Below, one piece after another: positions 1 to 64,000 of a stretch of DNA of 64,000 nucleotides. Location: NCBI GenBank assembly GCA_038231295.1, contig JBBRLP010000009.1:1-64000 (forward strand). The letters run 5' to 3'. The notes beneath the pieces were generated by a model. That model made no database searches. It was not told the DNA's origin and worked only from the letters and a program-made list of their open reading frames with translations. Source of the DNA: Chthonomonadales bacterium. Its GTDB lineage: Bacteria > Armatimonadota > Chthonomonadetes > Chthonomonadales > Chthonomonadaceae. The position numbers and the translations under genes were made by a program. Numbering within the stretch: position 1 is the stretch's first letter; each line of letters opens with the position of its first letter.

Positions 1-253
1 GACGACGCCCCCTTCTCCCCGGTTTAAGTAGGGGACAATCGGTCGGTGAGCAAGTCCTTTCGGAGGGAGGAGTCTGTCTCCTCCCCCTGAGCGCAAGCCT
101 GCTCGAAAACGGGCAAAATACTATTCGTCGGAGCATCTATTAGCGTTACCAAAGCAGTCCATTCTTCTCGTGCGAACTGCGGACATGAAGCATTTCGAGG
201 GAATATGGGGGATCGTTTCGGTCAGAGCAGCAGAGATGGAAGAGTCGTCCACA

Positions 254-301
254 TAAAAAGCAGCAGGAGAACAGTCGGGCCGCAACGAGAAGCTGCGGCC
301 C
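254..301 (-). terminator. Candidate intrinsic terminator downstream of the flotillin gene
   Basis: Perfect 7-bp GC stem (gggccgc / gcggccc, 277-301) about 20 nt after the flotillin stop on the minus strand. The T-run (TTTTTAT, 252-259 as the plus-strand complement) lies ~18 nt further downstream, which is a weak geometry for a terminator. Confidence 0.3.
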
Positions 302-330
302 GACGGCGTTCCTGACTATTTGAGTGAGTG

Positions 331-2406
331 TCAGGGTTTGGTGGTAGGGAGGGTGTCGTTGGCAGGTTGGGGAGCTGCCACGACCACCGGGACGGCTTCG
401 ACGACCGCCGCTTTCGGAGGCGCGGGCGTGGAAGCTTTCAGGGCTTCCATGAGCGCGGTCTGAAAGGCGGGATTCTCCGCGAGTTTTGCCGCCACCTGCT
501 CGGCCAACTCCGGCGAGACACTGCCCGGACTGCCGCCCGTCACCTTCGCAATCGCGGGCTGGAGCAGGCCGCCGATCTGACCGAGCAGACCGCTGACCGC
601 ATCTCCGCCGCCCATGCCGTTGGCCCCGTTGCGATGCCCGTTGCCGTTGCTGGTATGGGTAGAGGTTGTGTCCGTCAGGAAGCCTTCGAGCATCGAACGC
701 ACCCCGAAGCCCTTCGCCATGTTGTCCATCATCGTCGTCGCGGTCTCCGGCGTTCCGTAGAGCGTCATGTGGCCGTTAGCGAGGAAGTTGGCGAGCGCAC
801 GGGCGAACTCCACCTGCACGTCGCGTCCGGCCTGAATGGTCAGTTTCTGGACTTCGAGTTGGATACCGGCCTCGGCGAACTCCTGACGGTTCTCCAGTTG
901 CTGCCGCTCGACCTGCACCTTCGCCTGATCCACGTTGACCTGCTCGCGGGCCACCTCCACCGCAACCATCTGCTGGGCCTTGTCGCCCCGCGCCACCATC
1001 TCTTTCGCCTGCGCTTCCGCCTCCGCGATCTGGCGCTTCGCCTCGCCCTGCTTGGTCGCCGACTCCTTGTCCGCATCCGCCTGCTTCACACGGGAGTAGG
1101 CGTCTACATCGGCAAGCGACTGCTGCCGGAGCTTGTTCTGCTCGATCTCCTGCCGCGCCGCGATCAGTTTCTTGCTGGCCTCGCGGTCGGCTTCCGCAAG
1201 TTGCGTCACCGTCTGCACCGACTGGCTCGCCTTTTCGCGGTCGGCCTGCGCCAGGAAAGACGACTCTTCTGCCTTGGCGCGTGATGCCTCCTGATCGGCC
1301 ACCGCGATCTGCTTCTGCCGCTCCGCTACCGAGACGCTCTTGTCGCGCTCGACGGTCGCCATCTGAATCGCCTGCTCCTTCACCACCTGCGCAGTCTGCA
1401 CCGCCTGCTCCTGCTGCGCCCGCGCCACCTCAATAGACTGCTGCCGGGCGATCTCCTGCCCCTGAAGCTGTTTGTCCTTCTCGATCTTCGCCAGCTCTAC
1501 CTGCCGCTGCTGCGTGATGATCGCCTCCTGCGACTCCCGCTCTTTGTCAGCGCGGATTTTGGCGATTTCGGTGGCCTGCTGCGCCTCCGTCTCGGCCTGC
1601 CGTTGCTCCAGCGCCAAAATCTCCTGCCGCGTCTCGACATCCTTGAGGCGTCGGGCGCGTTCCGCCTCCCGCTCCAGGTGGTTGCGCTCGACCGCTGCCT
1701 GCGCCGTGATCTCCGTGATCTTGCGCTTGCCCTGCGCGTCGAAGACGTTGTTATCCGAGAGTTCTGCCGGGTCCGTCTGGTCCAGTTCCGAAATCGTCAC
1801 CGATTCCAGCAGCAGACCGTTCGCCTCCAGGTCCGATTTGACGTGTTCCTTGACCCGCTCCGCGAACTCGTCGCGCTTGGTATGTATCTCGAACAGGTCC
1901 ATCTGCGAGGCGATAGCCCGCAGTGCGGAGACCAGTTTCTCGCTGACCAGCGCCTCCACCGCCTCCGCATTGACAGAACTATCGCCGAGCGACCGCGCCG
2001 CATTCAGGATATGCTCCTTATCGGCCTGCACCCGGATATAGAACTGCGCCAGCACGTTCGCCCGCAGGTTGTCCCGGGTAATCAGAGCGTTCTGCCCACG
2101 CGGGTTGACCCCCAGCTTCATCGTCTTGAGGTTGATCTCTAACACCCGGTGAAAGAACGGCAGCACCAGCGCTCCGCCGTCCAGCACGACATGACTACCG
2201 CCCATTCCGGTGCGGACGTAAGCCTGATCTGCGCTCGTGCGGCGGTAAAAGCCCATAAACGAGATCATCGCTCCCGCCAGCGTCACCACGACGCCCGCAA
2301 TGGTGAGCGCGATGTCGGAGCCGGTGGACAGATGCATTCCGAACAGACTGCCCAGCGTTCCGACAAAAATCAGCACAAGCCCCAGAACAAGTACAATGAA
2401 TCCCAT
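331..2406 (-). CDS. Flotillin-like SPFH/band-7 protein (YqiK/FloA-type) with long C-terminal coiled coil
   Basis: 691-aa ORF. The N-terminal TM helix (FIVLVLGLVLIFVG) is followed by an SPFH core (VRTGMGG...VLDGGALVLPFFHRVLEINLKTMKL). A long Ala/Glu/Gln/Arg-rich coiled-coil region follows. Strong RBS GGAAGGAG lies upstream of the ATG at 2406. Confidence 0.85.
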   Translation of the reverse strand: MGFIVLVLGLVLIFVGTLGSLFGMHLSTGSDIALTIAGVVVTLAGAMISFMGFYRRTSADQAYVRTGMGGSHVVLDGGALVLPFFHRVLEINLKTMKLGVNPRGQNALITRDNLRANVLAQFYIRVQADKEHILNAARSLGDSSVNAEAVEALVSEKLVSALRAIASQMDLFEIHTKRDEFAERVKEHVKSDLEANGLLLESVTISELDQTDPAELSDNNVFDAQGKRKITEITAQAAVERNHLEREAERARRLKDVETRQEILALEQRQAETEAQQATEIAKIRADKERESQEAIITQQRQVELAKIEKDKQLQGQEIARQQSIEVARAQQEQAVQTAQVVKEQAIQMATVERDKSVSVAERQKQIAVADQEASRAKAEESSFLAQADREKASQSVQTVTQLAEADREASKKLIAARQEIEQNKLRQQSLADVDAYSRVKQADADKESATKQGEAKRQIAEAEAQAKEMVARGDKAQQMVAVEVAREQVNVDQAKVQVERQQLENRQEFAEAGIQLEVQKLTIQAGRDVQVEFARALANFLANGHMTLYGTPETATTMMDNMAKGFGVRSMLEGFLTDTTSTHTSNGNGHRNGANGMGGGDAVSGLLGQIGGLLQPAIAKVTGGSPGSVSPELAEQVAAKLAENPAFQTALMEALKASTPAPPKAAVVEAVPVVVAAPQPANDTLPTTKP

Positions 2407-2451
2407 GATACAAACTCCTTCCTTCTCGTCGAAGACAGTTCCGTCGTCTTC

Positions 2452-3186
2452 TCAGTGCATCTCTTCTACCAGCAGATGTCCCTGCGTGTCCATATCCAGC
2501 ACCATCGCGGAGCGGCCTTTCGCGATCTCACTCTGCCCCGGTGCGAGGCGGCACATTTCGTCGTGCAGGGTGCCGAATGTGTCGTAGATGTGCAGACGGC
2601 CCGCTGTCTGCGAAACCGGGTACACGACCGTTCCCGTCAGGCCAATCAGTTCGTTGCGGGAGACGATAAGCGTCTCCTCCTGCGGCATGAAGCGCCCAAT
2701 CAGGCTCGCCGCCACCCGCGCCCCTACCAGCCCGCCAACCAGCGCGATACTCACCAGCATCCACAGTTGTCGGGACGACGGTTCAGCCCCGTGCGCCATG
2801 ATCTGATGCGCGAGCAGACCGCACCCGCCCCAGATGAGCAGAAACGCCTCCGCGATCAGGATCAATGGAGCGCGGTTCGCACCCGTCAGGTTCAGTACCA
2901 GATGATTCGTGACCGTGACGTTCGGGCGTTCCGTCGCATTCGTCCCATTCCGGCTATTTGCGCTGCCCGCAGTTCCGGTTCGCGCCGCCGCCGGTGCAGG
3001 GCGAGCGGCCTGCCCGCCATGTGCGGCGTGCGTTCCTCCATGTACCGGCGTGTGGGCGTGGTGGCCTCCATGCCCTCCGTGATGCCCCAGTCGCAGCGAC
3101 GAGAGCAGCAGCAGCAGCGCCGCCACTCCCATCGGCAGCAGGAAGATAAGATAGTGCCACTGCAATAGTTCCGCCGCATTCGTCAT
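2452..3186 (-). CDS. NfeD/YqiJ-like membrane protein with His-rich N-terminal segment, partner of the flotillin
   Basis: 244-aa ORF 46 bp upstream of the flotillin gene on the same strand, the classic yqiJ-yqiK arrangement. Hydrophobic TM segments are followed by a C-terminal OB-fold-like region. An unusual GHHGGHGGHHAHTPVHGGTHAAHGG tract is present. Confidence 0.6.
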   Translation of the reverse strand: MTNAAELLQWHYLIFLLPMGVAALLLLLSSLRLGHHGGHGGHHAHTPVHGGTHAAHGGQAARPAPAAARTGTAGSANSRNGTNATERPNVTVTNHLVLNLTGANRAPLILIAEAFLLIWGGCGLLAHQIMAHGAEPSSRQLWMLVSIALVGGLVGARVAASLIGRFMPQEETLIVSRNELIGLTGTVVYPVSQTAGRLHIYDTFGTLHDEMCRLAPGQSEIAKGRSAMVLDMDTQGHLLVEEMH

Positions 3187-3422
3187 CTCGTAATTTCCCC
3201 TTCGCCTACAGGAGACGTACCGCCCTCCCCTGCGCTACCACCCCGCCCGTCCCATTCGATAAGAAATTTCTCCGTTTCAAAACGGCCGGCAATCGCCAAT
3301 TCACCGTTCCCCCGCCGAACACCTTTTTGACGTGAAAATCACCGCCCAAAGAAAAACCGTCTGGCCTGCAATCTCTTGCCGGTCAGGCGGTCTCACTCTT
3401 CCTTCCCAACGCTATCGTGCCG

Positions 3423-4775
3423 TCAGTCCACGCCTTTGAGGGAGGCGATGGGCGTCAGGGTATAGGCGATGCGGGCAAGCCCGGCATCCACCACCGCCCC
3501 AACAACCTCCTTCGCGGGCTTGTAGCAGTTCGGCGATTCGTCAATCGGGACGTTGCCGCCCGCGTTGACCATCACGTTGAGCCGCTTCATCTGCTCGTTG
3601 ACCTCCTTCTGGCTGTACTGCCTTTTCGCGGCCGACCGCGACAGACGACGCCCGCAGCCGTGGTTCACCGAGTAGAGGCTCTTCTCCGCGCCCGGCTCTG
3701 CATAGAGGATGTAGCTGGTATCCCCCATGCTGCCCGGAATCAGGATCGGGTGGCCCGACTTCTCCCACTTGGTGCCCTTCAGCATCGGGTGGCCTGCGGG
3801 GAAGGCCCGGGTCGCGCCCTTGCGGTGAATCCAGGACTTGCCGCCCAGCGTCGGGACTTCCTCCTCCTGAGCCAGGTTGTGGCTGATCTCGTAGACGAAC
3901 TCCGGCTCTTCGCCGAAGACCTTCTCGAACACCTCCCCGACGCTCTTCCAGATAAGCAGACGGTTGGCAATCGCGAAGTTGCCTCCTGCCGCCACCGCGT
4001 TGCGATAGCCGCTATAGAGCGGCGTTCCCGGCTCGAAGTAGACGGCCTCCGCCCCGCCCCGCACATCCACACCCTGCTTCTTGAGATACTCCTTGCCGTT
4101 CTCGATGAAGTGGGTCGCCAGCCCATGCCCGAAGCCACGGGAGCCGGTATGCACCATCACCCACAGATGATCGTCCTGATCGAACTGTAACTCGATGAAG
4201 TGGTTGCCGCCTCCCAGACTGCCAAGCTGCCCAATGCCGCGCTCCAGCGGACGCTTCGGAATATCCCAGGTATCGTCCACCGGAATGAAGTCGCGCTCGG
4301 AGTTTTCGCGGGGAATGCCGAGTGCGCTCGCCCCGTGCCGCACGATCTCCTCGAAACGCTTGTGGTTCACCGGGTGCTTGCCGCCATGCCCCGCCCCCAT
4401 CCCGATCTGCTCCATGACGCGCTCGGAGAACCGCTGACGCAGGGTCTCGCTGAACCCCTTGCCCTTGCTCACCGTAGACTTGAACGCCATCATCCCACAG
4501 CCTATATCGAACCCGACCGGCGCCTGACAGAGTGTCCCGTTGGTCGCCATCACACAGCCCACCGGCACGACATAGCCGGTATGCACATCGGGTGTAATCA
4601 CCACCTCCTGCACCCCCGGAAACTCCGTTGCGGCCACAATCTGTCGGAATATCTCCTCTTCGCTCTCCTGGAACAGTTTCTCAGACAGGAACAACCGCAC
4701 CGGCACCTTGACTCCCTTGTTGAGTTCGTAGTACTGTCCCTCCGCGTTCCACTCACACTGCCATTTCAGACTCAT
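3423..4775 (-). CDS. rtcB: RNA-splicing ligase RtcB (3'-phosphate/5'-hydroxyl nucleic acid ligase)
   Basis: 450-aa ORF with hallmark RtcB motifs (GFDIGCGM, GGGNHFIEL, HTGSRGFGH, NHGCGR). RBS GGGAGGAAAG lies upstream. No rtcA or rtcR gene is adjacent. Confidence 0.9.
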   Translation of the reverse strand: MSLKWQCEWNAEGQYYELNKGVKVPVRLFLSEKLFQESEEEIFRQIVAATEFPGVQEVVITPDVHTGYVVPVGCVMATNGTLCQAPVGFDIGCGMMAFKSTVSKGKGFSETLRQRFSERVMEQIGMGAGHGGKHPVNHKRFEEIVRHGASALGIPRENSERDFIPVDDTWDIPKRPLERGIGQLGSLGGGNHFIELQFDQDDHLWVMVHTGSRGFGHGLATHFIENGKEYLKKQGVDVRGGAEAVYFEPGTPLYSGYRNAVAAGGNFAIANRLLIWKSVGEVFEKVFGEEPEFVYEISHNLAQEEEVPTLGGKSWIHRKGATRAFPAGHPMLKGTKWEKSGHPILIPGSMGDTSYILYAEPGAEKSLYSVNHGCGRRLSRSAAKRQYSQKEVNEQMKRLNVMVNAGGNVPIDESPNCYKPAKEVVGAVVDAGLARIAYTLTPIASLKGVD

Positions 4776-4950
4776 CTTTCCTCCCGGTCACACCGGAGCC
4801 AATCACTGCCCCTGCTCTCTTCTCGTACACTAACGGCCTGCTGCTAAACACCAACTTTCTCCGCCGTCCGGCAGGCTTCCTCGCCCGCCTCCCTTCCTGT
4901 TGACAGCCTTTCTCACGCCAGAGTTGCACCCCTTGCCTCCTAACCTCCAA

Positions 4951-4998
4951 ATACGAAAAGGGCGCGTATCCGTCCCAGAAGTGAACAGATACGCGCCC
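4951..4998 (-). terminator. Rho-independent terminator after the 559-aa secreted protein gene
   Basis: Perfect 11-bp stem (gggcgcgtatc ... gatacgcgccc) with a 17-nt loop. On the minus strand it is followed directly by TTTTCGTAT, about 50 nt after the stop at 5045. Confidence 0.6.
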
Positions 4999-5044
4999 TT
5001 GATGTTGCCGCTTCCACCATGCGAAGCGAGGAAGAGAAACCAGA

Positions 5045-6724
5045 CTACAGTTTCGTCACCTCTCCGCTGACCCGGGCGAGAGCCTTCTTGCCCTCATCCT
5101 CCAGGCCGAAGACATTACTCTGAACGCCCTTTTTGATCTCCTCTAGTGCCGACATCGCCTCTGCTTTATTGCCCTGCTTCAAGCAGCACTCCACCAGAGC
5201 GACACGAGCAAAGAAGTAACTGGGGTTTCCATCTATAGCTTCACGGAAGTTCTTTTCCGCTTCGGCATACTGCCCCGCATTAAACTTATCGTTGCCCTCG
5301 TTGAAGTAGTCTTCAGCCGACATCCCAGCACCTGGGTCTGCCCGCTCCGCTAGGCCAAAACCTCTGCGGATTAGCTGGCGCATAGTGATGGCGAGATCGT
5401 GCGGAGACATCCCGAACATTTGAGCGGTATGGGTATCTACCGTAACCACCTGTCCCTTGGGTGTCATCAGAACAAACTCTTTCTTTCTGGCTTCTATGCG
5501 AATTGTTTCCAGATCGGCCAGATTCTGCTGCTTCAGAGCCTTACTGATGAGAGTTGCACGTTCGAGCGGATTGTAGGGTGTGCGGGGTATGCCGAACATA
5601 CGCACCAGTATCTTACCCCCGATTTTGACCACGCCAATCGTTTCCGATACCCCAGGCATCGTCCCTATTTCCCCGGTTATTTTGACACCCGATTTCATTC
5701 CAGTCAGCGGAGAAGCCGGAACGGGCAGCAACTGCGCCAATGTACTCGATGTAGACGTAGCAGCGACCATCGTATCCTGGAAAAGTTGGCTATCCTTGCC
5801 TATCCCATTCACTTTATTTGTGAGAGTGACCCCATACTCGGCCAGCGGTCGTTCGTTCGACTCCAACCCTATCAAGGCATAGCGCAGGAAACTTTTCCTG
5901 GCGGTCTTGTCTCCCGTACCCGTTTCGTTATTGGCGATGACGACCGACTGCGCGGTGATTCCGGAGCCGCTATCGTTGAGAATACCGAGAAGGCCGCTGT
6001 AGTTCGGAACACGATCCTGATCTTCGTGGCTAAGATGTCCCCCAAGCAACAGGACTCTATTCGCGGCTTTGCAGCCAGCGAGCTGGAAATCCGTATCGGT
6101 CAGTTCACTGTCATCACCGGTCAGAACCTTGACTTTGGCTTTGTCATCTCCCTGACCGGAACCTGCCCGTACATAGGCGGAGACAACTACCGCGACGAAC
6201 TGGTTGCTCTGAGCCATCTTGCTGATGGCATTACGCGCTGTCTTGAAATTCAGCGCCGTAGGTTCACCGTGCAAGGGAACGGTAGCGTCTTTGGTATAAA
6301 ACCGGCTCTTGAACAGCCCCAGATCGCTCGTTCGTGGCTGATTCTCCAGCAGCTTTTCTGTGTACTCGGTATAGGGAGTCGGCTCGTAATTTTTCGCGCC
6401 ACCCTCAAATCCAGCAGGCAGGCTTTTCGTTCTTTCAAAGTTTTCGACATCCGCGCCTCTTGCGAGTAACACGATATGATCTGCGGGAACTTTGAGATTT
6501 CCAGTGAACTGCCTGAACGCACGGATAGCATCCCATTGGATGGTGCGGTCATTGGCCGCTCGAGTGGTATCCGGGGCATTCGCACCAAGAATAATCACCC
6601 ATCCGGGAGACTTATCATTGGCCGGAGTCGCACGGGGTGGATTCGGTTGCTGCGCCAGAATGCCACTCGCACTAAGAGTGGTCAGAGCGCACACGATTGA
6701 GAGTATTAAGGGACTGCGTCGCAT
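5045..6724 (-). CDS. Secreted hypothetical protein with C-terminal TPR-like repeats
   Basis: 559-aa ORF with an N-terminal signal peptide (MRRSPLILSIVCALTTLSASGILA). The C-terminal ~120 aa has a TPR-like pattern (AEDYFNEGNDKFNAGQYAEAEKNFREAIDGNPSYFFARVALVECCLKQGNKAEA). The function of the central region is not recognised. Confidence 0.5.
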   Translation of the reverse strand: MRRSPLILSIVCALTTLSASGILAQQPNPPRATPANDKSPGWVIILGANAPDTTRAANDRTIQWDAIRAFRQFTGNLKVPADHIVLLARGADVENFERTKSLPAGFEGGAKNYEPTPYTEYTEKLLENQPRTSDLGLFKSRFYTKDATVPLHGEPTALNFKTARNAISKMAQSNQFVAVVVSAYVRAGSGQGDDKAKVKVLTGDDSELTDTDFQLAGCKAANRVLLLGGHLSHEDQDRVPNYSGLLGILNDSGSGITAQSVVIANNETGTGDKTARKSFLRYALIGLESNERPLAEYGVTLTNKVNGIGKDSQLFQDTMVAATSTSSTLAQLLPVPASPLTGMKSGVKITGEIGTMPGVSETIGVVKIGGKILVRMFGIPRTPYNPLERATLISKALKQQNLADLETIRIEARKKEFVLMTPKGQVVTVDTHTAQMFGMSPHDLAITMRQLIRRGFGLAERADPGAGMSAEDYFNEGNDKFNAGQYAEAEKNFREAIDGNPSYFFARVALVECCLKQGNKAEAMSALEEIKKGVQSNVFGLEDEGKKALARVSGEVTKL

Positions 6725-6875
6725 CAGCTTCCTCCATCTTTATCACCAGAGTGAACAGGCTTCCTGCCTGCTCTGTTCTTGAGTAGTCAGACTAAATCGT
6801 CTACAGGATTGAAGTTCAGTAAGAACTTGTCCTATTAGGTTGTATTTAGTTTACATCCTAAGTAGCGCACTGTCA

Positions 6876-6891
6876 AGTGATCTTTTTCACA
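6876..6891 (-). promoter_or_regulatory. CRP/FNR-family-like binding site (TGTGA-N6-TCACT) upstream of the 559-aa secreted protein gene
   Basis: The minus strand reads TGTGAAAAAGATCACT, a 9/10 match to TGTGA-N6-TCACA. It lies ~160 bp upstream of the start codon at 6724. It is part of a 19-mer (caagtgatctttttcacac) identical to one upstream of pilB. It is embedded in a 12-bp perfect inverted repeat (6876-6887 / 6900-6911). Confidence 0.4.
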
Positions 6892-6916
6892 CTGCCTGAA
6901 AAAAGATCACTCGAAT

Positions 6917-9900
6917 TTAGGGAGTCGCTCTAAAAAAGACGGACGGCAAACCGTTCGCTCCCTCATGGAAAACACTCTTTTTCACCGGCAGCGACTGAAC
7001 TTCATTGGCTAAATCCAGCATGACAGGTTTCGCCCTGTCAATCAAGACCTTCATTTTCGCATCCATCAGATCATACAGGTGATCCACCGTGAGGTTTCCG
7101 CCGCCCGCCATTTCAGCCAGGCTGCTGATCAGCGCCTCGCCATAGAAAGTATGATGCAGTCCCAGTTTCGAGTCCGGACTGTAAGCATGTTGTTTTGCCT
7201 GACAGGACTTCAGTCCCACATAAGAGGCCGCGCTCGCAACGGGAGAGTTGGGTTCACTTGTATAGGCTCCATTGCGGCACATATCATAAAACGCGACGAT
7301 CTTCACGTTCGGGAATTCCAGTGCCACTCGGTTCGCCAAGGACTCTGCGATCAGGTTCTCCTTGTTGGACGCCATAAGCAGATAGTCGGCGGGCGCTCCT
7401 TTGCTTGGATCCTGTATCTCTCCATGTCCTGCCAGATATATGATGATATGCTTGGGGTTCTTGGTCCGAACATCTGCCATGAAATTATTGAACGCCTCTT
7501 CCAGACGATCCCGATCTATCAGATTGACTGTCTTAGCCGAATCCAGATGGAGGTTGTCGCTGGCTTCCACTCCACTGGACTTTCCGTACAGGGTGTAGAT
7601 ATTCCCTGCGGCATAATGGTATTTTTCGATCAGTGTCGTGGCAAGATCACGGCCTGTCTGAACGCCATAGGGAAGACTTTGAATTCCAGAGTTGGGGCCG
7701 TATTCATCTATGGCAGCGATGAATACCATCCCACCAGGATCAACCACATCGAATCGCTTTCGCTGCGGACTGACTTTCGTCTGTCCTTCTCCCTGTATCG
7801 CGGTGACCTGGAGGACGTATTCCCCTTCAGGCAGATCGGGTAAATAATATGTCGCCTTTGTGGCTTCGACACTGACTTGCTTCGTTTTAATCGTGATCAT
7901 TCCGGTACTGCTGTTCTGCAATACCGTGTATTCCGCCTGGGCTGCGTTTTCGACTGTGCAGATGGCAAAGTGATTCTTAATATCCGCTCGCTCAAAAGAC
8001 TGCTTGTCTATGTCAAACGCGAGTGCTTCTACCTTGATCTGGAAGCCCTGTGTTCTTAGCGTAATCTTATTTGACTTCAGGAGCGCCAGGGGTTGGCCAT
8101 TTTTCGTCAGGTCGGCTTCGACCGTGACCAGGGTCTCTTTCTGGTTTGGTTGAATCTTCAACTCGAAAACATACTTATTCGCACTCTGCTTCTGGGCCGT
8201 CAATATCACGTCGTTCTGTTTGACGACAGGAGTTACGGCACTGGTGATGGTTATCGTTTGATGATTATAATCATTTTCCTGCGGGAGGACGACGCTGCCG
8301 ATAGCGCTATGCCTCACAAGTTCTGCTTTCACACTATTTTCGAATTTGCCTGTGTCATTTAGCACCTCACTATCGCTCTGCACTTTGAACACAGCCAATC
8401 GTTTGCCGATTTCCTCTGCGCTGGAAATCCGCAGGGCCAGCTCTTTCTGATCCTCATCCCCCCAGACATCTTTGCTGCTCAACAGCGCGATCTGCTGATT
8501 CGCCAGGGAAACGCTTTTCGTTGTCTCTGCCAGTACCAGTTCATGGACACTGGTGCGTACCAGTTCACCCATTTTGTTCAGCTCCGCTTCTGTCAGGGGA
8601 GCCGTCCGTGGGTTCTTCGCTATCTGACGAATTTGATTATAGGCATTGCTGAATTTCGGGTCGGCAGGCAGCTTTGGCTCAAGTTCGCCGGAGGCAAGTG
8701 TCAGGGCCTTGCCCAGATCGAAGTTTGCAGTAATGGTTTGGTTATCGCTAAGCTGAATCTGTACCAGTGTCTGCCCCGCACCGGACTGCGCCCCGATGAG
8801 AGCCATCACCTGAACCGCACCTACTTCTCCTTTGATTGGCTGGATGCTCGCGATGGAGACCGGTTGGTTCCCTACAAGTACCTTTGTGACCTTTTGCTGG
8901 GCGTCCATACCCGTTACCTTCATAGAAACCAGAGCGAGACCCAGTCCCGGTGTGATTCCTTCACGCAAGGGCTGGCCCACAGCCAGACGCACCTTGATAC
9001 CGTCAGCGAGGCTAGCCAGGTTCTTCAGTGCGCTCTCCAATTGAGCGGTTTCACCCGCTCTCTTAGCCAGTTCGGCCAGTTTCCCGGTCACCTCAGCGAG
9101 GGCGAGGATCGCGGGCTTATTGTCCGGCAACTTATTAACCTGTTGCAGATAGACCTGGTTAAACTGGCGGGCGAAGTCCGCTTTTGCTTCATATTGAATG
9201 ATGGCGACCGCTTCGCTATCGCTTGCCTCTGCAAGCGGCTGATAGAAGGCCAGAGCGGTTCCGGCGGCGTTCAGGTAGCGTTCATCGTCACGGGTGGGTT
9301 CAAAAGCGTATTGAGCCAGTTCGCGGAGTTTTTCAGGCAGAGTTTTAATCAGCCCCTCTTGTTCCTGCGCCTTGAAGGTCAGCCTTTCGCTGCCGAAACT
9401 GACACGCTGCTCCTCTTTGCCCTGTAGAATTGCTACTGTTGGTTCGTTGCGCCCATCTCTGGGAACAGGCAGCAGATACAGACGTTCTGCATACCCGTCC
9501 GCTTCCGGGGACTTGGCGCTATAGGGCTGAATGTCGTAGGGGATACCGTTTACCCGAACGCCTGTCGGGGCCGTATAGTCGCTCACGCGCAGCACGGCCA
9601 GTCGAATACGGTCGTCCTTCGTATCCAGCCAGGCCAGTGAAGACAGACGTGTATTGAAGGCTATACTGACGGGTTGGCTGGTGGTCATCTCCGTCCCGTT
9701 GCGCTGTACGGAAGCACGAACTTGTGTGGTGTTGGCCCGCAGCACAACCCGTCCGACGACCATACTTGTCGTCTGTGCATCTGCGACCATCGGCAGAGGG
9801 TTCCCTGCCGCATCAAGGACAGTCAGGAAATTCCCGTCCTGATCGGCGACGACAACCTTGTCCTTCTCGACGAGATTATCCGCTGTGAAGCTTCCTGCGG

Positions 9901-11017
9901 AGAGGAGACGTCGATTCGGGAACAGTTGGTTGGTCGAAGCCAGCAGCGTCGGAACGCCCAGCACCCGAATATTTGCTGTGGCAACCGAAGTGCCAGCCGG
10001 AGCTTCCCCATTGTTTACCAGGCGATAGATGGCTTTAGCATCGTCGGAGGAAACTTCCTTAGCAGCAGAATAGTCCGCTATCTGAAACTCTACTTTAGCA
10101 GCCTTTTTGAGCGTCAGGTTCAGCTTAAAACGCCCCTGACCGGGTTCCGCAGTACCCGTAGCTACGACCGCCCCGTCAACTTTTGCTACTACTTTCACGG
10201 GTAACAGGCTGTTCAGGTCTCCCTGAATCTCTACCGTGTCGCCGTTGCCTCCCTGCTTGATGTTATCAATGCTCGGCCAGCCAAGCAGTGCTTTATAGCG
10301 TTGGTCAAGGTCCGCCGCCAGCGTTATAAACGAGGCTCCATTCATATCCAGCACATTCGTTGCGATACGCAATTTGGCTGGGTCCGCCTGCGCGCCTGCT
10401 TGAATTTTCTTTACATTGTCGAGGAGAGATTTAAAAAGAACGATACTGTCCGTCTGGGCCTGCTCATGGGTACTGATTTTGATCTGACTCGCCAGTCCGA
10501 TATCCACCAGATTACCGCGCAGGAGTTCCAGTTGGCAGACAAGCATCATTTTCCGATAAAACACAGAGCTATACGCTTGATTTAGTGGCTTTAAATCCTG
10601 TTCAGTTTTCGGCAGGTAGGATTTGCAGCGATTCAGAGAGGCGATTTTGTCGGCACCCGTTGAATAGTGAGCAGCCTCATAAAAGGCATAAGCAGTGATG
10701 AAGTTAGGACAATAGACACCTTTCCCATTCCCGCCTAATGAGCCACCCAGAGTCCAGTCCGATCTCTCTTTTTGTTCTGTGGTGCATTCTATAGCCGCCT
10801 CAGCCGCTTGCTTATAGGTTTTGACTGCCTCCGCCGCTTTTCCGCTCTCCACCTGGGCGCGTGCGTTATCGAGACGGCCAAGCACTTCGTTCTTCCATTT
10901 TTCCTGCAGATCCGCTCTGGCAGGAGCGGCAGAAGCCAGACTGACCGCGCATAGCGCGGTCAAAAAAAGGTACCAGAGCGGCGATATAGAACGCCTTGAT
11001 GGGAGATTTGAAGACAT
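6917..11017 (-). CDS. Large secreted protein with C-terminal clan-CD (caspase/CHAT-like) cysteine peptidase domain
   Basis: 1,366-aa ORF. RBS GGAGGTAGG upstream; signal peptide (LWYLFLTALCAVSLASAAPARA). The C-terminal ~250 aa show caspase-fold landmarks. These are VFIAAIDEYG, then HIIIYLAGHGE (His-Gly), then ~47 aa later KIVAFYDMCRNGA (catalytic Cys). This spacing is typical of clan CD peptidases. The N-terminal ~1,000 aa are helical/TPR-like and beta-sandwich-like with no confident family. Confidence 0.65.
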   Translation of the reverse strand: MSSNLPSRRSISPLWYLFLTALCAVSLASAAPARADLQEKWKNEVLGRLDNARAQVESGKAAEAVKTYKQAAEAAIECTTEQKERSDWTLGGSLGGNGKGVYCPNFITAYAFYEAAHYSTGADKIASLNRCKSYLPKTEQDLKPLNQAYSSVFYRKMMLVCQLELLRGNLVDIGLASQIKISTHEQAQTDSIVLFKSLLDNVKKIQAGAQADPAKLRIATNVLDMNGASFITLAADLDQRYKALLGWPSIDNIKQGGNGDTVEIQGDLNSLLPVKVVAKVDGAVVATGTAEPGQGRFKLNLTLKKAAKVEFQIADYSAAKEVSSDDAKAIYRLVNNGEAPAGTSVATANIRVLGVPTLLASTNQLFPNRRLLSAGSFTADNLVEKDKVVVADQDGNFLTVLDAAGNPLPMVADAQTTSMVVGRVVLRANTTQVRASVQRNGTEMTTSQPVSIAFNTRLSSLAWLDTKDDRIRLAVLRVSDYTAPTGVRVNGIPYDIQPYSAKSPEADGYAERLYLLPVPRDGRNEPTVAILQGKEEQRVSFGSERLTFKAQEQEGLIKTLPEKLRELAQYAFEPTRDDERYLNAAGTALAFYQPLAEASDSEAVAIIQYEAKADFARQFNQVYLQQVNKLPDNKPAILALAEVTGKLAELAKRAGETAQLESALKNLASLADGIKVRLAVGQPLREGITPGLGLALVSMKVTGMDAQQKVTKVLVGNQPVSIASIQPIKGEVGAVQVMALIGAQSGAGQTLVQIQLSDNQTITANFDLGKALTLASGELEPKLPADPKFSNAYNQIRQIAKNPRTAPLTEAELNKMGELVRTSVHELVLAETTKSVSLANQQIALLSSKDVWGDEDQKELALRISSAEEIGKRLAVFKVQSDSEVLNDTGKFENSVKAELVRHSAIGSVVLPQENDYNHQTITITSAVTPVVKQNDVILTAQKQSANKYVFELKIQPNQKETLVTVEADLTKNGQPLALLKSNKITLRTQGFQIKVEALAFDIDKQSFERADIKNHFAICTVENAAQAEYTVLQNSSTGMITIKTKQVSVEATKATYYLPDLPEGEYVLQVTAIQGEGQTKVSPQRKRFDVVDPGGMVFIAAIDEYGPNSGIQSLPYGVQTGRDLATTLIEKYHYAAGNIYTLYGKSSGVEASDNLHLDSAKTVNLIDRDRLEEAFNNFMADVRTKNPKHIIIYLAGHGEIQDPSKGAPADYLLMASNKENLIAESLANRVALEFPNVKIVAFYDMCRNGAYTSEPNSPVASAASYVGLKSCQAKQHAYSPDSKLGLHHTFYGEALISSLAEMAGGGNLTVDHLYDLMDAKMKVLIDRAKPVMLDLANEVQSLPVKKSVFHEGANGLPSVFFRATP

Positions 11018-11042
11018 ATTTCCTACCTCCTGCCCGGTTGGG

Positions 11043-11070
11043 CACTGCCTGAAATATACATCAGGCAGTG
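11043..11070. other. Intercistronic perfect hairpin between the outer-membrane-protein and protease genes
   Basis: cactgcctga (11043-11052) and tcaggcagtg (11061-11070) form a 10-bp perfect inverted repeat with an 8-nt AT loop. It sits ~30 bp upstream of the RBS of the 6917..11017 gene. It shares the 12-mer cactgcctgaaa with the hairpin at 6890-6904. Confidence 0.5.
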
Positions 11071-11092
11071 TTCACCCCTTCGGGATTACTCA

Positions 11093-12514
11093 CTAGAACG
11101 TAGCGCGTCCAGTCAGAGTATAAGTGAGACTCCCACTGGATGTTTGGAGTTCAACGGTCGGTTCGAAACTGTAGCGTACCCCTTTAGTGACTTTAGAAAC
11201 GCGTCCCGTTGGCTTATACGTCTTTGTCACCGGGTCGAATTTTCTTTCTTCGATACCGGAGTCATCCGGATCGTAAAGCTGCTGGAACGCCAGTCCGAAG
11301 GAAAAAACGCTGTCTGCATTGGTGTAGATGGTGGCAGCATTCTCGTTGGTATGAAAGCCGAACCGTACCGGGACACTGTAGCGATTCGCATGTTTTGTAT
11401 CCCAGAAAACCGGTACGCTTTTCGGCGTGTATTCAAAGCCTAGATGGAAGTTGGTGACGGCCCGCCGCCGATCCAACTGCGAACTAATGCCGTTTACCAA
11501 TTTACGATTGGCCGCTGAAAACACCTGTAGTTCGCCGCTGACAATGTATTGACCATGCAGTTTCGGCAGAATATAGGCCGTGCCGAACGTGAATCTTTCC
11601 GGCGTCTCCGTGTTGAATGTCGTCGGAGTGGTACTCGTGGCATCCAGGCCGGAAAGTGTTGTCGCAGAACGGTACGAGAGACCGAAGGACCACTTATCCG
11701 AGGGATCATAGGCCAGTCCGGCACTTACTCCTACCCCATGACCACGTGCGCTGATGGGCGTATCGTTAATGCTGACCGTTTGGCCTGGCGACACCTGTGT
11801 GCCGACGGTGGATTCGCTGAACTCCTGATCCACAAAGAATATGCCGATTCCTACTCCCAGCTGACCTGGCAGTTTTGCCTTTTTGGGCAGGAACCTTTTC
11901 ATTATACCCTCAAACTGTTTCTTATCGAACAGTTTTCCATAGGCTACGGTAAGGTAGGAGTTTCGCACCAGCAGGTCGGTCGTTCCTGTCTGTGTCACGG
12001 TAATATTGTTTCCTGCTATACCAGACCCATCTGGAACATCCGTTTTCGAGCGATTAAAACCTTCGCGCAGTTTCAGATACCCGCCAAGAGTATAACTGAC
12101 ACCGACAAATTGATGTTCCTTCTCTGCCCCGACCGGGAAGACAAGACTTGCAAAGCCGAGCTGCGGTTTTCCGGCGCGGTTTCCCGGTTTGAACACGTCC
12201 GGCGTATTGGTCTTCGTTGTGAGCGTGGCATCCGCTTCGAATACGGAGCGGTAGTCTATCATGAATTCACGGTTGCTGAGAAAGCCGAGGCGACCGGGAT
12301 TCCAGAACGTAGCGCTGGCGTCGTTGGCAATGGCAGAGAAGGCGTTCCCCATTGCAACGGATCGGGAACCAACGCCGAGTGTCTGGAGTTGGTCCGAGCC
12401 GAGACGACGACCATAAAGAGCGCTGATTCCCTGAGCGTGTGTTACAGACGAACACGCTGCCGTAACGAGAGCGAGACCAGTCCATGAGACACACCAGGAG
12501 CGAGAGTATTTCAT
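11093..12514 (-). CDS. Outer-membrane beta-barrel protein of the FadL/TodX/PorV-like family
   Basis: 473-aa ORF with a signal peptide (GLALVTAACSSVTHAQG). The N-terminal motif VAMGNAFSAIANDASATFWNPGRLGFL matches the G-x-G-x-A-F-x-A-x-A-D-D-A-S-A-x-F-x-N-P-A-G-L signature of the FadL/TodX/PorV families. The rest has alternating beta-strand-like composition with aromatic residues and a C-terminal F. RBS AAAGGAGA lies upstream. Confidence 0.6.
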   Translation of the reverse strand: MKYSRSWCVSWTGLALVTAACSSVTHAQGISALYGRRLGSDQLQTLGVGSRSVAMGNAFSAIANDASATFWNPGRLGFLSNREFMIDYRSVFEADATLTTKTNTPDVFKPGNRAGKPQLGFASLVFPVGAEKEHQFVGVSYTLGGYLKLREGFNRSKTDVPDGSGIAGNNITVTQTGTTDLLVRNSYLTVAYGKLFDKKQFEGIMKRFLPKKAKLPGQLGVGIGIFFVDQEFSESTVGTQVSPGQTVSINDTPISARGHGVGVSAGLAYDPSDKWSFGLSYRSATTLSGLDATSTTPTTFNTETPERFTFGTAYILPKLHGQYIVSGELQVFSAANRKLVNGISSQLDRRRAVTNFHLGFEYTPKSVPVFWDTKHANRYSVPVRFGFHTNENAATIYTNADSVFSFGLAFQQLYDPDDSGIEERKFDPVTKTYKPTGRVSKVTKGVRYSFEPTVELQTSSGSLTYTLTGRATF

Positions 12515-12555
12515 TTAGCGCGATATCTCCTTTTCACCATCTAGCGGGGTTCGGT

Positions 12556-12585
12556 GGAGAGCATAGCCCGTGGGCTATGCTCTCC
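12556..12585. other. Intercistronic perfect hairpin between the adhesin and outer-membrane-protein genes
   Basis: ggagagcatagccc / gggctatgctctcc form a 13-14-bp perfect stem with a 3-nt loop, right after the adhesin stop and ~40 nt before the OMP RBS. No U-run follows. It looks more like an attenuator or processing/stability stem than a terminator. Confidence 0.5.
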
Positions 12586-12601
12586 CCTCTCCACTCCTGT
12601 T

Positions 12602-15600
12602 TTAGTTCACGTTCACGTTGAAGTACGCCGATTTTTTTTGTCCCGCGTTGCCTACGACATCTTGCAGGCCAATGTCCGTAGGCTTAGGAACCAGCGGCAC
12701 TGAGGCTACCGGCAGAATTACTGTGCCGTTCGCATTTCGTCCCAGGCTGACGATATCGATGCGGTATTGGCTTCCCAACTTGAATAGTGACGGCTGGATG
12801 GGAATCTGCCAGTTTACTAGGTAACTGCCTTTCTGATCGAGCGATGAAGTAGCGGCTCCATTCGCGCTTTGCGTGTTTGGCTTCTGAATGGCATCCAGCA
12901 AATTCCAGTAGACAGCTTGAGGAATGATGACTTCCTTGTTAGTCGCTACTTCATAGATGCGAATGGTGGCTGCCGGAGCGGAAACACCTTTCATTATGCT
13001 CAGCAGTGGCGACACGGTGGCGTTAGTATCTCTGGTGCTAGTTGGTTTGGTATTATCCAGACGGAATGTGATGTTCAGAGTTCCACCTGGGCTAACCAGA
13101 TACTTCTGTCCTGGATCTGTCGCGAATGGCGACAGTATGGCTACGGAAGGTGGAGTGTTATCCAGTACCGCATCCAGAACCGACGTTGCTGTCAGAATAG
13201 AGATTGGCCCATCTAGTTTTTGAACCTGCTGAATGGCGCTGAGAGTGATCGTATGCAACCCTTCTCCATTGGTGTCCTTCGTGAAACCAAATTTATCGAG
13301 TTGACTTCCCGTGAGGGGCGCGCTGTAGGTATCTCCCAGGCTATCGGAGTAGTTGATTTGAGTAGCCTTATCCACTTCCACTCCTATCGCAGCCGTTGTA
13401 CCACGCAGATACACTGCCTGGCGATTAAGCGAGGATTGACTCAGCTTCGGAGATGACAATACGGAAACCGTAGGCAGATTATTGCCATCGCCATCGAAGA
13501 TCACCGGTGAGGACAGTGAGAGTATAGATATCGGCAGTCCATTCACCGGGTCAAGGACTTGCACATGAACTGTAATGGACACGTTAGTCACATTACCGGC
13601 CATATCCTTCGCCTGGGCATCGATGATGTAGTCTCCATTGGAAACAGCCCCCCACATGAACCGCTTTAGCCCAGGAGTAGTAACATCATCCAGTGGCGTT
13701 GGCTGCGTCTTCGCACCCCGAATCGTAACGGTAAGACTCAGTTTGTTCTGAGGATCGGATATGTTGTCTCCCAGGTTGATGTCTATCCGGTAGGGACTCG
13801 TGATATTCTGACCATCTCGCAGATTGTTGAACTGAATCGTGGGGGGAGTACGGTCCACGAAAACGGTTCGCGAGATGAAGCCTCTGTTCAGGGCAACGTC
13901 CGCCGACTGCACGGTGAGAGTATGCTTGCCCTCTGTGACATTGGGCGACGACACATCCCAGGATACACTGTTCAGCGCAGGCAGAGCCACGTTCGGATAT
14001 TTGTCGCCGTCTATCAGAATGCTCGTTGTGAGCGGGTTCGACTGGAGATGAATGTTATCATCAATGGCCACCGTAACCTGATACTTCCCTGCCTTCAGGA
14101 AGGCCCCATCGGCAGGCGACATGAAGTTGAAGGTCGGTGCGGAGTTGTCTATGACGATATTTGCCGGGCCGGCGTTCAGCGGGAAAGTCGCGCCGCCCTT
14201 GTCGGTCGCAATCACTTCCACCGTATAGGGGCCTTCGCCAACCGTACCCGGAACGATGTCGAAGGGTTTATGCACGTTGAGCTTCGTAGAGTTTACGATG
14301 GGCTGCAGTGGCTTGTTGTCTATGGTCATGTCTTCCGTGTCGGTATAGAAGACAACGCCATTACTATCCTTGACATTGATTGTGTAACTTTGCAGGCTAG
14401 GCACGTTGACGGTACCGATGATATCCACAGGTTTGGGGCCAGCGACTATCTTCCCATCCACAGAGTACTGATCCGCGTGAATATAGAAATACCCACCGCT
14501 CTGTCGTGCGTTCCCGTCAATGTCTATGAAGTTGTCTAACGTGACCGTCTGTCCACTTGCGCTTATGGCCGTAACAGGATCGCTTATCCCTGTGTTGGCC
14601 GGAGTCGTCGTATCGTTCGAGACAATACGAATTTCCAGCGTCGTACCGGGGGCAATCCGCGTTCCATCCTGGAACAGCGCAGGGAAGGGCGTGGTATAGG
14701 TTGCGGTCTTGCCACCATTCACCACCAGGGTTCCCGGTACGATGATGGAGGCATTTGCTGGCAGAGTCGGCACCACACCAGCCGGGCTGCCAGCCCAGAG
14801 TGGCGTAGGCAGCGAGAAGATGAACGAAGCGGATCCGCCCAGATGGACATCGGAAACGCTGCCTATCACTGGTGTTGTTACCGGAACCTGAGTCCCACTG
14901 GAAGGCGACGAGATCAGCGTAGCAGGAGGAGTGTGGTCAACGATGAAATTCAGCGTTGACGTATTCGCCATGGAGACCGTATTGACGTTTCCAGACTTAT
15001 CTGTAACGGTTAGGGTGATGCTATGCTGCCCATCTACCAGCGCCGCTGTGTCAAGCCCCATAATGGTGAACGTACCCGTTCCCCCTGCGGGAGCCACAGG
15101 CGTAATGGTAACCGCAGGAGACACCGCTCCATCCACAGAGACCGTGAACAGTTTGGGGTCAAACTGCGTCGCATTCGCCATAGTGTACGTGCCGGTGAAT
15201 TGAAGCACATCACGGACAACCTGAATGACACTCGCGGTTCCGGCCGGGTTAGGCGTCCCGATGGTGTAGTCCGTAGGAGTAGGAGAGGCAGGCGTTGCTA
15301 TTGCACTGTTCGCAACGCGCTGGGCCGTCTTGAGAGTAATGGTCGGGGGAGTATTGCCGACCGTAACGGTGATCGAAGCGGAATCGGTATTACCCGCCTG
15401 GTCTGTCGCCTGAATTTTCAGAGTATGCAGGCCGTCTGCCAGTTTGGTCGTGTCCCAGTTGTCGTAGGCGACCAGACCGGTTCCCGTGTTGTCGGTAACC
15501 AGAGGCATCGCCGTGCCACTATCCGTCAGGACGTAGGTCTTGAGGTGAAGGTCGGCGATGGAACCGCGAATCTTCGGTGTACCGCGCACGAACGCGCCGT

Positions 15601-18600
15601 CAGAAGGAGAGGTGAAGGTCACGACAGGCTTGGTATTGTCCACAACGAAAGTACGGACTTCCGTCTGGCCTTTGTTGCCTGCCTTGTCCACCGCCGTGAT
15701 CTGTATCTGGTGAGCGCCTTCCTTTAGGTATGCAGCGCCTGCGCCCGGTACCAGAGTTATGGCTCCCGCCACCATCACTGTCTTCTGGGAGGCACCGTCC
15801 ACCAGGATGTCCGCATGGTCGAGGTTGGTCTCCGTGATCGTGCCGTCAATCGTGACGAGCGTCCCTCCCTGGTTCTGAACAACCGAACCGTCCGAGGGCG
15901 CCATCGGGCCGAACTTTACCACCGGGGCGGTATTGTCCACAGTGATGGTGCGGATGGCGGTCTGGCCCATGTTTCCGGCCTTGTCACTGGCTGTGATCTG
16001 AAGGGTATGCGCCCCTTCGGCGAGATAAGCAGCGGCAGCACCGGGAGTGAAGGTCAACGCGCCGGGCATGGCTCCCATCTTTCGGGAAATGCCATCCACT
16101 AGAATGTCCCACTGCTTCAGGTTGATCTCGGTAATGTTGCCATCAATCGTTACCAGATTGGTTCCCTGGTTCTGGACGAATGCGCCGTCCGTTGGGGTCA
16201 AGGCTCCAAAGGTGACGGCGGGATTGATGTTGTCCACGATAATGGTACGCACTGCCGTTGCCGCATGGTTACCGGCCTTGTCGAAGGCTTCGATCTGAAT
16301 GGTGTGCGGCCCATCGGCGAGATAGGCTCCCGCCATACTTGCCGCCGCTCCCGGCTGGAAGGTGATCGGGCCAGCCGTCATACCGGTCTGGCGGGTAACT
16401 CCGTCTACCAAGATGTTCCAGTGATCGAGGTTGATCTCGGTCACCGTGCCATCAATGGTAATCAGGGTGCTTGCCTGGTTCTGGACAAACGCGACATCCG
16501 AAGGCGTCATCGCACCGAAGGTGACAATCGGATCGGTGTTGTCTATGATGATCTGGCGCGTGACCGAAACGTCCGCTTTAGAGATGTCGGCAGCGGTCAG
16601 TGTAGCCGGGTTGGCAGTGTTGGTAACCGCGAGGGTCAGGGTATAGGTTCCGTCCGGGGTACTCCCCGCCTTGGTGTCGAAGGGATCGGTCGGAGCCTTG
16701 TTCAGTTTGCTCGTCTGAGGCAACTGCGTCGCCGCAGGGGTCGGGCCGTCGCCGCCAAGTTGAATCGGCCCAACGGTCGCATTGCCCAGTAGCAGCAGCC
16801 ACTGTTTCGGATTCAGGATACCGACTTTACCGAAGACCGTGATGTCTCTTCCGACAAAGACAGCGGATAATCCCAGACCATCGGAGATGCCCGTTCCTTT
16901 GTAGTCGTGGAAGTCAATCTCGTCGAGGGTGACTGCCGACTTGATAACGAAGACCGTGACTACCGCGCTCGTGACGATATGCGGTGGGTTCACCAAGTCT
17001 CTGCCCGTTAGGGTGATGTCTACACTGCTGCCCGCCGTCGCGGTATCGAAGCCGCCGATGATGGCGGGAATGGCGGTAGAAGCCACACCGCCGGTCGGAA
17101 CGACATCCACCGTTGTGGAGGCCGTCGTCGCGCCGTTGTGATAGGTGAAGGTGAAGGTCGCCTTGGACAGATCGAGGTTCGCACCGGAGATGAAGCCGAC
17201 GGTTGTGCTTCCTACAGGAACCGTCGCGCCGTTGGTCGGAGAAGAGACGACGACGACCGGGCCGGTGTTCTGGATGGTGATGGTGCGGATGGCGGTCTGG
17301 GCTTTGTTACCGGCTTTGTCCTCCGCAGTGATCTGTATGGTATGCTGCCCGTCTACCAGATAGGCCACGCCTGCACCCGGAGTGAAACTGATCGCTCCCG
17401 TGGTCATGCCGGTCTTGCGGGAGACGCCGTCAATCAGGATGTCCCACTGTTTCAGATTAGTCTCGGTAACGGTACCGTCAATCGTGAGCAGATTGCCAGC
17501 CTCGTTGCGGACGATAGCGCCGTCGGAGGGGGTCATCGCGCCGAACGTCACTACCGGAGCCGTGTTGTCCACCGTGATGGTTCGGACAGCCGTCTGACCG
17601 GCGTTCCCCGCCTTGTCGGTCGCCTTTATCTGGAGCGTGTGGGAGCCATCCATCAGGTAGGCTGCCCCTGCGCCCGGAACGAGGCTAATCGCGCCGTTGG
17701 TCATGCCGGATTTGCGGGACGTGCCATCAATCAGGATGTCCCACTGGTTCAGGTTCTGCTCGGTCACATTGCCGTCAATGGTGATGAGGCTGCCCGCCTG
17801 GTTCTGCACGAACGCGCCGTCCGAGGGAGTAAGCGGGCCATACGTGACGACCGGAGCGATGTTATCCACGACGAAGGTTCGTACTGCCGTCGCCGCATGG
17901 TTGCCGGACTTGTCGAAGGCTTCGAGTTGGACGGTATGCGGGCCATCACAGAGATAGGAACCGGCCATGCTCGCCGCCGCGCCGGGCTGGAAGGTGATCG
18001 CGCCAGTGGTCGTGCCGGTCTGGCGGGCAACGCCGTCAATCAGGAAATTCCAGTGGTCGAGGTTGGCCTCGGTCACCGTACCATCCAGAGTGATCAGGCT
18101 GCCGGTCTGGTTCTGCACGAACGCCATATCCGAAGGCGTCATCGCTCCGAAGGCGACGACCGGGTCGGTATTGTCTATGATGATCTGGCGCGTGACGGAG
18201 ACATCGGCCTTCGAGAGGTCGGTGACGGTCAGGGTATTCGGGTTGGCAAGGTTCGTGACCGCGAGGGTCAGGGTATAGGTTCCGTCCGGGGTATTCCCCG
18301 CCTTCGAGTCGAAGGGGTCGGTCGGAGCCTTGTTCAGTTTGCTCGTCACCGCGAGTTCGGCGGCAGGCGGGGTCGGGCCATCGCCACCGATCTGGAGGGG
18401 AGTCGGGATCGCCGCGCCGCTGAGAACCAGCAGCCACTGTTTCGGGTTGAGAATACCGACTTTGCCGAAGACGGTGAGGTCCCGTCCGACAAAGACGGCG
18501 GACGCTCCGAGCGGATCGGAGATCGCCGTTCCCGCAAAGTCGTGGAACAGGATGCTGTCGAGCGTGACCGCCGACTTGATGACGAAGACCGTCACGATGC

Positions 18601-21388
18601 CACTGGTCACCACATGAGGAGGTGTCGCCAGGTCCGCGCCCGTCAGGGTGATGTCTACGCTGCTGCCCGGCGTCGCGGTATCGAAGCCGCCGATGATGGC
18701 GGGAATAGCGGTAGAGGCTACGCCGCCCGTCGGAACGACATCCACGGTTGTGGACGCAGTACTCGCGCCGTTGTGATACGTGAAGGTGAAGGTCGCTTTG
18801 CTGAGGTCAACGTTGTTGCCCGAAACGACACCGGTGACGGTGGTGCCAGCCGGGACCGTCGCGCCGCTCACAGGAGACGTGACCGTCACAGTCGGAGCGG
18901 TGTTCTGAACAATCGCCGTAAGGGTGGTCCCGACATCGGTCGGCTTGTTGGTATTGCCCGCCTTGTCCGTTACCACGATGGAGAGCGTATGCGCTCCGTC
19001 GCTGGCTGTCGTCGTGTCCCAGGTCGCAGAGAAGGTTCCCACGCCCGCAGAAGGCGTGTCGAGCGTGACCGTAGTTGCCAGAGGCTTGCCGTCCACCGTC
19101 ACCGTCAGATTGGCGGCGGCGAGGTTCTTCTCGGTGTAGGTGCCGCTGAGGGTCACGGTATCGCGGATGATCTGAACAATCGAGGTCGCGTTCACCGTGT
19201 AGGTCGGGCCGCCTGTCCGCATCGCCGCCTTGTAGGCCGCCAGCGGAGCCGTCTTGTCTACAGTCACGTCTACCGTCTTATCGGTGGCCGTGTTGCCTGC
19301 CGCGTCGGTCGCCTTCACCGTCAGGGTGTGCATCCCTTCGGAAGCGCTGGAGGTATCCCAGACACCGGAGAAGGTCAGCGGGAACGGAGGCGTTCCCTTC
19401 CCGGAAGCAATCAGCGTCGCGCCATCGAAGATACTGTAGGCGATGACGTTTTTCGGATCGGTGTTCGGGGCGTCCGTAATCGTCCCGGAGATCGCCACTT
19501 TGGAGGAGGGAAGGAACGCGCCTGCAAGCGGCGTGTCAATGGTCGAGATAACCGGCGCAGTATTGTCCACAATGACCTGGAGGGTCGTGGTGGCGATGTT
19601 GCCCGCCTGGTCCTTAACCGTCGCCGTCAGTGTGTGGGTGCCGTCCGGCACGATACCCTTGGTATCGTATTTCCCCGTGACTGTCTGAATTCCCGCCACG
19701 GTGTTGGGGAAGTTCATGTTGGAGAAGACGCTATTGTTCAGTTCGTCCTTGATTTCGATGTCGAGAATGTTCGTCGCATCCACGACGCTGGCGGAGAACT
19801 GAAGGGTAACGTCTGTCTTACCGCTGATGATCGCATTCGCCGAAGGCGCGGTGATCGCAGCCGTCGGGAGTATATTCTCCACGAAGACGGTGACACTTGC
19901 GGAGTTGATCGTATTCGCCTGCGCGTCCGTCACCTTGACATAGATCGAGTGCTTGCCATCCGCCGCTTTGGTCGTGTCCCAGGTGGCGGTCAGGCCCGCG
20001 CCGTGTCCCGATCCGGCCTTCACCAGCGTATCCACACCGCCGTTCACGTCGTGGAGTTCGTAGTTCAGGTCGCCGCCTACCGTCATGTTGGCGTTGGCGT
20101 CAAATGTAACGGTCGCCGTGCCTTTAAGGTAGGTGTTGGTGGAGGGGGCCGTGATCGTGACCGTCGGCAGGTTCTTCTGGTCAATGTTGATGGAGAATGG
20201 CGTCGCCACAAAGTCGGGAGCGCCGCCGACAGCCATCGCATCGTAGGTCTGGTTGCCCGCATAGTCGCTGATGACCGCGTAGACTTTGTAGGCTCCCGGC
20301 AAGAGGCCGGTCGTATCGTAGTCCACCGACCAGTTTACATCGTCGGCGGGATTGGCGCCGTAGGTGAGTTTGGCGGGAATGCGCTTGAGGGTGCTGCCTG
20401 CGCCCATCCCATCGTCGGGGGACTGCACATAGAGTTCGACGCTGGCGATACCACCAGGCGCGAGAGCGGCTCCGGTTCCGTTGTTGGGGTCGTTGACTTT
20501 GCCCTTGAAGCGGACGATGCCGGGAGTGGGATAAGAGACGTTTCCGGCGCTGTTGAGGCTGCCGCTTGCGCTGATAGCGGGCGGGGTATAGTCTATGACG
20601 ATGCTTCGCTGAAAGACGGCGGCAGGCGCGGCCGTACCGTCGTCCACCGTAACGGTCATCAGGCCGTCAATCAGTCCGCTGGCGGTACCGACTGCATAGG
20701 AAAAGGGCAGGACTTTGCTGTTGTCTTTGTTCCCATTGGGGTCGTCGTTGTTGAGCCGCAGCGCCCCGTTAAGATCGAAGGTGATGGGCGTGGAAGTCGT
20801 CTCGGCGAAACGCACCTTTCCCAGAGCGCCTCCAGCATTGTTATAACGCAGTCGCACACCAAGGGTGTACTTGTCGTTAGCCTTCTTGCCCATTCCGGCG
20901 AAGACACTGGAGTGAACGCCGCTCGGCACAAAAATGAGGCCCATATTGGGAAGCGTCACACCATCCAGATGCACAGCGACATTCTGCGTAGAGCCTGCCT
21001 GTCCATTGAGGAAAGGCGTCGCGAAGATAGTGAAGTCACCGTCCGTAGCGCCACCGAAAAGCCAGTTATACTCCCAGACGCCGCCTTTAACGACCGCGAA
21101 GGTATCCGTCCCGACCGTTACTCCGGCTTTTTCGATGTGAATGAGAACGCGGTCGGCATTATGACAGATACCATTGATAGTGTAGTGAGCAGAGATACCT
21201 GCCCCTTCCGCCGTTGCATCTACCGACGTCCCTGATGTGATTCGCTCGGTGGGACGGGGGTTTACCACATAGAGCGATTGCGCCTGCCCCGCCTGCGCCA
21301 GCGTCAGCGCGAAGAGAAGGGTGAGAGGAATAAATGCGTGAGCCATGCTGCGCCAGCAGGCTCTTATTACGCTTCGACCTATAGCCAT
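12602..21388 (-). CDS. Giant secreted adhesin-like protein with tandem bacterial Ig-like (Big/cadherin-like) domains
   Basis: 2,928-aa ORF with RBS AAGGAGA before the ATG at 21388. A long positively charged N-region plus hydrophobic core forms an extended signal peptide. At least 9 copies of a ~100-aa repeat occur (..VDNTAPVVTFGAMTPSDGA.V.NQ.G.L.TIDG.VTE.NL..WDILIDG.SRK.G....ISF.PGA...YL.DG.HT.QI.A.DKAGN..QTA.RTI.). A larger ~540-aa segment is internally duplicated. The composition is Thr/Gly/Val/Asp-rich and Cys-poor. Confidence 0.85.
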   Translation of the reverse strand: MAIGRSVIRACWRSMAHAFIPLTLLFALTLAQAGQAQSLYVVNPRPTERITSGTSVDATAEGAGISAHYTINGICHNADRVLIHIEKAGVTVGTDTFAVVKGGVWEYNWLFGGATDGDFTIFATPFLNGQAGSTQNVAVHLDGVTLPNMGLIFVPSGVHSSVFAGMGKKANDKYTLGVRLRYNNAGGALGKVRFAETTSTPITFDLNGALRLNNDDPNGNKDNSKVLPFSYAVGTASGLIDGLMTVTVDDGTAAPAAVFQRSIVIDYTPPAISASGSLNSAGNVSYPTPGIVRFKGKVNDPNNGTGAALAPGGIASVELYVQSPDDGMGAGSTLKRIPAKLTYGANPADDVNWSVDYDTTGLLPGAYKVYAVISDYAGNQTYDAMAVGGAPDFVATPFSINIDQKNLPTVTITAPSTNTYLKGTATVTFDANANMTVGGDLNYELHDVNGGVDTLVKAGSGHGAGLTATWDTTKAADGKHSIYVKVTDAQANTINSASVTVFVENILPTAAITAPSANAIISGKTDVTLQFSASVVDATNILDIEIKDELNNSVFSNMNFPNTVAGIQTVTGKYDTKGIVPDGTHTLTATVKDQAGNIATTTLQVIVDNTAPVISTIDTPLAGAFLPSSKVAISGTITDAPNTDPKNVIAYSIFDGATLIASGKGTPPFPLTFSGVWDTSSASEGMHTLTVKATDAAGNTATDKTVDVTVDKTAPLAAYKAAMRTGGPTYTVNATSIVQIIRDTVTLSGTYTEKNLAAANLTVTVDGKPLATTVTLDTPSAGVGTFSATWDTTTASDGAHTLSIVVTDKAGNTNKPTDVGTTLTAIVQNTAPTVTVTSPVSGATVPAGTTVTGVVSGNNVDLSKATFTFTYHNGASTASTTVDVVPTGGVASTAIPAIIGGFDTATPGSSVDITLTGADLATPPHVVTSGIVTVFVIKSAVTLDSILFHDFAGTAISDPLGASAVFVGRDLTVFGKVGILNPKQWLLVLSGAAIPTPLQIGGDGPTPPAAELAVTSKLNKAPTDPFDSKAGNTPDGTYTLTLAVTNLANPNTLTVTDLSKADVSVTRQIIIDNTDPVVAFGAMTPSDMAFVQNQTGSLITLDGTVTEANLDHWNFLIDGVARQTGTTTGAITFQPGAAASMAGSYLCDGPHTVQLEAFDKSGNHAATAVRTFVVDNIAPVVTYGPLTPSDGAFVQNQAGSLITIDGNVTEQNLNQWDILIDGTSRKSGMTNGAISLVPGAGAAYLMDGSHTLQIKATDKAGNAGQTAVRTITVDNTAPVVTFGAMTPSDGAIVRNEAGNLLTIDGTVTETNLKQWDILIDGVSRKTGMTTGAISFTPGAGVAYLVDGQHTIQITAEDKAGNKAQTAIRTITIQNTGPVVVVSSPTNGATVPVGSTTVGFISGANLDLSKATFTFTYHNGATTASTTVDVVPTGGVASTAIPAIIGGFDTATAGSSVDITLTGRDLVNPPHIVTSAVVTVFVIKSAVTLDEIDFHDYKGTGISDGLGLSAVFVGRDITVFGKVGILNPKQWLLLLGNATVGPIQLGGDGPTPAATQLPQTSKLNKAPTDPFDTKAGSTPDGTYTLTLAVTNTANPATLTAADISKADVSVTRQIIIDNTDPIVTFGAMTPSDVAFVQNQASTLITIDGTVTEINLDHWNILVDGVTRQTGMTAGPITFQPGAAASMAGAYLADGPHTIQIEAFDKAGNHAATAVRTIIVDNINPAVTFGALTPTDGAFVQNQGTNLVTIDGNITEINLKQWDILVDGISRKMGAMPGALTFTPGAAAAYLAEGAHTLQITASDKAGNMGQTAIRTITVDNTAPVVKFGPMAPSDGSVVQNQGGTLVTIDGTITETNLDHADILVDGASQKTVMVAGAITLVPGAGAAYLKEGAHQIQITAVDKAGNKGQTEVRTFVVDNTKPVVTFTSPSDGAFVRGTPKIRGSIADLHLKTYVLTDSGTAMPLVTDNTGTGLVAYDNWDTTKLADGLHTLKIQATDQAGNTDSASITVTVGNTPPTITLKTAQRVANSAIATPASPTPTDYTIGTPNPAGTASVIQVVRDVLQFTGTYTMANATQFDPKLFTVSVDGAVSPAVTITPVAPAGGTGTFTIMGLDTAALVDGQHSITLTVTDKSGNVNTVSMANTSTLNFIVDHTPPATLISSPSSGTQVPVTTPVIGSVSDVHLGGSASFIFSLPTPLWAGSPAGVVPTLPANASIIVPGTLVVNGGKTATYTTPFPALFQDGTRIAPGTTLEIRIVSNDTTTPANTGISDPVTAISASGQTVTLDNFIDIDGNARQSGGYFYIHADQYSVDGKIVAGPKPVDIIGTVNVPSLQSYTINVKDSNGVVFYTDTEDMTIDNKPLQPIVNSTKLNVHKPFDIVPGTVGEGPYTVEVIATDKGGATFPLNAGPANIVIDNSAPTFNFMSPADGAFLKAGKYQVTVAIDDNIHLQSNPLTTSILIDGDKYPNVALPALNSVSWDVSSPNVTEGKHTLTVQSADVALNRGFISRTVFVDRTPPTIQFNNLRDGQNITSPYRIDINLGDNISDPQNKLSLTVTIRGAKTQPTPLDDVTTPGLKRFMWGAVSNGDYIIDAQAKDMAGNVTNVSITVHVQVLDPVNGLPISILSLSSPVIFDGDGNNLPTVSVLSSPKLSQSSLNRQAVYLRGTTAAIGVEVDKATQINYSDSLGDTYSAPLTGSQLDKFGFTKDTNGEGLHTITLSAIQQVQKLDGPISILTATSVLDAVLDNTPPSVAILSPFATDPGQKYLVSPGGTLNITFRLDNTKPTSTRDTNATVSPLLSIMKGVSAPAATIRIYEVATNKEVIIPQAVYWNLLDAIQKPNTQSANGAATSSLDQKGSYLVNWQIPIQPSLFKLGSQYRIDIVSLGRNANGTVILPVASVPLVPKPTDIGLQDVVGNAGQKKSAYFNVNVN
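15650..18915. repeat. Approximately 1.63-kb tandem duplication (two units) inside the adhesin gene
   Basis: A ~730-bp segment at ~16550-17285 is repeated at ~18175-18915 with high nucleotide identity. Each copy is followed by three ~300-bp Ig-domain repeats. The antisense shadow ORFs 16578..16802 and 18036..18437 encode near-identical peptides (DEQTEQGSDR.LR..GGEYPGRNLYPDPRG), confirming the duplication. Boundaries are approximate. Confidence 0.7.
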
Positions 21389-21705
21389 GTCGTCTCCTTA
21401 ACCTTGCCGGAACATTCCGGTCTGTCTCGTTGGCCTTCATAAAGCCACGAAACTTTACTTGCCCTGCAACGAAGTGAATGCTCTTTCCGTTAACGGAAGG
21501 CACTATTCTGCACACTACTGGCGCTTGCCAGCCAGGATCATCACTATAAAGTTTTTCAGAGAGGTGAGAATATCGGGCCGTCTTGAACCCGAATTATGAG
21601 AGATGGGATTAGGATTCCCGCGATGGCTAGCCCGGACAACAGCAACTCCTCTCATGAGAGATGATGGGAGCGGAGCAGTACAAGAGGATGGGCATACAGG
21701 ACGCA

Positions 21706-21721
21706 TGTGATGAAACGCACA
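21706..21721. promoter_or_regulatory. Weaker CRP-like site in the divergent adhesin/rapZ intergenic region
   Basis: TGTGATGAAACGCACA is an 8/10 match to TGTGA-N6-TCACA. It lies in the ~660-bp lower-GC divergent region between the adhesin start (21388) and the rapZ start (22048). Confidence 0.2.
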
Positions 21722-22047
21722 ATCCTGTCATGCAGGCGAGCCACTAAAACATATCATAACGACGGCCTGCCTGTCAAGTGCTTTGGTGAGGAATCATGCT
21801 TTTTTTCAAAATTCGTGATTTCTTCCCTGAAGTTCGGACTTCAAGTCGTCATATCACCTTCCTGTAAATCAATTCGTTAAGAACGTCTTTGCTATTTCAT
21901 TTCGCATACCATCTCCGCAGTGCGCCTTCGTGTTAATAGGATGCGTCCCGGATTTGTCCAAAATCATGCCTCGCAGAGAGACTATGCTACAATAACCAGG
22001 TTACTCGCGCACACTCTGTCCCGGCGCACCGAGGTGAGGAGATTTTC

Positions 22048-22983
22048 ATGCGTTTCGTCGTGATAACCGGGCCGTCTGGAGCGGGCAAAACGCTTGCCCT
22101 GCACAGCTTTGAGGATGCCGGATGCTACACGGTAGACAATCTGCCGCCACGCCTGCTGCCCGCCCTGGTCACGTTCTGCCAGGAAACCGGGCAAAAACAG
22201 GGAGCGGTCGTAATGGATATTCGCTCTGGCCCGGCATTTGCGGAACTGGGCGAGACGATGAAGAATCTGCACGAGATGGGGGTCTGTGTCGAACTCCTCT
22301 ATCTGGATGCGAGCGATGCGGCGCTTGTGCATCGTTTCAAAGAGACACGCCGGCCTCATCCCCTTCTCACCGAAACGGCTTCTGGAGGCATCAGTGAGGC
22401 GCTGAAGCAGGAACGTCTCCTGCTCCAGACCGCCCGTACACTCGCCGACAACATTTTGGATACGAGTACGCTGACCCCCTGGGAACTGCGGGACTATCTG
22501 CACTCCACCTTCTCGCAGGACACGCGCCCCGGCCTCCTCGTCACCGTCACCTCCTTCGGGTTCAAACACGGCCTGCCGGTAGATGCCGATCTGGTCTTCG
22601 ATGTGCGCTTCCTCGCCAATCCCCACTACGTTCCCGAACTCAAAGACCTGAGCGGCCGAGAGGCGCAGGTCGCCGCCTATGTTCATGCCGACCCGCTCAC
22701 GGGAGCGTTTCAGCAGAAGATGACCGATCTGGTGCAGTTCGCCCTGCCGCAGTATCAGCGGGAGGGGAAGGCTTATCTCAACATCGCCATTGGCTGCACC
22801 GGCGGGCAGCATCGCTCCGTGGTTCTTGCGGAAGACCTGGCGGCCCTGCTCCGCAGTGACTCGTATCGGGTCTCGCTGCGGCATCGTGACATTCGGGAAG
22901 CGGCGGCAGAATCCTCGCGTACAGAGCCAAGCCGGGAAACGCACCGCGCAGACAACTTGCGGCAAAGCGAGGAAACGCAATGA
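22048..22983 (+). CDS. rapZ: RNase adapter / nucleotide-binding protein RapZ (YvcJ)
   Basis: 311-aa ORF with the P-loop VITGPSGAGKT, the C-terminal domain IAIGCTGGQHRSV and RBS GGAGA. The stop overlaps the start of yvcK by ATGA. Confidence 0.9.
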   Translation: MRFVVITGPSGAGKTLALHSFEDAGCYTVDNLPPRLLPALVTFCQETGQKQGAVVMDIRSGPAFAELGETMKNLHEMGVCVELLYLDASDAALVHRFKETRRPHPLLTETASGGISEALKQERLLLQTARTLADNILDTSTLTPWELRDYLHSTFSQDTRPGLLVTVTSFGFKHGLPVDADLVFDVRFLANPHYVPELKDLSGREAQVAAYVHADPLTGAFQQKMTDLVQFALPQYQREGKAYLNIAIGCTGGQHRSVVLAEDLAALLRSDSYRVSLRHRDIREAAAESSRTEPSRETHRADNLRQSEETQ

Positions 22984-24404
22984 GCCAGTGGAAGACCTCC
23001 CTGAAATGGCTCTATCCGGGACTGCGGGTGAAGCGCTGGATCGCGGTCGGATTCTGCGGGCTGGCCCTGTTCCTGATCGGGATGGGAGTCATCATTCAGG
23101 TTCATGCCGCCGACAGCGACCCGCTCGCCGTGCGGGTCGCCCGGTGGGTCATTCAGCATTCCCATGTCGGGCTGCGGCCCGGAACGTTCGGAATGCTGAT
23201 CACGCTTCTGGGGGGATTTCTCTGCCTGTTCGCGCTGGGCAAACTGATCCATTCGCTGACCAGTGTGCTGGACCCGGAGATCGCACCGGGCGGGTTGGTG
23301 GATGTCGTCTACTCGCGGCGCAAACTGGCGCAGGGGCGGCGTATCGTGGTGATCGGGGGAGGAACCGGGCTTTCGACCATGCTGCGGGGCCTGAAGAAGT
23401 ACACCGCGAACATCACCGCGATTGTGACGGTGGCGGACGACGGAGGCTCGTCGGGCAAACTTCAGAAACAGTTAAATATTCTGCCGCCCGGAGACATCCG
23501 CAACTGCCTTGTCGCCCTCGCCGACGACGAGACGCAGATGACCGAGCTTTTCCAGTATCGTTTCCGCAACAGCGTCCAGCCCGAATCGGCGATTTCCGGG
23601 CAGAAGCATACCCTTCATGCTGCCGCCTCGGAGTCTCTGCGGGCCGACGTGTCCTCCGCAGACGCCCCGCCAGTGAAGCCACGCCCTATCGCCGAAGGCT
23701 ATGGCGAGGGACTGCGAGACCATGCGTTTGGCAACCTGCTCATTGCCGCCATGACCGCTATCAATGACGGCGATTTCGAGAAGGCCATTCGAGAGACAAG
23801 CCGTGTCCTGAATGTGCGGGGGCGTGTCCTGCCTTCCACCGTCGAACACGTCAAACTGCGTGGGGAGATGGAGGATGGCTCGTTTCTGGAGGGCGAGACG
23901 ACGATTGCCAACTCCCCTCTGCGTATCCGCCGTATCTATATGGTTCCCCCGGACGCCTGCCCGGTGGAGGAGGTTCCGCAGGCGATTCACGATGCCGACG
24001 TGATTGTGCTTGGCCCCGGCAGCGTCTTCACGAGTATCATCCCCAACCTGCTGGTGCGCGATGTCGCCGCGACCCTGGCCCGCAGCCGCGCCAAGCGCAT
24101 CTATGTCTGCAATGTGATGACACAGCCTGGCGAGACCGACAACTTCTCCGCCTACGACCATGTGAAGGCTATCGAGAACCACGCCGGGCGGCGTATCTTC
24201 GACTATGTGCTGGTCAACACCGGACGGCCCACACAGGAGCTTCTGGAAAAGTACCGCAAGACCGGTTCTATGCTGGTAGAAGCCGATCTGGACCGCATCA
24301 GGCGGGAGGGCTACCGCGCCATTGCGGGCAACTTCATAGATCAGACCGATGTCGTGCGGCACGATGCAAACCTGCTGGCAGAAGCCATCATGGCCCTGCT
24401 ATAA
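22980..24404 (+). CDS. yvcK: YvcK-family (UPF0052/CofD-like, gluconeogenesis factor) protein with N-terminal membrane extension
   Basis: 474 aa. The core has RIVVIGGGTGLSTMLRGLK...ITAIVTVADDGGSSG, typical of the YvcK/CofD fold. A ~115-aa N-terminal region with two or three predicted TM helices (IAVGFCGLALFLIGMGVIIQV; MLITLLGGFLCLFALG) precedes it. Confidence 0.85.
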   Translation: MSQWKTSLKWLYPGLRVKRWIAVGFCGLALFLIGMGVIIQVHAADSDPLAVRVARWVIQHSHVGLRPGTFGMLITLLGGFLCLFALGKLIHSLTSVLDPEIAPGGLVDVVYSRRKLAQGRRIVVIGGGTGLSTMLRGLKKYTANITAIVTVADDGGSSGKLQKQLNILPPGDIRNCLVALADDETQMTELFQYRFRNSVQPESAISGQKHTLHAAASESLRADVSSADAPPVKPRPIAEGYGEGLRDHAFGNLLIAAMTAINDGDFEKAIRETSRVLNVRGRVLPSTVEHVKLRGEMEDGSFLEGETTIANSPLRIRRIYMVPPDACPVEEVPQAIHDADVIVLGPGSVFTSIIPNLLVRDVAATLARSRAKRIYVCNVMTQPGETDNFSAYDHVKAIENHAGRRIFDYVLVNTGRPTQELLEKYRKTGSMLVEADLDRIRREGYRAIAGNFIDQTDVVRHDANLLAEAIMALL

Positions 24405-25341
24405 CTCTGCCTTCCCGCGTCTCCCAGTTCTCCAGTATCTGTCCGGGCCGGTAGCTCTCCCAGGAGATGGCTTCCGGCGACTGGCTGTCCAGCGCCCTTG
24501 CGGGGATAGCCCCGATAACCTCGCTCTCCCGCAGCCCCGCGCCCAGCCGATGCGCCTCCGCCAGGACAAAATCGTGGACGGCGGGCAGGGAGGTCTTGTC
24601 AGGCCGGGTGAGGTTCATCGAGACCTGCGCGACCTTCCGGGAGGGCAGAAAAAGGCCGAGCGCACGGACTCCGTTCAGTTCCGGCAGACGGTCGCGCTCT
24701 TCTCGTATGCGCCGGGCGATGGCGCGGGCTATCTCTGCATCGTCCGTGTCGAGGTTGATGTTGAAAGCGACCAGCGGCCCCCGTGCGCCCACGACGGCAA
24801 TGCCTGCCGTCGGATGCGCCCGCTCCGGCCCGTAGGCCGGGGCGCGGCTCCCGGTCAGCGGCCTGTCCGCCAGTTTTTCAAACCCGCCGCGCCGCAGTTC
24901 CGGCAGCGCGGATTCTCTCCCCTCCCGCGCCGACCACTCGTACAGATAGACCGGCAGTCCCAATCTCTCCGCCAGTTCTTCCCCGACAGCCTCACTCAAC
25001 ACAACCGCCTCGTCCCGTCGCTCTGTCGCAACCGTGTAGTGATGGCGTATGCGGTGCAGTGGCACGAGGGGCAGCACGTCCAACGCCCCGATACGGGGAT
25101 GAACGCCCGTGTGAGATCGCAGGTCTATGCGGGCGACTGCCACCGCCGCCGCCGCGAGCGCGGCCCGCAGAACCGCTTCACCCGGGCCGAGGATGGTCAT
25201 CACGCAGCGGTTGTGGTCGGGGTCTGCCGAGTAGTCTATGAGGCGCACCTCCGGTACGGCGCGGATGGCGTCGGCTATCTCCTCGACGACCTCCGCCCTC
25301 CGTCCTTCGCTGAAATTGGGAACACACTGGTAGAGGCTCAT
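24388..25341 (-). CDS. Glutamate formimidoyltransferase (FtcD N-terminal domain-like)
   Basis: 317 aa. The N-terminus MSLYQCVPNFSEGRR matches the conserved E-C-V-P-N-F-S-E-G-R start of formiminotransferase domains. The start overlaps the upstream ABC gene stop (ATGA). The 3' end overlaps the yvcK 3' end convergently by 17 bp. Confidence 0.8.
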   Translation of the reverse strand: MSLYQCVPNFSEGRRAEVVEEIADAIRAVPEVRLIDYSADPDHNRCVMTILGPGEAVLRAALAAAAVAVARIDLRSHTGVHPRIGALDVLPLVPLHRIRHHYTVATERRDEAVVLSEAVGEELAERLGLPVYLYEWSAREGRESALPELRRGGFEKLADRPLTGSRAPAYGPERAHPTAGIAVVGARGPLVAFNINLDTDDAEIARAIARRIREERDRLPELNGVRALGLFLPSRKVAQVSMNLTRPDKTSLPAVHDFVLAEAHRLGAGLRESEVIGAIPARALDSQSPEAISWESYRPGQILENWETREGRVIAGP

Positions 25342-27167
25342 CGCTCCCCGGCTCCCACCACTGCCTCCTGCGTCTGTTCCTCTTCCCGCAAGGGATTACG
25401 CAGCAAGCCGTGCAGGTCGGCGTAGCGGCCATCGGTCAGCAGGAGTTCCGCGTGGGTGCCGCTCTCCACGACTTCGCCGCCGTCCAGCACCACAATCTGA
25501 TCGGCGCTCTGGATGGTGGTGAGACGATGTGCGATAACAAGGGTGGTACGGCCCCGCATGAGGCGTTCGAGGGCCTCCCTCACCAGCATCTCGGAGCGCG
25601 TATCGAGGGCGGAGGTGGCTTCGTCCAGGATCAGCAGACGTGGGTCTTTGAGGACGGCGCGGGCGATGGCGACCCGCTGCCGCTGCCCGCCGGAGAGCGT
25701 GATGCCGCGCTCTCCGAGAATAGTGTCATAGCCTTTTTCAAGGGGCAGAATGAACTCCTCGACGTTGGCGGCACGGGCGGCGGCTTCGATCTCGGCGTCT
25801 ATCGCGGTCAGTTTGCCATAGCGGATATTGTCGCGAATAGTGCCGTTGAACAGAATCGGCTCCTGCGGGACGATGCCGATATGCTCCCGCAGTTCTTGCC
25901 GCCGGATGGCCGTAATAGGAACGCCGTCAATCGTAATGCGCCCCGATTGCGGCTCATAGAAGCGGTAGAGCAGCATGGCGAGCGTGGTCTTTCCGGCCCC
26001 GCTCGCCCCGACACAGGCCGTGACTTTACCGGCGGGAAGTTCCAGACTCAGACCTCGTAAGACCGGCGCTTCCGGCGTATAGGCGAAAGCGACGCTCTCA
26101 AAAACGACGTTCCCGGCAGCGTCGGGGAACGGGCCAGCATCCGGCGTGTCTGCCGGTTCCAGCGCGTCGTCGAGGAGGGCGAACAGTCGGTCGGAGGCTC
26201 CCATCGCCCGCTGCAAACGCGAAAACTGAATGGCGATGGAACTCATGGGGCCGCTGATGATGGTGACGGTCATCAGGAAGGCGAGGAGAGACCCGGCGGA
26301 GAGCGAGCCGTTCATCACGCTGCGCCCGCCGTACCAGACGACGCCGAGCAGGACGAGGATGAAACCGGCGAAGGCAATGGTCCCGAACGCGCCCTCCAGC
26401 CGACTGCTTTTCATGCTGAGACGGAAGACGGTATCGAGTTTCTCCCCGGTGCGGTTATCTTCGTGGGCCTCGCGGGCGAAGGCTTTGACCAGCCGGATAT
26501 TGGAGAGGGCCTCATTGATGCCGCCCATCGCGTCCGAGAGGGCATCGAGGGAGGCGCGGGTCATCTTCCGCAGCCGACGGCCCATCACCATGAACATCCC
26601 AACGACGCAGGCGAGCAGACCTACCACCACAACCGTCAGCCGCCAGTCTATGACGACGGCCAGCGCGATCCCGCCGAACAGTGTGACGAGGTTGCCTGCC
26701 AGCCGCACGAGGTCTTCCGTAAGCGTCTGCTGTAAGAGGCTGACATCGTTGGAGAGGAGCGAGGTGAGGTCACCGGAGCGCGTCCGGTCGAAGAAGGCGA
26801 CGGGGAGGCGCTGGAGATGCGCGAACAGCTTCGCCCGCATCTCCTGCACGATCCGGTTGCCCGCGTAAGCCACGACAAGGTACTGCGCGTATCCGAAGAT
26901 CGAGCCGATGACCACCAGGCCGACCAGCAGCAGCGCCAGCCGATCCAGCGTCCCGACGTTATGGGTCTGCAAGACCCGATCCAGTGCGTTCCGCGCCACC
27001 AGCGGCAGCGACAGCGAAATCCCCGTCGAAACGAGCATCAACGCCCCGGCCAGCAGCAGCCTTCCCCGATGCGGCAGAGCCAGTCGCAACAGCCGCCGCA
27101 GAGCCGAGACCGAGATACGTCCTCGCGTCTCCGGCGAGGTAGAGAGGACAGAAGTTTGTTGTTCCAT
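25338..27167 (-). CDS. ABC transporter, fused permease/ATP-binding exporter (MsbA/ABCB-like)
   Basis: 609 aa with six predicted N-terminal TM helices. The C-terminal ABC domain carries Walker A (GASGAGKTT), the signature LSGGQRQRVAIARAV, Walker B (LILDEATSALD) and an H-loop. Confidence 0.9.
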   Translation of the reverse strand: MEQQTSVLSTSPETRGRISVSALRRLLRLALPHRGRLLLAGALMLVSTGISLSLPLVARNALDRVLQTHNVGTLDRLALLLVGLVVIGSIFGYAQYLVVAYAGNRIVQEMRAKLFAHLQRLPVAFFDRTRSGDLTSLLSNDVSLLQQTLTEDLVRLAGNLVTLFGGIALAVVIDWRLTVVVVGLLACVVGMFMVMGRRLRKMTRASLDALSDAMGGINEALSNIRLVKAFAREAHEDNRTGEKLDTVFRLSMKSSRLEGAFGTIAFAGFILVLLGVVWYGGRSVMNGSLSAGSLLAFLMTVTIISGPMSSIAIQFSRLQRAMGASDRLFALLDDALEPADTPDAGPFPDAAGNVVFESVAFAYTPEAPVLRGLSLELPAGKVTACVGASGAGKTTLAMLLYRFYEPQSGRITIDGVPITAIRRQELREHIGIVPQEPILFNGTIRDNIRYGKLTAIDAEIEAAARAANVEEFILPLEKGYDTILGERGITLSGGQRQRVAIARAVLKDPRLLILDEATSALDTRSEMLVREALERLMRGRTTLVIAHRLTTIQSADQIVVLDGGEVVESGTHAELLLTDGRYADLHGLLRNPLREEEQTQEAVVGAGER

Positions 27168-27216
27168 ACCTCTCTCTTACGTTTTCCGCGTCCTCCGCTA
27201 CGCCTGCCGCAGCGAG

Positions 27217-28008
27217 TTAGAAACTGCTTTTGATGCTGGGCGTAGCGGCAACGGGCGGGAAAACCTGTTTGCTGACGGCGTAGGTCAGGACACCGAGGGT
27301 CGCGCCGCGCTTTGCGCCCTGATGACACTTCAGACAGGAGTCCTTCATCGCCCGCACGGGCCGCATGACGACCAGCCAGTCCTTCGACGCCTGCTCGACA
27401 TCCTGGCCTTTGAGCAGTTTCGGCAGCGCTTTCTGTGAGGCCAGCGCCATTTCCCGATACAGAGCAACTTCCGGGTTCACGGCATCCGGGGCTTTCGTTG
27501 CGAACATATGGCGCAGATTGCCCTGGATCGCAGAGATGAATTCCGCCGGTTCCCGATTGCCTTCGCCCTTGCCGTCCGCTCCGCCGAACGTTCCGGCTCT
27601 GTGAGTTGCAGGAACCGCTCCACCCGGTTTCAGACTGCCCGGCACATGAGTACAGTGAAAAAATCCGATGACGAAATCCCGGTTCGAGTCGGTCGCCTCT
27701 TTATACAGCGCCTGCTCTTTTGGATTGCTCAGGTACATGTGGCCCATGGCCAGATGCCCGCCTGCGGTCGGGAACATTCGGCTCATTCCGAAATTCTTCA
27801 TATCGTCCTGAAAACGGGGCTGCGTGATGCAGTCCAGTACGAGGGCGACTTTCAGAGGCGTATCGGGCTTGCTGACGGACTGGCTGCGCGAAGGCAGCCA
27901 GGCTGTGACCAACAGCAGCGCCGCGCCGCTCACCGCCGCCGCGCTCAAAGTTTTCGGGGAAAGGGTTCGCATCTTCATTCTTGTCTTCCTGGCGTTCAGA
28001 AACGCCAC
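27217..28008 (-). CDS. Secreted DUF3365/Tll0287-like protein with CXXCH heme-binding motif
   Basis: 263-aa ORF. The likely true start is the internal MKMRTL (about 27978), giving the signal peptide LSAAAVSGAALLLVTAWL. A C-terminal CLKCH (CXXCH) motif is present. Family assignment is from memory of DUF3365 architecture. Confidence 0.5.
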   Translation of the reverse strand: MAFLNARKTRMKMRTLSPKTLSAAAVSGAALLLVTAWLPSRSQSVSKPDTPLKVALVLDCITQPRFQDDMKNFGMSRMFPTAGGHLAMGHMYLSNPKEQALYKEATDSNRDFVIGFFHCTHVPGSLKPGGAVPATHRAGTFGGADGKGEGNREPAEFISAIQGNLRHMFATKAPDAVNPEVALYREMALASQKALPKLLKGQDVEQASKDWLVVMRPVRAMKDSCLKCHQGAKRGATLGVLTYAVSKQVFPPVAATPSIKSSF

Positions 28009-28126
28009 ATGCAGTCAGGGTCGAAACCAGCAACCTGCTATTTCGCGCCTGACCGCATGAGTCCTGCGTTGTTATGCGATTGTTAGACGAAACAGCCACC
28101 GTAGAGGTAACTGTGTGCGGACAGTT

Positions 28127-29320
28127 TTACTGACCGGGCATCTGCATTCCCATCGGAGGGGCAGGCCGTTCCAGTTTGTTCACGACCGCGTACTTCTTCA
28201 TCAGGTCGCGCAGATAGACCTGCATCTGCCCCGACTCGAAGTTGTCGAGGTACTGCTGCCGCTCGTCCTCGGGAATACCACTGCCTCGCTGCTCCAGTTG
28301 GATCAGGTGGTAGCCGAACTGAGACTTCACCGGCTTGCTGATCTCACCCGGTTTCAACTGATAAGCCGCCGTCTCGAACTCCTTGACGAAGACGCTCCGC
28401 ATCTGCACACCGAGTTCGCCGCCCATCTCTTTTGAGCCTTCGTCCTCGCTGCTCTCTTTCGCCGCCTGCTCGAAGGTCTTCTTCTTGCCTTCGATGTCCG
28501 CCGCGATCTGGTTCAGCTTCACGAGGGCCGCATCATCCGCTTTCTTGATATCCGCCGGACTCTGACCCGGCAGCGCCGCCGGAACTTTGATGAGGATATG
28601 ACGGGCCTTGAAGAAATCGTCCGCCGTGAGTTTGTGACCGAGGCGTTTCTCGATAAAATCCTTCTGCATCAGCGAGAAAAGCTTGGCCTGCACCAGGAAG
28701 TTCTTCCGCAGTGTGTCTCGTGTGACGTTGTTCTGCTGAAGGAACTGCGTGTCGGTGACGCCCTGGGGAATCTGGCCCCGCGTCCGCAGCATCTTGAGGA
28801 ACTGGTCAATCCGCTTGTCCACCTGCGCGGTCGTGACCTCGACGCCCTGTTTCTTCACTTCGCGGTCTACGGCCTCGAACTCCAGCATCGTCCGTAGCGT
28901 ATTGCCGAGCAGCGCCGGATTCTTCTCACGCAGCAGGCCAAGCACTTTGGTCTTCGTCACTGTGTAGCTGCTCTGACCGGTGGGGCCGAACAGCGCCGCC
29001 GCGCCTTCCAGGCCGATTAACTGCGCGACCGTCTGATTGAAACCGGCCGCATTCTCCTTCTGCACTTTCGCGATCACATCGCCGAAGGTGAATTTCTTGT
29101 TGCCAATCGTCCCGACGACCTCCGACACTCCCGCGCCCGCCTTTGCCGAAGCGCTCCCTGTCTTCGCAGGGGCGGACGCCGTCTTCTTTACCGGCTTCAC
29201 TCCCTGCGCCTGCGCCGGAAGCAGCACCATCGTTCCCCAGACGGCTGCCAGCAGAGCCGCCCCGTATCCTATCTTCAAAGAAAACTCCTTTCGAATGCCA
29301 CGCTCTCTCAGAACGTTCAT
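28127..29320 (-). CDS. Parvulin-type peptidyl-prolyl cis-trans isomerase (SurA/PrsA-like periplasmic chaperone)
   Basis: 397 aa with a signal peptide (IGYGAALLAAVWGTMVLLPAQA). It has an N-terminal SurA-like chaperone region. The C-terminal PpiC domain reads FKARHILIKV...GGELGVQMRSVFVKEFETAAYQLKPGEISKPVKSQFGYHLIQL. Confidence 0.75.
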   Translation of the reverse strand: MNVLRERGIRKEFSLKIGYGAALLAAVWGTMVLLPAQAQGVKPVKKTASAPAKTGSASAKAGAGVSEVVGTIGNKKFTFGDVIAKVQKENAAGFNQTVAQLIGLEGAAALFGPTGQSSYTVTKTKVLGLLREKNPALLGNTLRTMLEFEAVDREVKKQGVEVTTAQVDKRIDQFLKMLRTRGQIPQGVTDTQFLQQNNVTRDTLRKNFLVQAKLFSLMQKDFIEKRLGHKLTADDFFKARHILIKVPAALPGQSPADIKKADDAALVKLNQIAADIEGKKKTFEQAAKESSEDEGSKEMGGELGVQMRSVFVKEFETAAYQLKPGEISKPVKSQFGYHLIQLEQRGSGIPEDERQQYLDNFESGQMQVYLRDLMKKYAVVNKLERPAPPMGMQMPGQ

Positions 29321-29437
29321 CCTGTCCCGTGTCTGTTATGGTCTGCGCTTACGCGCACTCGTTTCCGAATCACGCCCGAACTATTATATCGCAAAACGCC
29401 TGGGATTGCTTACCGCTCGGCCGAAACCAGGTTCAGA

Positions 29438-29476
29438 CAAATGCCAACGCTCCCCGATGGAGGGCGTTGGCATTTG
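29438..29476. other. Perfect 13-bp hairpin between the giant beta-propeller gene and the PPIase gene
   Basis: caaatgccaacgc (29438-29450) pairs with gcgttggcatttg (29464-29476) around a 13-nt loop. It lies 18 nt after the stop of the 29494..37764 gene. On the minus strand the stem ends ...GGCATTTG followed by TCTG, a partial U-tract. Possible attenuator or terminator. Confidence 0.45.
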
Positions 29477-29493
29477 CACTGGAGAGGGCTTCC

Positions 29494-32400
29494 TTACCGC
29501 TGATTGCTGGCCGTCGGGTAGAGCTGCGGCGCGATGGTCTCGAAGTAGAGATCGGTCGAACCGGCGCGGGTGCTGCTCCAGAAGATCCAGACCTTGTCCA
29601 GGAACGGGTCTTTGAAGGCGGAGACCTGCCCTTCGCTCACCGCCGAGTCGGTGGGCAGCGCCACCTCCGGCGTCGTCTGATCGCCCTGCTGCGCCGAGGT
29701 GCTGATCTCGTCGCCCCAGGCCACCTGATACTTCAGGCTTCCGGAGTTACCCGTGTTCCCGGAGGTCGGGTCGTAGTAGGTGTAGCTCACGGTGATGGAA
29801 CTGTTCTCGTCCGCCTCGGTGAAGTATATCCGTCCGCGCACCCAGTCTATCTCGTAGGGGCCGACGTTTCCGCCCACCGTGACCGGCGTCATCTGCTGCG
29901 TCCCATTGCCCTGCACCGCACCCAGTTTGACCGGGAACGGCAGCTTGACCATGAGCCGCATCGCCTTGTAGTAGATCGTGGATTTGGCGACACCGCTCGG
30001 ATCGTTCTTGCGGTAGAAAACCCACATCCGGTCTAAGGTCGGCGTTCCGCCGAACACCACCTGCGGCGACACCAACTGCGCCCTGGGATTCAGGCCCCGG
30101 TCGAAGAGGACGACCGGACTGGTGTTGTTACCCGAGGACGTAATGGCGGCGGTCGGACGCAGGGACGGCGCGTTCGGCAGGTTGCCGAAGTTGGCGAGAG
30201 ACGTCCGGTCTATGTTCGAGTCGTCCCGCGACGTATTCAGCCGCATTATGAACGGAATGTAGCTTACCTGGATGCGGTCGGCCAGCGCCGGAGCCACCTG
30301 CGGGAAGCGGATGGTGCCGGAGCGCGAATCTACCGTGATCTGTCCTCCCAGGGCGGAGTCGAAGTAGATAAGGCCCGATGCCTGGTCGTAGCGGCCACGC
30401 TGCGGCAGGTTCGGCATCCCCGGCTGCGCGTTGATGAGAACCGGATTGTTTGCCAGTCCGCCCTGGATCAGGAAGATTTTGATCTGGCTGCCGGGGTCTG
30501 TCGTCGGGTCTTGCAGCAGGCCCTCCGGCCCGGTGCCGAGTTCCCAGGCCGCGTCGCGTCCCTGGTAGGTGTTGCTGCTGCCCAGGCGCGTCAGGACTTC
30601 GCCGACGACCGGCTTGATCGGCAGGATGGTCAGAGTGCCTACCGGCGGGTCGCCTGCCTTCGCCGGGGCAACCCGGTTGATCTTATAGCGGCAGAGCAGG
30701 GTCTCGACCGTCTGACGGCCTTTGAGAACGCCCGTATACACCACGTCAATCACGTCCAGCACCTGGTTCGACCCGTAGGGGTCGGGAATATGGCGATAGA
30801 CGGGCGCGGGATCGCTCTGCCATACCAGCGCTCCCGGCATCGGTAGTTTGAGGTCGCCGAGCGGGTTGCCAGCAGCGTCCAGCAGCCACTTGCTGGTTCC
30901 GTCGAACGGCGTGTTCAGCGCCGTGCTGCCAAGCGCGTTATAGTAGATCGAAGCGTTCGACTGGTTGCCTGCGTGCCAGAAGACATACAGGAACTTCTGC
31001 GCGGGCGCTCCATTGGCGGCAGGCAGTTTGACAAGCAGTGGTCGGGGCGCGAGTTTGGTCAGGCCCGGATCGTTCGGCATGGCGTTGATGTTGCCGGTCG
31101 GGACGCCCGGCGCCGCGCCGCCATTCAGACTTGTCCAGGAGACACGCGAGTCACGCGCTTGCTGCTGTCCACCGGCGGAGGCGACGAGTTTGTCCACCTG
31201 TCCCTGCCAGAAGAGATAGGCTTCGTTGTCGTTGGGGTTCGGGGAGCCGTAGCCGCCGGAGAAGTCCACTGAGGACGCTACCGCCGGATGCGACAGCCGC
31301 ATCGTGTCCACATTCGCCGGTCCCGCGAGGAAGGGCGAGGCGCCCGAAGTCGAGGGGAACAGGCTGGTGATGTTCGCATTGGTATACAACTGCACGACCG
31401 GCACCGACCACCAACTGGAGATTTTGGGCAGTGGCTGACCGTTGGCGAAATCGAAGTCGCCAATGACGATGCCGGTGCCGCCGACCGCGCTGTAGGGAGC
31501 CGAGACATTGCTGTACGCGAGCTGGTAGGGAGCATACGCCTTGAGCAGGCCGGTCGTCGGGTCTATGTAGCCATCCACACCCTGTCGGCGGTTGGTAGAC
31601 CAGTACATGAACAGGTTGCGGTTGAAGACGTTCCCGCCCGTTCCGGGGGCCATGAAGACCGCCGGGAAGGTGTCTGAACCGGGAGGCGTCGGCAGTTCGG
31701 GATGCAACGGGTCGGCCCAGGAGCCAGGCACGTCGAGCATGGGCAGGTCACCGGAAGTGACGCCCCGGCTCAGTTTCGCTTCTCGCACGGTTGCCTTCAG
31801 GATGAACGTCGGGTCGGTGTGCGCCTCGGAGGGCGTTCCGGCCTGTGTGATGTTCAGGACACCGTCATGGCTGGCCGGGAAGTTTGAAGTCGTTCCGGCG
31901 ACGGTCGGATAGTTGCTCAGCCACTCCTGCCATTGCAGGGGCGTGTTGTCCTCATAGGTGTAGATGGGAGCCGAGTAGGTTCCGACCGGAGTTCCGAGCG
32001 GAATCGCCACGCCGATGCGCGGCCGCTGGAAATCCGCCGCGAACAGGGTTCCGGGTACGACAGTGGCGCTGTAGGGCTTATCCGGGATCGTTGAGGAGCG
32101 GCCCTGCGTGTCGCCGACGTGCGGCTTGCCGATGGTCGGCTGCGGCTGTATCTGGTCCTTCCAGCCGAAGATGCCGTTCGCCAGATCGTCTACCGTCGGA
32201 AGCAAGGCTCCGAACTGATTGGCGTTGTCAATATCGGCCTGCACGACGAACGGGTTGTTCAGCGGCCACAGCGCCCGCTCCGAGAACAGGGAGGTCGTCG
32301 GATTGCTGGAACTGCTGATATGGTCGTAGGACGAGATGACGCCGATGTTTCCGACTCCGGGCTGGCCCGAAACGTTCTTGAACGGCAGGGCGAACAGCGG

Positions 32401-35400
32401 CGCGATGGACTGGTTGTTCACCTGGTCGCTGTACATCTTCACTGTCGTCGCGAACGAGCCGTTTTCGACGCCGACCGTCGGGTCGGTGAAGGGCGAGAGA
32501 GCGCGTCCGGTGATCTGCGCCCGGTTCTGGCCGAGCAGTTTCGCCACGCGCACATCCACCAGGTTGACGTTGCTCTCATTGTAGACGGTGAAGGGCCGGA
32601 AGAACTCGCCCTGAAGCGTCGGGTCGTCCCAGATGAACGGCCCCGGCAGGCCCGGTGACATATCCGGTGCGAACGGCACCTGGAAGGAGCGCGGCTGGCT
32701 GTTATTGGTCAGCGGCGTGTAGCCCGTGCCGTGCGGCAGTTTGCCCACGTCCAGCGTCGTCTCCGCGACCCGCATCTTGACGCCCGGTGGCACCGAGACG
32801 CCGACTTCGAGAGCGCGGTACGCCTCGTTCACCCCGGCATTGCTGCCGTAGCGAGCCGCCTGGAAGAAGTTGGTCGGATTGTAGCCGCCTGCCGGTCGGG
32901 GCAGGTCGGGCGGAATGACCCGGATGACCACCGCCGAGACGTAGCCTGCGGCGGGATAGGAGAGCGCGTTGCCCAGCGGCGTCGGCTGCCCGTTCGAGGT
33001 CTGGAGCGGCCCCAGAACCGTCTTATCGTAGTTCTGCGTCACGGTCGGATCGGACGGGTTGCCGCGATTGACCCCCGACATATCCAGGAAGGAGGAGCCG
33101 AACGTCACGCCGTTGAAGGTACGGAGACCGTAGTTGATGTTGGCGGGCTGGAAGCGCGGCACATTGACCGCCATCGTAAACGGCGTCGCCACCAACTGAC
33201 GGGTTCCCGCGATGGCGTCGCTGCCGTTGAACTGGTAGTTCGGCAGTTTCAGTTGAACCGAGCCGCCAATCGCATCCTCATCGCCCTGCGTCTTGCGGAC
33301 GGTGAATGCGGAGGTCGGAATACTCGGGTAGTCCAGGGTATCCTGGGCATCCGTCGGCAGTTGTTCCCAGGGCAGTGGGTTCATGACGGCGGAGCCGGTC
33401 GCGGTCGGGTTCTGGGACGGCGACCAGCCGTGCCAGCCGAGTTTGCGCGTCAGCACCTGAATCTGGAGCGGCTTGCGGCGCAGTCCCCACATATTACTGC
33501 GGTCTACGATATAGAACGCATCCTGTCGGTTGCCTGCGTTGTCCACGCCCCCATACGTCGAGGTGGAACCGTCCGGCACCATCGGCAGCGGCGCGAAGAG
33601 CGACTTGACCGCAGAGTTCGTCGTCACCACGCCCGGAATGACCTGTCGGTTGCCGTTGCCAAGCAGTTCCCCGACGTTGGCGGGTTTGATGGTCAGCGCA
33701 TTCTGCACACTGCCATAGAGACCGACAACGTTCAGGTTGCCCTTGCCCGTCATGTCCGAGTTCAGCGGAATAGTGAGGTCCGGGTTCAGCGGCGAAATGC
33801 TGCGGGTCGTGACCGCGATCGGGTTCGTGATCGAGTAGGCACGTGCGATGCCGAGGATATTCGTCTGGGAGGGCGGCGTCTGGAACGCCGCAATCAGTCC
33901 GGTATAGTCGTGCTGGCCGATGGCATAGGTGGGCGTTCCCGCCGACTGATTGGGGAACGGGGTTGTCGTCATCGTCGCCGGGTCGTAACCCTCAAGGTCC
34001 TGATAGATCTCGGCATGGGCCGTAATACGGTAGCCGCGCACTCCCGGCAGGAAGTTGGCGATGGTGCCGTTGTCCGTCGGCGCTCCCGGATAGATCGGGA
34101 AGGCATGGGAGAAGACCCAGGGATAGACGTTCTTGTCGCGTCCCTGCAGAAGCTGCGCCGCCGGGTTGCCCATGTTCGGGTCTATGCCGAATATCTGGAG
34201 CGTATCGTGTTCGCCGTTGTTGATGGCGACGTCGTCGGGCCAGAGTTCGCCTGCGGCGGCGTGCAGCGCTTTTGTCTGCGGGAAGATGTCCGCCGCATAG
34301 CTGGTCGAAGCGCCGCCGGGCTGCGAGATGGTAAAGGTGACATGGATGCGCGGTGGGCCGGTGCCATGCAGGGGCTTGGTCTTGTCGTCCGTCGGCTGCG
34401 CGTGGTAGACGCCTGCCGCTGAGACATAGAGCATATCCCCCCAGTCGGAACCGTATTCGGTATTGCCGGCAATCAGGTTGCCGGGGTCGGGCAGAACGGA
34501 CTTGGTATACCCACCGCCTGCGTTCTTGCGGTTGGGCGTATTGGTTCCCGCAACGATCTTGTTGTAGCTGTCCTGGCGATAGATGTCGAAGACGCGCAGG
34601 TCAATACTGAGGTTGCCCGCGCCGAGTGCGATCTCCGCCGGTTCGCCGCCGTTGTTCGGTCCCAGCGTATTGCCCAGACCGTTCAGCCCGACTCCGACAC
34701 CGTAGGCGCGGAGCTGGCCGCCCTCGTCGCCTTCGACGATCATACCGGAAGCGAGAGACGCCGACGCGATCCGGTTCGCATTGACCTCATGGTGATGCCA
34801 TATCTCAGAAAGCAGGGTATCCGTGCCAAACGTGCCGGGCTGTGTCGTATCGGGCCGTGCGGTAAGGCCCCAGATTGCGCCATCGTCGTCGGCGAAGACA
34901 AGAGCGGGCTGCGGGTTGATGGTATCTACCGATTCGCCCGGCAGGCCGGTCAGCAGGGTCGCGATGGGGCTGGCGCTGGTGTTCGCGCCGCTGAGAGTGA
35001 TGCCGGAAGCGATGAGTTTACCATTGAAGGCGTTCAGGCCGATGAGTATGCTGTTGCCTTCGAGGACGTAGCAGAAGTCATTGGTGACCGCCGGACTGGA
35101 CGGAATGACGGGTGCAGCGTTCAGCGTCGCCTGACTCATCAGCACGGGAGCCGTGCCATTGAAGCCCGGATCTAGCGCGACAGTCGCGTCGTTCGCGGGG
35201 TCAGCATTCGGTGGGGTCGGCGTATTCGGGAAGACCCATTTCAGCGTATTGGTGGTCGGCGCGGTCGGACTGACGACTGCCGGAACCTCCTGCACCGCGT
35301 AGACGCGGCCTTCACAGGTGAAATAGAGGTAGGGGAAACCCGCACCGGCAGGCTGGAAGATCGCCGCCGTGCTGATCGCACCGCCAAGACCGGTATTGCC

Positions 35401-37764
35401 CGTTTCAGGGGGAGCAGGATAGACCCAGTTGCGCCGCTCCTGCCAGACCGGTTTGAGGGTGTTGGCATTGTAACTAAGGAGAACGTCATTCGCCGCGTTC
35501 AGAGCGTACATGTGTCCATCCCCCGCTCCGATAAAGAACGGCACCTTTTTGGGGTCGCCGCCCGGCGCGGGATAGGTGGGGTCATAAGTAGGCGAAGCCA
35601 GAATCGTTCCGAGGCTCGGATCGTCTTTGATCAGATTGGTCGCCGTGCCGTTCGGGAATTTCGCGTAGTAGGCGTCCGCTCCGAAGTGTGGATAGGTCCA
35701 GATGCGCTGCGTGGTTCCCAGCGTCGTGAAGACGGTCGGGTCGTAGTCGCCGCGCCCGCCTGCGTCGAAGGCGTAGACACGTCCGTTCTGGTTGCCCACG
35801 ATGAGTATCTGCGCTCCGGTCAGGTTGTCCGGGTCGTCAATGATGATCGGAGAACCGAGCGAGCCGCCGAAAGCGGGCAGGCTTGTGTCTTTGCGGACGA
35901 TGAAATCTCCCGCCTGGGCCGGATTTGCAACGATCTCTCCGTCCCAGTGGAAGAAGGGATCCGCGGCATCCACCCCCCAGGTGGGCGGAAACAGCGTTGT
36001 GAAACTGGCAGGGCGCTTGTAGTTCGGATCGTGCGCCTGGGCGGGAACTTTGTTGGCCGCCAGTTCCGCCGCCGTCAGCGGGACATAGGACGGATAGGTC
36101 CAGTAGTTCTGCGTGGTGTGCAGGGGGAGGTTACCCGCCGCGTCGAAGGCGTAGATGTGTCCTAGCGTCGCCGTGCTGTTGGTCGTGATGAAGTAGACCA
36201 TCGTGCGGGTCACCCCGTCACGACAGCGCACATTGGCGAGCAGGGGCGAGGCGGCGCTGGTGGCATCGGTGCTGGAAGCGTCTGCAATACCGACATAGCG
36301 CCAGCGTACCCGATCTATCGAGCGGGCGAGTCCATCCGGGTCTCCGCCGAGTGTATTCAAGTTCTGATTGTTGACACAGTAGAAGACGGGCGCGGTGATA
36401 GTCGCGGTCGGGTCCGGAATGAGCGGATTGGTCGCGCTGGCGGGCAGCGTCGGGTCGGTGGGAATGCGCGGTGTGGGATCGGGAACAGACTCCTCACGGG
36501 CAAAGAAGAACAGGGGCTGCGCGTCGGTAATCGGATTGCCCTGCAAGTCATTCAGAAGCTTGTTGGTTCCCACGACCGGGCCAAGAACCCGCCCGTTCGG
36601 CGAGATATTGCCGAGGGCCGCGTTCGCTCCCGACGATTTGGCGACGAACCGCACTGCGTCTGCTGTAATGACCGGAAGTGAACCGCCGAAGCCGGGATCG
36701 TTGATATCGTCCGGCGTGAGAGTATACAGCGTGACGGTTATCTGGTCGCGGGGATCGCCGGAAAAGGGGAAGACAGCCGGGCTGGAGCCGCCACCCTGAA
36801 TATGCTGCCAGCCGGGCGCTCCAGGGTCAATTTCATAGATACGACTGGTCGTCGGGTTGTCAATGTTGGCCTTGACCGGGTTGCCGTTAGCGTCAATCGT
36901 TCGGAACCAACTGACCCGCACAAACGCACGGAGTACGCTGGCATGTCCGGTAGTTACGCCGCCTTTAGAGATTTTCGTGAAGTCGCCGGGCATATAGACA
37001 TCCACGCCGTAGTTCCCGACCACCAGGTTGGTCGCTCCCGAAGAGACAACTGAGGTCGGATGGATGTCATTGATAAGTACGTTCTGTACCGCAGCATAGA
37101 CATTGGTCGCCGCGTTCGGCAGGGCCGCCAGTTCGGTGCGAGTGGCGGCACGCTGCTGGCCCGTAACAGCATCAATAACCAGAAAATCGTTGTGCGTGGC
37201 GAGGACGTAGGCGTAGTCTTTGGTATAGGTCTGGTTCGGGTCCGTCGAAAACGAGAAGCCCCCTGTCGTCGAGCGGTAGTCGTTTACGGGAACCGGAGGC
37301 CCCGGCGCGACCGCAGGCAGGTTCCAGCCACCGTTCAGGTAGCTGTGCGCGATCACCTGTGGGTCGTTGCCGGTCTGCATCGCATAACCGGGCATGACGC
37401 GCACGATGTTGTTTTGCGTGTCTTTGAAGTTTTGTGGGTCGGTCGCGTTGGCGTTGTCTACTATAATGGTGGGCAGCGTTGTCACGCCGGTGGTGGAGAT
37501 GTCCAGGGTACGCGGGAAGACCCAGCGCTGCACACCGTGACCGGGATTGTTGGCAACATTGTTGATATTGTTGCTGCCCGGACGCGTGGGAATCCCCGAA
37601 GAGGTCGCGGCGTTGAAAGTCAGGTTGCCTCGATCCAGCAGCCAGTCCACGTCGTCGAAGACAGGAACCTGCGCCTGCGCCGCTCCCGCCGCCAGAGCGA
37701 ACAGGAGGGCGATCAACGCGCTCAGACCGGATTTGCGGAGGAGAAGCGTGCTTCTATACCTCAT
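29494..37764 (-). CDS. Giant secreted protein with PQQ-like beta-propeller repeats (candidate PilY1-like pilus-associated adhesin)
   Basis: The long ORF ends at 37809 (2,771 aa). The start was chosen at the ATG at 37764 (MRYRSTLLL...), which has a strong RBS AGAGGAAA 7 nt upstream. It gives a canonical signal peptide (LSALIALLFALAAGAAQA). Multiple G-[RH]-[VM]-YA-[FL]-[DN]-A motifs (GRVYAFDAGG, GHMYALNAAN, GRVYAVQE, HIYAFDAAGN) are typical of PQQ/BamB-like beta-propeller blades. It is co-directional with and 39 bp downstream of another giant beta-propeller gene, at the distal end of a type IV pilus gene array. Confidence 0.7.
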   Translation of the reverse strand: MRYRSTLLLRKSGLSALIALLFALAAGAAQAQVPVFDDVDWLLDRGNLTFNAATSSGIPTRPGSNNINNVANNPGHGVQRWVFPRTLDISTTGVTTLPTIIVDNANATDPQNFKDTQNNIVRVMPGYAMQTGNDPQVIAHSYLNGGWNLPAVAPGPPVPVNDYRSTTGGFSFSTDPNQTYTKDYAYVLATHNDFLVIDAVTGQQRAATRTELAALPNAATNVYAAVQNVLINDIHPTSVVSSGATNLVVGNYGVDVYMPGDFTKISKGGVTTGHASVLRAFVRVSWFRTIDANGNPVKANIDNPTTSRIYEIDPGAPGWQHIQGGGSSPAVFPFSGDPRDQITVTLYTLTPDDINDPGFGGSLPVITADAVRFVAKSSGANAALGNISPNGRVLGPVVGTNKLLNDLQGNPITDAQPLFFFAREESVPDPTPRIPTDPTLPASATNPLIPDPTATITAPVFYCVNNQNLNTLGGDPDGLARSIDRVRWRYVGIADASSTDATSAASPLLANVRCRDGVTRTMVYFITTNSTATLGHIYAFDAAGNLPLHTTQNYWTYPSYVPLTAAELAANKVPAQAHDPNYKRPASFTTLFPPTWGVDAADPFFHWDGEIVANPAQAGDFIVRKDTSLPAFGGSLGSPIIIDDPDNLTGAQILIVGNQNGRVYAFDAGGRGDYDPTVFTTLGTTQRIWTYPHFGADAYYAKFPNGTATNLIKDDPSLGTILASPTYDPTYPAPGGDPKKVPFFIGAGDGHMYALNAANDVLLSYNANTLKPVWQERRNWVYPAPPETGNTGLGGAISTAAIFQPAGAGFPYLYFTCEGRVYAVQEVPAVVSPTAPTTNTLKWVFPNTPTPPNADPANDATVALDPGFNGTAPVLMSQATLNAAPVIPSSPAVTNDFCYVLEGNSILIGLNAFNGKLIASGITLSGANTSASPIATLLTGLPGESVDTINPQPALVFADDDGAIWGLTARPDTTQPGTFGTDTLLSEIWHHHEVNANRIASASLASGMIVEGDEGGQLRAYGVGVGLNGLGNTLGPNNGGEPAEIALGAGNLSIDLRVFDIYRQDSYNKIVAGTNTPNRKNAGGGYTKSVLPDPGNLIAGNTEYGSDWGDMLYVSAAGVYHAQPTDDKTKPLHGTGPPRIHVTFTISQPGGASTSYAADIFPQTKALHAAAGELWPDDVAINNGEHDTLQIFGIDPNMGNPAAQLLQGRDKNVYPWVFSHAFPIYPGAPTDNGTIANFLPGVRGYRITAHAEIYQDLEGYDPATMTTTPFPNQSAGTPTYAIGQHDYTGLIAAFQTPPSQTNILGIARAYSITNPIAVTTRSISPLNPDLTIPLNSDMTGKGNLNVVGLYGSVQNALTIKPANVGELLGNGNRQVIPGVVTTNSAVKSLFAPLPMVPDGSTSTYGGVDNAGNRQDAFYIVDRSNMWGLRRKPLQIQVLTRKLGWHGWSPSQNPTATGSAVMNPLPWEQLPTDAQDTLDYPSIPTSAFTVRKTQGDEDAIGGSVQLKLPNYQFNGSDAIAGTRQLVATPFTMAVNVPRFQPANINYGLRTFNGVTFGSSFLDMSGVNRGNPSDPTVTQNYDKTVLGPLQTSNGQPTPLGNALSYPAAGYVSAVVIRVIPPDLPRPAGGYNPTNFFQAARYGSNAGVNEAYRALEVGVSVPPGVKMRVAETTLDVGKLPHGTGYTPLTNNSQPRSFQVPFAPDMSPGLPGPFIWDDPTLQGEFFRPFTVYNESNVNLVDVRVAKLLGQNRAQITGRALSPFTDPTVGVENGSFATTVKMYSDQVNNQSIAPLFALPFKNVSGQPGVGNIGVISSYDHISSSSNPTTSLFSERALWPLNNPFVVQADIDNANQFGALLPTVDDLANGIFGWKDQIQPQPTIGKPHVGDTQGRSSTIPDKPYSATVVPGTLFAADFQRPRIGVAIPLGTPVGTYSAPIYTYEDNTPLQWQEWLSNYPTVAGTTSNFPASHDGVLNITQAGTPSEAHTDPTFILKATVREAKLSRGVTSGDLPMLDVPGSWADPLHPELPTPPGSDTFPAVFMAPGTGGNVFNRNLFMYWSTNRRQGVDGYIDPTTGLLKAYAPYQLAYSNVSAPYSAVGGTGIVIGDFDFANGQPLPKISSWWSVPVVQLYTNANITSLFPSTSGASPFLAGPANVDTMRLSHPAVASSVDFSGGYGSPNPNDNEAYLFWQGQVDKLVASAGGQQQARDSRVSWTSLNGGAAPGVPTGNINAMPNDPGLTKLAPRPLLVKLPAANGAPAQKFLYVFWHAGNQSNASIYYNALGSTALNTPFDGTSKWLLDAAGNPLGDLKLPMPGALVWQSDPAPVYRHIPDPYGSNQVLDVIDVVYTGVLKGRQTVETLLCRYKINRVAPAKAGDPPVGTLTILPIKPVVGEVLTRLGSSNTYQGRDAAWELGTGPEGLLQDPTTDPGSQIKIFLIQGGLANNPVLINAQPGMPNLPQRGRYDQASGLIYFDSALGGQITVDSRSGTIRFPQVAPALADRIQVSYIPFIMRLNTSRDDSNIDRTSLANFGNLPNAPSLRPTAAITSSGNNTSPVVLFDRGLNPRAQLVSPQVVFGGTPTLDRMWVFYRKNDPSGVAKSTIYYKAMRLMVKLPFPVKLGAVQGNGTQQMTPVTVGGNVGPYEIDWVRGRIYFTEADENSSITVSYTYYDPTSGNTGNSGSLKYQVAWGDEISTSAQQGDQTTPEVALPTDSAVSEGQVSAFKDPFLDKVWIFWSSTRAGSTDLYFETIAPQLYPTASNQR

Positions 37765-37847
37765 GGAATTTCCTCTTATCTTCATCTCATTAAGAGCGGC
37801 GGAATGCATTCCGCCGCTCCGAGCCTATAGCGGTCAATTTTTGTCTC

Positions 37848-40800
37848 TTAGAACGGACGGTCACTGAAGGTCGGCTGCTCCAGCAGGCTGGTGGCGGTGC
37901 CGTTGGTTCCAACGCCTATCTTCCGTTTGATCGGTCCGGAGGCGGGCAGAACCGGAATGGCCTCGTTAGGCACCATCCAGGTGATCGCGCCGGCTGTGTT
38001 CGCCGTCAGGTTCCCGCCAACAACGTTGTAGAGACGGGCATTGGCCTGTCGGTAGCCGCCGGTATAGAAGTAGTCGCTGCGGACTTCCACCACTTCCCCA
38101 TGCACATCGCCATCGGCCACGTTCGCTGGCCCGCCGAATATCTCGAAGATATTGTCGCGGCCCGTGTAGGCGTTGGTAATCAGGTAGCGCGGATAGAACT
38201 TGTTGGTCGTCGGGTCGTAATCGGCCTGTTCCAGTTTCTGGATGCTCGTCGCGTTCAGGTGGCGGCCTGTCATATAGTAGTAGTCGTCATTTGACAGCGA
38301 CCACTCGACAATGGCCTCTCCGTTTAGCATTCCCGTTCCCGGCTTCAGAACATAGACTCCGTTGGCATCGGCGAGTACGTAATGCAGATCAGGCACCACC
38401 AGATTTAACGGATTGACTACGTTGAACTCTTTGAACCAGCGGGGGTTGCTGATCGTCTGGCGCTGCGTGATCGTCGTTCCTGCCGCGTTGACGTAGACGA
38501 TGCTGTTGATCAGCGCGGCCACATCGCCATCCGCACCTGCACCGGCGGGGGGATACCGTTTCAGGATCATCAGCGAGCCGCCCGGCCCTTTGACATCGTT
38601 CGGGTTCGTGCCGACGTTGATGGCGGTCGGGTCGAGAACCCCGGCCTGCCGCACGTTGTCTACCGCCGCGACCATGTAAGTGCGGAAGACGCCCGATTCA
38701 AAGTTCGTGAACTGCTGTATGGTTCGATACCGGAAGGCCTGATTTTGTTCCCCATACGACCGGGTATTGAAGACAACCTGCTTGAGCATTCGCGGCGTGG
38801 TGCCGTCGCTGCCCGTCATCACCACCGGAGCGCCCGTCGCGTCGTAGATGTCTACGACCTCCAGAGAGCGGAAGTTGCCGCTGTCCGCGATGATGTAGTG
38901 GAAGGCGATCCAGAACCCGCTACCCGGAGGCGTATAGCTGTAGGTCGCGTTCGAGACCGGACTGGTAAAGGTCAGAGTACCCGTGCCGCTGGTGGTATAG
39001 GTCTGAATGTCGGTGGGCTGGTTCAGCGTCACCGGGTCGTTGTCACGCAGGAAGCGCAGATCGTTGCCCATTCGGCTCAGTTCCCACGTCACGATGCCGC
39101 CCTTGTCCACTTCGATGACCCGGTTATTGCCGGTATCGGCGACCAGGAAATCGTTCAGGGTGTAGCGGTGCGCCATATTCGGACGGGACAGCGACGTTTT
39201 GAGCGTTCCGAGCGCCCCCTGCCCGTTGACGGTACTCTGAATAGCCGTGTAGGACTGTGTGGCGTCCATCGTCCAGGCGGCGCGTCCCGCATGGTCCACT
39301 TCGATCAGGCGGTTGTTGTCCGCGATAAGCGTCAGTTGGTTGTCGAGCGCGATCAGGCCCTGCGGCGTTCCGACCGCCACAATCCCGGTCGTCGCGACAG
39401 GCGGACTGAAGATCGGCTGTGGGATAGCCTTCACGGAGACGGGTGGGCCGGGAGCGAGATACTGCACCGCGTCCGTCGCGATCAGCCGTAGCGTTCCATC
39501 GTCCTTGAAGACGCTGACCTGCCCTCCGTTCGAACTGATACCGGACATATCGAAGGAGACGATGCGCCCGGTCGTCGAGCCGTAGTAGAGCGTGCTGCCG
39601 ATGACGCTCGCGCCGCTCGCCGGATGGATGCCTTCCAGCTCCGGCTCCGTTACGGAGGTCGGGGCGATGCCGAATGCCTTACGGTCCAGCGGGATTGTTG
39701 CCCACCAGAGCAGGTTGTCCAGAACGCCGAAACCGGTCTGATGGTTGATAATCGGGTCGGTCTCATCCACGATCTTGGTGCCGTTTACGGTACTGACCAG
39801 GATCGGCAGAGCGGTATTGAACGCATCCCCTCCGGTGGCCGGTGCGCCGTTACCGGGCTGCACACGGAAATCGAAGATATGGATGGTGCTGCTGCTGCGG
39901 TCTACCGTGAAGTTCGTGTCTTCGTACAGGTCCACGTATTTCGGCTGGAGCGCAGTGGAATTGACCAGATCGGGCTGGCGAATCTTCAGCCGCTCGTTCG
40001 GAAGTGCGATGAGCGTCCCATCGCCCTTCTGTACGGTGAAGGTGGTATCCGGGTTGGAGCGCAACGCCATGAGGACAAGACCGTCCTTCGGGCCTGCAAT
40101 CACGCCGCCGTTCAGGTCTCGCAGATGGCAGTAGCCGACAGTGTAGACGACGCCGTTCGTATAGGCGGGATTGCCAATCTGCTCGTAGTCGGTTACGAAA
40201 ACCTTTGTCAGCACAGGCGGCGGGGCGGGATTGTTCTTCGAGACGAATGTGGAGATGTTAAACAGCCGTCCGGGAACGCCGCCCGTGCCGAGCGCGAAGT
40301 CGTCGTCGGGGGCGTTCGGGCTGAACATCCAGGCAAGGCCGGTGTTGGCTTTGACGGTGCCGTTGGAGAACGTCGTGTTCAGAATCGTGTTGCCGAACTG
40401 CTCATGATAGGCGTAGAGTCGGTCACCGCCCGGATAGTCGCCCGCTCCCAGGAACAGATAGTCCTGCGGGGAGAGCGTCGGAGTGCCGAAAATACGCATA
40501 TAAGGCGGATTGGCGACGCCCTGCCGGGGGTCGGGTGAGACGGTGAAGCTGCGAATACTGAACAGCCGCATTTCCGCCGCTGTCGGGCGCACCGTGCCGC
40601 CGCCGGAAGTCGGAACCAGGTCGGCGGGCCAGTCCAGCGTATAATCGGCGGTGAAGGTGTCCGTCGCGACGAAAGGCGCGGTGATGATGACGACCATGAC
40701 GCGATTGGCAGGCGGCCCCTGATACTCGACGGTGAAGTCGGTGCCATAGATAAGCCGTTTCAGCCCGCCGCCGGCAAAACGCTGATAGACGACCGGGCGC

Positions 40801-42926
40801 AGATCGGGCGCGGGGCCGGTCGGGGCCGTCTGGAACCAGGGCAGCCGCCGTCGGGTGCCTTTCGGCACAAACATATTGCTGCCCGCCGCGAAAGACTCCA
40901 GCGGTTCGCCCTTCGTGCTAAACCAGACGCCCTGCACGGTTCCCGCGAAGGTGTCGGTGTTGGCGTAGGTGCGGGTCGGGACATAGATCATCTTGTCCAG
41001 CGCCCCTGTCGCATCGTCGCGGACATAGCCGACTGTCAGCGAACCGACCGGATTGGCGATGCCGGGAACGACACCGCTGATAACCGCAGGCGACAGCGTA
41101 CTCGGTACGACCGTTCCCGCAATGGCGGAAGACTCGTGGAAGATGTCCTGGCCGGTGAACGGATCAAGCGCGGCGATATGCCAGGTATGATTCGGGTCAT
41201 TCGCCGCCTGATTCCAGAGCGTGAAGACGACACCATCCGAAAAAGCGGGCGCGGGGGCGGGCAGAATCTCCAGCGGCGTTCCCAGCGGCAGCAGGTCAGC
41301 GGAGAGATCGGTCGGGCTGGCATCCGGCGAAACCACGTTGTTAAAGAGCAGCGGGGAGGTCGTCTGAAGGACGCCGCCGACACGGGGGAACGCATCGTAG
41401 AAGAGCGTCGCGCCGGTGCTGGTCGTCACCGCAATGATGTCGAGCGGGGTGCCGTTGACCGGGTTGGCGACCGAGATAATGGTCGGCGTGGAGATGCGGG
41501 TACCGGCGTTCGTGCCGAGCGTCCCTTTCATGTCCACATTCCAGATTTCGTCGTAGGGTGCGCCGTAGATGTAGTCGCGAATGCCGTCGTCTGAGTTGCC
41601 GTCGTTGTCGAGGTCCTGCTGCGGGCTGGCATCGTAGGCGTGGAGGACGTTGTTGCCGTCCACGTAGAAGACAACGCCTTTATGAATGACCGCGCCGGAG
41701 CCGACCGAAGGATACGCCGACTGCGGCGGGTTCTGAAGCTGCGGCGGGATGGTAGACCAGCGCTTTGCCAACTGCGAACCGACGTTCTCCTGCGTTCCGC
41801 TCGTGCGCCGCGCATTCACGCCGCCGGTGGGAACGGAACTCGTCCAGGCGATCAGGTTATAGGCGAACTTGAGGTCTACCGGACGTGCGCCCAGTGTCCC
41901 CTCGCCGCTTGCGACCGCGCTGTTGCCGCCCTCGCCCACATCCACGCCGCCGACATAAGCGTTGATGCCCGTCGCGATACCGCCGGAACTCACCACGATA
42001 TGCCCGGCCCCGTAGTCGCCTGCGGAGAGGAAGGGAAGCTGATTGCCTGCCACCCCTGCCCAGACGACCGGAACCAGCACACGCGGGTTCGCCAGTCCTG
42101 TTGTACCCGTGAACGTGTTGTTCAGGCCCTGATGCGCGTGGTGCGTATGGCCTGCCGAGTCGTACTGAATTCCCGCCGCGCCGAGCGCCTGAATGTCTAC
42201 GCTGTTGATGGAGTAGGGGAAATTGATCAGCGGGTGATGCGCCGTCGCAGGCGTCGGGTAGGTTCCCGCCGAGAGGGCCGAACTGAAACCGAGGTCTACG
42301 ATGAACTGCCCGCCGCCGTAGCTGCCGCCGCTCTTGAGATCGAAGTCGCCTTCGTCCTCCAGCCAGACCGTGCCGCCGCCGTCCACATAGCGCCGCAGTT
42401 TCTCACGCTCATCGGCATTGAACTGCGTGGAGCCGTTGTGATAGGCCATCAGGACGACATCGAACTGCTGCAAATCGGTGGAGGAGACGTTGTCGAGGTT
42501 GACTTCCCAGTACGCGCCGAAGTTCTTGCTCAGAGGCGCCCCGACGCGGAACGCGACGGAGGCCGCGCCGCCCCCGAACGCCGGATCGGTGGCTCCCGCC
42601 CGGTTCTGCCAGCGGGCATAGATGTCGCCGGTGATTGTCGAGGGCGCGAGGGGGTTGGTGAACTCCCACCCGGCAGGTTTGAGGTCGGTGCGCCGATCCA
42701 TGACATAGAAGACGTGCGGCGTGACGTTCTCCGGCCCTCCCCCGACACCGGGGGCTGCGTTTGTCACCAGGACGCAGGCGCGAATCTGCCGCCGTTCGCT
42801 GGCGTAGCTGTGCGTGTCGGCCTGCGCGGGCGTCACCGCCTGCATGGTCGTCAGCCCCAGGCTCAATAGTAGCAGCCGGGGGAAAACGATCTTACCAATC
42901 TTATTGTGTGAGCGGCGTCTTATCAT
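37848..42926 (-). CDS. Giant secreted protein with NHL-like/PQQ-like beta-propeller repeats
   Basis: 1,692 aa with RBS AAAGGTAAG and a signal peptide (KIVFPRLLLLSLGLTTMQAVTPAQA). Repeated D-x-G-N-x-R-[VL]-IEVD motifs (ADTGNNRVIEVDKGG, IADNNRLIEVDHAG, ADSGNFRSLEVVD) resemble NHL repeats. PQQ-like motifs (GVVFYVDGNNVLHAYDA) are also present. Confidence 0.7.
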   Translation of the reverse strand: MIRRRSHNKIGKIVFPRLLLLSLGLTTMQAVTPAQADTHSYASERRQIRACVLVTNAAPGVGGGPENVTPHVFYVMDRRTDLKPAGWEFTNPLAPSTITGDIYARWQNRAGATDPAFGGGAASVAFRVGAPLSKNFGAYWEVNLDNVSSTDLQQFDVVLMAYHNGSTQFNADEREKLRRYVDGGGTVWLEDEGDFDLKSGGSYGGGQFIVDLGFSSALSAGTYPTPATAHHPLINFPYSINSVDIQALGAAGIQYDSAGHTHHAHQGLNNTFTGTTGLANPRVLVPVVWAGVAGNQLPFLSAGDYGAGHIVVSSGGIATGINAYVGGVDVGEGGNSAVASGEGTLGARPVDLKFAYNLIAWTSSVPTGGVNARRTSGTQENVGSQLAKRWSTIPPQLQNPPQSAYPSVGSGAVIHKGVVFYVDGNNVLHAYDASPQQDLDNDGNSDDGIRDYIYGAPYDEIWNVDMKGTLGTNAGTRISTPTIISVANPVNGTPLDIIAVTTSTGATLFYDAFPRVGGVLQTTSPLLFNNVVSPDASPTDLSADLLPLGTPLEILPAPAPAFSDGVVFTLWNQAANDPNHTWHIAALDPFTGQDIFHESSAIAGTVVPSTLSPAVISGVVPGIANPVGSLTVGYVRDDATGALDKMIYVPTRTYANTDTFAGTVQGVWFSTKGEPLESFAAGSNMFVPKGTRRRLPWFQTAPTGPAPDLRPVVYQRFAGGGLKRLIYGTDFTVEYQGPPANRVMVVIITAPFVATDTFTADYTLDWPADLVPTSGGGTVRPTAAEMRLFSIRSFTVSPDPRQGVANPPYMRIFGTPTLSPQDYLFLGAGDYPGGDRLYAYHEQFGNTILNTTFSNGTVKANTGLAWMFSPNAPDDDFALGTGGVPGRLFNISTFVSKNNPAPPPVLTKVFVTDYEQIGNPAYTNGVVYTVGYCHLRDLNGGVIAGPKDGLVLMALRSNPDTTFTVQKGDGTLIALPNERLKIRQPDLVNSTALQPKYVDLYEDTNFTVDRSSSTIHIFDFRVQPGNGAPATGGDAFNTALPILVSTVNGTKIVDETDPIINHQTGFGVLDNLLWWATIPLDRKAFGIAPTSVTEPELEGIHPASGASVIGSTLYYGSTTGRIVSFDMSGISSNGGQVSVFKDDGTLRLIATDAVQYLAPGPPVSVKAIPQPIFSPPVATTGIVAVGTPQGLIALDNQLTLIADNNRLIEVDHAGRAAWTMDATQSYTAIQSTVNGQGALGTLKTSLSRPNMAHRYTLNDFLVADTGNNRVIEVDKGGIVTWELSRMGNDLRFLRDNDPVTLNQPTDIQTYTTSGTGTLTFTSPVSNATYSYTPPGSGFWIAFHYIIADSGNFRSLEVVDIYDATGAPVVMTGSDGTTPRMLKQVVFNTRSYGEQNQAFRYRTIQQFTNFESGVFRTYMVAAVDNVRQAGVLDPTAINVGTNPNDVKGPGGSLMILKRYPPAGAGADGDVAALINSIVYVNAAGTTITQRQTISNPRWFKEFNVVNPLNLVVPDLHYVLADANGVYVLKPGTGMLNGEAIVEWSLSNDDYYYMTGRHLNATSIQKLEQADYDPTTNKFYPRYLITNAYTGRDNIFEIFGGPANVADGDVHGEVVEVRSDYFYTGGYRQANARLYNVVGGNLTANTAGAITWMVPNEAIPVLPASGPIKRKIGVGTNGTATSLLEQPTFSDRPF

Positions 42927-42986
42927 AAGTCACTTACCTTTGTAGTCCCGTCATTTGACGAACTCAGGCGCGATGCGTTACAGGGA

Positions 42987-45900
42987 TCAGGGAACCAGCG
43001 GATGGTCGCTGTCTCCGAAATAGAGCAGGCCCGGACAGACCGGCAGGCGCGGCATAGGCGGCAGTATCTGATGAATGCCTGCGGGCCACCACGCCGTCAC
43101 GGGCGTAAACTTCGAGCGCAGAGCGCGGTTATAGCGCGTCGCGGTGGTCGCGCCGAGCGTCAGCCCCTTGTCGCTCGGGTGCTGGTAGGGCATGGCGAAC
43201 GCCGGGTCGTACTGATAGCGCAGGCCGCGAGTGATGTTCTCGGTGTTCTCCAGCGCCGTGCGGAAATCCTGACTGCGATCTTCAGCGGGGCTGTAAATCG
43301 CAACCGCATTGGAGGCATCGTGAACCCCGATGTGGTCGTCCGGGATGCCTATCGCACTGGAGCCGAAGCGGGTGGTCACGTAGCCCCATTTCGACAGCCA
43401 CGCCGCCTGATCGCCCATCGAAGCCGTGTAGTTCTCCGCGATAGAGCCGAAGATCGTCAGGCGAATGTCGGTCGGTTCGTTGTAGAACGGATAGACATCT
43501 TTCGCGATCTTATCCTGACCGCTATCCAGGTTCTGGCCGCTGCTGCCGATGCTGTAGGCAGTGCGGGTCCCAGTCTTCGCGAAGTTGATGCGCGTATCGT
43601 TCGGGTCCTGGTTGACTGAGTAGCCCGGTATCACGAAGAAGGACTTCTCCTGTGCGTACATTGCGGCTTCGATGCGAATGTCGAGCGGAGCCACGAACGC
43701 CCCGGCATACAGGTAGTCGGTCGTGCCGCCCGCGCCGAGCAGTGTCGAGGCGTTCTGGTCTTTCTGGACGCGCAGAATGTTCTCGAAGCCCGGAGCGCGA
43801 TAGAGCGTGTTGAACAGCTTGCTCGTCGCATCGTAGTAGGGAGCCACGCCACCCGGATCGCGCAACAGGAAGCCGCGCATATCGGCGTAGGGCGTGATCT
43901 CACTGGCGACCGGAACCGGAACGACAGGCGTCCCCGCGAACCGTACACCGAGCGCATAGGTCTCCGGCGGCAGAAGGGCGCTCTGATTGAACTGGAACAG
44001 CGAACTGCCGTTGTTGTTCAGTACCGGGTTGATGAGCAGGTTCATGGCCGACGGGCCGGGCGAGAGCGCCCGATGCCGCGTCATCAGATAGATCGGGCTG
44101 GCTCCCGCGCCGCTCTTGTAGGTCGCCGGGTCCACGCCGAAGCTGAAGCTCTGGTCGTAGGTCTCCCGCGACGTTCCCAGATAGACATCGAACACGCCGT
44201 CGTTCGCCGGGTCGGGCGTCCAGACCCCGGTCTGGTTCTCCGGCGACATGAACATCGTCGTATTGACGCAGACGTAGTCTTTCGCCAGAATCGAGCAGGT
44301 CGAACCGCGCTCCAGAACAGGCGCTCCGCCGTTAAGGTAGCCGTCGGCCTTCAGCAGGTTGCCTTCGACATAGGCAGTGCCGCCTGTGACGACCGTGACA
44401 TGGACGCGGCCCAGATGCGGGATGGTCGTGTTGCCCGGATCGGTGATGCCGCCGTAGTTGCCCTTGATGCGGACGTTGCCTTCCGCCATGATGACCAAAT
44501 TGACGCCATAGGAGTTCTGGTCGTTGAATGGGTTGGCATAGGCGGGCGGCAGGTTCGCGGCGGTCTTCGGCTCGTCGCCCAGGTGGGGCAACGGGGGAAG
44601 CGCGTAGGCGGTGCCGTCCGGGAAGACATAGCTGGCGCGTTCGTCGTCGGCCAGCGGAATGTCCACGACTTTGCCGCCGTTCGCCGTGATCGGCGTTCCG
44701 TCCGGTTTGCGGAAGACATCGCTGTCGCTGCGGGTCAGAATGACGTGGGTTCCCCGGAACTCGACCTGAATCCCCGGTGGGCGATAGTTCGGCCCCTGCC
44801 AGAAGGAGTTCGGATAGGCTTTCGGATCGAGCCAGTCGGTACGCAGCGAGTAGGAGCCGTTGATGCCCTGCGACTCATGCTGCAAGTCCTGCGGGTTGTT
44901 GATATAGACGCCGCGTCCCCATCCGAAGAAACCGGTGTTGAGGTTGCCGCTCCAGATGCCGGAGTCGCGGGTCAGCGCACGGTAGCGCAGGACGCCCGTT
45001 CCGTCCACCTTCGTGTCCATAATCATCGGGTCGAGGCGCGGGATGTTGCGGTTGAAACCGATGTTGTCCGGCGTCGCGGAGCCGTCCCGAATCAGGCCGA
45101 GCAGGGTGCTGAAGTTCGGGCTGGCGCTGGGCCGCAGGGCGCTGGCGAGATTGGGCGCTCCGAGCGGCGTGTTGACATAGACTTGCAGGTCGTTGTCGTT
45201 CAGGATGCTGTCCGCCCCGTTGTTGGCCGGGTCGTTGTCCAGGTCGCGGGTCGGAGCCAGGGAGAACGAGCTGGACGAGAGAACCGTCTCCGCCGGGGCC
45301 GGGAACGACAGGCGCGGGCTGAGATAGATATAGGTATCGCCGCCGAAGCGCACGGGGCCATTGGCGCGGATATTCGCGCCGTACAGCACCTCGTTGTTGT
45401 TGATGCCGTCCGTCAGGTGGGAGGCAATCGTCGGGTCACCCAGCACGGTGGGAATGTCGCGCATTCCATCTACCGGGGCCTGCCCGGCGACAGAAGCCTC
45501 CAGATGCGGCGTCCCGATAAAGTTCTCGTAGGCGGTTCGGTCTTTGTTGGTGATGAAGAACAGATAGTCCGTCAGGCCAAGCTGGACATAGGCAACCTGT
45601 TCGCGCCGAAGCTGCGGAGGCAGGCTGGCGCTCTGCACGAAGATGGTCGGGTCTACATCGCCCTGCGAGATGTCGCCGGGCCGTCCGACGGCCTCTATCC
45701 GCAGATACTGGCTGCGCGGATCGTCGGCTCGCGGCTCATAGACCACGCGCACCAGCGCACGACCGCCATTGAAGAAGACGCGGGAGAAGCCCTGCGACAG
45801 CCAGCGGAAGTCCGGGTCGGTGACGCCCATCGGGTCGCTCGCACTGGTAAAGGGCGGCGTCGGCTCCGGTCGCCAGTCGGCTCCCTCTTCGCTGTAGGTC

Positions 45901-46136
45901 AACTGGTTGGAGCAGAAGTTGATTCCGGCCTCGGAAAAAGACTGAGCATTCAGCGTGTCCTTGCTGCGGGCGGCGTTGGTCAGGTTGCGTGCGATCTGCA
46001 CGACAAACAGCCCGCCGATAAACAGCAGCACGAACAGGATCGCCAGCGCGATAATCAGGGTCTGGCCGCGTCGTGCGCGGCTGCGCCGTGAACTGCGAGA
46101 AGTGGGTCTTGCACTATATAGAGGTAGAGTTGCCAT
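42987..46136 (-). CDS. Giant GspK/PilX-like minor (pseudo)pilin-type protein
   Basis: 1,049 aa with RBS GGGAG. The N-terminus RRGQTLIIALAILFVLLFIGGLFVVQIARN is a basic residue, then Gly, then a hydrophobic helix lacking Glu5. This resembles GspK/PilX-type pseudopilin N-termini rather than a classical signal peptide. The remainder is Asn/Gly/Thr/Pro-rich. It is far larger than known GspK/PilX proteins. Confidence 0.5.
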   Translation of the reverse strand: MATLPLYSARPTSRSSRRSRARRGQTLIIALAILFVLLFIGGLFVVQIARNLTNAARSKDTLNAQSFSEAGINFCSNQLTYSEEGADWRPEPTPPFTSASDPMGVTDPDFRWLSQGFSRVFFNGGRALVRVVYEPRADDPRSQYLRIEAVGRPGDISQGDVDPTIFVQSASLPPQLRREQVAYVQLGLTDYLFFITNKDRTAYENFIGTPHLEASVAGQAPVDGMRDIPTVLGDPTIASHLTDGINNNEVLYGANIRANGPVRFGGDTYIYLSPRLSFPAPAETVLSSSSFSLAPTRDLDNDPANNGADSILNDNDLQVYVNTPLGAPNLASALRPSASPNFSTLLGLIRDGSATPDNIGFNRNIPRLDPMIMDTKVDGTGVLRYRALTRDSGIWSGNLNTGFFGWGRGVYINNPQDLQHESQGINGSYSLRTDWLDPKAYPNSFWQGPNYRPPGIQVEFRGTHVILTRSDSDVFRKPDGTPITANGGKVVDIPLADDERASYVFPDGTAYALPPLPHLGDEPKTAANLPPAYANPFNDQNSYGVNLVIMAEGNVRIKGNYGGITDPGNTTIPHLGRVHVTVVTGGTAYVEGNLLKADGYLNGGAPVLERGSTCSILAKDYVCVNTTMFMSPENQTGVWTPDPANDGVFDVYLGTSRETYDQSFSFGVDPATYKSGAGASPIYLMTRHRALSPGPSAMNLLINPVLNNNGSSLFQFNQSALLPPETYALGVRFAGTPVVPVPVASEITPYADMRGFLLRDPGGVAPYYDATSKLFNTLYRAPGFENILRVQKDQNASTLLGAGGTTDYLYAGAFVAPLDIRIEAAMYAQEKSFFVIPGYSVNQDPNDTRINFAKTGTRTAYSIGSSGQNLDSGQDKIAKDVYPFYNEPTDIRLTIFGSIAENYTASMGDQAAWLSKWGYVTTRFGSSAIGIPDDHIGVHDASNAVAIYSPAEDRSQDFRTALENTENITRGLRYQYDPAFAMPYQHPSDKGLTLGATTATRYNRALRSKFTPVTAWWPAGIHQILPPMPRLPVCPGLLYFGDSDHPLVP

Positions 46137-46160
46137 GTGTGAATGCTCCCGAACCGGCAG

Positions 46161-46181
46161 CCGGATACAGCGCGTATCCGG
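46161..46181. other. Intercistronic 8-bp perfect hairpin between the 745-aa prepilin-type gene and the PilX-like gene
   Basis: ccggatac agcgc gtatccgg, located between the stop at 46191 and the RBS of the downstream gene. Confidence 0.35.
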
Positions 46182-46190
46182 CGCGAGGGA

Positions 46191-48428
46191 CTAGTGCTGC
46201 AAATTGCGTACTTTGATTTTGTCGGACAGCGAGACGATCTGGGGACGGCCCGACCGAATATCATAGAGGCGAACCTCGAGGTTCACGTTCATCAGGTCGC
46301 GGGTCATATAGTCCACTTTGACCACATCGTTCGGGCGAAGCATCGTGAACGAATAGGTGATCTCTACCGGGTCGGCAGGCTTGTTCACCGGAACGCCGGG
46401 ATTCGTGAAGTCAGCCTTCTGAGTCGGCAGCACAATGGACTTGTAAATGCTGGCCGCCGGATTGTCCGTCGCGTTCGGAGCGGGGTCGGTTCCCTGCTGG
46501 AACTCGACGAAGCCCACGAACAGCGAGGGATCGTTCCCAACGATGTTGCTGTTGTTCTCATAGTTGATGCGGTACTCGTTCGGGCCAACCGCGCTGGCCC
46601 CGGACGAAACACGGGTATAGCGGACACGATAACCGTAGTGCGGGCCTGGCTTCTGATCCGGTCCGAAGACTTGCTCGCTGCCCGGCACGATATGCACGTC
46701 GGCATACCACTTAGTCGCCGGGTTCAGGGGCGAGATCGAAGTCATCGGGTTCAGCGGCTGTCCGCCCCACATCGTTGTCGGGATGGCCCGCAAATCCACG
46801 AAGCGCCGTGACGGGCTGAAACTGTTGATGTCCTGCGGACTGTAGCGCTGCGGCGCGGGATCATACGGCTTGTGTGGCGCGGCAGGAGCCGCTCCGTAGT
46901 TCGTCATATAATAGGAAGGGAACGCGAAATTGATGATGCCTTTGTCCACGTTCACGCTAAATGCGAAGTCAGCGTTGGGGTCCGTAAACACCCCGGTCGT
47001 CGGATCGAACTTTGGACCGACATCCGTCAGGCCAGCGGTAATCGGGTCGGGCGGCGTTGCGCCCTGCGCCAGTCCGGTAACATGGTAGATACGGGTGTCG
47101 CCGAAATAGTTTCCAACGGCCTCGTAGTAGTCCAGCGGGTTCTGGTTCACCGGGTCGCCGCCGCCCGCCTTGCGATAGACGATGACGCGGTAGGGACGTG
47201 TCCAGTGCGCGTACTGCGTGGTGTAGGTGGGAGACAGCGCGTTGGGCGTCTCGTTGCCGCTGTTGTCCAGGCTGCTCGGAACGGCAGGATCGTTCTGGAC
47301 ATACGAGGGCTTGAAGACCGCCAGACTTCGCGCATTCGGTCTGCCGCCACTGTTCGAGGGCTGGCCCGTGTTGTCGTAGTAGATGATCTGATTGGTGTCG
47401 GAGGCGCGGTCGAGCGCGACCATGTCTACCTTATCGGTAGGTGTCAGCGAGACGGCGAGGGCGCGCCAGTTCTCCCCGATTTGGCAGATACCGTCGTTGT
47501 TCAGGTCATAGGCTCCGTACGGTATCCAGCCTTTGACGGCCCACTTCTTGCTGTTGGCCGCGTTGCCGCCTGCCGGGGCATTGTCATAGAAGAAGTTCGG
47601 GTCGTGCAGGCGCAGTGTGTCCGAAATGTTGTCCGTGATGTTGCCGCTCGCATCTACCGTATGGAACAGGCCCAGGTTCGGCACGTAAGGCGTACTCGGC
47701 GTGGGATTGATGGTGTTCGGGTCCTGAATGTAGGCCGTCACTTCTGCCCGATAGAGCGTATAGCGGTTGTTGAACGTAGACTGTGGGTCCTCAAACTGAT
47801 TCGCGTAGGGAACCACCGGCAGCCCGGTACTATTGTCCACCGCGTTGTTGATGAGTCCGACGAAAAGCCGGGTCAGGATGCGCCCCGGAGCCAGCGGCAA
47901 CTGATAACCGCTCAGGCCGGGAGAGAGGGAGACATCGTAGATCGGCTGATTGGTCGTCGGGTCTATCGGGGTCGCTACCGGATTGCCCAGCGCGTCGTAG
48001 GTATAGGGGCTTTGATCCAACTGCCGGGCCGGGGAGACCGCTTCCAGCATGGCGAAGGAGACGGGCTTGACGTACTGAGCGCCTGTACTGTCCACCAGCC
48101 AGAGATTGATCTCGGAGCCGGGAAGCATCTTGCCCGCGCCGTTGACCTGCGTCGTGATGGCGTTATCGTAGACGAAACTCGCATTGGACAGCGCGTTCGT
48201 GGCATAGCGCAGCACGTCCCGCGCCGTGGATTGACTCAGAATCTGCGTGTCGGCCTTCGCGGTCAGGGCGTAGCTGTTGATGAGCGGCAGAAAAATGACG
48301 GTCAACAGGATACTCGTCAGGGCGATGACGACCAGCAGTTCGATCAGGGTAAATCCGGCGGATCTGGCACGTAGCGCCAGGCGCAGTGCAGGCGCGGAAC
48401 GCTCTTTCGGCAGGGTTATCGGTCTCAT
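46191..48428 (-). CDS. Giant prepilin-type N-terminal cleavage/methylation domain protein (minor pilin-like)
   Basis: 745 aa. The class III signal SAG|FTLIELLVVIALTSILLTVIF has Gly-1/Phe+1/Glu+5 spacing like canonical type IV pilins. A long Pro/Asn/Thr/Tyr-rich extracellular region follows. Confidence 0.7.
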   Translation of the reverse strand: MRPITLPKERSAPALRLALRARSAGFTLIELLVVIALTSILLTVIFLPLINSYALTAKADTQILSQSTARDVLRYATNALSNASFVYDNAITTQVNGAGKMLPGSEINLWLVDSTGAQYVKPVSFAMLEAVSPARQLDQSPYTYDALGNPVATPIDPTTNQPIYDVSLSPGLSGYQLPLAPGRILTRLFVGLINNAVDNSTGLPVVPYANQFEDPQSTFNNRYTLYRAEVTAYIQDPNTINPTPSTPYVPNLGLFHTVDASGNITDNISDTLRLHDPNFFYDNAPAGGNAANSKKWAVKGWIPYGAYDLNNDGICQIGENWRALAVSLTPTDKVDMVALDRASDTNQIIYYDNTGQPSNSGGRPNARSLAVFKPSYVQNDPAVPSSLDNSGNETPNALSPTYTTQYAHWTRPYRVIVYRKAGGGDPVNQNPLDYYEAVGNYFGDTRIYHVTGLAQGATPPDPITAGLTDVGPKFDPTTGVFTDPNADFAFSVNVDKGIINFAFPSYYMTNYGAAPAAPHKPYDPAPQRYSPQDINSFSPSRRFVDLRAIPTTMWGGQPLNPMTSISPLNPATKWYADVHIVPGSEQVFGPDQKPGPHYGYRVRYTRVSSGASAVGPNEYRINYENNSNIVGNDPSLFVGFVEFQQGTDPAPNATDNPAASIYKSIVLPTQKADFTNPGVPVNKPADPVEITYSFTMLRPNDVVKVDYMTRDLMNVNLEVRLYDIRSGRPQIVSLSDKIKVRNLQH

Positions 48429-48461
48429 GGCTTGTTTGCCTCGTAGTTCCTATATAAAGAC

Positions 48462-50447
48462 TTACTTAAGCGGCGTGGCGGCGAGAATGGTATCGTTGTC
48501 CAGTTTGCGCCAGCGGGACCCGGCCCGCCAGACCACCCGCGACTTCACGGAGATACCCTGGACGTTCAGCACGGGCAGGCCCGTCTGTGTGGCGGAAAAG
48601 CCAGTAAATCCAGGATGCTTTGCTTTCGTGTCTATGTACGGCAGGTTGAACGTGTCGAACTGATTGGGATCACTGATGATCTGATAGGACTCGTTGCTGA
48701 TCGGCGTGTTGCCATTGGACAGATCGTAGTACTGCCCCAGCATCACGGTCTTGCCGCCGTCGCACTTCGCGAAGTAGATGCGCGTTGGGAAGGCGGAACC
48801 GGCGGGCGCGACCAGATAGTGCCGGTAGTCCACATCGGCGACCATCACCCCCGGAACATAGTGGGTCGTGGCCTTCTGAAGCTGCATTCCCCAGTCTTTG
48901 GAGCCGCGATACAGGCAGCGCAGATTGGCGGACTGCAAACCGTTGGATTCGATATAGGTTTTGTTCAGCGTCACCGTACCGCTCGTCGGCTCGTAGGGAA
49001 ACGGGTTCTGCGGCCCGACTGCCAGAGCGCCGTTGCCGTTCTTGTTCGTCCAGGTGCCTTCCACGATTCCCGTCGTCATATTGACAATGAGCAGGTCGGG
49101 CGTGTTGGTTGAGTTATCCCGGAACAGACCGTTGTACGGATTCAGCTTCGGATCGAAATTGTTAAAGGTAGCCTGGTTGTCCAGGATGTCCCCGTTCGTG
49201 AGCAGGCGGTTCAGCGTCAGGCGGAACGTGTAAGGAACGCCGCTCGGCACCACGCGGTCATCACGAATGATATGGTTGTCGAAAATCGTGTAGTCTGCGC
49301 GGGCTGTCAGCGGCTTGTTGCCCCGCGAGTTGAGCGCGATCTGGTCGTAACCGTTCGGGTTGAAGAGCAGAGCGCCGAGGTTCGCGCTGGAGGACTGCTG
49401 CTTGCTGTACCAGGCGTACTCGTAGGGATCGCTGCTGAAGACGGGCGTCCCTCCGCTCTCGACCGGTGTCGAGGAGACCAGCACGAATTTGCGGCTCACG
49501 TCGTCACTATTTATTTTGAACTGATAGATGTCTGCCGGAGCGATGTTGTTGGTCGCATCGAAGACGGGCTGCCAGACGGGCTGCGTTCCCGCCGTCGCCA
49601 CATCCGGAACCACGATACTTCCCGCCGCGTGTTTGATGGTCACCGGGTTCGCGGTCGTGTAGTAGTCGTACTCGAAAACATACACCCGCTTCGAGGTTCC
49701 CATTCGCGGGAAGAAGGCGATCATGCCCTTCGCGTAGTCTATGCCATACTCGGCGTCACTGCGAAGGTAGGCGTTACCGTTTTGATTGTTCAGCCCGGCG
49801 ACGGAACTCTGCTCGGTGCGCTCCAGCGGGGTGCCGCGAACCAGCAGACTGTCGGAGGGCGAACCACCGCCGGAACCAAAGGTGTTGACGACCGGGCCGT
49901 ACTGAAGCATATAGACCGCGCCCTTACCCGTTCCCGCGTTGGAGTTGGGGATAGGGATGCGGAAGGTCTCGCCCAGAACGCGGGTGTACCGGTTGACGTT
50001 GGAGACATAGTAGGGGTCGCGGCCGTTGATGGCCGGATCGCCCACGTTATAGTCGGTGAGGTCATCAGGCGTGACGTTGGAGACGAGGTTGGGGTAGCCG
50101 TTCGCATCTACGCTGCCGTCCGGGTTGGCATTGCCAAAACTCTCCGGCGGGGCCAGCATATTCCGCATCGTGTCGAGTTGCTGCTGCGAAAGCGCCTGCC
50201 CTACGGTCAGGTCGGAGGTGCGCCCGATAATCAGGAAGCCCGGAGGGAACAGCCGCACGATGGCGAGAATTCCGATGAGCAGAATTACCAGCACCACCAG
50301 GATTTCGATAAGCGAGAAGCCCGATGCACCGTTGCTGCGTCCGCCGCGCTTGCGACTCCCTGTGTAGTTTGCTCTACTCATAACCGTTCGAACCTCTCTC
50401 CCGCCCTGCGTAATCATCGTATCGCTTCTTTTCGACGACATCCCCAA
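48462..50447 (-). CDS. Giant prepilin-type N-terminal cleavage/methylation domain protein (minor pilin-like)
   Basis: 661-aa ORF. The prepilin motif ASG|FSLIEILVVLVILLIGILAIV is present. The real start is probably the internal Met (MSRANYTG...), giving a ~20-aa leader. It lies 16 bp downstream of the preceding prepilin gene. Confidence 0.7.
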   Translation of the reverse strand: MGMSSKRSDTMITQGGREVRTVMSRANYTGSRKRGGRSNGASGFSLIEILVVLVILLIGILAIVRLFPPGFLIIGRTSDLTVGQALSQQQLDTMRNMLAPPESFGNANPDGSVDANGYPNLVSNVTPDDLTDYNVGDPAINGRDPYYVSNVNRYTRVLGETFRIPIPNSNAGTGKGAVYMLQYGPVVNTFGSGGGSPSDSLLVRGTPLERTEQSSVAGLNNQNGNAYLRSDAEYGIDYAKGMIAFFPRMGTSKRVYVFEYDYYTTANPVTIKHAAGSIVVPDVATAGTQPVWQPVFDATNNIAPADIYQFKINSDDVSRKFVLVSSTPVESGGTPVFSSDPYEYAWYSKQQSSSANLGALLFNPNGYDQIALNSRGNKPLTARADYTIFDNHIIRDDRVVPSGVPYTFRLTLNRLLTNGDILDNQATFNNFDPKLNPYNGLFRDNSTNTPDLLIVNMTTGIVEGTWTNKNGNGALAVGPQNPFPYEPTSGTVTLNKTYIESNGLQSANLRCLYRGSKDWGMQLQKATTHYVPGVMVADVDYRHYLVAPAGSAFPTRIYFAKCDGGKTVMLGQYYDLSNGNTPISNESYQIISDPNQFDTFNLPYIDTKAKHPGFTGFSATQTGLPVLNVQGISVKSRVVWRAGSRWRKLDNDTILAATPLK

Positions 50448-50462
50448 ATCGAATGTTCCGGC

Positions 50463-51446
50463 CTACGGCTTGTAGTTCAGCGGGAGCAGCCGCGCCGCCT
50501 GAACTACATCCATTTTCTTGGCCGTTCCGCTGAGCAGTATGACCATGACCTTCGAGCTGTTGGCCGTCGCGACGTGCTGCGTAACGTAAGTGAGGACGGT
50601 TCGGTCTGCCGGCGGATTCTTGTACTTCAGTTGGGTCACGTCAATCTGGCCGCTATTGGCAGCGTCCGTCGGCTCACAGGCGGTGCCGAGTTTGTGGGTC
50701 CAGTCTGGGCTGTAGTGCAGTTCGTACTGCGGCATCCCCGGTGAGACATACATGATATTGCCGTTCGCATCAAGGCGCGGCCCGATGTCCATGCTGTCCA
50801 TGACGTAGTAGAGCTTGGGCTGTCCGATATAGGAGGCCGAAGGCAGGTCGCGGTCGCCAATCGTCGCGCAACTGGAGCCTGTAGTCGCTTCCCAGGTCAC
50901 GATCTGGTCGGGCTTGTACAGCGAGTTGTGGGGATAGTAGACCTGCGTCACCATCCGTTTGTCCTTCACGAGGTTGTCGGGGGTGGTGAAGGTGATATAG
51001 TCTTTGACCTGTTCGGGATAGAGATAGCCGCGATTGAGGCCGACGGCAGGCGTACCGACATTGGTCGCGAAGAACTCTCTTGCCAGTTCCATCGAGGTGA
51101 TGTTCAGCGTCGGGTTGACATCAGTGGGCAGGGCGGGACGCTGGGGCGGCGTAATCGTGCTATCGGGAGCCTCGGCATACCCGAACAGCACGGAGGGATA
51201 GTGGCCTTCGTCCTCATTGAAGAGTTTCGCGCCCACATAGACCGTGTGCAGGTTGCTCATGGTGCCGCTCTGCCGGGCCTGTTCGCGCACGGCCCCGAAG
51301 ACCGGGAAGAGAATGGCGGCGAGGATCGCGATAATCGCGATGACGACGAGCAGTTCGATAATGGTAAATGCACCGTGCGCCCGTCGGCGCGGCATGAGCC
51401 GGGTATCCATAGTGTTCTCCGTAGATGCGTACATAGGGGACGCCAC
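50463..51446 (-). CDS. Prepilin-type protein of the DUF1559-like family (candidate pilin subunit)
   Basis: 327-aa ORF with AHGAFTIIELLVVIAIIAILAAILFPVFGAVREQARQ. The N-terminal helix followed by ILFPVF-x-x-AREQAR is the pattern of DUF1559 prepilins. These are abundant in Planctomycetota, Verrucomicrobiota and Armatimonadota. The start is probably an internal Met (MDTRLMPRRRAHG...). Confidence 0.75.
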   Translation of the reverse strand: MASPMYASTENTMDTRLMPRRRAHGAFTIIELLVVIAIIAILAAILFPVFGAVREQARQSGTMSNLHTVYVGAKLFNEDEGHYPSVLFGYAEAPDSTITPPQRPALPTDVNPTLNITSMELAREFFATNVGTPAVGLNRGYLYPEQVKDYITFTTPDNLVKDKRMVTQVYYPHNSLYKPDQIVTWEATTGSSCATIGDRDLPSASYIGQPKLYYVMDSMDIGPRLDANGNIMYVSPGMPQYELHYSPDWTHKLGTACEPTDAANSGQIDVTQLKYKNPPADRTVLTYVTQHVATANSSKVMVILLSGTAKKMDVVQAARLLPLNYKP

Positions 51447-51473
51447 TCCGCTCGGGGTCGAGACCCCGACTGC

Positions 51474-52235
51474 CTAAAAATTAAACTTGAGAGGCCCTTT
51501 GGTCGTGAACTGGTTCGCGGGAATGGGCTTGACCGTCCCGGACAGCATCAGCACCGGAATGATGCCTGCATGGGCGACTCCGCAGTGATAGGTACACCAG
51601 GTCACGACGGTATTGCTCTCCGGCGGATTCGGGTATTTCAACTGGTTCTGCGGGTCGTTCGCCCCCGTCATTCCCGTCCAGTCGAGCGCGTAGTGAACTT
51701 CGTAGGTGTAGGGCGGCATGGCGTTGAAACTGGAATCCAGCGCGGGGCCGATGTCGTAACTATCGTAGGTGTAGAAGTAAGCGGGCTTGCCTGCATTCAT
51801 CACCTGACCGCTCAGCGGCACATTTGCCGGGTAGACGGCGGTGGTGACGGCGGTCGGGTTCGGATTCACATTGTCCGGGCAGAGAAACGCCTGTTTGCCG
51901 GTCGCCGTCGTTTTCTGCTTGATAAGCGGCCGCGCCAGCACCTGGTCTATCTCCAGCGGAGTGCCGGTGCCGATGTAGAGTTGCTGCTGACCGCCTGCAT
52001 TAGTGAAATACGGGTTGGCGCACATAACCGTCGGGAATTTGCCATTGTCCTCTTTATACAGCTTAATGGCCTGGGCAATCGCTCCCATCTGCTGCATACA
52101 GGTGGACTGGCGCGTCTTTTCGCGGACATGGCCGAAGGCAGGGAAGAGAATAGCAGCGAGGATCGCGATTATCGCGATCACGACGAGTAGCTCGATCAAG
52201 GTAAAGCCCCGATGGGCACTTCTGTTCTCTCTCAT
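51474..52235 (-). CDS. Prepilin-type protein of the DUF1559-like family (candidate major pilin)
   Basis: 253 aa. HRG|FTLIELLVVIAIIAILAAILFPAFGHVREKTRQSTC is a canonical prepilin leader with Glu+5. It is the first pilin gene after pilD. A structured 290-bp non-coding region lies upstream of it. Confidence 0.8.
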   Translation of the reverse strand: MRENRSAHRGFTLIELLVVIAIIAILAAILFPAFGHVREKTRQSTCMQQMGAIAQAIKLYKEDNGKFPTVMCANPYFTNAGGQQQLYIGTGTPLEIDQVLARPLIKQKTTATGKQAFLCPDNVNPNPTAVTTAVYPANVPLSGQVMNAGKPAYFYTYDSYDIGPALDSSFNAMPPYTYEVHYALDWTGMTGANDPQNQLKYPNPPESNTVVTWCTYHCGVAHAGIIPVLMLSGTVKPIPANQFTTKGPLKFNF

Positions 52236-52524
52236 AACGTCCCTTCCTGTCTTCCTGCGTGGAACGCGATCACACGCGCCGGACCGTCTCTTTTGACGAT
52301 GCCTCTCTGCCGTATGTTCCTGACGGAAATTTGTGCGGATGAATTTAATAGGGTGTTTAGCAAATACGCCAGCCTACGGCACTGAAGTGCCGGTCTACGA
52401 TTGCAAAGCCCGCCTTCGCGGGCTGCTCCCCCACACAGCGAGCGGTTGGCTTCTGCGTTGGGAGTCCACGCAGGTGGACTTCGTAAACGTAGAACGGGGT
52501 TTCAACCCCGGTTCTAAACACGCT

Positions 52525-53619
52525 CTAATAGGGTGGCAGCGGCGGTTTTGGCACGGCGCTGTTCTCGTGAAACGCGTAGCTCAGATAGAGCGCCGTCAGC
52601 CACTCGCCCCCGAAGGCCGTTGCCAGAAATCCGATGACCAGAAAAGGACCGAAGGGAATCGCGCTGGCAGCGGGTTTCCAGTCGTCCTCCTCGCTCGCGA
52701 CCAGTGTGGGAAGCGGTTCGCGGCGGGTTTTGTCGCGCAGATAGCTCCACAGATCACCCAGAACGAGGCACCAGCCGATGTCCGCCAGTTCGCGGCCCAG
52801 AGACGAGCCGTCCGACTCTATTTCTTCGGCTGTCGCCTCGTCATTTCCTCTCTCAATTTCCCCCGAAACGCCTGCGATTTCGGTACGGCGGCGTAAAAAG
52901 ATGAGCGCGGGGCCGACAATGAGGCCGGACATACAGGCCAGCAGTATCCAGATGGGGAAAAGCCGCAGGGCGCTCGCGCCTGCCGGAACGAGCAGTGCGA
53001 GCATTGCGCCCATCGCCCGCGCCAGCAAGACATCGCCCAACCCCATCGCCTCCTGCCGCTTCCAGAGCCAGCCTGCCAGTCGCATCGCGCCGAAGAGCAG
53101 CATCCCAACGACTGCGCCGAGAACGGAACGCGGCAACCATCCCCAGAGCAGACCATACCCCGTCTCGTGGCTCGCGATGCCGTAGACATCCCGCCCGACT
53201 GCCACAAAAAACGCCAGCAGGTTGAGCGAGTCGGGAATGGTGAAAGTGGCGAGGTCTATGAAATAGATGGGAATCAGCAGGGCCGCGAAGAACAGCATGG
53301 CGACTGCTGTCGGGCCGTCGTGCTGAAAGCGCAGCGTGAGGGCGGCGAACAGCAGGCCCGTGAGCAGTTCAACGGAGAAGTAGCGCCAGGAGATAGGCAG
53401 CTTGCAGGTGCGGCATTTCTGCCCGAGGAAGAGGAAACTGAACAGAGGCACGAGGTCGAGGGCGGTCAGGCGGGTGCGGCAGTTCGGGCAGAACGACCAC
53501 TGCGGTTCCGATACCGAAATGCCGAGCGGCAGGCGATAGATCACGACATTCAGGAAACTGCCGATACAGATGCCAAAGGCGAACGCCGTTGCCGTCCAGA
53601 ACCAGAGAGGTCCACTCAT
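52525..53619 (-). CDS. pilD: Prepilin peptidase (A24 family, PilD/GspO-like)
   Basis: 364 aa. The N-terminal zinc-binding tetracysteine region is GSFLNVVIYRLP...CPNCRTRL...GQKCRTCK. Multiple TM helices follow. An unusual acidic cytoplasmic insertion (EIERGNDEATAEEIESDGSS) lies before the last helices. Confidence 0.85.
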   Translation of the reverse strand: MSGPLWFWTATAFAFGICIGSFLNVVIYRLPLGISVSEPQWSFCPNCRTRLTALDLVPLFSFLFLGQKCRTCKLPISWRYFSVELLTGLLFAALTLRFQHDGPTAVAMLFFAALLIPIYFIDLATFTIPDSLNLLAFFVAVGRDVYGIASHETGYGLLWGWLPRSVLGAVVGMLLFGAMRLAGWLWKRQEAMGLGDVLLARAMGAMLALLVPAGASALRLFPIWILLACMSGLIVGPALIFLRRRTEIAGVSGEIERGNDEATAEEIESDGSSLGRELADIGWCLVLGDLWSYLRDKTRREPLPTLVASEEDDWKPAASAIPFGPFLVIGFLATAFGGEWLTALYLSYAFHENSAVPKPPLPPY

Positions 53620-53645
53620 AGGGGATTTTTCATTTTCTCACAGGT

Positions 53646-53676
53646 TGGCAGGAGTTGTCCGGGGGTTGAAAACCCC
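53646..53676. other. 12-bp perfect GC-rich hairpin between pilC and pilD
   Basis: gttgtccggggg ttgaaaa cccccggacaac lies immediately after the pilC stop (53696) and ~25 nt before the pilD start. No U-run follows on the minus strand. Confidence 0.45.
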
Positions 53677-53695
53677 CGGACAACCCCCGAACGTT

Positions 53696-54940
53696 CTACT
53701 CTTTGGCCGCGCCGTCCTTGTCCTCGCCGCCGCCGGAGAGGTTGCTGATGACGTTCAGCAGGGGCATGAACATCGCGATGACGATGAAGCCGACGCAAAA
53801 GCCGAGGAAGACGATCATGACCGGTTCGATGGCGGAGGTGAGGGACTGGAGAGTGGACTCCACTTCGCCTTCGTAGAACTCGGCGATCTTGGAGAGCATC
53901 TGATCGAGCGCTCCAGACTCTTCTCCGATGGAGATCATATGGACGACCATCGGCGGGAACATCTTGCTGCGCTCCAGCGGCTCGTTGATGCGCTCTCCTT
54001 CACGGATACGGGCGCGGGCGTTCATGATCGCTTCGCTGATGATCTCGTTGCCGACGACTCCGGCCACGGTCTCCATCGCCTGGAGGATGGGAACACCGGA
54101 GACGAGCAGCGTCGAGAGGGTGCGGGCGAAACGGGACAGGGCAATCTTGTGGCCGAGTGGGCCGAAGACAGGCACTTTCAGTTTCAGGCGGTCAATGACG
54201 CGCCGTCCGAGTTTGGTCGAACCCGCGTATTTGATCGCCATCCAGATCGCGCCGACAATCAGCAGGCCGACCCACCACTTCTCTTTGAGGAAGTTGGAGA
54301 AGTCAACGAGAACCTGCGTCATCCAGGGCAGTTCCTTCACGCCGAGGTCTTTGAATAGGTCAATGAACTTCGGAACGATGAAGGTGCAGAGGCCGAGAAC
54401 GATCAGGATCGCGACGACGACAACGATGGCCGGATAGGTCATGGCCGCCTTGACTTTGCGGCGCATTTCCATGTCCTTTTCCAGGAAGTGGGACAGACGC
54501 TGGAGGGCTTCTTCGAGGACACCACCAATCTCTCCGGCGCGGACAAGCCCGATGAACAGGTTGTTGAAGACCTTCGGGTATTTCGCCATGGATTTCGAGA
54601 GGGTCTGGCCGCTTTCGACCTCCACCTGGATCTCGCGGATGATGCGCTTAAGCTTCGGGTTCTGGGTCTGCTCACCAAGCACATCGAGGGCGCGGACGAG
54701 CGACACACCGGCGTCTACCATCGTGGAGAACTGCCGGCAGAAGATGGAGAGGTCCTTGAGTTTGACGCGCCCGAATCCGCCGCCCTGTTTCTTCTTGGCG
54801 GTCTTCGTCTGTGTGACTTCGTTGACGGCGAAGCCCTGCTCGACGAGGCGGCGTTTGAGAATGTCCTGGTTTTCGGCTTCCGACGTTCCGGTGCGAACCG
54901 CCCCGGTAGCGTCACGAACAGTGTACTGATAGGTGGGCAT
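53696..54940 (-). CDS. pilC: Type IV pilus / T2SS inner-membrane platform protein (PilC/GspF family)
   Basis: 414 aa. The N-terminal MPTYQYTVRDATGAVRTG is typical of PilC. Two GspF-type repeats and three TM helices are present. RBS AGGAGAAAAC lies upstream. Confidence 0.9.
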   Translation of the reverse strand: MPTYQYTVRDATGAVRTGTSEAENQDILKRRLVEQGFAVNEVTQTKTAKKKQGGGFGRVKLKDLSIFCRQFSTMVDAGVSLVRALDVLGEQTQNPKLKRIIREIQVEVESGQTLSKSMAKYPKVFNNLFIGLVRAGEIGGVLEEALQRLSHFLEKDMEMRRKVKAAMTYPAIVVVVAILIVLGLCTFIVPKFIDLFKDLGVKELPWMTQVLVDFSNFLKEKWWVGLLIVGAIWMAIKYAGSTKLGRRVIDRLKLKVPVFGPLGHKIALSRFARTLSTLLVSGVPILQAMETVAGVVGNEIISEAIMNARARIREGERINEPLERSKMFPPMVVHMISIGEESGALDQMLSKIAEFYEGEVESTLQSLTSAIEPVMIVFLGFCVGFIVIAMFMPLLNVISNLSGGGEDKDGAAKE

Positions 54941-54961
54941 GGTGTTTTCTCCTGGAACTTA

Positions 54962-56227
54962 TCAACGGTAGCCGGCCTGGCCGGGTTGCGGGGTGGTGGC
55001 GGTCTTGATCATCTTCTCAAGTTCCGTCGGGTTCATAGCGCGGGTCATGGCCTCGTCGAGCGAAATCACACCGCGCACGTACATGTCGCGCAGACACTGA
55101 TCCATCGTCTGCATACCCATATTGGCGCTGGTTTGAATCATGGACGTGATCTGATGGGCTTTGGCTTCACGGATCAGGTTGCGGATAGCCGGGGAGGCCC
55201 GCATGATCTCGAGGGCGCAGGCACGTCCGGGTTGATTGGCGCGGGGAATCAACTGCTGGCATAGAATGGCCTGCAAGTTGTTGGAAAGCTGGAGGCGCAC
55301 CTGCTCCTGCTGCCCTCCAGGGAACGAGTCCACGATACGTTCGACGGAGGTCGCGGCGGAGTTGGTATGCAGCGTGGCGAACACAAGGTGGCCCGTTTCG
55401 GCAGCGGAGACGGCCATCTGCATGGTTTCGAGGTCGCGCATTTCGCCAACGAGGATGACATCCGGGTCTTCGCGGAGGGAGGCGCGGAGGGCGTTTTTGA
55501 ACTCTTTGGTGTCCTGCCCGACTTCGCGCTGATTGATAACCGAGAATTTATGCGTGTGCAGGTATTCAATCGGGTCTTCAATCGTGATGATATGCTTGCT
55601 CTCCTCGCTATTGATGTGATTGATCATCGCGGCGAGCGTGGTGGATTTGCCGGAACCTGTCGGGCCGGTGACGAGGACGAGGCCGCGCGGTAGGTGGGTC
55701 AGCTCTTCCAAAATGGGCGGCAACTGCAGGTCCTTGAGTGTGGGGATCTTCTGCGGAATCTGCCGAAAGGCCATCGCGCAGTTGCCCTTATCGCGGAAAA
55801 CGTTGACGCGGAAACGGGCAATACGGGCCAACTGGTACGAAAAGTCCAGTTCGAAATCGGTTTCAAAGCGCTGAATCTGTTCGTCGGTGAGGATGTCGTA
55901 GATCAGTCTCTGCGCGGCCTGCGGGGTCATCTTCTCCCAGGGCATCGGCACGAGTGCACCATCCACGCGGATGACGGGCGGAATTCCGACGGCAATATGG
56001 AGGTCGGACGCGCCTTTTTCGTTCATGGCCCGGAGCAGGTCGTCAATATGCGCGTCGTCGAGGACGAAGGGACGCGCCGAGGTCGCCTGGATGGGTGCGG
56101 GCGGCATTCCGGGAACGCCCGGCACTCCGGGAGGAGCCTGGGGCTGTGCGTAGTTCGGCTGGCCCTGCGGCGGAGCATAGCCCTGTCCGGGCTGGTTCGG
56201 ATTGTTGGGGAACTGATTGTTCGACAC
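54962..56227 (-). CDS. pilT: Type IV pilus retraction ATPase PilT-like, with Pro/Gln-rich N-terminal extension
   Basis: The PilT/PilU-type core has LVLVTGPTGSGKSTT (Walker A) and DPIEY. It also has DVILVGEMRDLETM (Walker B/Asp box) and ATLHTNSAA (His box). The longest ORF runs to 56371. The start was chosen at the GTG at 56225-56227, which follows a strong RBS GGGAGAAAAAGACC. This gives a ~60-aa low-complexity leader (VSNNQFPNNPNQPGQGYAPPQGQPNYAQPQAPPGVPGVPGMPP). The start remains ambiguous. Confidence 0.8.
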   Translation of the reverse strand: MSNNQFPNNPNQPGQGYAPPQGQPNYAQPQAPPGVPGVPGMPPAPIQATSARPFVLDDAHIDDLLRAMNEKGASDLHIAVGIPPVIRVDGALVPMPWEKMTPQAAQRLIYDILTDEQIQRFETDFELDFSYQLARIARFRVNVFRDKGNCAMAFRQIPQKIPTLKDLQLPPILEELTHLPRGLVLVTGPTGSGKSTTLAAMINHINSEESKHIITIEDPIEYLHTHKFSVINQREVGQDTKEFKNALRASLREDPDVILVGEMRDLETMQMAVSAAETGHLVFATLHTNSAATSVERIVDSFPGGQQEQVRLQLSNNLQAILCQQLIPRANQPGRACALEIMRASPAIRNLIREAKAHQITSMIQTSANMGMQTMDQCLRDMYVRGVISLDEAMTRAMNPTELEKMIKTATTPQPGQAGYR

Positions 56228-56438
56228 GGTCTTTTTCTCCCGATAAACGCCGTCCGTCCTGCCACATCCTTTGCAGAATGGGATAGCCCACGGCATAGCA
56301 GCTCTGATTAGTACGTAGTAGGCAAGTGTACAATTTAGTCCGGTGGACGCAGGATGGCAAAGGGTTGACACTCCTCGCTACGCGCCTCCGGCGGATCGTC
56401 CTTCGGACGAAGGGAATGCCCGTCGGGAATGACATCGG

Positions 56439-56540
56439 AATGAATTGCGGGTTTGCCCATCCGTTTGCCCTTCGGAATGAATTCCGAAGGGCAAACACCG
56501 GACGCAACGGCAAAATGATGGGCAAACCCGCAATTCATTC
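56439..56540. repeat. Nested double-palindrome (cruciform/RNA double-hairpin element) between pilB and pilT
   Basis: Outer 24-bp perfect inverted repeat: gaatgaattgcgggtttgcccatc at 56439-56462 and gatgggcaaacccgcaattcattc at 56517-56540. It encloses an inner 34-nt near-perfect palindrome at 56463-56496 (gtttgcccttcggaatgaattccgaagggcaaac). All arms are built from two motifs (ggaatgaatt, gtttgccc) in alternating orientation. This is why ORFs 56326..56616(+) and 56335..56634(-) translate to the same peptides. Confidence 0.7.
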
Positions 56541-56757
56541 GCTGTGTTGGATGTGGCTGCCGCAGGCCGTGCCGTTTCGTCCTGACCGGAGGTTCCCGTT
56601 TCGATGGGAGCCATAACGGAAACGCCTTCCGCACCGCCGACCATTGCGGTCTACGGCGCGGAAGAACGAAGCCATTCGAAGGTACGATTGAACCACGTTA
56701 GCCACTACATCGCGCTTCCAATCCCTGGTCTGCGATTCCACACAGGCGAAGTGCGGT

Positions 56758-58533
56758 TTAGTAACCGGCGGTGAAGACGACGCGCATGACCTCTTCGGGC
56801 GTGGTCTGCTGCGCGAGAACTTTCAGCAGTCCGTCTTCCTTGAGTTCCTTCATGCCGTTGGCTTTGGCGGCCTCTTTCAGGTCACCGAGCGGGGCGCGGC
56901 GCACCACCATTTCGGCCATCTCCGCGTTCATTCGCATTAGTTCGTAGAAACCGATACGGCCCTTGTAGCCCGTATGGCGGCACATCTCGCAGCCACGTCC
57001 ACGCGCAAGGGTCACCAGCTCACCCGGGTCTTCCGGCTTGAAGCCGAAGCGGCGCAGATCGGAACCCGGAACCTCATAGGTCTCCTTGCAGTTCGTACAG
57101 ATTTTGCGTCCGAGGCGCTGGGCGAGAATACCGATGATCGTCGCCGAGATAAGGAACGGCTCGATCCCCATGTCAATAAGGCGGATCGTGGCCGAAGGCG
57201 CGTCGTTGGTATGGAGCGTCGAAAGCACAAGGTGGCCTGTCAGCGAGGATTCAATGGCGATTTCCGCCGTTTCCAGGTCGCGCATCTCTCCGACCATAAT
57301 GATGTCCGGGTCCTGACGGAGGAAGGAGCGCAGGGCGCCGGCGAAATTGAGACCGGCCTTCTTGTTCACCTGCACCTGCGTGATACCGGTCAACTGGTAC
57401 TCACAGGGGTCTTCGACTGTCAGGATGTTGACGCCGACGGTGTTGAGGCGGTTAAGCACCGAGTACTGCGTGGTCGTCTTGCCGGAACCCGTTGGACCGG
57501 TAGAGAGAAGCATTCCGTTCGGCTGGTTGGAAAGTTCTTCCAGTTGGGCCTGCATCTCGGGGGTAAAGCCGAGTTTGTTCAGCCCGATCATGATGCTGCT
57601 CTTGTCGAGAATTCGCATGACGATCTTTTCACCGAACAGGTTGGGCAGACAGGAGACGCGGAGGTCGTAGTCCTTGTTCTCGTAGCGGATGGGGATACGA
57701 CCGTCCTGCGGAACGCGCCGTTCGGCGATGTTCATTTCCGAGAGAATCTTATAGCGGGCCGTCAGCGGCATCTGAAGGTATTTCGGCATCGGCATGGCTT
57801 CATGCAGAACGCCGTCAATGCGATACCGGACGCGCATGTTGCGGGTTCCCGGCTCGATATGGATGTCCGAGGCACGCTCTTTGATCGCCTGCTGAATAAT
57901 CGTGTTGGCGAGGCGAACGATAGGCGCGTCGTCGGAGCCGTCCACACTGGCCTTTTCGTCGTCCGCGTCAATGTCCGCGCTCTTGTCCGCGCCGTAGCGG
58001 GCGATGGCTTCCTTCATGTCGGTCGCCATGCTGCCGCTGCCGAGTTCCATCCCGTCTTTGTTCGGGTTCATTCCGGTCTTGGCGCTGATCTCTCCCCCAG
58101 TGGAGCCGCCGTAGAGACGGGCAATCGCATCGGTAATGTGATCGGGAACGGCTAGAACTGCGCGTACCGTACAGCGCGAGACCAGGCGCAGGTCGTCGGC
58201 AGCCGTAATGTCGTTGGAGTTTGCCATCGCCACATAGAGGATATTGCCGTCTTTTTTGACCGGCAGCACATTGTGGCGTTTCGCGACGTGTTCGGGAACG
58301 ACATTCAGCGCACTCTGATCGGGCTTGTAGACGGTGAGGTCCACGAAGGGCTGACCGAGTTCCGCCGCCTTCGCTTCATAGACGTGCGTGGGATTGAGGC
58401 CGAGGTCTACCAGGATTTTCGCGAGGTCGCCATGCGTAGACTGCTGGGCCTTCTTCGCATCCTCTATCTCCTGTGTAGAGGCGTACCCCTTCTCCACCAT
58501 ATAGTCGCCCAGGCTTTTTCGTGCCATTACCAT
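56758..58533 (-). CDS. pilB: Type IV pilus assembly ATPase PilB (GspE family)
   Basis: 591 aa. The N-terminal GspE_N/MshEN-like domain precedes the ATPase core (LLSTGPTGSGKTTT, DPCEY, IIMVGEMRDLETA, STLHTNDAPS). A C-terminal tetracysteine zinc motif is present (CTNCKETY...CEMCRHTGYKGR). Confidence 0.9.
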   Translation of the reverse strand: MVMARKSLGDYMVEKGYASTQEIEDAKKAQQSTHGDLAKILVDLGLNPTHVYEAKAAELGQPFVDLTVYKPDQSALNVVPEHVAKRHNVLPVKKDGNILYVAMANSNDITAADDLRLVSRCTVRAVLAVPDHITDAIARLYGGSTGGEISAKTGMNPNKDGMELGSGSMATDMKEAIARYGADKSADIDADDEKASVDGSDDAPIVRLANTIIQQAIKERASDIHIEPGTRNMRVRYRIDGVLHEAMPMPKYLQMPLTARYKILSEMNIAERRVPQDGRIPIRYENKDYDLRVSCLPNLFGEKIVMRILDKSSIMIGLNKLGFTPEMQAQLEELSNQPNGMLLSTGPTGSGKTTTQYSVLNRLNTVGVNILTVEDPCEYQLTGITQVQVNKKAGLNFAGALRSFLRQDPDIIMVGEMRDLETAEIAIESSLTGHLVLSTLHTNDAPSATIRLIDMGIEPFLISATIIGILAQRLGRKICTNCKETYEVPGSDLRRFGFKPEDPGELVTLARGRGCEMCRHTGYKGRIGFYELMRMNAEMAEMVVRRAPLGDLKEAAKANGMKELKEDGLLKVLAQQTTPEEVMRVVFTAGY

Positions 58534-58655
58534 GTGAGTGTCTCCACCTATGCTCTCGATTAGCGAGTTCGAGCCGTTCTGCCGGCGTGTTCACGTTCTC
58601 GTGGATTATCGCTCGTTTGAACGCCCGATTATAACACAGTGTCGTTATAGTTGCA

Positions 58656-58671
58656 AGTGATCTTTTTCACA
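58656..58671 (-). promoter_or_regulatory. CRP/FNR-family-like binding site upstream of pilB
   Basis: The minus strand reads TGTGAAAAAGATCACT, ~125-140 bp upstream of the pilB start codon. It sits within a 19-mer (caagtgatctttttcacac, 58654-58672) identical to 6874-6892. Confidence 0.4.
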
Positions 58672-58754
58672 CCCGACCGGGATTTTCGGTCACCCTATCG
58701 CATGAAGAGACCTGCTCCCCCAGAATTGGGGGCCGGGGGGCGGCTAATATCCCA

Positions 58755-59660
58755 TCAGCCGGGACGGACAGATGTCAGTCCTTCCAACACCGCCGCCTCC
58801 ATGACATCAGTCGGCGGCCATATTCCTGTCCACCGCTCAAACGCGGCGGCTCCCTGATAGACCAGCATTTTCACGCCGGTCAGCGTACGACAGCCCCGTA
58901 ATCGGGCTTCCTGTAAAAGCTTTGTTTCGACCGGGTTATAGACCAGGTCATAGACGAGCAGGTTGGTGTGAAACGCTTCCAGGGGAACGGGCGGCAGGGC
59001 TTCCGTATGCGGTTGCATACCGACCCGCGTCGTGTGGACAAGCAGTTCCGCTCCGGCTATAGCGTCACGCATTTCCCGTCTGTCATCTCCGTCCAGTGTC
59101 TTGACCTGATCGCCATACCCGGCGGTGGCGGCGTCCTGTGCGAGACGCCGGGCGCGTTCCGGGGTGCGATTGGTTAGTAGCACGTTCGCCCCTTCCCGGA
59201 TGAGTCGGAAAACGACGGAACGCGCCGCCCCGCCTGCCCCCAGGACGACGACCTGTCTGCCTCGCAGTTCCAGCCCGATTTCGCGCAGCGGTTCAAAAAA
59301 ACCGCGCCCATCGGTGTTATCGCCCAGCAGTCGGCCTTCGACGCAATGAACGGTGTTGACCGCCCCTACTTCGCGGGCCTCCTCGGTGATCGCGTCCAGA
59401 TAAGGCAGAACGTTCTCTTTGTGCGGAATGGTCAGATTGACGCCGACGATGCCGAGGGCAGAAAGACTGCGGACGGCGGAACCGAGGGCGTCGGGATGAA
59501 CGGGAAACGGAATGTAAATATAGGATAGCCGGAGCGCGGCAAAAGCGGCGTTGTGCATCGCCGGAGAGAGGCTGTGTTCGACGGGGTAGCCGAAAACACC
59601 GACCACTCGGGTATCGCCACGCACGAGAGGGAGAATCCCCCTATTTTCTTTCGACGACAT
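58755..59660 (-). CDS. aroE: Shikimate dehydrogenase
   Basis: 301 aa with SLSPAMHNAAF, GVNLTIPHK, NTDGRGF and the NADP-binding VVVLGAGGAARS motif. Confidence 0.85.
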   Translation of the reverse strand: MSSKENRGILPLVRGDTRVVGVFGYPVEHSLSPAMHNAAFAALRLSYIYIPFPVHPDALGSAVRSLSALGIVGVNLTIPHKENVLPYLDAITEEAREVGAVNTVHCVEGRLLGDNTDGRGFFEPLREIGLELRGRQVVVLGAGGAARSVVFRLIREGANVLLTNRTPERARRLAQDAATAGYGDQVKTLDGDDRREMRDAIAGAELLVHTTRVGMQPHTEALPPVPLEAFHTNLLVYDLVYNPVETKLLQEARLRGCRTLTGVKMLVYQGAAAFERWTGIWPPTDVMEAAVLEGLTSVRPG

Positions 59661-59684
59661 AAAACGCTCTGTTGTTCCCGGAGG

Positions 59685-60422
59685 CTAGATATGGCCTTTG
59701 CGCTTGAACCATTTGAGCAGCAGTTTCTCCGGTGGGCGGCTGACATAGCGCGTATACGGAAATTCGTGCTTATGAATCGGTTTGACCATGATGGTATAGA
59801 TGCCGCTGCGATTGCCGCCGAGAATATCGGTGAACATTTGATCGCCCACAATGGCGGTCGCGGCGGGGGTCGTGTCCATCGCCTCCATCGCCTTGCGGAA
59901 TCCCTGTCGACTCGGCTTCGCGGCCTGCTTCACATAGGCGCAACCCAGACGCTCGGCAATGCGCTGCGAACGGGTACTCAGCACGGAGTTGGACAGGATA
60001 CATAGTTTCACCCCCGCCGCCTGCAATTCCTCCAACCAGTGCGTAATCTCCGCCGTCATCTCTTCCTGATGCCAGAGGACGAGCGTATTGTCCAGGTCCA
60101 GGATGATACCGCGCAGTCCCTGCGCCAGCAGCTCTTGCGGGCGCAGTTCCGTCACGCTCTCGACCATGCGGTGCGGGCAGAAGATGAGCCAGCCCGGACG
60201 CGGTGGGTGCGCGGTCGGGACGGTCTGGCCCTCGACCGCCGCCGCGATGACCTCTTTCACGGTCTCCGGAGAGCTTGTAATAGCCTCCTTGACCGCCTCT
60301 TTCACAACTTCGGTAGCCGTTGGCTGCTGCGGGTCGGGGGCAGGAGTCTCCGGTGCGGTGGGTACGGTCACAGTCACCTCTTCTGTCGGAGGCTCCGGTT
60401 CAGGCGGAAGGGTCTCGCTCAT
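59685..60422 (-). CDS. YqeG-family HAD-superfamily (subfamily IIIA) phosphatase with Pro/Glu/Thr-rich N-terminal extension
   Basis: 245 aa. The core reads GIILDLDNTLVLW...KLCILSNS...GDQMFTDILGGNRSG. The N-terminal ~75 aa are low complexity (PPEPEPPTEEVTVTVPTAPETPAPDPQQ). The start overlaps the mltG stop (ATGA). Confidence 0.7.
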   Translation of the reverse strand: MSETLPPEPEPPTEEVTVTVPTAPETPAPDPQQPTATEVVKEAVKEAITSSPETVKEVIAAAVEGQTVPTAHPPRPGWLIFCPHRMVESVTELRPQELLAQGLRGIILDLDNTLVLWHQEEMTAEITHWLEELQAAGVKLCILSNSVLSTRSQRIAERLGCAYVKQAAKPSRQGFRKAMEAMDTTPAATAIVGDQMFTDILGGNRSGIYTIMVKPIHKHEFPYTRYVSRPPEKLLLKWFKRKGHI

Positions 60423-61588
60423 TCCGCTCCCCCATTCTGCGCCTTGCGCTCCGCTCGAACCTTGCGTATCGCCGCCTCATGTTCGGCCCGTGTCCGCGAG
60501 AAGAGATGCGCTCCGCTCCGAGTGGCGACGTAGTAGAGGTAGTCGTTCCCTTCGGGATGCAGGGCGGCCTCCAGCGAAGCCATGCCGGGATTGGCTATCG
60601 GGCCGGGCGGCAGTCCCGTATGGCGATAGGTGTTGTAGGGCGAGTCTACCTCTAAATCTTTATACAGCACCCGGTCTTTGTGATGGCCCAGCGCATACAG
60701 GACGGTCGCGTCTATTTCCAGTTTCATGCCCTTCTTGAGGCGATTTTCCAATACACCGGCGATGCGCGGGCGGTCTTCGGGGACTTTCGCTTCGCGCTCG
60801 ATCAGCGAGGCCAGCGTAACGATCTCGTGCAGACTGTGACCGCTGGCGGCGATCTCTTGCTCTTTGGGACGTGCGAACCTTCGCGAAAAGTTCATGAGCA
60901 TATCCCGCACGATCTGGCCCGGCGCGGTGCCGGGCGCGAAGTCATAGGTATCGGGATAGAGGTAGCCCTCCAGCGTCTCTTTGGGCAGCGGAAATCCGTA
61001 AGCCCAGCTTGTCCAGGCATCGGGTGCTCCCGCGAATTTCTGAAATGTCTCGCCATCGCAGATTCCTTTGGCATTCAGGGTATTGGCGACCTGGGCGAGG
61101 GTGAAGCCTTCCGGCACGGTGACGCGCAGACGGTCGCCATTGTGTTCCGGCCCCTGCTCCAGCGCGTGCAGTATCTCGTCCAGATTCATATTGCCCGACA
61201 GCGCGTAGCGTCCGGCCTTGAGCCGACTGCCCACGCCACGCCAGCGGACATAGAACTGAAAGGCCAGCGCACTCCGCACCACACCCTCTTTCGCCAGCTC
61301 CTCTCCGATCCCGGCAACGCCCGTCCCGTGCGGTATTTCCACCGTCACGGGCTTGAGCGCCTGCGGGAACGGCAGAAACTGTGACCGCACCGCCGCCGCC
61401 CCGATCATCAGCACCGCGATAATCGCCACCGTCAGGCGCACCTGCATCAGTTTGCGCCGCTCTTCCGCCCGCGTCCGCAGTCCGTTCTTGCGCTGCGGCT
61501 TACTCTCCGGTTCACTCACGCCCCACCCCCGCGTTCTCCCACTGCCGGGAGAAAATTCTTGTTTACGATTCTGACACACTTTCGCCAT
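60419..61588 (-). CDS. mltG: Endolytic murein transglycosylase MltG (YceG family)
   Basis: 389-aa ORF with an N-terminal TM helix (LTVAIIAVLMIGAAAV). The YceG domain has GYLYPDTYDF, EIVTLASLIEREA and DATVLYAL. The start is uncertain: M1 at 61588, or the internal MQVRL at 61447. Confidence 0.8.
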   Translation of the reverse strand: MAKVCQNRKQEFSPGSGRTRGWGVSEPESKPQRKNGLRTRAEERRKLMQVRLTVAIIAVLMIGAAAVRSQFLPFPQALKPVTVEIPHGTGVAGIGEELAKEGVVRSALAFQFYVRWRGVGSRLKAGRYALSGNMNLDEILHALEQGPEHNGDRLRVTVPEGFTLAQVANTLNAKGICDGETFQKFAGAPDAWTSWAYGFPLPKETLEGYLYPDTYDFAPGTAPGQIVRDMLMNFSRRFARPKEQEIAASGHSLHEIVTLASLIEREAKVPEDRPRIAGVLENRLKKGMKLEIDATVLYALGHHKDRVLYKDLEVDSPYNTYRHTGLPPGPIANPGMASLEAALHPEGNDYLYYVATRSGAHLFSRTRAEHEAAIRKVRAERKAQNGGAE

Positions 61589-61607
61589 TTCCGGACAACT
61601 CTGGTTT

Positions 61608-61883
61608 GGACCTCATCCCCCAACCCCCTTCTCCCGGGCGGTCGCAAGCTCCCTGGGAGAAGGGGGCTTTCAATCTCCCCACATCTTCATTACCCAAAAC
61701 GCTCGAAGGGTGGCCTGGGTTGGCCCTCATCCCCACTCCTTTCCCAAAAAGCCTGAGGGAGGACAATTTGCCTGTCTCTCTCGTGGGAGCGAACACGGTA
61801 GGAAATTAGTCAGCCTGACCGCCCCCTTCTCCCAGGGAGCCTAAGCGACCGCCCGGGAGAACGGGGGTTGGGGGATGAGGTCC
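61608..61883. mobile_element. MITE-like element: 276 bp flanked by ~60-bp near-perfect terminal inverted repeats
   Basis: IR-L at 61608-61667 reads ggacctcatcccccaacccccttctcccgggcggtcgcaagctccctgggagaagggggc. IR-R at 61821-61883 is its reverse complement with about 4 mismatches or indels. Each IR is itself an internal hairpin (ccccttctccc ... gggagaagggg). There is no ORF inside. It is inserted between the mltG start and the glycoside hydrolase gene. The 12-mer cccccttctccc also occurs at window positions 10-21. Confidence 0.4.
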
Positions 61884-62039
61884 GACCCCAACCCATCCTC
61901 CGAACGCTCAGAGAAGAACGAGAAAATGACGGAGGGGAGGAGGGCCAGCAGGCAGGGGGGAAGGGCCTGCGTCACGAACTATGGAGGTAAGAATCGCTAC
62001 GAAAATCTCTGGCGGAATAAACAGCAGGGAGTCAACGAG

Positions 62040-63521
62040 ATGAGGAAGAGACACTGGGGTCGCCTTGCGGCGCAATTCGTGCTGGCGGGCATTGGGGTTG
62101 CGGGAACGGCGGCGCGAGCCGAGGCGCCCGCGCCTCCCTATCCGTTCGCAATGTGTTCCAATGGCAACATCGGAACGAACCCGGAGTATGCGGCGAAGAT
62201 GCTGGATGCCGGGGCCAGAATGTGCCGGGCGGATGTGACGTTTGGTGATGTGCGCCCGAAGGAGGGGAACGACCCGAACGGCTGGAATTGGCAGCGCATC
62301 AACGCGCTGGTCGGGGTGCGGAAGGCGCATCCCACTCTGGATTTTCTGGTGCTGCTCGGCTACGGCGCGAAGTGGGCAGAGGATGCCCGCTATGCCGATG
62401 TCAAGAGCGGTGATTCGGCGGGCGGGCAACGCGGTATCGAGATCATGCCCGCCTGGAGTCCGGAAAACCTCTACGGACACTATGTCTACGAGACGGTTCG
62501 CCGCTACAAAGGCAGTTTTCACGCCTGGGAGAGCTGGAACGAGCCGGACTTGCCCGGTCACTCCTTTTTCAAGGGCGGCGGCAGGGAGTTCTTCTCCTAC
62601 CAGAAAGCCTGTTATCTGGCGGCGAAAAAGGCCGACCCGAACTGTACGGTCGTCTTTGCGGGTCTCTGCTTCGCGAATGTCGAGGGCTACCTGACCACGC
62701 ACAAACTCAGCCCGCCGACGCCCTATCCACCGCAGGAGTGCTTTTTCGAGGACTATCTGAAAGCCTGTGTTCAGGACCCCGATGCCCGTAAGAACCATTT
62801 CTATTTCGATGTCATGAACCAGCATACCTACAGCCGCGCCACCGACCTGTACGACTACACGATGGTGGACCGCAAACTGATGCGCGACTATCTGGGGGTG
62901 GAGAAGCCGATCTGGATCACGGAGATGGGTTTCGTGGACGCGAAGGGGCTGTTCGGAGGGGATGCGGACGACTACTGCGACTACCTGCTCCAGTCGTTCG
63001 CGTGGGGCAAACTGGCGAACGTGCAGCGATTCTTTCACTTCCAACTCGACAACTCCAACGGGCATGGCCTCTACTCCGGAATGCTTGGCCCCCCGAAACA
63101 GCCTCTGGCAACTTACCGCGATGTGCTGACAAAAGAGTTCGCCAATGCCCGCTTGCTTTCTCAGCAGCGTGGGAACGCAGGCGTCGGCTTCCTGCAGGGC
63201 CACTCTCCCTTCAAGCCCGACTGGAAGGCTGGCTACGACCTGTTTGCCTTCCAGAGCGGGTCGCGCCGCCTCTGGATGGCTTTCGCCGATACGGAGAAGG
63301 CCGTCGCCATCACGATTCCGGCCCGCCGCGCTCAGGCTATTCTGGTAGATCGGCACAACGTCCGCACACCTCTCGTCGCGCAGAACGGCGTCTATGCCCT
63401 CACCCTGCCCGGAGCCACCAACCGCACAGGCTGGCCGACCGCAGACGACCCGAAAGCAAAAGCGCTTGGCGAACCGGAGCATCTGGTCGGCGGCGCGACC
63501 TATGTGCTAATCGAGGAGTGA
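62040..63521 (+). CDS. Secreted clan GH-A (TIM-barrel) glycoside hydrolase-like protein
   Basis: The ORF is open from 61875. The start was chosen at the ATG at 62040 (MRKRHWGRLAAQFVLAGIGVAGTAARA, a signal peptide). The upstream part overlaps the MITE-like inverted repeat. A WESWNEPD motif (NEP catalytic acid/base of clan GH-A) is present. Confidence 0.55.
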   Translation: MRKRHWGRLAAQFVLAGIGVAGTAARAEAPAPPYPFAMCSNGNIGTNPEYAAKMLDAGARMCRADVTFGDVRPKEGNDPNGWNWQRINALVGVRKAHPTLDFLVLLGYGAKWAEDARYADVKSGDSAGGQRGIEIMPAWSPENLYGHYVYETVRRYKGSFHAWESWNEPDLPGHSFFKGGGREFFSYQKACYLAAKKADPNCTVVFAGLCFANVEGYLTTHKLSPPTPYPPQECFFEDYLKACVQDPDARKNHFYFDVMNQHTYSRATDLYDYTMVDRKLMRDYLGVEKPIWITEMGFVDAKGLFGGDADDYCDYLLQSFAWGKLANVQRFFHFQLDNSNGHGLYSGMLGPPKQPLATYRDVLTKEFANARLLSQQRGNAGVGFLQGHSPFKPDWKAGYDLFAFQSGSRRLWMAFADTEKAVAITIPARRAQAILVDRHNVRTPLVAQNGVYALTLPGATNRTGWPTADDPKAKALGEPEHLVGGATYVLIEE

Positions 63522-63530
63522 GGAGACGGA

Positions 63531-64000
63531 CGTGAACAGTGACAAATTGAGGATTGGGATTGCGGGCAAGCGGGGGCTGTCTTGCCTGTCGGGACTGCGG
63601 GCGGTGGCAGGCGTCGAGGTGACGGCGTTCTGCGAACTAAACCCGCAGGTGCTTCAGGAAGAGGCGACACGGCACGGCATTCCCCGACAGTTCACGCATT
63701 TTGAGGCGATGCTGGAGGTGGTGGATGCCGTGATTGTGGCGACTCCGATGCCGCTGCACGTCCCGCAGAGTGTGCTGGCCTTGCAGGCCGGGAAGCACGT
63801 TCTCTCGGAGGTGACGGCGGCGGTCTCGCTGGAGGAGTGCTGGCAGTTGCGGGAGGCGGTGCTGCGTTCCGGCAAGACCTATATGCTGGCGGAGAACTAC
63901 TGCTACTTTGAACCGAACGTGCTGATACGTGAGATGACGCGGCAGGGGCTGTTCGGGGAACCCTACTTCGGCGAGGGCGAGTATATTCACGAAGTCCGCG
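63531..64000 (+). CDS. Gfo/Idh/MocA-family NAD(P)-dependent oxidoreductase (5' partial, truncated by window end)
   Basis: Not in the supplied ORF track because the frame is open to the window end. A GTG at 63531 is preceded by GAGGAGA. The translation reads VNSDKLRIGIAGKRGLSCLSGLRAVAGVEVTAFCELNPQVLQEEATRHGIP...FEAMLEVVDAVIVATPMPLHVPQSVLALQAGKHVLSEV. This is the classic Rossmann N-terminal domain of this family. The listed minus ORF 63637..63990 is its antisense shadow. Confidence 0.7.

Follow-up and report, generated by a model that had tools for sequence, protein, structure and literature searches.

In bacterial MITEs, among them Correia/NEMIS, ERIC and Nezha, a short non-coding core is enclosed by terminal inverted repeats, and the whole measures 100-400 bp. 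RAYT is a Y1 (IS200-like) transposase flanked by REP units, and REPs are lineage-specific. REP/BIME/REPIN elements and RAYT transposases were reportedly treated by Bertels and Rainey in 2011 and by Nunvar in 2010.

The repeats known as BoxC, PIT or TM come closest to the element described here. Holder et al. (2015) outlined TM_ECO/BoxC as a C-stem, a loop, a G-stem, a 3-nt loop and a G-rich third strand, with the consensus CCCTCNCCC N3-6 GGGNGAGGG N3 GGGNGAGGG (PMC4666352). E. coli K-12 contains 23 copies, which are always intergenic and include five inverted pairs, and 3610 copies were counted across 262 proteobacterial genomes; other G/C-rich TM versions are abundant in cyanobacteria and in Thermus (PMC4666352). 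E. coli BoxC units are located upstream of genes more often than downstream, and the repeats are associated with locus variability (PMC4666352). A TM_ECO triplex formed in vitro and was not detected in vivo, and the repeats showed no promoter or terminator activity, no linked mobility genes and no tie to gene function (PMC4666352). Hoyne and Maher (2000, 2002), as cited in that paper, worked on E. coli triplex repeats earlier, and Semerad and Maher are cited there for purine-motif triplexes not forming in RNA.

Anatomy of the palindrome upstream of mltG

We analyzed a 64-kb window (the whole stretch of DNA under study) and found an imperfect palindrome of 286 bp at 61603-61888, between mltG on the minus strand and a 548-aa ORF on the plus strand. 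Its parts, its neighbors and its possible relics are the following.

6-19, plus strand: 14-nt match (CGCCCCCTTCTCCC, E = 0.055) to the inner end of the right unit
60419-61519, minus strand: mltG (YceG family; Pfam PF02618, E = 2e-94)
61521-61553, plus strand: possible further decayed unit of weak resemblance, CCCCACCCCCGCGTTCTCCC-ACTGCC-GGGAGAA, with a hairpin at 61534-61553
61603-61672, plus strand: left TM unit, with the C-rich strand on plus
Left unit, outer part, plus strand: flank GGTTTGGA; C-rich third strand CCTCATCCCCC at 61611-61621; linker AA
Left unit, hairpin, plus strand: C-stem CCCCCTTCTCCC at 61624-61635; loop 1 of 19 nt at 61636-61654
Left unit, inner part, plus strand: G-stem GGGAGAAGGGGG at 61655-61666, then CTTTCA
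61673-61815, no strand: non-coding core, 143 bp, 54.5% GC
61715-61765, plus strand: degenerate third unit inside the core (repeat finder and alignment)
61816-61888, plus strand: right TM unit, with the G-rich strand on plus
Right unit, hairpin, plus strand: C-stem CCCCCTTCTCCC at 61822-61833; loop 1 of 21 nt at 61834-61854
Right unit, G-stem, plus strand: GGGAGAACGGGGG at 61855-61867 with a 1-nt C bulge, then loop 2, TT
Right unit, outer part, plus strand: G-rich third strand GGGGGATGAGG at 61870-61880, then TCCGACCC
62040-63521, plus strand: secreted glycosyl-hydrolase-like protein (Pfam PF11790, weak, 22.7 bits)

The original prediction had described near-perfect inverted repeats of about 60 bp, each folding into a hairpin of its own, around an AT-richer core devoid of genes, and our analysis bears this description out. 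By blastn, 61608-61667 and 61883-61821 are 93.7% identical in inverted orientation over 63 columns, and with a repeat finder the arms reach 61603-61672 and 61816-61888 at ~94% identity (pairs 61603-61628/61863-61888, 61617-61645/61845-61873 and 61648-61672/61816-61840). The 21-mer GGACCTCATCCCCCAACCCCC is present in exactly two copies in opposite orientations, with none expected. The inverted repeat is confirmed as real and lies far beyond chance. Hairpin stems are formed by 61624-61635 with 61655-61666 and by 61822-61833 with 61855-61867. GC content is 66-71% in the arms versus 54.5% in the core, whose ORFs of 65-77 aa have no Pfam match. The left junction is also found in an independent assembly (Logan SRR19962015), which breaks 19 nt into the repeat.

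Inside the core, 61715-61734 (CTGGGTTGGCCCTCATCCCC) matches 61601-61620 at 18 of 20 positions and is followed by a weak hairpin (CCTTTCCC...GGGAGG). A core made up of tandem decayed units was considered and rejected, as the alignment backs just this one 20-nt match. The possible decayed unit at 61521-61553 adjoins the likely GTG start of mltG. At the start of the window a core 12-mer of the repeat had been noted at 10-21; it is indeed present, at 8-19, as part of the 14-nt match given above, and no complementary G-stem is found near it. It could be a relic, or it could have arisen by chance. The 64-kb window contains one locus of the element and a doubtful relic at its edge.

Read on its G-rich strand, a unit consists of a C-stem (CCCCCTTCTCCC), a loop, a G-stem (GGGAGAAGGGGG), TT and a third block (GGGGGATGAGG), which mirrors the G-stem except that a T takes the place of one A (mirror repeat GGGAGAAGGGGG-TT-GGGGGATGAGG). 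As the stem is asymmetric, the third block cannot pair with it by Watson-Crick rules, and the mirror (triplex) rule alone fits. With C-stem, G-stem and mirror block on one strand, a single strand could thus fold back twice to form a hairpin and a purine-motif triplex. In the left unit, read on the minus strand, all 12 hairpin pairs and 11 of the 12 canonical purine-motif triads (G*G, A*A, T*A) are predicted. The right unit has 12 hairpin pairs plus one bulged C; its triads number 7 of 12 in strict register and 11 with the extra C bulged out, a register set by hand rather than computed. Two such units, facing each other with their third strands outward, together resemble terminal inverted repeats of 65-70 bp. 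The arms had been taken for inverted repeats of the MITE type; we assign them instead to the BoxC/PIT/TM intrastrand-triplex family.

We compared both units with the published architecture. In each, a pyrimidine-rich stem is followed by a complementary purine-rich stem and, after a short loop (TT), by a mirrored G-rich third block, and the element is intergenic. Like BoxC/PIT/TM_ECO of E. coli, it thus has three blocks, with a mirrored G-rich third strand after a loop of 2-3 nt; it also shares with these repeats a G/C-rich composition, the intergenic position, the frequent inverted pairing, the lack of a linked transposase and the occurrence at variable loci. The first loop departs from the published range, being 19 and 21 nt here versus 1-6 nt in ITxF and 3-6 nt in TM_ECO. 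The blocks CCCCCTTCTCCC / GGGAGAAGGGGG / GGGGGATGAGG do not conform to the TM_ECO subfamily consensus, the C-stem being CCCCCTTCTCCC (12 nt) in the window element versus CCCTCNCCC (9 nt) in TM_ECO. The spacer of the window pair is 143 bp, versus tens of bp in E. coli pairs. The pair contains one subtype twice, in contrast to the A/B combination of E. coli pairs, and its host belongs to the Armatimonadota, not to the Proteobacteria that harbor TM_ECO. Judged by its sequence, the element is an inverted pair of intrastrand-triplex-motif (BoxC/PIT/TM-type) units and belongs to this family, of which it is a new, long-loop and long-spacer member in an Armatimonadota-like (Chthonomonadaceae-like) genome.

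We next considered the two flanking genes. The mltG ORF runs on to an ATG at 61588, and an N-terminal alignment with six homologues points to a GTG at 61519 as the likely start, in that four of the six closest MltG homologues have their first residue opposite V24 in the window ORF. The element most likely is thus located ~89 nt upstream of mltG and not 20 nt, as had been claimed. The 548-aa hydrolase ORF has its first ATG inside GGGGGATGAGG, and its upstream extension to 61875 begins in the right unit; a signal-peptide-like start is found at 62040, with GGGAG upstream, in agreement with the earlier view that this 5' extension is spurious. Look-ups with three candidate starts of the hydrolase returned no exact record. 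The true spacer between the divergent genes is 61520-62039, 520 bp. An insertion here could, as the original prediction proposed, alter expression from an mltG promoter; a search for sigma-70-like promoters around the element found none. The demonstrable effects of the repeat pair at this locus are only two spurious ORF extensions and a strong cruciform/hairpin potential between divergent genes.

Distribution of the repeat and its association with DUF559 genes

We scanned species-representative genomes with the pattern CCTCATCCCCNNNCCCCNTTCTCCC. The terminal 25-mer pattern is present at at least 113 loci from at least eight phyla, complete isolate genomes included. The phyla among the matches listed are Bacteroidota, Chloroflexota, Cyanobacteriota, Armatimonadota (Chthonomonadaceae and Armatimonas), Myxococcota, Peribacteria, Spirochaetota and Fibrobacterota. 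Single genomes can contain it many times: Roseofilum has more than 12 loci of the motif, and Roseiflexus SKYB12 has more than 10. The proposal of a dispersed family is thus borne out by these public loci across phyla, while the 12-mer originally cited from within the genome is weak evidence for it.

Among the matches listed, 101 of 116 units have a complementary stem and can form a hairpin. The first loop has a median of 3 nt in these matches and reaches 15 nt or more in 9 of the 101 hairpin units, 48 of which have an outward-facing partner downstream, within 400 nt. Pair spacers in the same set range from 4 to 333 nt (median 26), six being 100 nt or longer, and one of the listed loci, in a Chthonomonadaceae MAG, is a TM pair with a 175-nt spacer. 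Beside these matches, the window element reads as ordinary in its ends and its pairing and as an outlier in loop and spacer length. The long-loop variant itself (CCCCNTTCTCCCGGGCGGTCGC) had 0 matches in the JGI metagenome scans, and blastn found no second copy in the window. The extended outer flank (TGGKTTGGMCCTCATCCCCC) had two chance matches in metagenomes, both without hairpins.

The mltG region was compared with that of four relatives (eight loci), whose MltG proteins are 69-73% identical and in which the order mltG-HAD phosphatase-aroE-pilB is kept. Upstream of mltG these loci contain a response regulator, a 91-aa ORF or deoC, and none of the eight has a TM unit there, which speaks against a conserved regulator. 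The closest of these mltG relatives are just 73% identical, and the genes upstream differ. Synteny breaks exactly at the element. This fits the reported link of TM repeats with variable loci, as a coincidence of position rather than as proof of cause. The relatives in turn have a TM-like unit directly after the pilB stop codon, where the window has none; TM-like units come and go elsewhere in the lineage too.

We then examined which genes accompany the repeat. Among 2479 ORFs from the 113 loci listed, the recurrent families are ABC ATPases, sensor kinases and DUF559, and the last (PF04480, E = 1e-27 to 1e-40) is the only one that is not a common housekeeping family. DUF559 genes are found at five of the listed loci, from five phyla, and each gene is bracketed by TM units. 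In two of them (L007 and L076) an inverted TM pair with its third strands outward has the DUF559 gene as its 'core'. The flanking units of a third (L024) differ in sequence (CCCCCC-aaa-CCCCCC-aga-GGGGGG) and are alike in architecture. All five proteins of these proposed TM-flanked DUF559 cassettes retain an intact E-x-D-G-x-x-H...D motif.

Several cassettes share their ends with the window element. Its exact 25-mer is carried by cassettes L076 and L151-L153, and the 25-mer of the left unit together with its GGGAGAAGGGGGCTTT block is identical to the ends of L076 and L151. A metagenomic DUF559 protein of 133 aa (P0139) is encoded inside an outward pair, the upstream unit of which consists of the window 25-mer, TT and GGGGGATGAGG. 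In the case of a second metagenomic protein (P0210), two different upstream contexts are found next to an identical gene and its proximal TM unit, and homology stops in the spacer of a TM pair. DUF559 cassettes are also found between operon genes or inside pglX/DUF1156 genes.

The association was also approached from the side of the protein. A plasmid collection was searched with a DUF559 protein (34 records), and the 600-nt flanks of 16 taxonomically spread matches were inspected with one fixed three-block finder, set up ad hoc. TM units were called in the flanks of 14 of the 16 plasmid-borne genes and faced outward on both sides in seven. The flanks contain 34 units in 7.5 kb versus 10 in 228 kb of control, a density ~100 times that of the control, the controls being ad hoc and not matched for every replicon. 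In 100 kb of sequence from two of the tested DUF559 plasmids no TM unit was found. The unit sequence varies by taxon (Deinococcus, Pseudanabaena, Synechocystis, Neisseria, Photobacterium, Sinorhizobium) under a constant three-block rule. The Deinococcus inverted repeat reaches 14-18 nt past the TM units. These comparisons of sequence together establish an association of DUF559 genes with TM units. The arrangement of outward-facing ends in the window element is shared with L007, L076, L151-L153 and the seven plasmid loci. Its core has no similarity to the interiors of DUF559 cassettes, and no DUF559 ORF is present in the core or anywhere else in the window.

REP/REPIN elements offer a parallel for such an arrangement. 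They too are short GC-rich fold-back units that occur as inverted doublets and are not known to produce a target-site duplication, and in both systems many gene-less copies accompany a rare protein gene flanked by units. The protein is a PD-(D/E)XK nuclease of the DUF559 family in the case of TM units and a Y1 transposase in the case of REPs; the TM unit has a third, mirrored block and a sequence shared across phyla, whereas REPs are lineage-specific.

Origin of the element and competing explanations

We consider it likely that the element is a triplex-repeat pair, a gene-less relative of the DUF559 cassettes and, at the level of DNA, a selfish or dispersed repeat that is a passenger at this locus. 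The best explanation is one in which it would act as such a repeat and would have no role as a gene or a conserved regulator. Here, at a break in synteny, it probably is a passenger and presumably neutral. Against this account stand the long first loops, the core devoid of any DUF559 remnant, and the published tests in which BoxC showed neither a triplex in vivo nor promoter or terminator activity.

The pair might instead have arisen by a one-off local inverted duplication of one TM unit, for example through template switching, so that the two units never moved together. Neither arm has a close relative other than its counterpart, and their loop is found nowhere else, which is why the pair could be such a duplication, and decayed unit fragments nearby suggest local turnover. 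Outward pairs are, however, the common state across many phyla and around DUF559 genes, which makes pairing a trait of the family. We therefore regard a local duplication as unlikely, albeit the best placed of the alternatives; it bears on how the pair arose and does not conflict with our main explanation.

A classical MITE would be an internally deleted DDE transposon, mobilized in trans by a transposase that binds its terminal inverted repeats of ~60 bp. The original prediction saw a MITE-like element, and its hairpin-bearing inverted repeats, small size and AT-richer non-coding core are indeed in place, as are ends that belong to a dispersed family. In these features, and in its intergenic location next to promoters, the element resembles Correia/NEMIS, ERIC and Nezha. 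The likeness does not extend to target-site duplications, which are found neither at the element (flanks CTCTGGTTT and GACCCCAAC) nor at 48 related pairs. In contrast to Correia, ERIC and Nezha, the element has no parent IS, and each of its inverted repeats is a fold-back triplex motif. No transposase family recurs among the 2479 neighboring ORFs of the listed loci; a parent transposase element with matching ends was not found, and the genes between such ends are DUF559 nucleases. The element has no other copy in the window or in the metagenome scans, and BLAST yielded no plasmid or phage match under a low-complexity filter that may hide matches. An origin as a classical MITE is thus quite improbable.

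Even less probable is a DNA element selected by the host, such as an insulator, a nucleoid-protein site or a barrier to replication or transcription between divergent promoters. The position between two divergent genes would suit such a role, as would the upstream bias of BoxC units in E. coli. Against it stand the published tests, in which neither promoter or terminator activity nor a link to gene function was seen, the absence of the element from relatives and the lack of promoter-like sites here.

A large structured RNA, be it a 5' leader or an sRNA, with mltG or the hydrolase as its regulatory target can be dismissed almost entirely: a 301-nt stretch between the two divergent genes does have a very stable predicted fold (-185 kcal/mol, z = -12.6), but the other strand folds equally well because the element is a DNA palindrome, Rfam gave 0 matches in the window at the gathering score and chance-level ones at the E-value threshold, the four relatives have no such sequence upstream of mltG, the family keeps its three-block units only while loops and spacers vary freely, and purine-motif triplexes, according to Semerad and Maher as cited in PMC4666352, do not form in RNA.

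A candidate enzyme for triplex-motif repeats

The properties of the nuclease suggest how the repeats may spread. DUF559, Vsr and the homing endonuclease I-Bth0305I form one PD-(D/E)XK group (PMC3424549), and the closest solved structure to DUF559 is an 'endonuclease-like protein' (3HRL). In a survey of programmed inversions (PMC9881135), 'DUF559 domain-containing protein' was one of the targets found enriched, at an odds ratio of 14, and this enrichment is what inverted flanking repeats would produce. Vsr-like (EDxHD) homing endonucleases, including I-Bth0305I and the free-standing enzymes of 'fractured genes' (PMC3239194, PMC2677866), belong to the same nuclease fold group as the TM-flanked DUF559 proteins, and the genes of both are small and selfish. 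The homing enzymes reside in introns or split inteins and home to a specific coding site, whereas DUF559 genes are bracketed by TM repeats; the window element, unlike the Vsr-like homing systems, has no endonuclease gene.

In E. coli, the DUF559 gene of K-12 is ycjD, and TM_ECO #9 is located ~170 nt downstream of it, facing outward. Strains with many TM_ECO copies presumably correspond to ycjD-bearing clades and strains with few copies to ycjD-lacking clades, as we assume from their phylogroups. A TM_ECO count that tracks the ycjD clades is suggestive and is confounded by phylogeny. K-12, BL21, HS, 55989, IAI1 and W have 19-30 TM_ECO copies, and CFT073, UTI89, IHE3034, S88 and APEC O1 have 1-2 (PMC4666352). 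ycjD occupies a site that holds eefRABCD in other phylogroups (PMC12817139). The gene is stable and single-copy and is found in 3378 of 5426 E. coli genomes, which counts against a mobilization reading. Paralogues of ycjD at other E. coli BoxC sites were considered as a candidate, and there are none.

We put forward a wider reading as a genuine possibility, with clearly less confidence than our account of the element itself. BoxC/PIT/TM repeats may be the ends or landing sites of a selfish element that crosses phyla and that, in its autonomous form, carries the gene for a DUF559 (Vsr-like, EDxHD) endonuclease. Gene-less pairs such as 61603-61888 would then be relatives of the cassettes, either as MITE-like derivatives or as empty landing (homing) sites. 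The endonuclease would recognize and act on the folded hairpin/triplex ends, and break-induced copying, break repair or recombination, and not cut-and-paste transposition, would spread or exchange the copies. Such a route would explain the missing target duplications. That the nuclease mobilizes the repeats we infer from their arrangement.

The locus itself is modest: its repeat pair misleads gene callers into two false 5' extensions and marks a break in synteny. TM (BoxC) repeats, however, are abundant in enterobacteria, in cyanobacteria and in at least eight phyla and are linked to genome rearrangement. Since the 1990s, the BoxC/PIT/TM triplex-motif repeats have had the status of orphan elements. 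Literature searches that combined DUF559, ycjD or COG2852 with BoxC or triplex repeats found nothing. The association with DUF559 is the part of our findings with the greatest value for follow-up. The bracketing of DUF559 genes by TM units offers a testable candidate for the missing enzyme behind the spread of the repeats, and it also suggests a function for the large DUF559 family, E. coli YcjD included.

TM units around DUF559 genes

Units of the triplex-motif (TM, also BoxC or PIT) repeat, which combine a C-stem, a G-stem and a mirror G-rich third strand, are found on both sides of DUF559 (PF04480) endonuclease genes in many phyla (loci L007, L024, L076, L091 and L098, L125-L141, L144-L155). 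Their density around these genes is ~100 times that in control DNA, with a constant architecture and a variable unit sequence. In E. coli, BoxC/TM_ECO #9 is located ~170 nt downstream of the DUF559 gene ycjD. With the strains assigned to their phylogroups, TM_ECO numbers 19-30 copies in A, B1 and C, 6-15 in D, E and F, and 1-2 in B2. The strain-to-strain variation itself (19-30, 6-15 or 1-2 copies) is documented in the supplementary tables of Holder 2015 (PMC4666352). TM_ECO copy number parallels ycjD presence (the latter per PMC12817139); this correspondence is suggestive and is confounded by phylogeny.

Location and extent of the DUF559 cassettes

TM-flanked DUF559 cassettes are hosted by, or adjoin, pglX, DUF1156 and large methyltransferase-like genes (L091:4100-5350; L140, whole locus; L135; L128), and in L140 the cassette is annotated in frame as part of a 1621-aa ORF. 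These cassettes look like insertions into defence genes. In Deinococcus, plasmid-borne DUF559 genes are surrounded by an inverted repeat that reaches 14-18 nt past the TM units (L138:445-565 and 906-960; L139:460-577 and 930-1000), and the resulting terminal repeats of ~55 nt much resemble the arms of the inverted TM pair in the window. The DUF559 protein and its proximal TM unit are identical in L144 and L145, but the two loci differ in their upstream neighbourhoods; homology stops ~7 nt outside the C-stem, in the spacer of a TM pair, at a point that precedes the DUF559 gene by ~120 nt.

Enclosing repeats and neighbouring features

Some genomes have their TM unit or pair within longer lineage-specific repeats, as in Roseofilum (L011, L015, L039, L053, L062; for example the palindrome CTAAATGAGTTGTG...CACAACTCATTTAG), Roseiflexus (L019, L032, L045) and Anaerolinea (L013, L043, L114). 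One of the at least 113 pattern loci, L041:1317-1341 from an Acidoferrales MAG, is a long polypyrimidine tract rather than a TM unit, so the scan has a small share of false positives.

In the window, the mltG reading frame is probably over-extended by 23 codons (61519-61588); in four of its six closest homologues the first residue aligns with GTG 61519. The spacer after pilB holds a second, unrelated palindrome of ~105 nt (56440-56545; GAATGAATTGCGGGTTTGCCCATC...GATGGGCAAACCCGCAATTCATTC), which encloses a further palindrome around GGAATTCATTCC.

Gain or loss after pilB

Relatives carry a TM-like unit directly 3' of the pilB stop codon (L115:8728-8759, L118:8741-8775, L121:8745-8873), whereas none is present at the orthologous place in the window (56700-56760). 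TM units thus have been gained or lost between related genomes.
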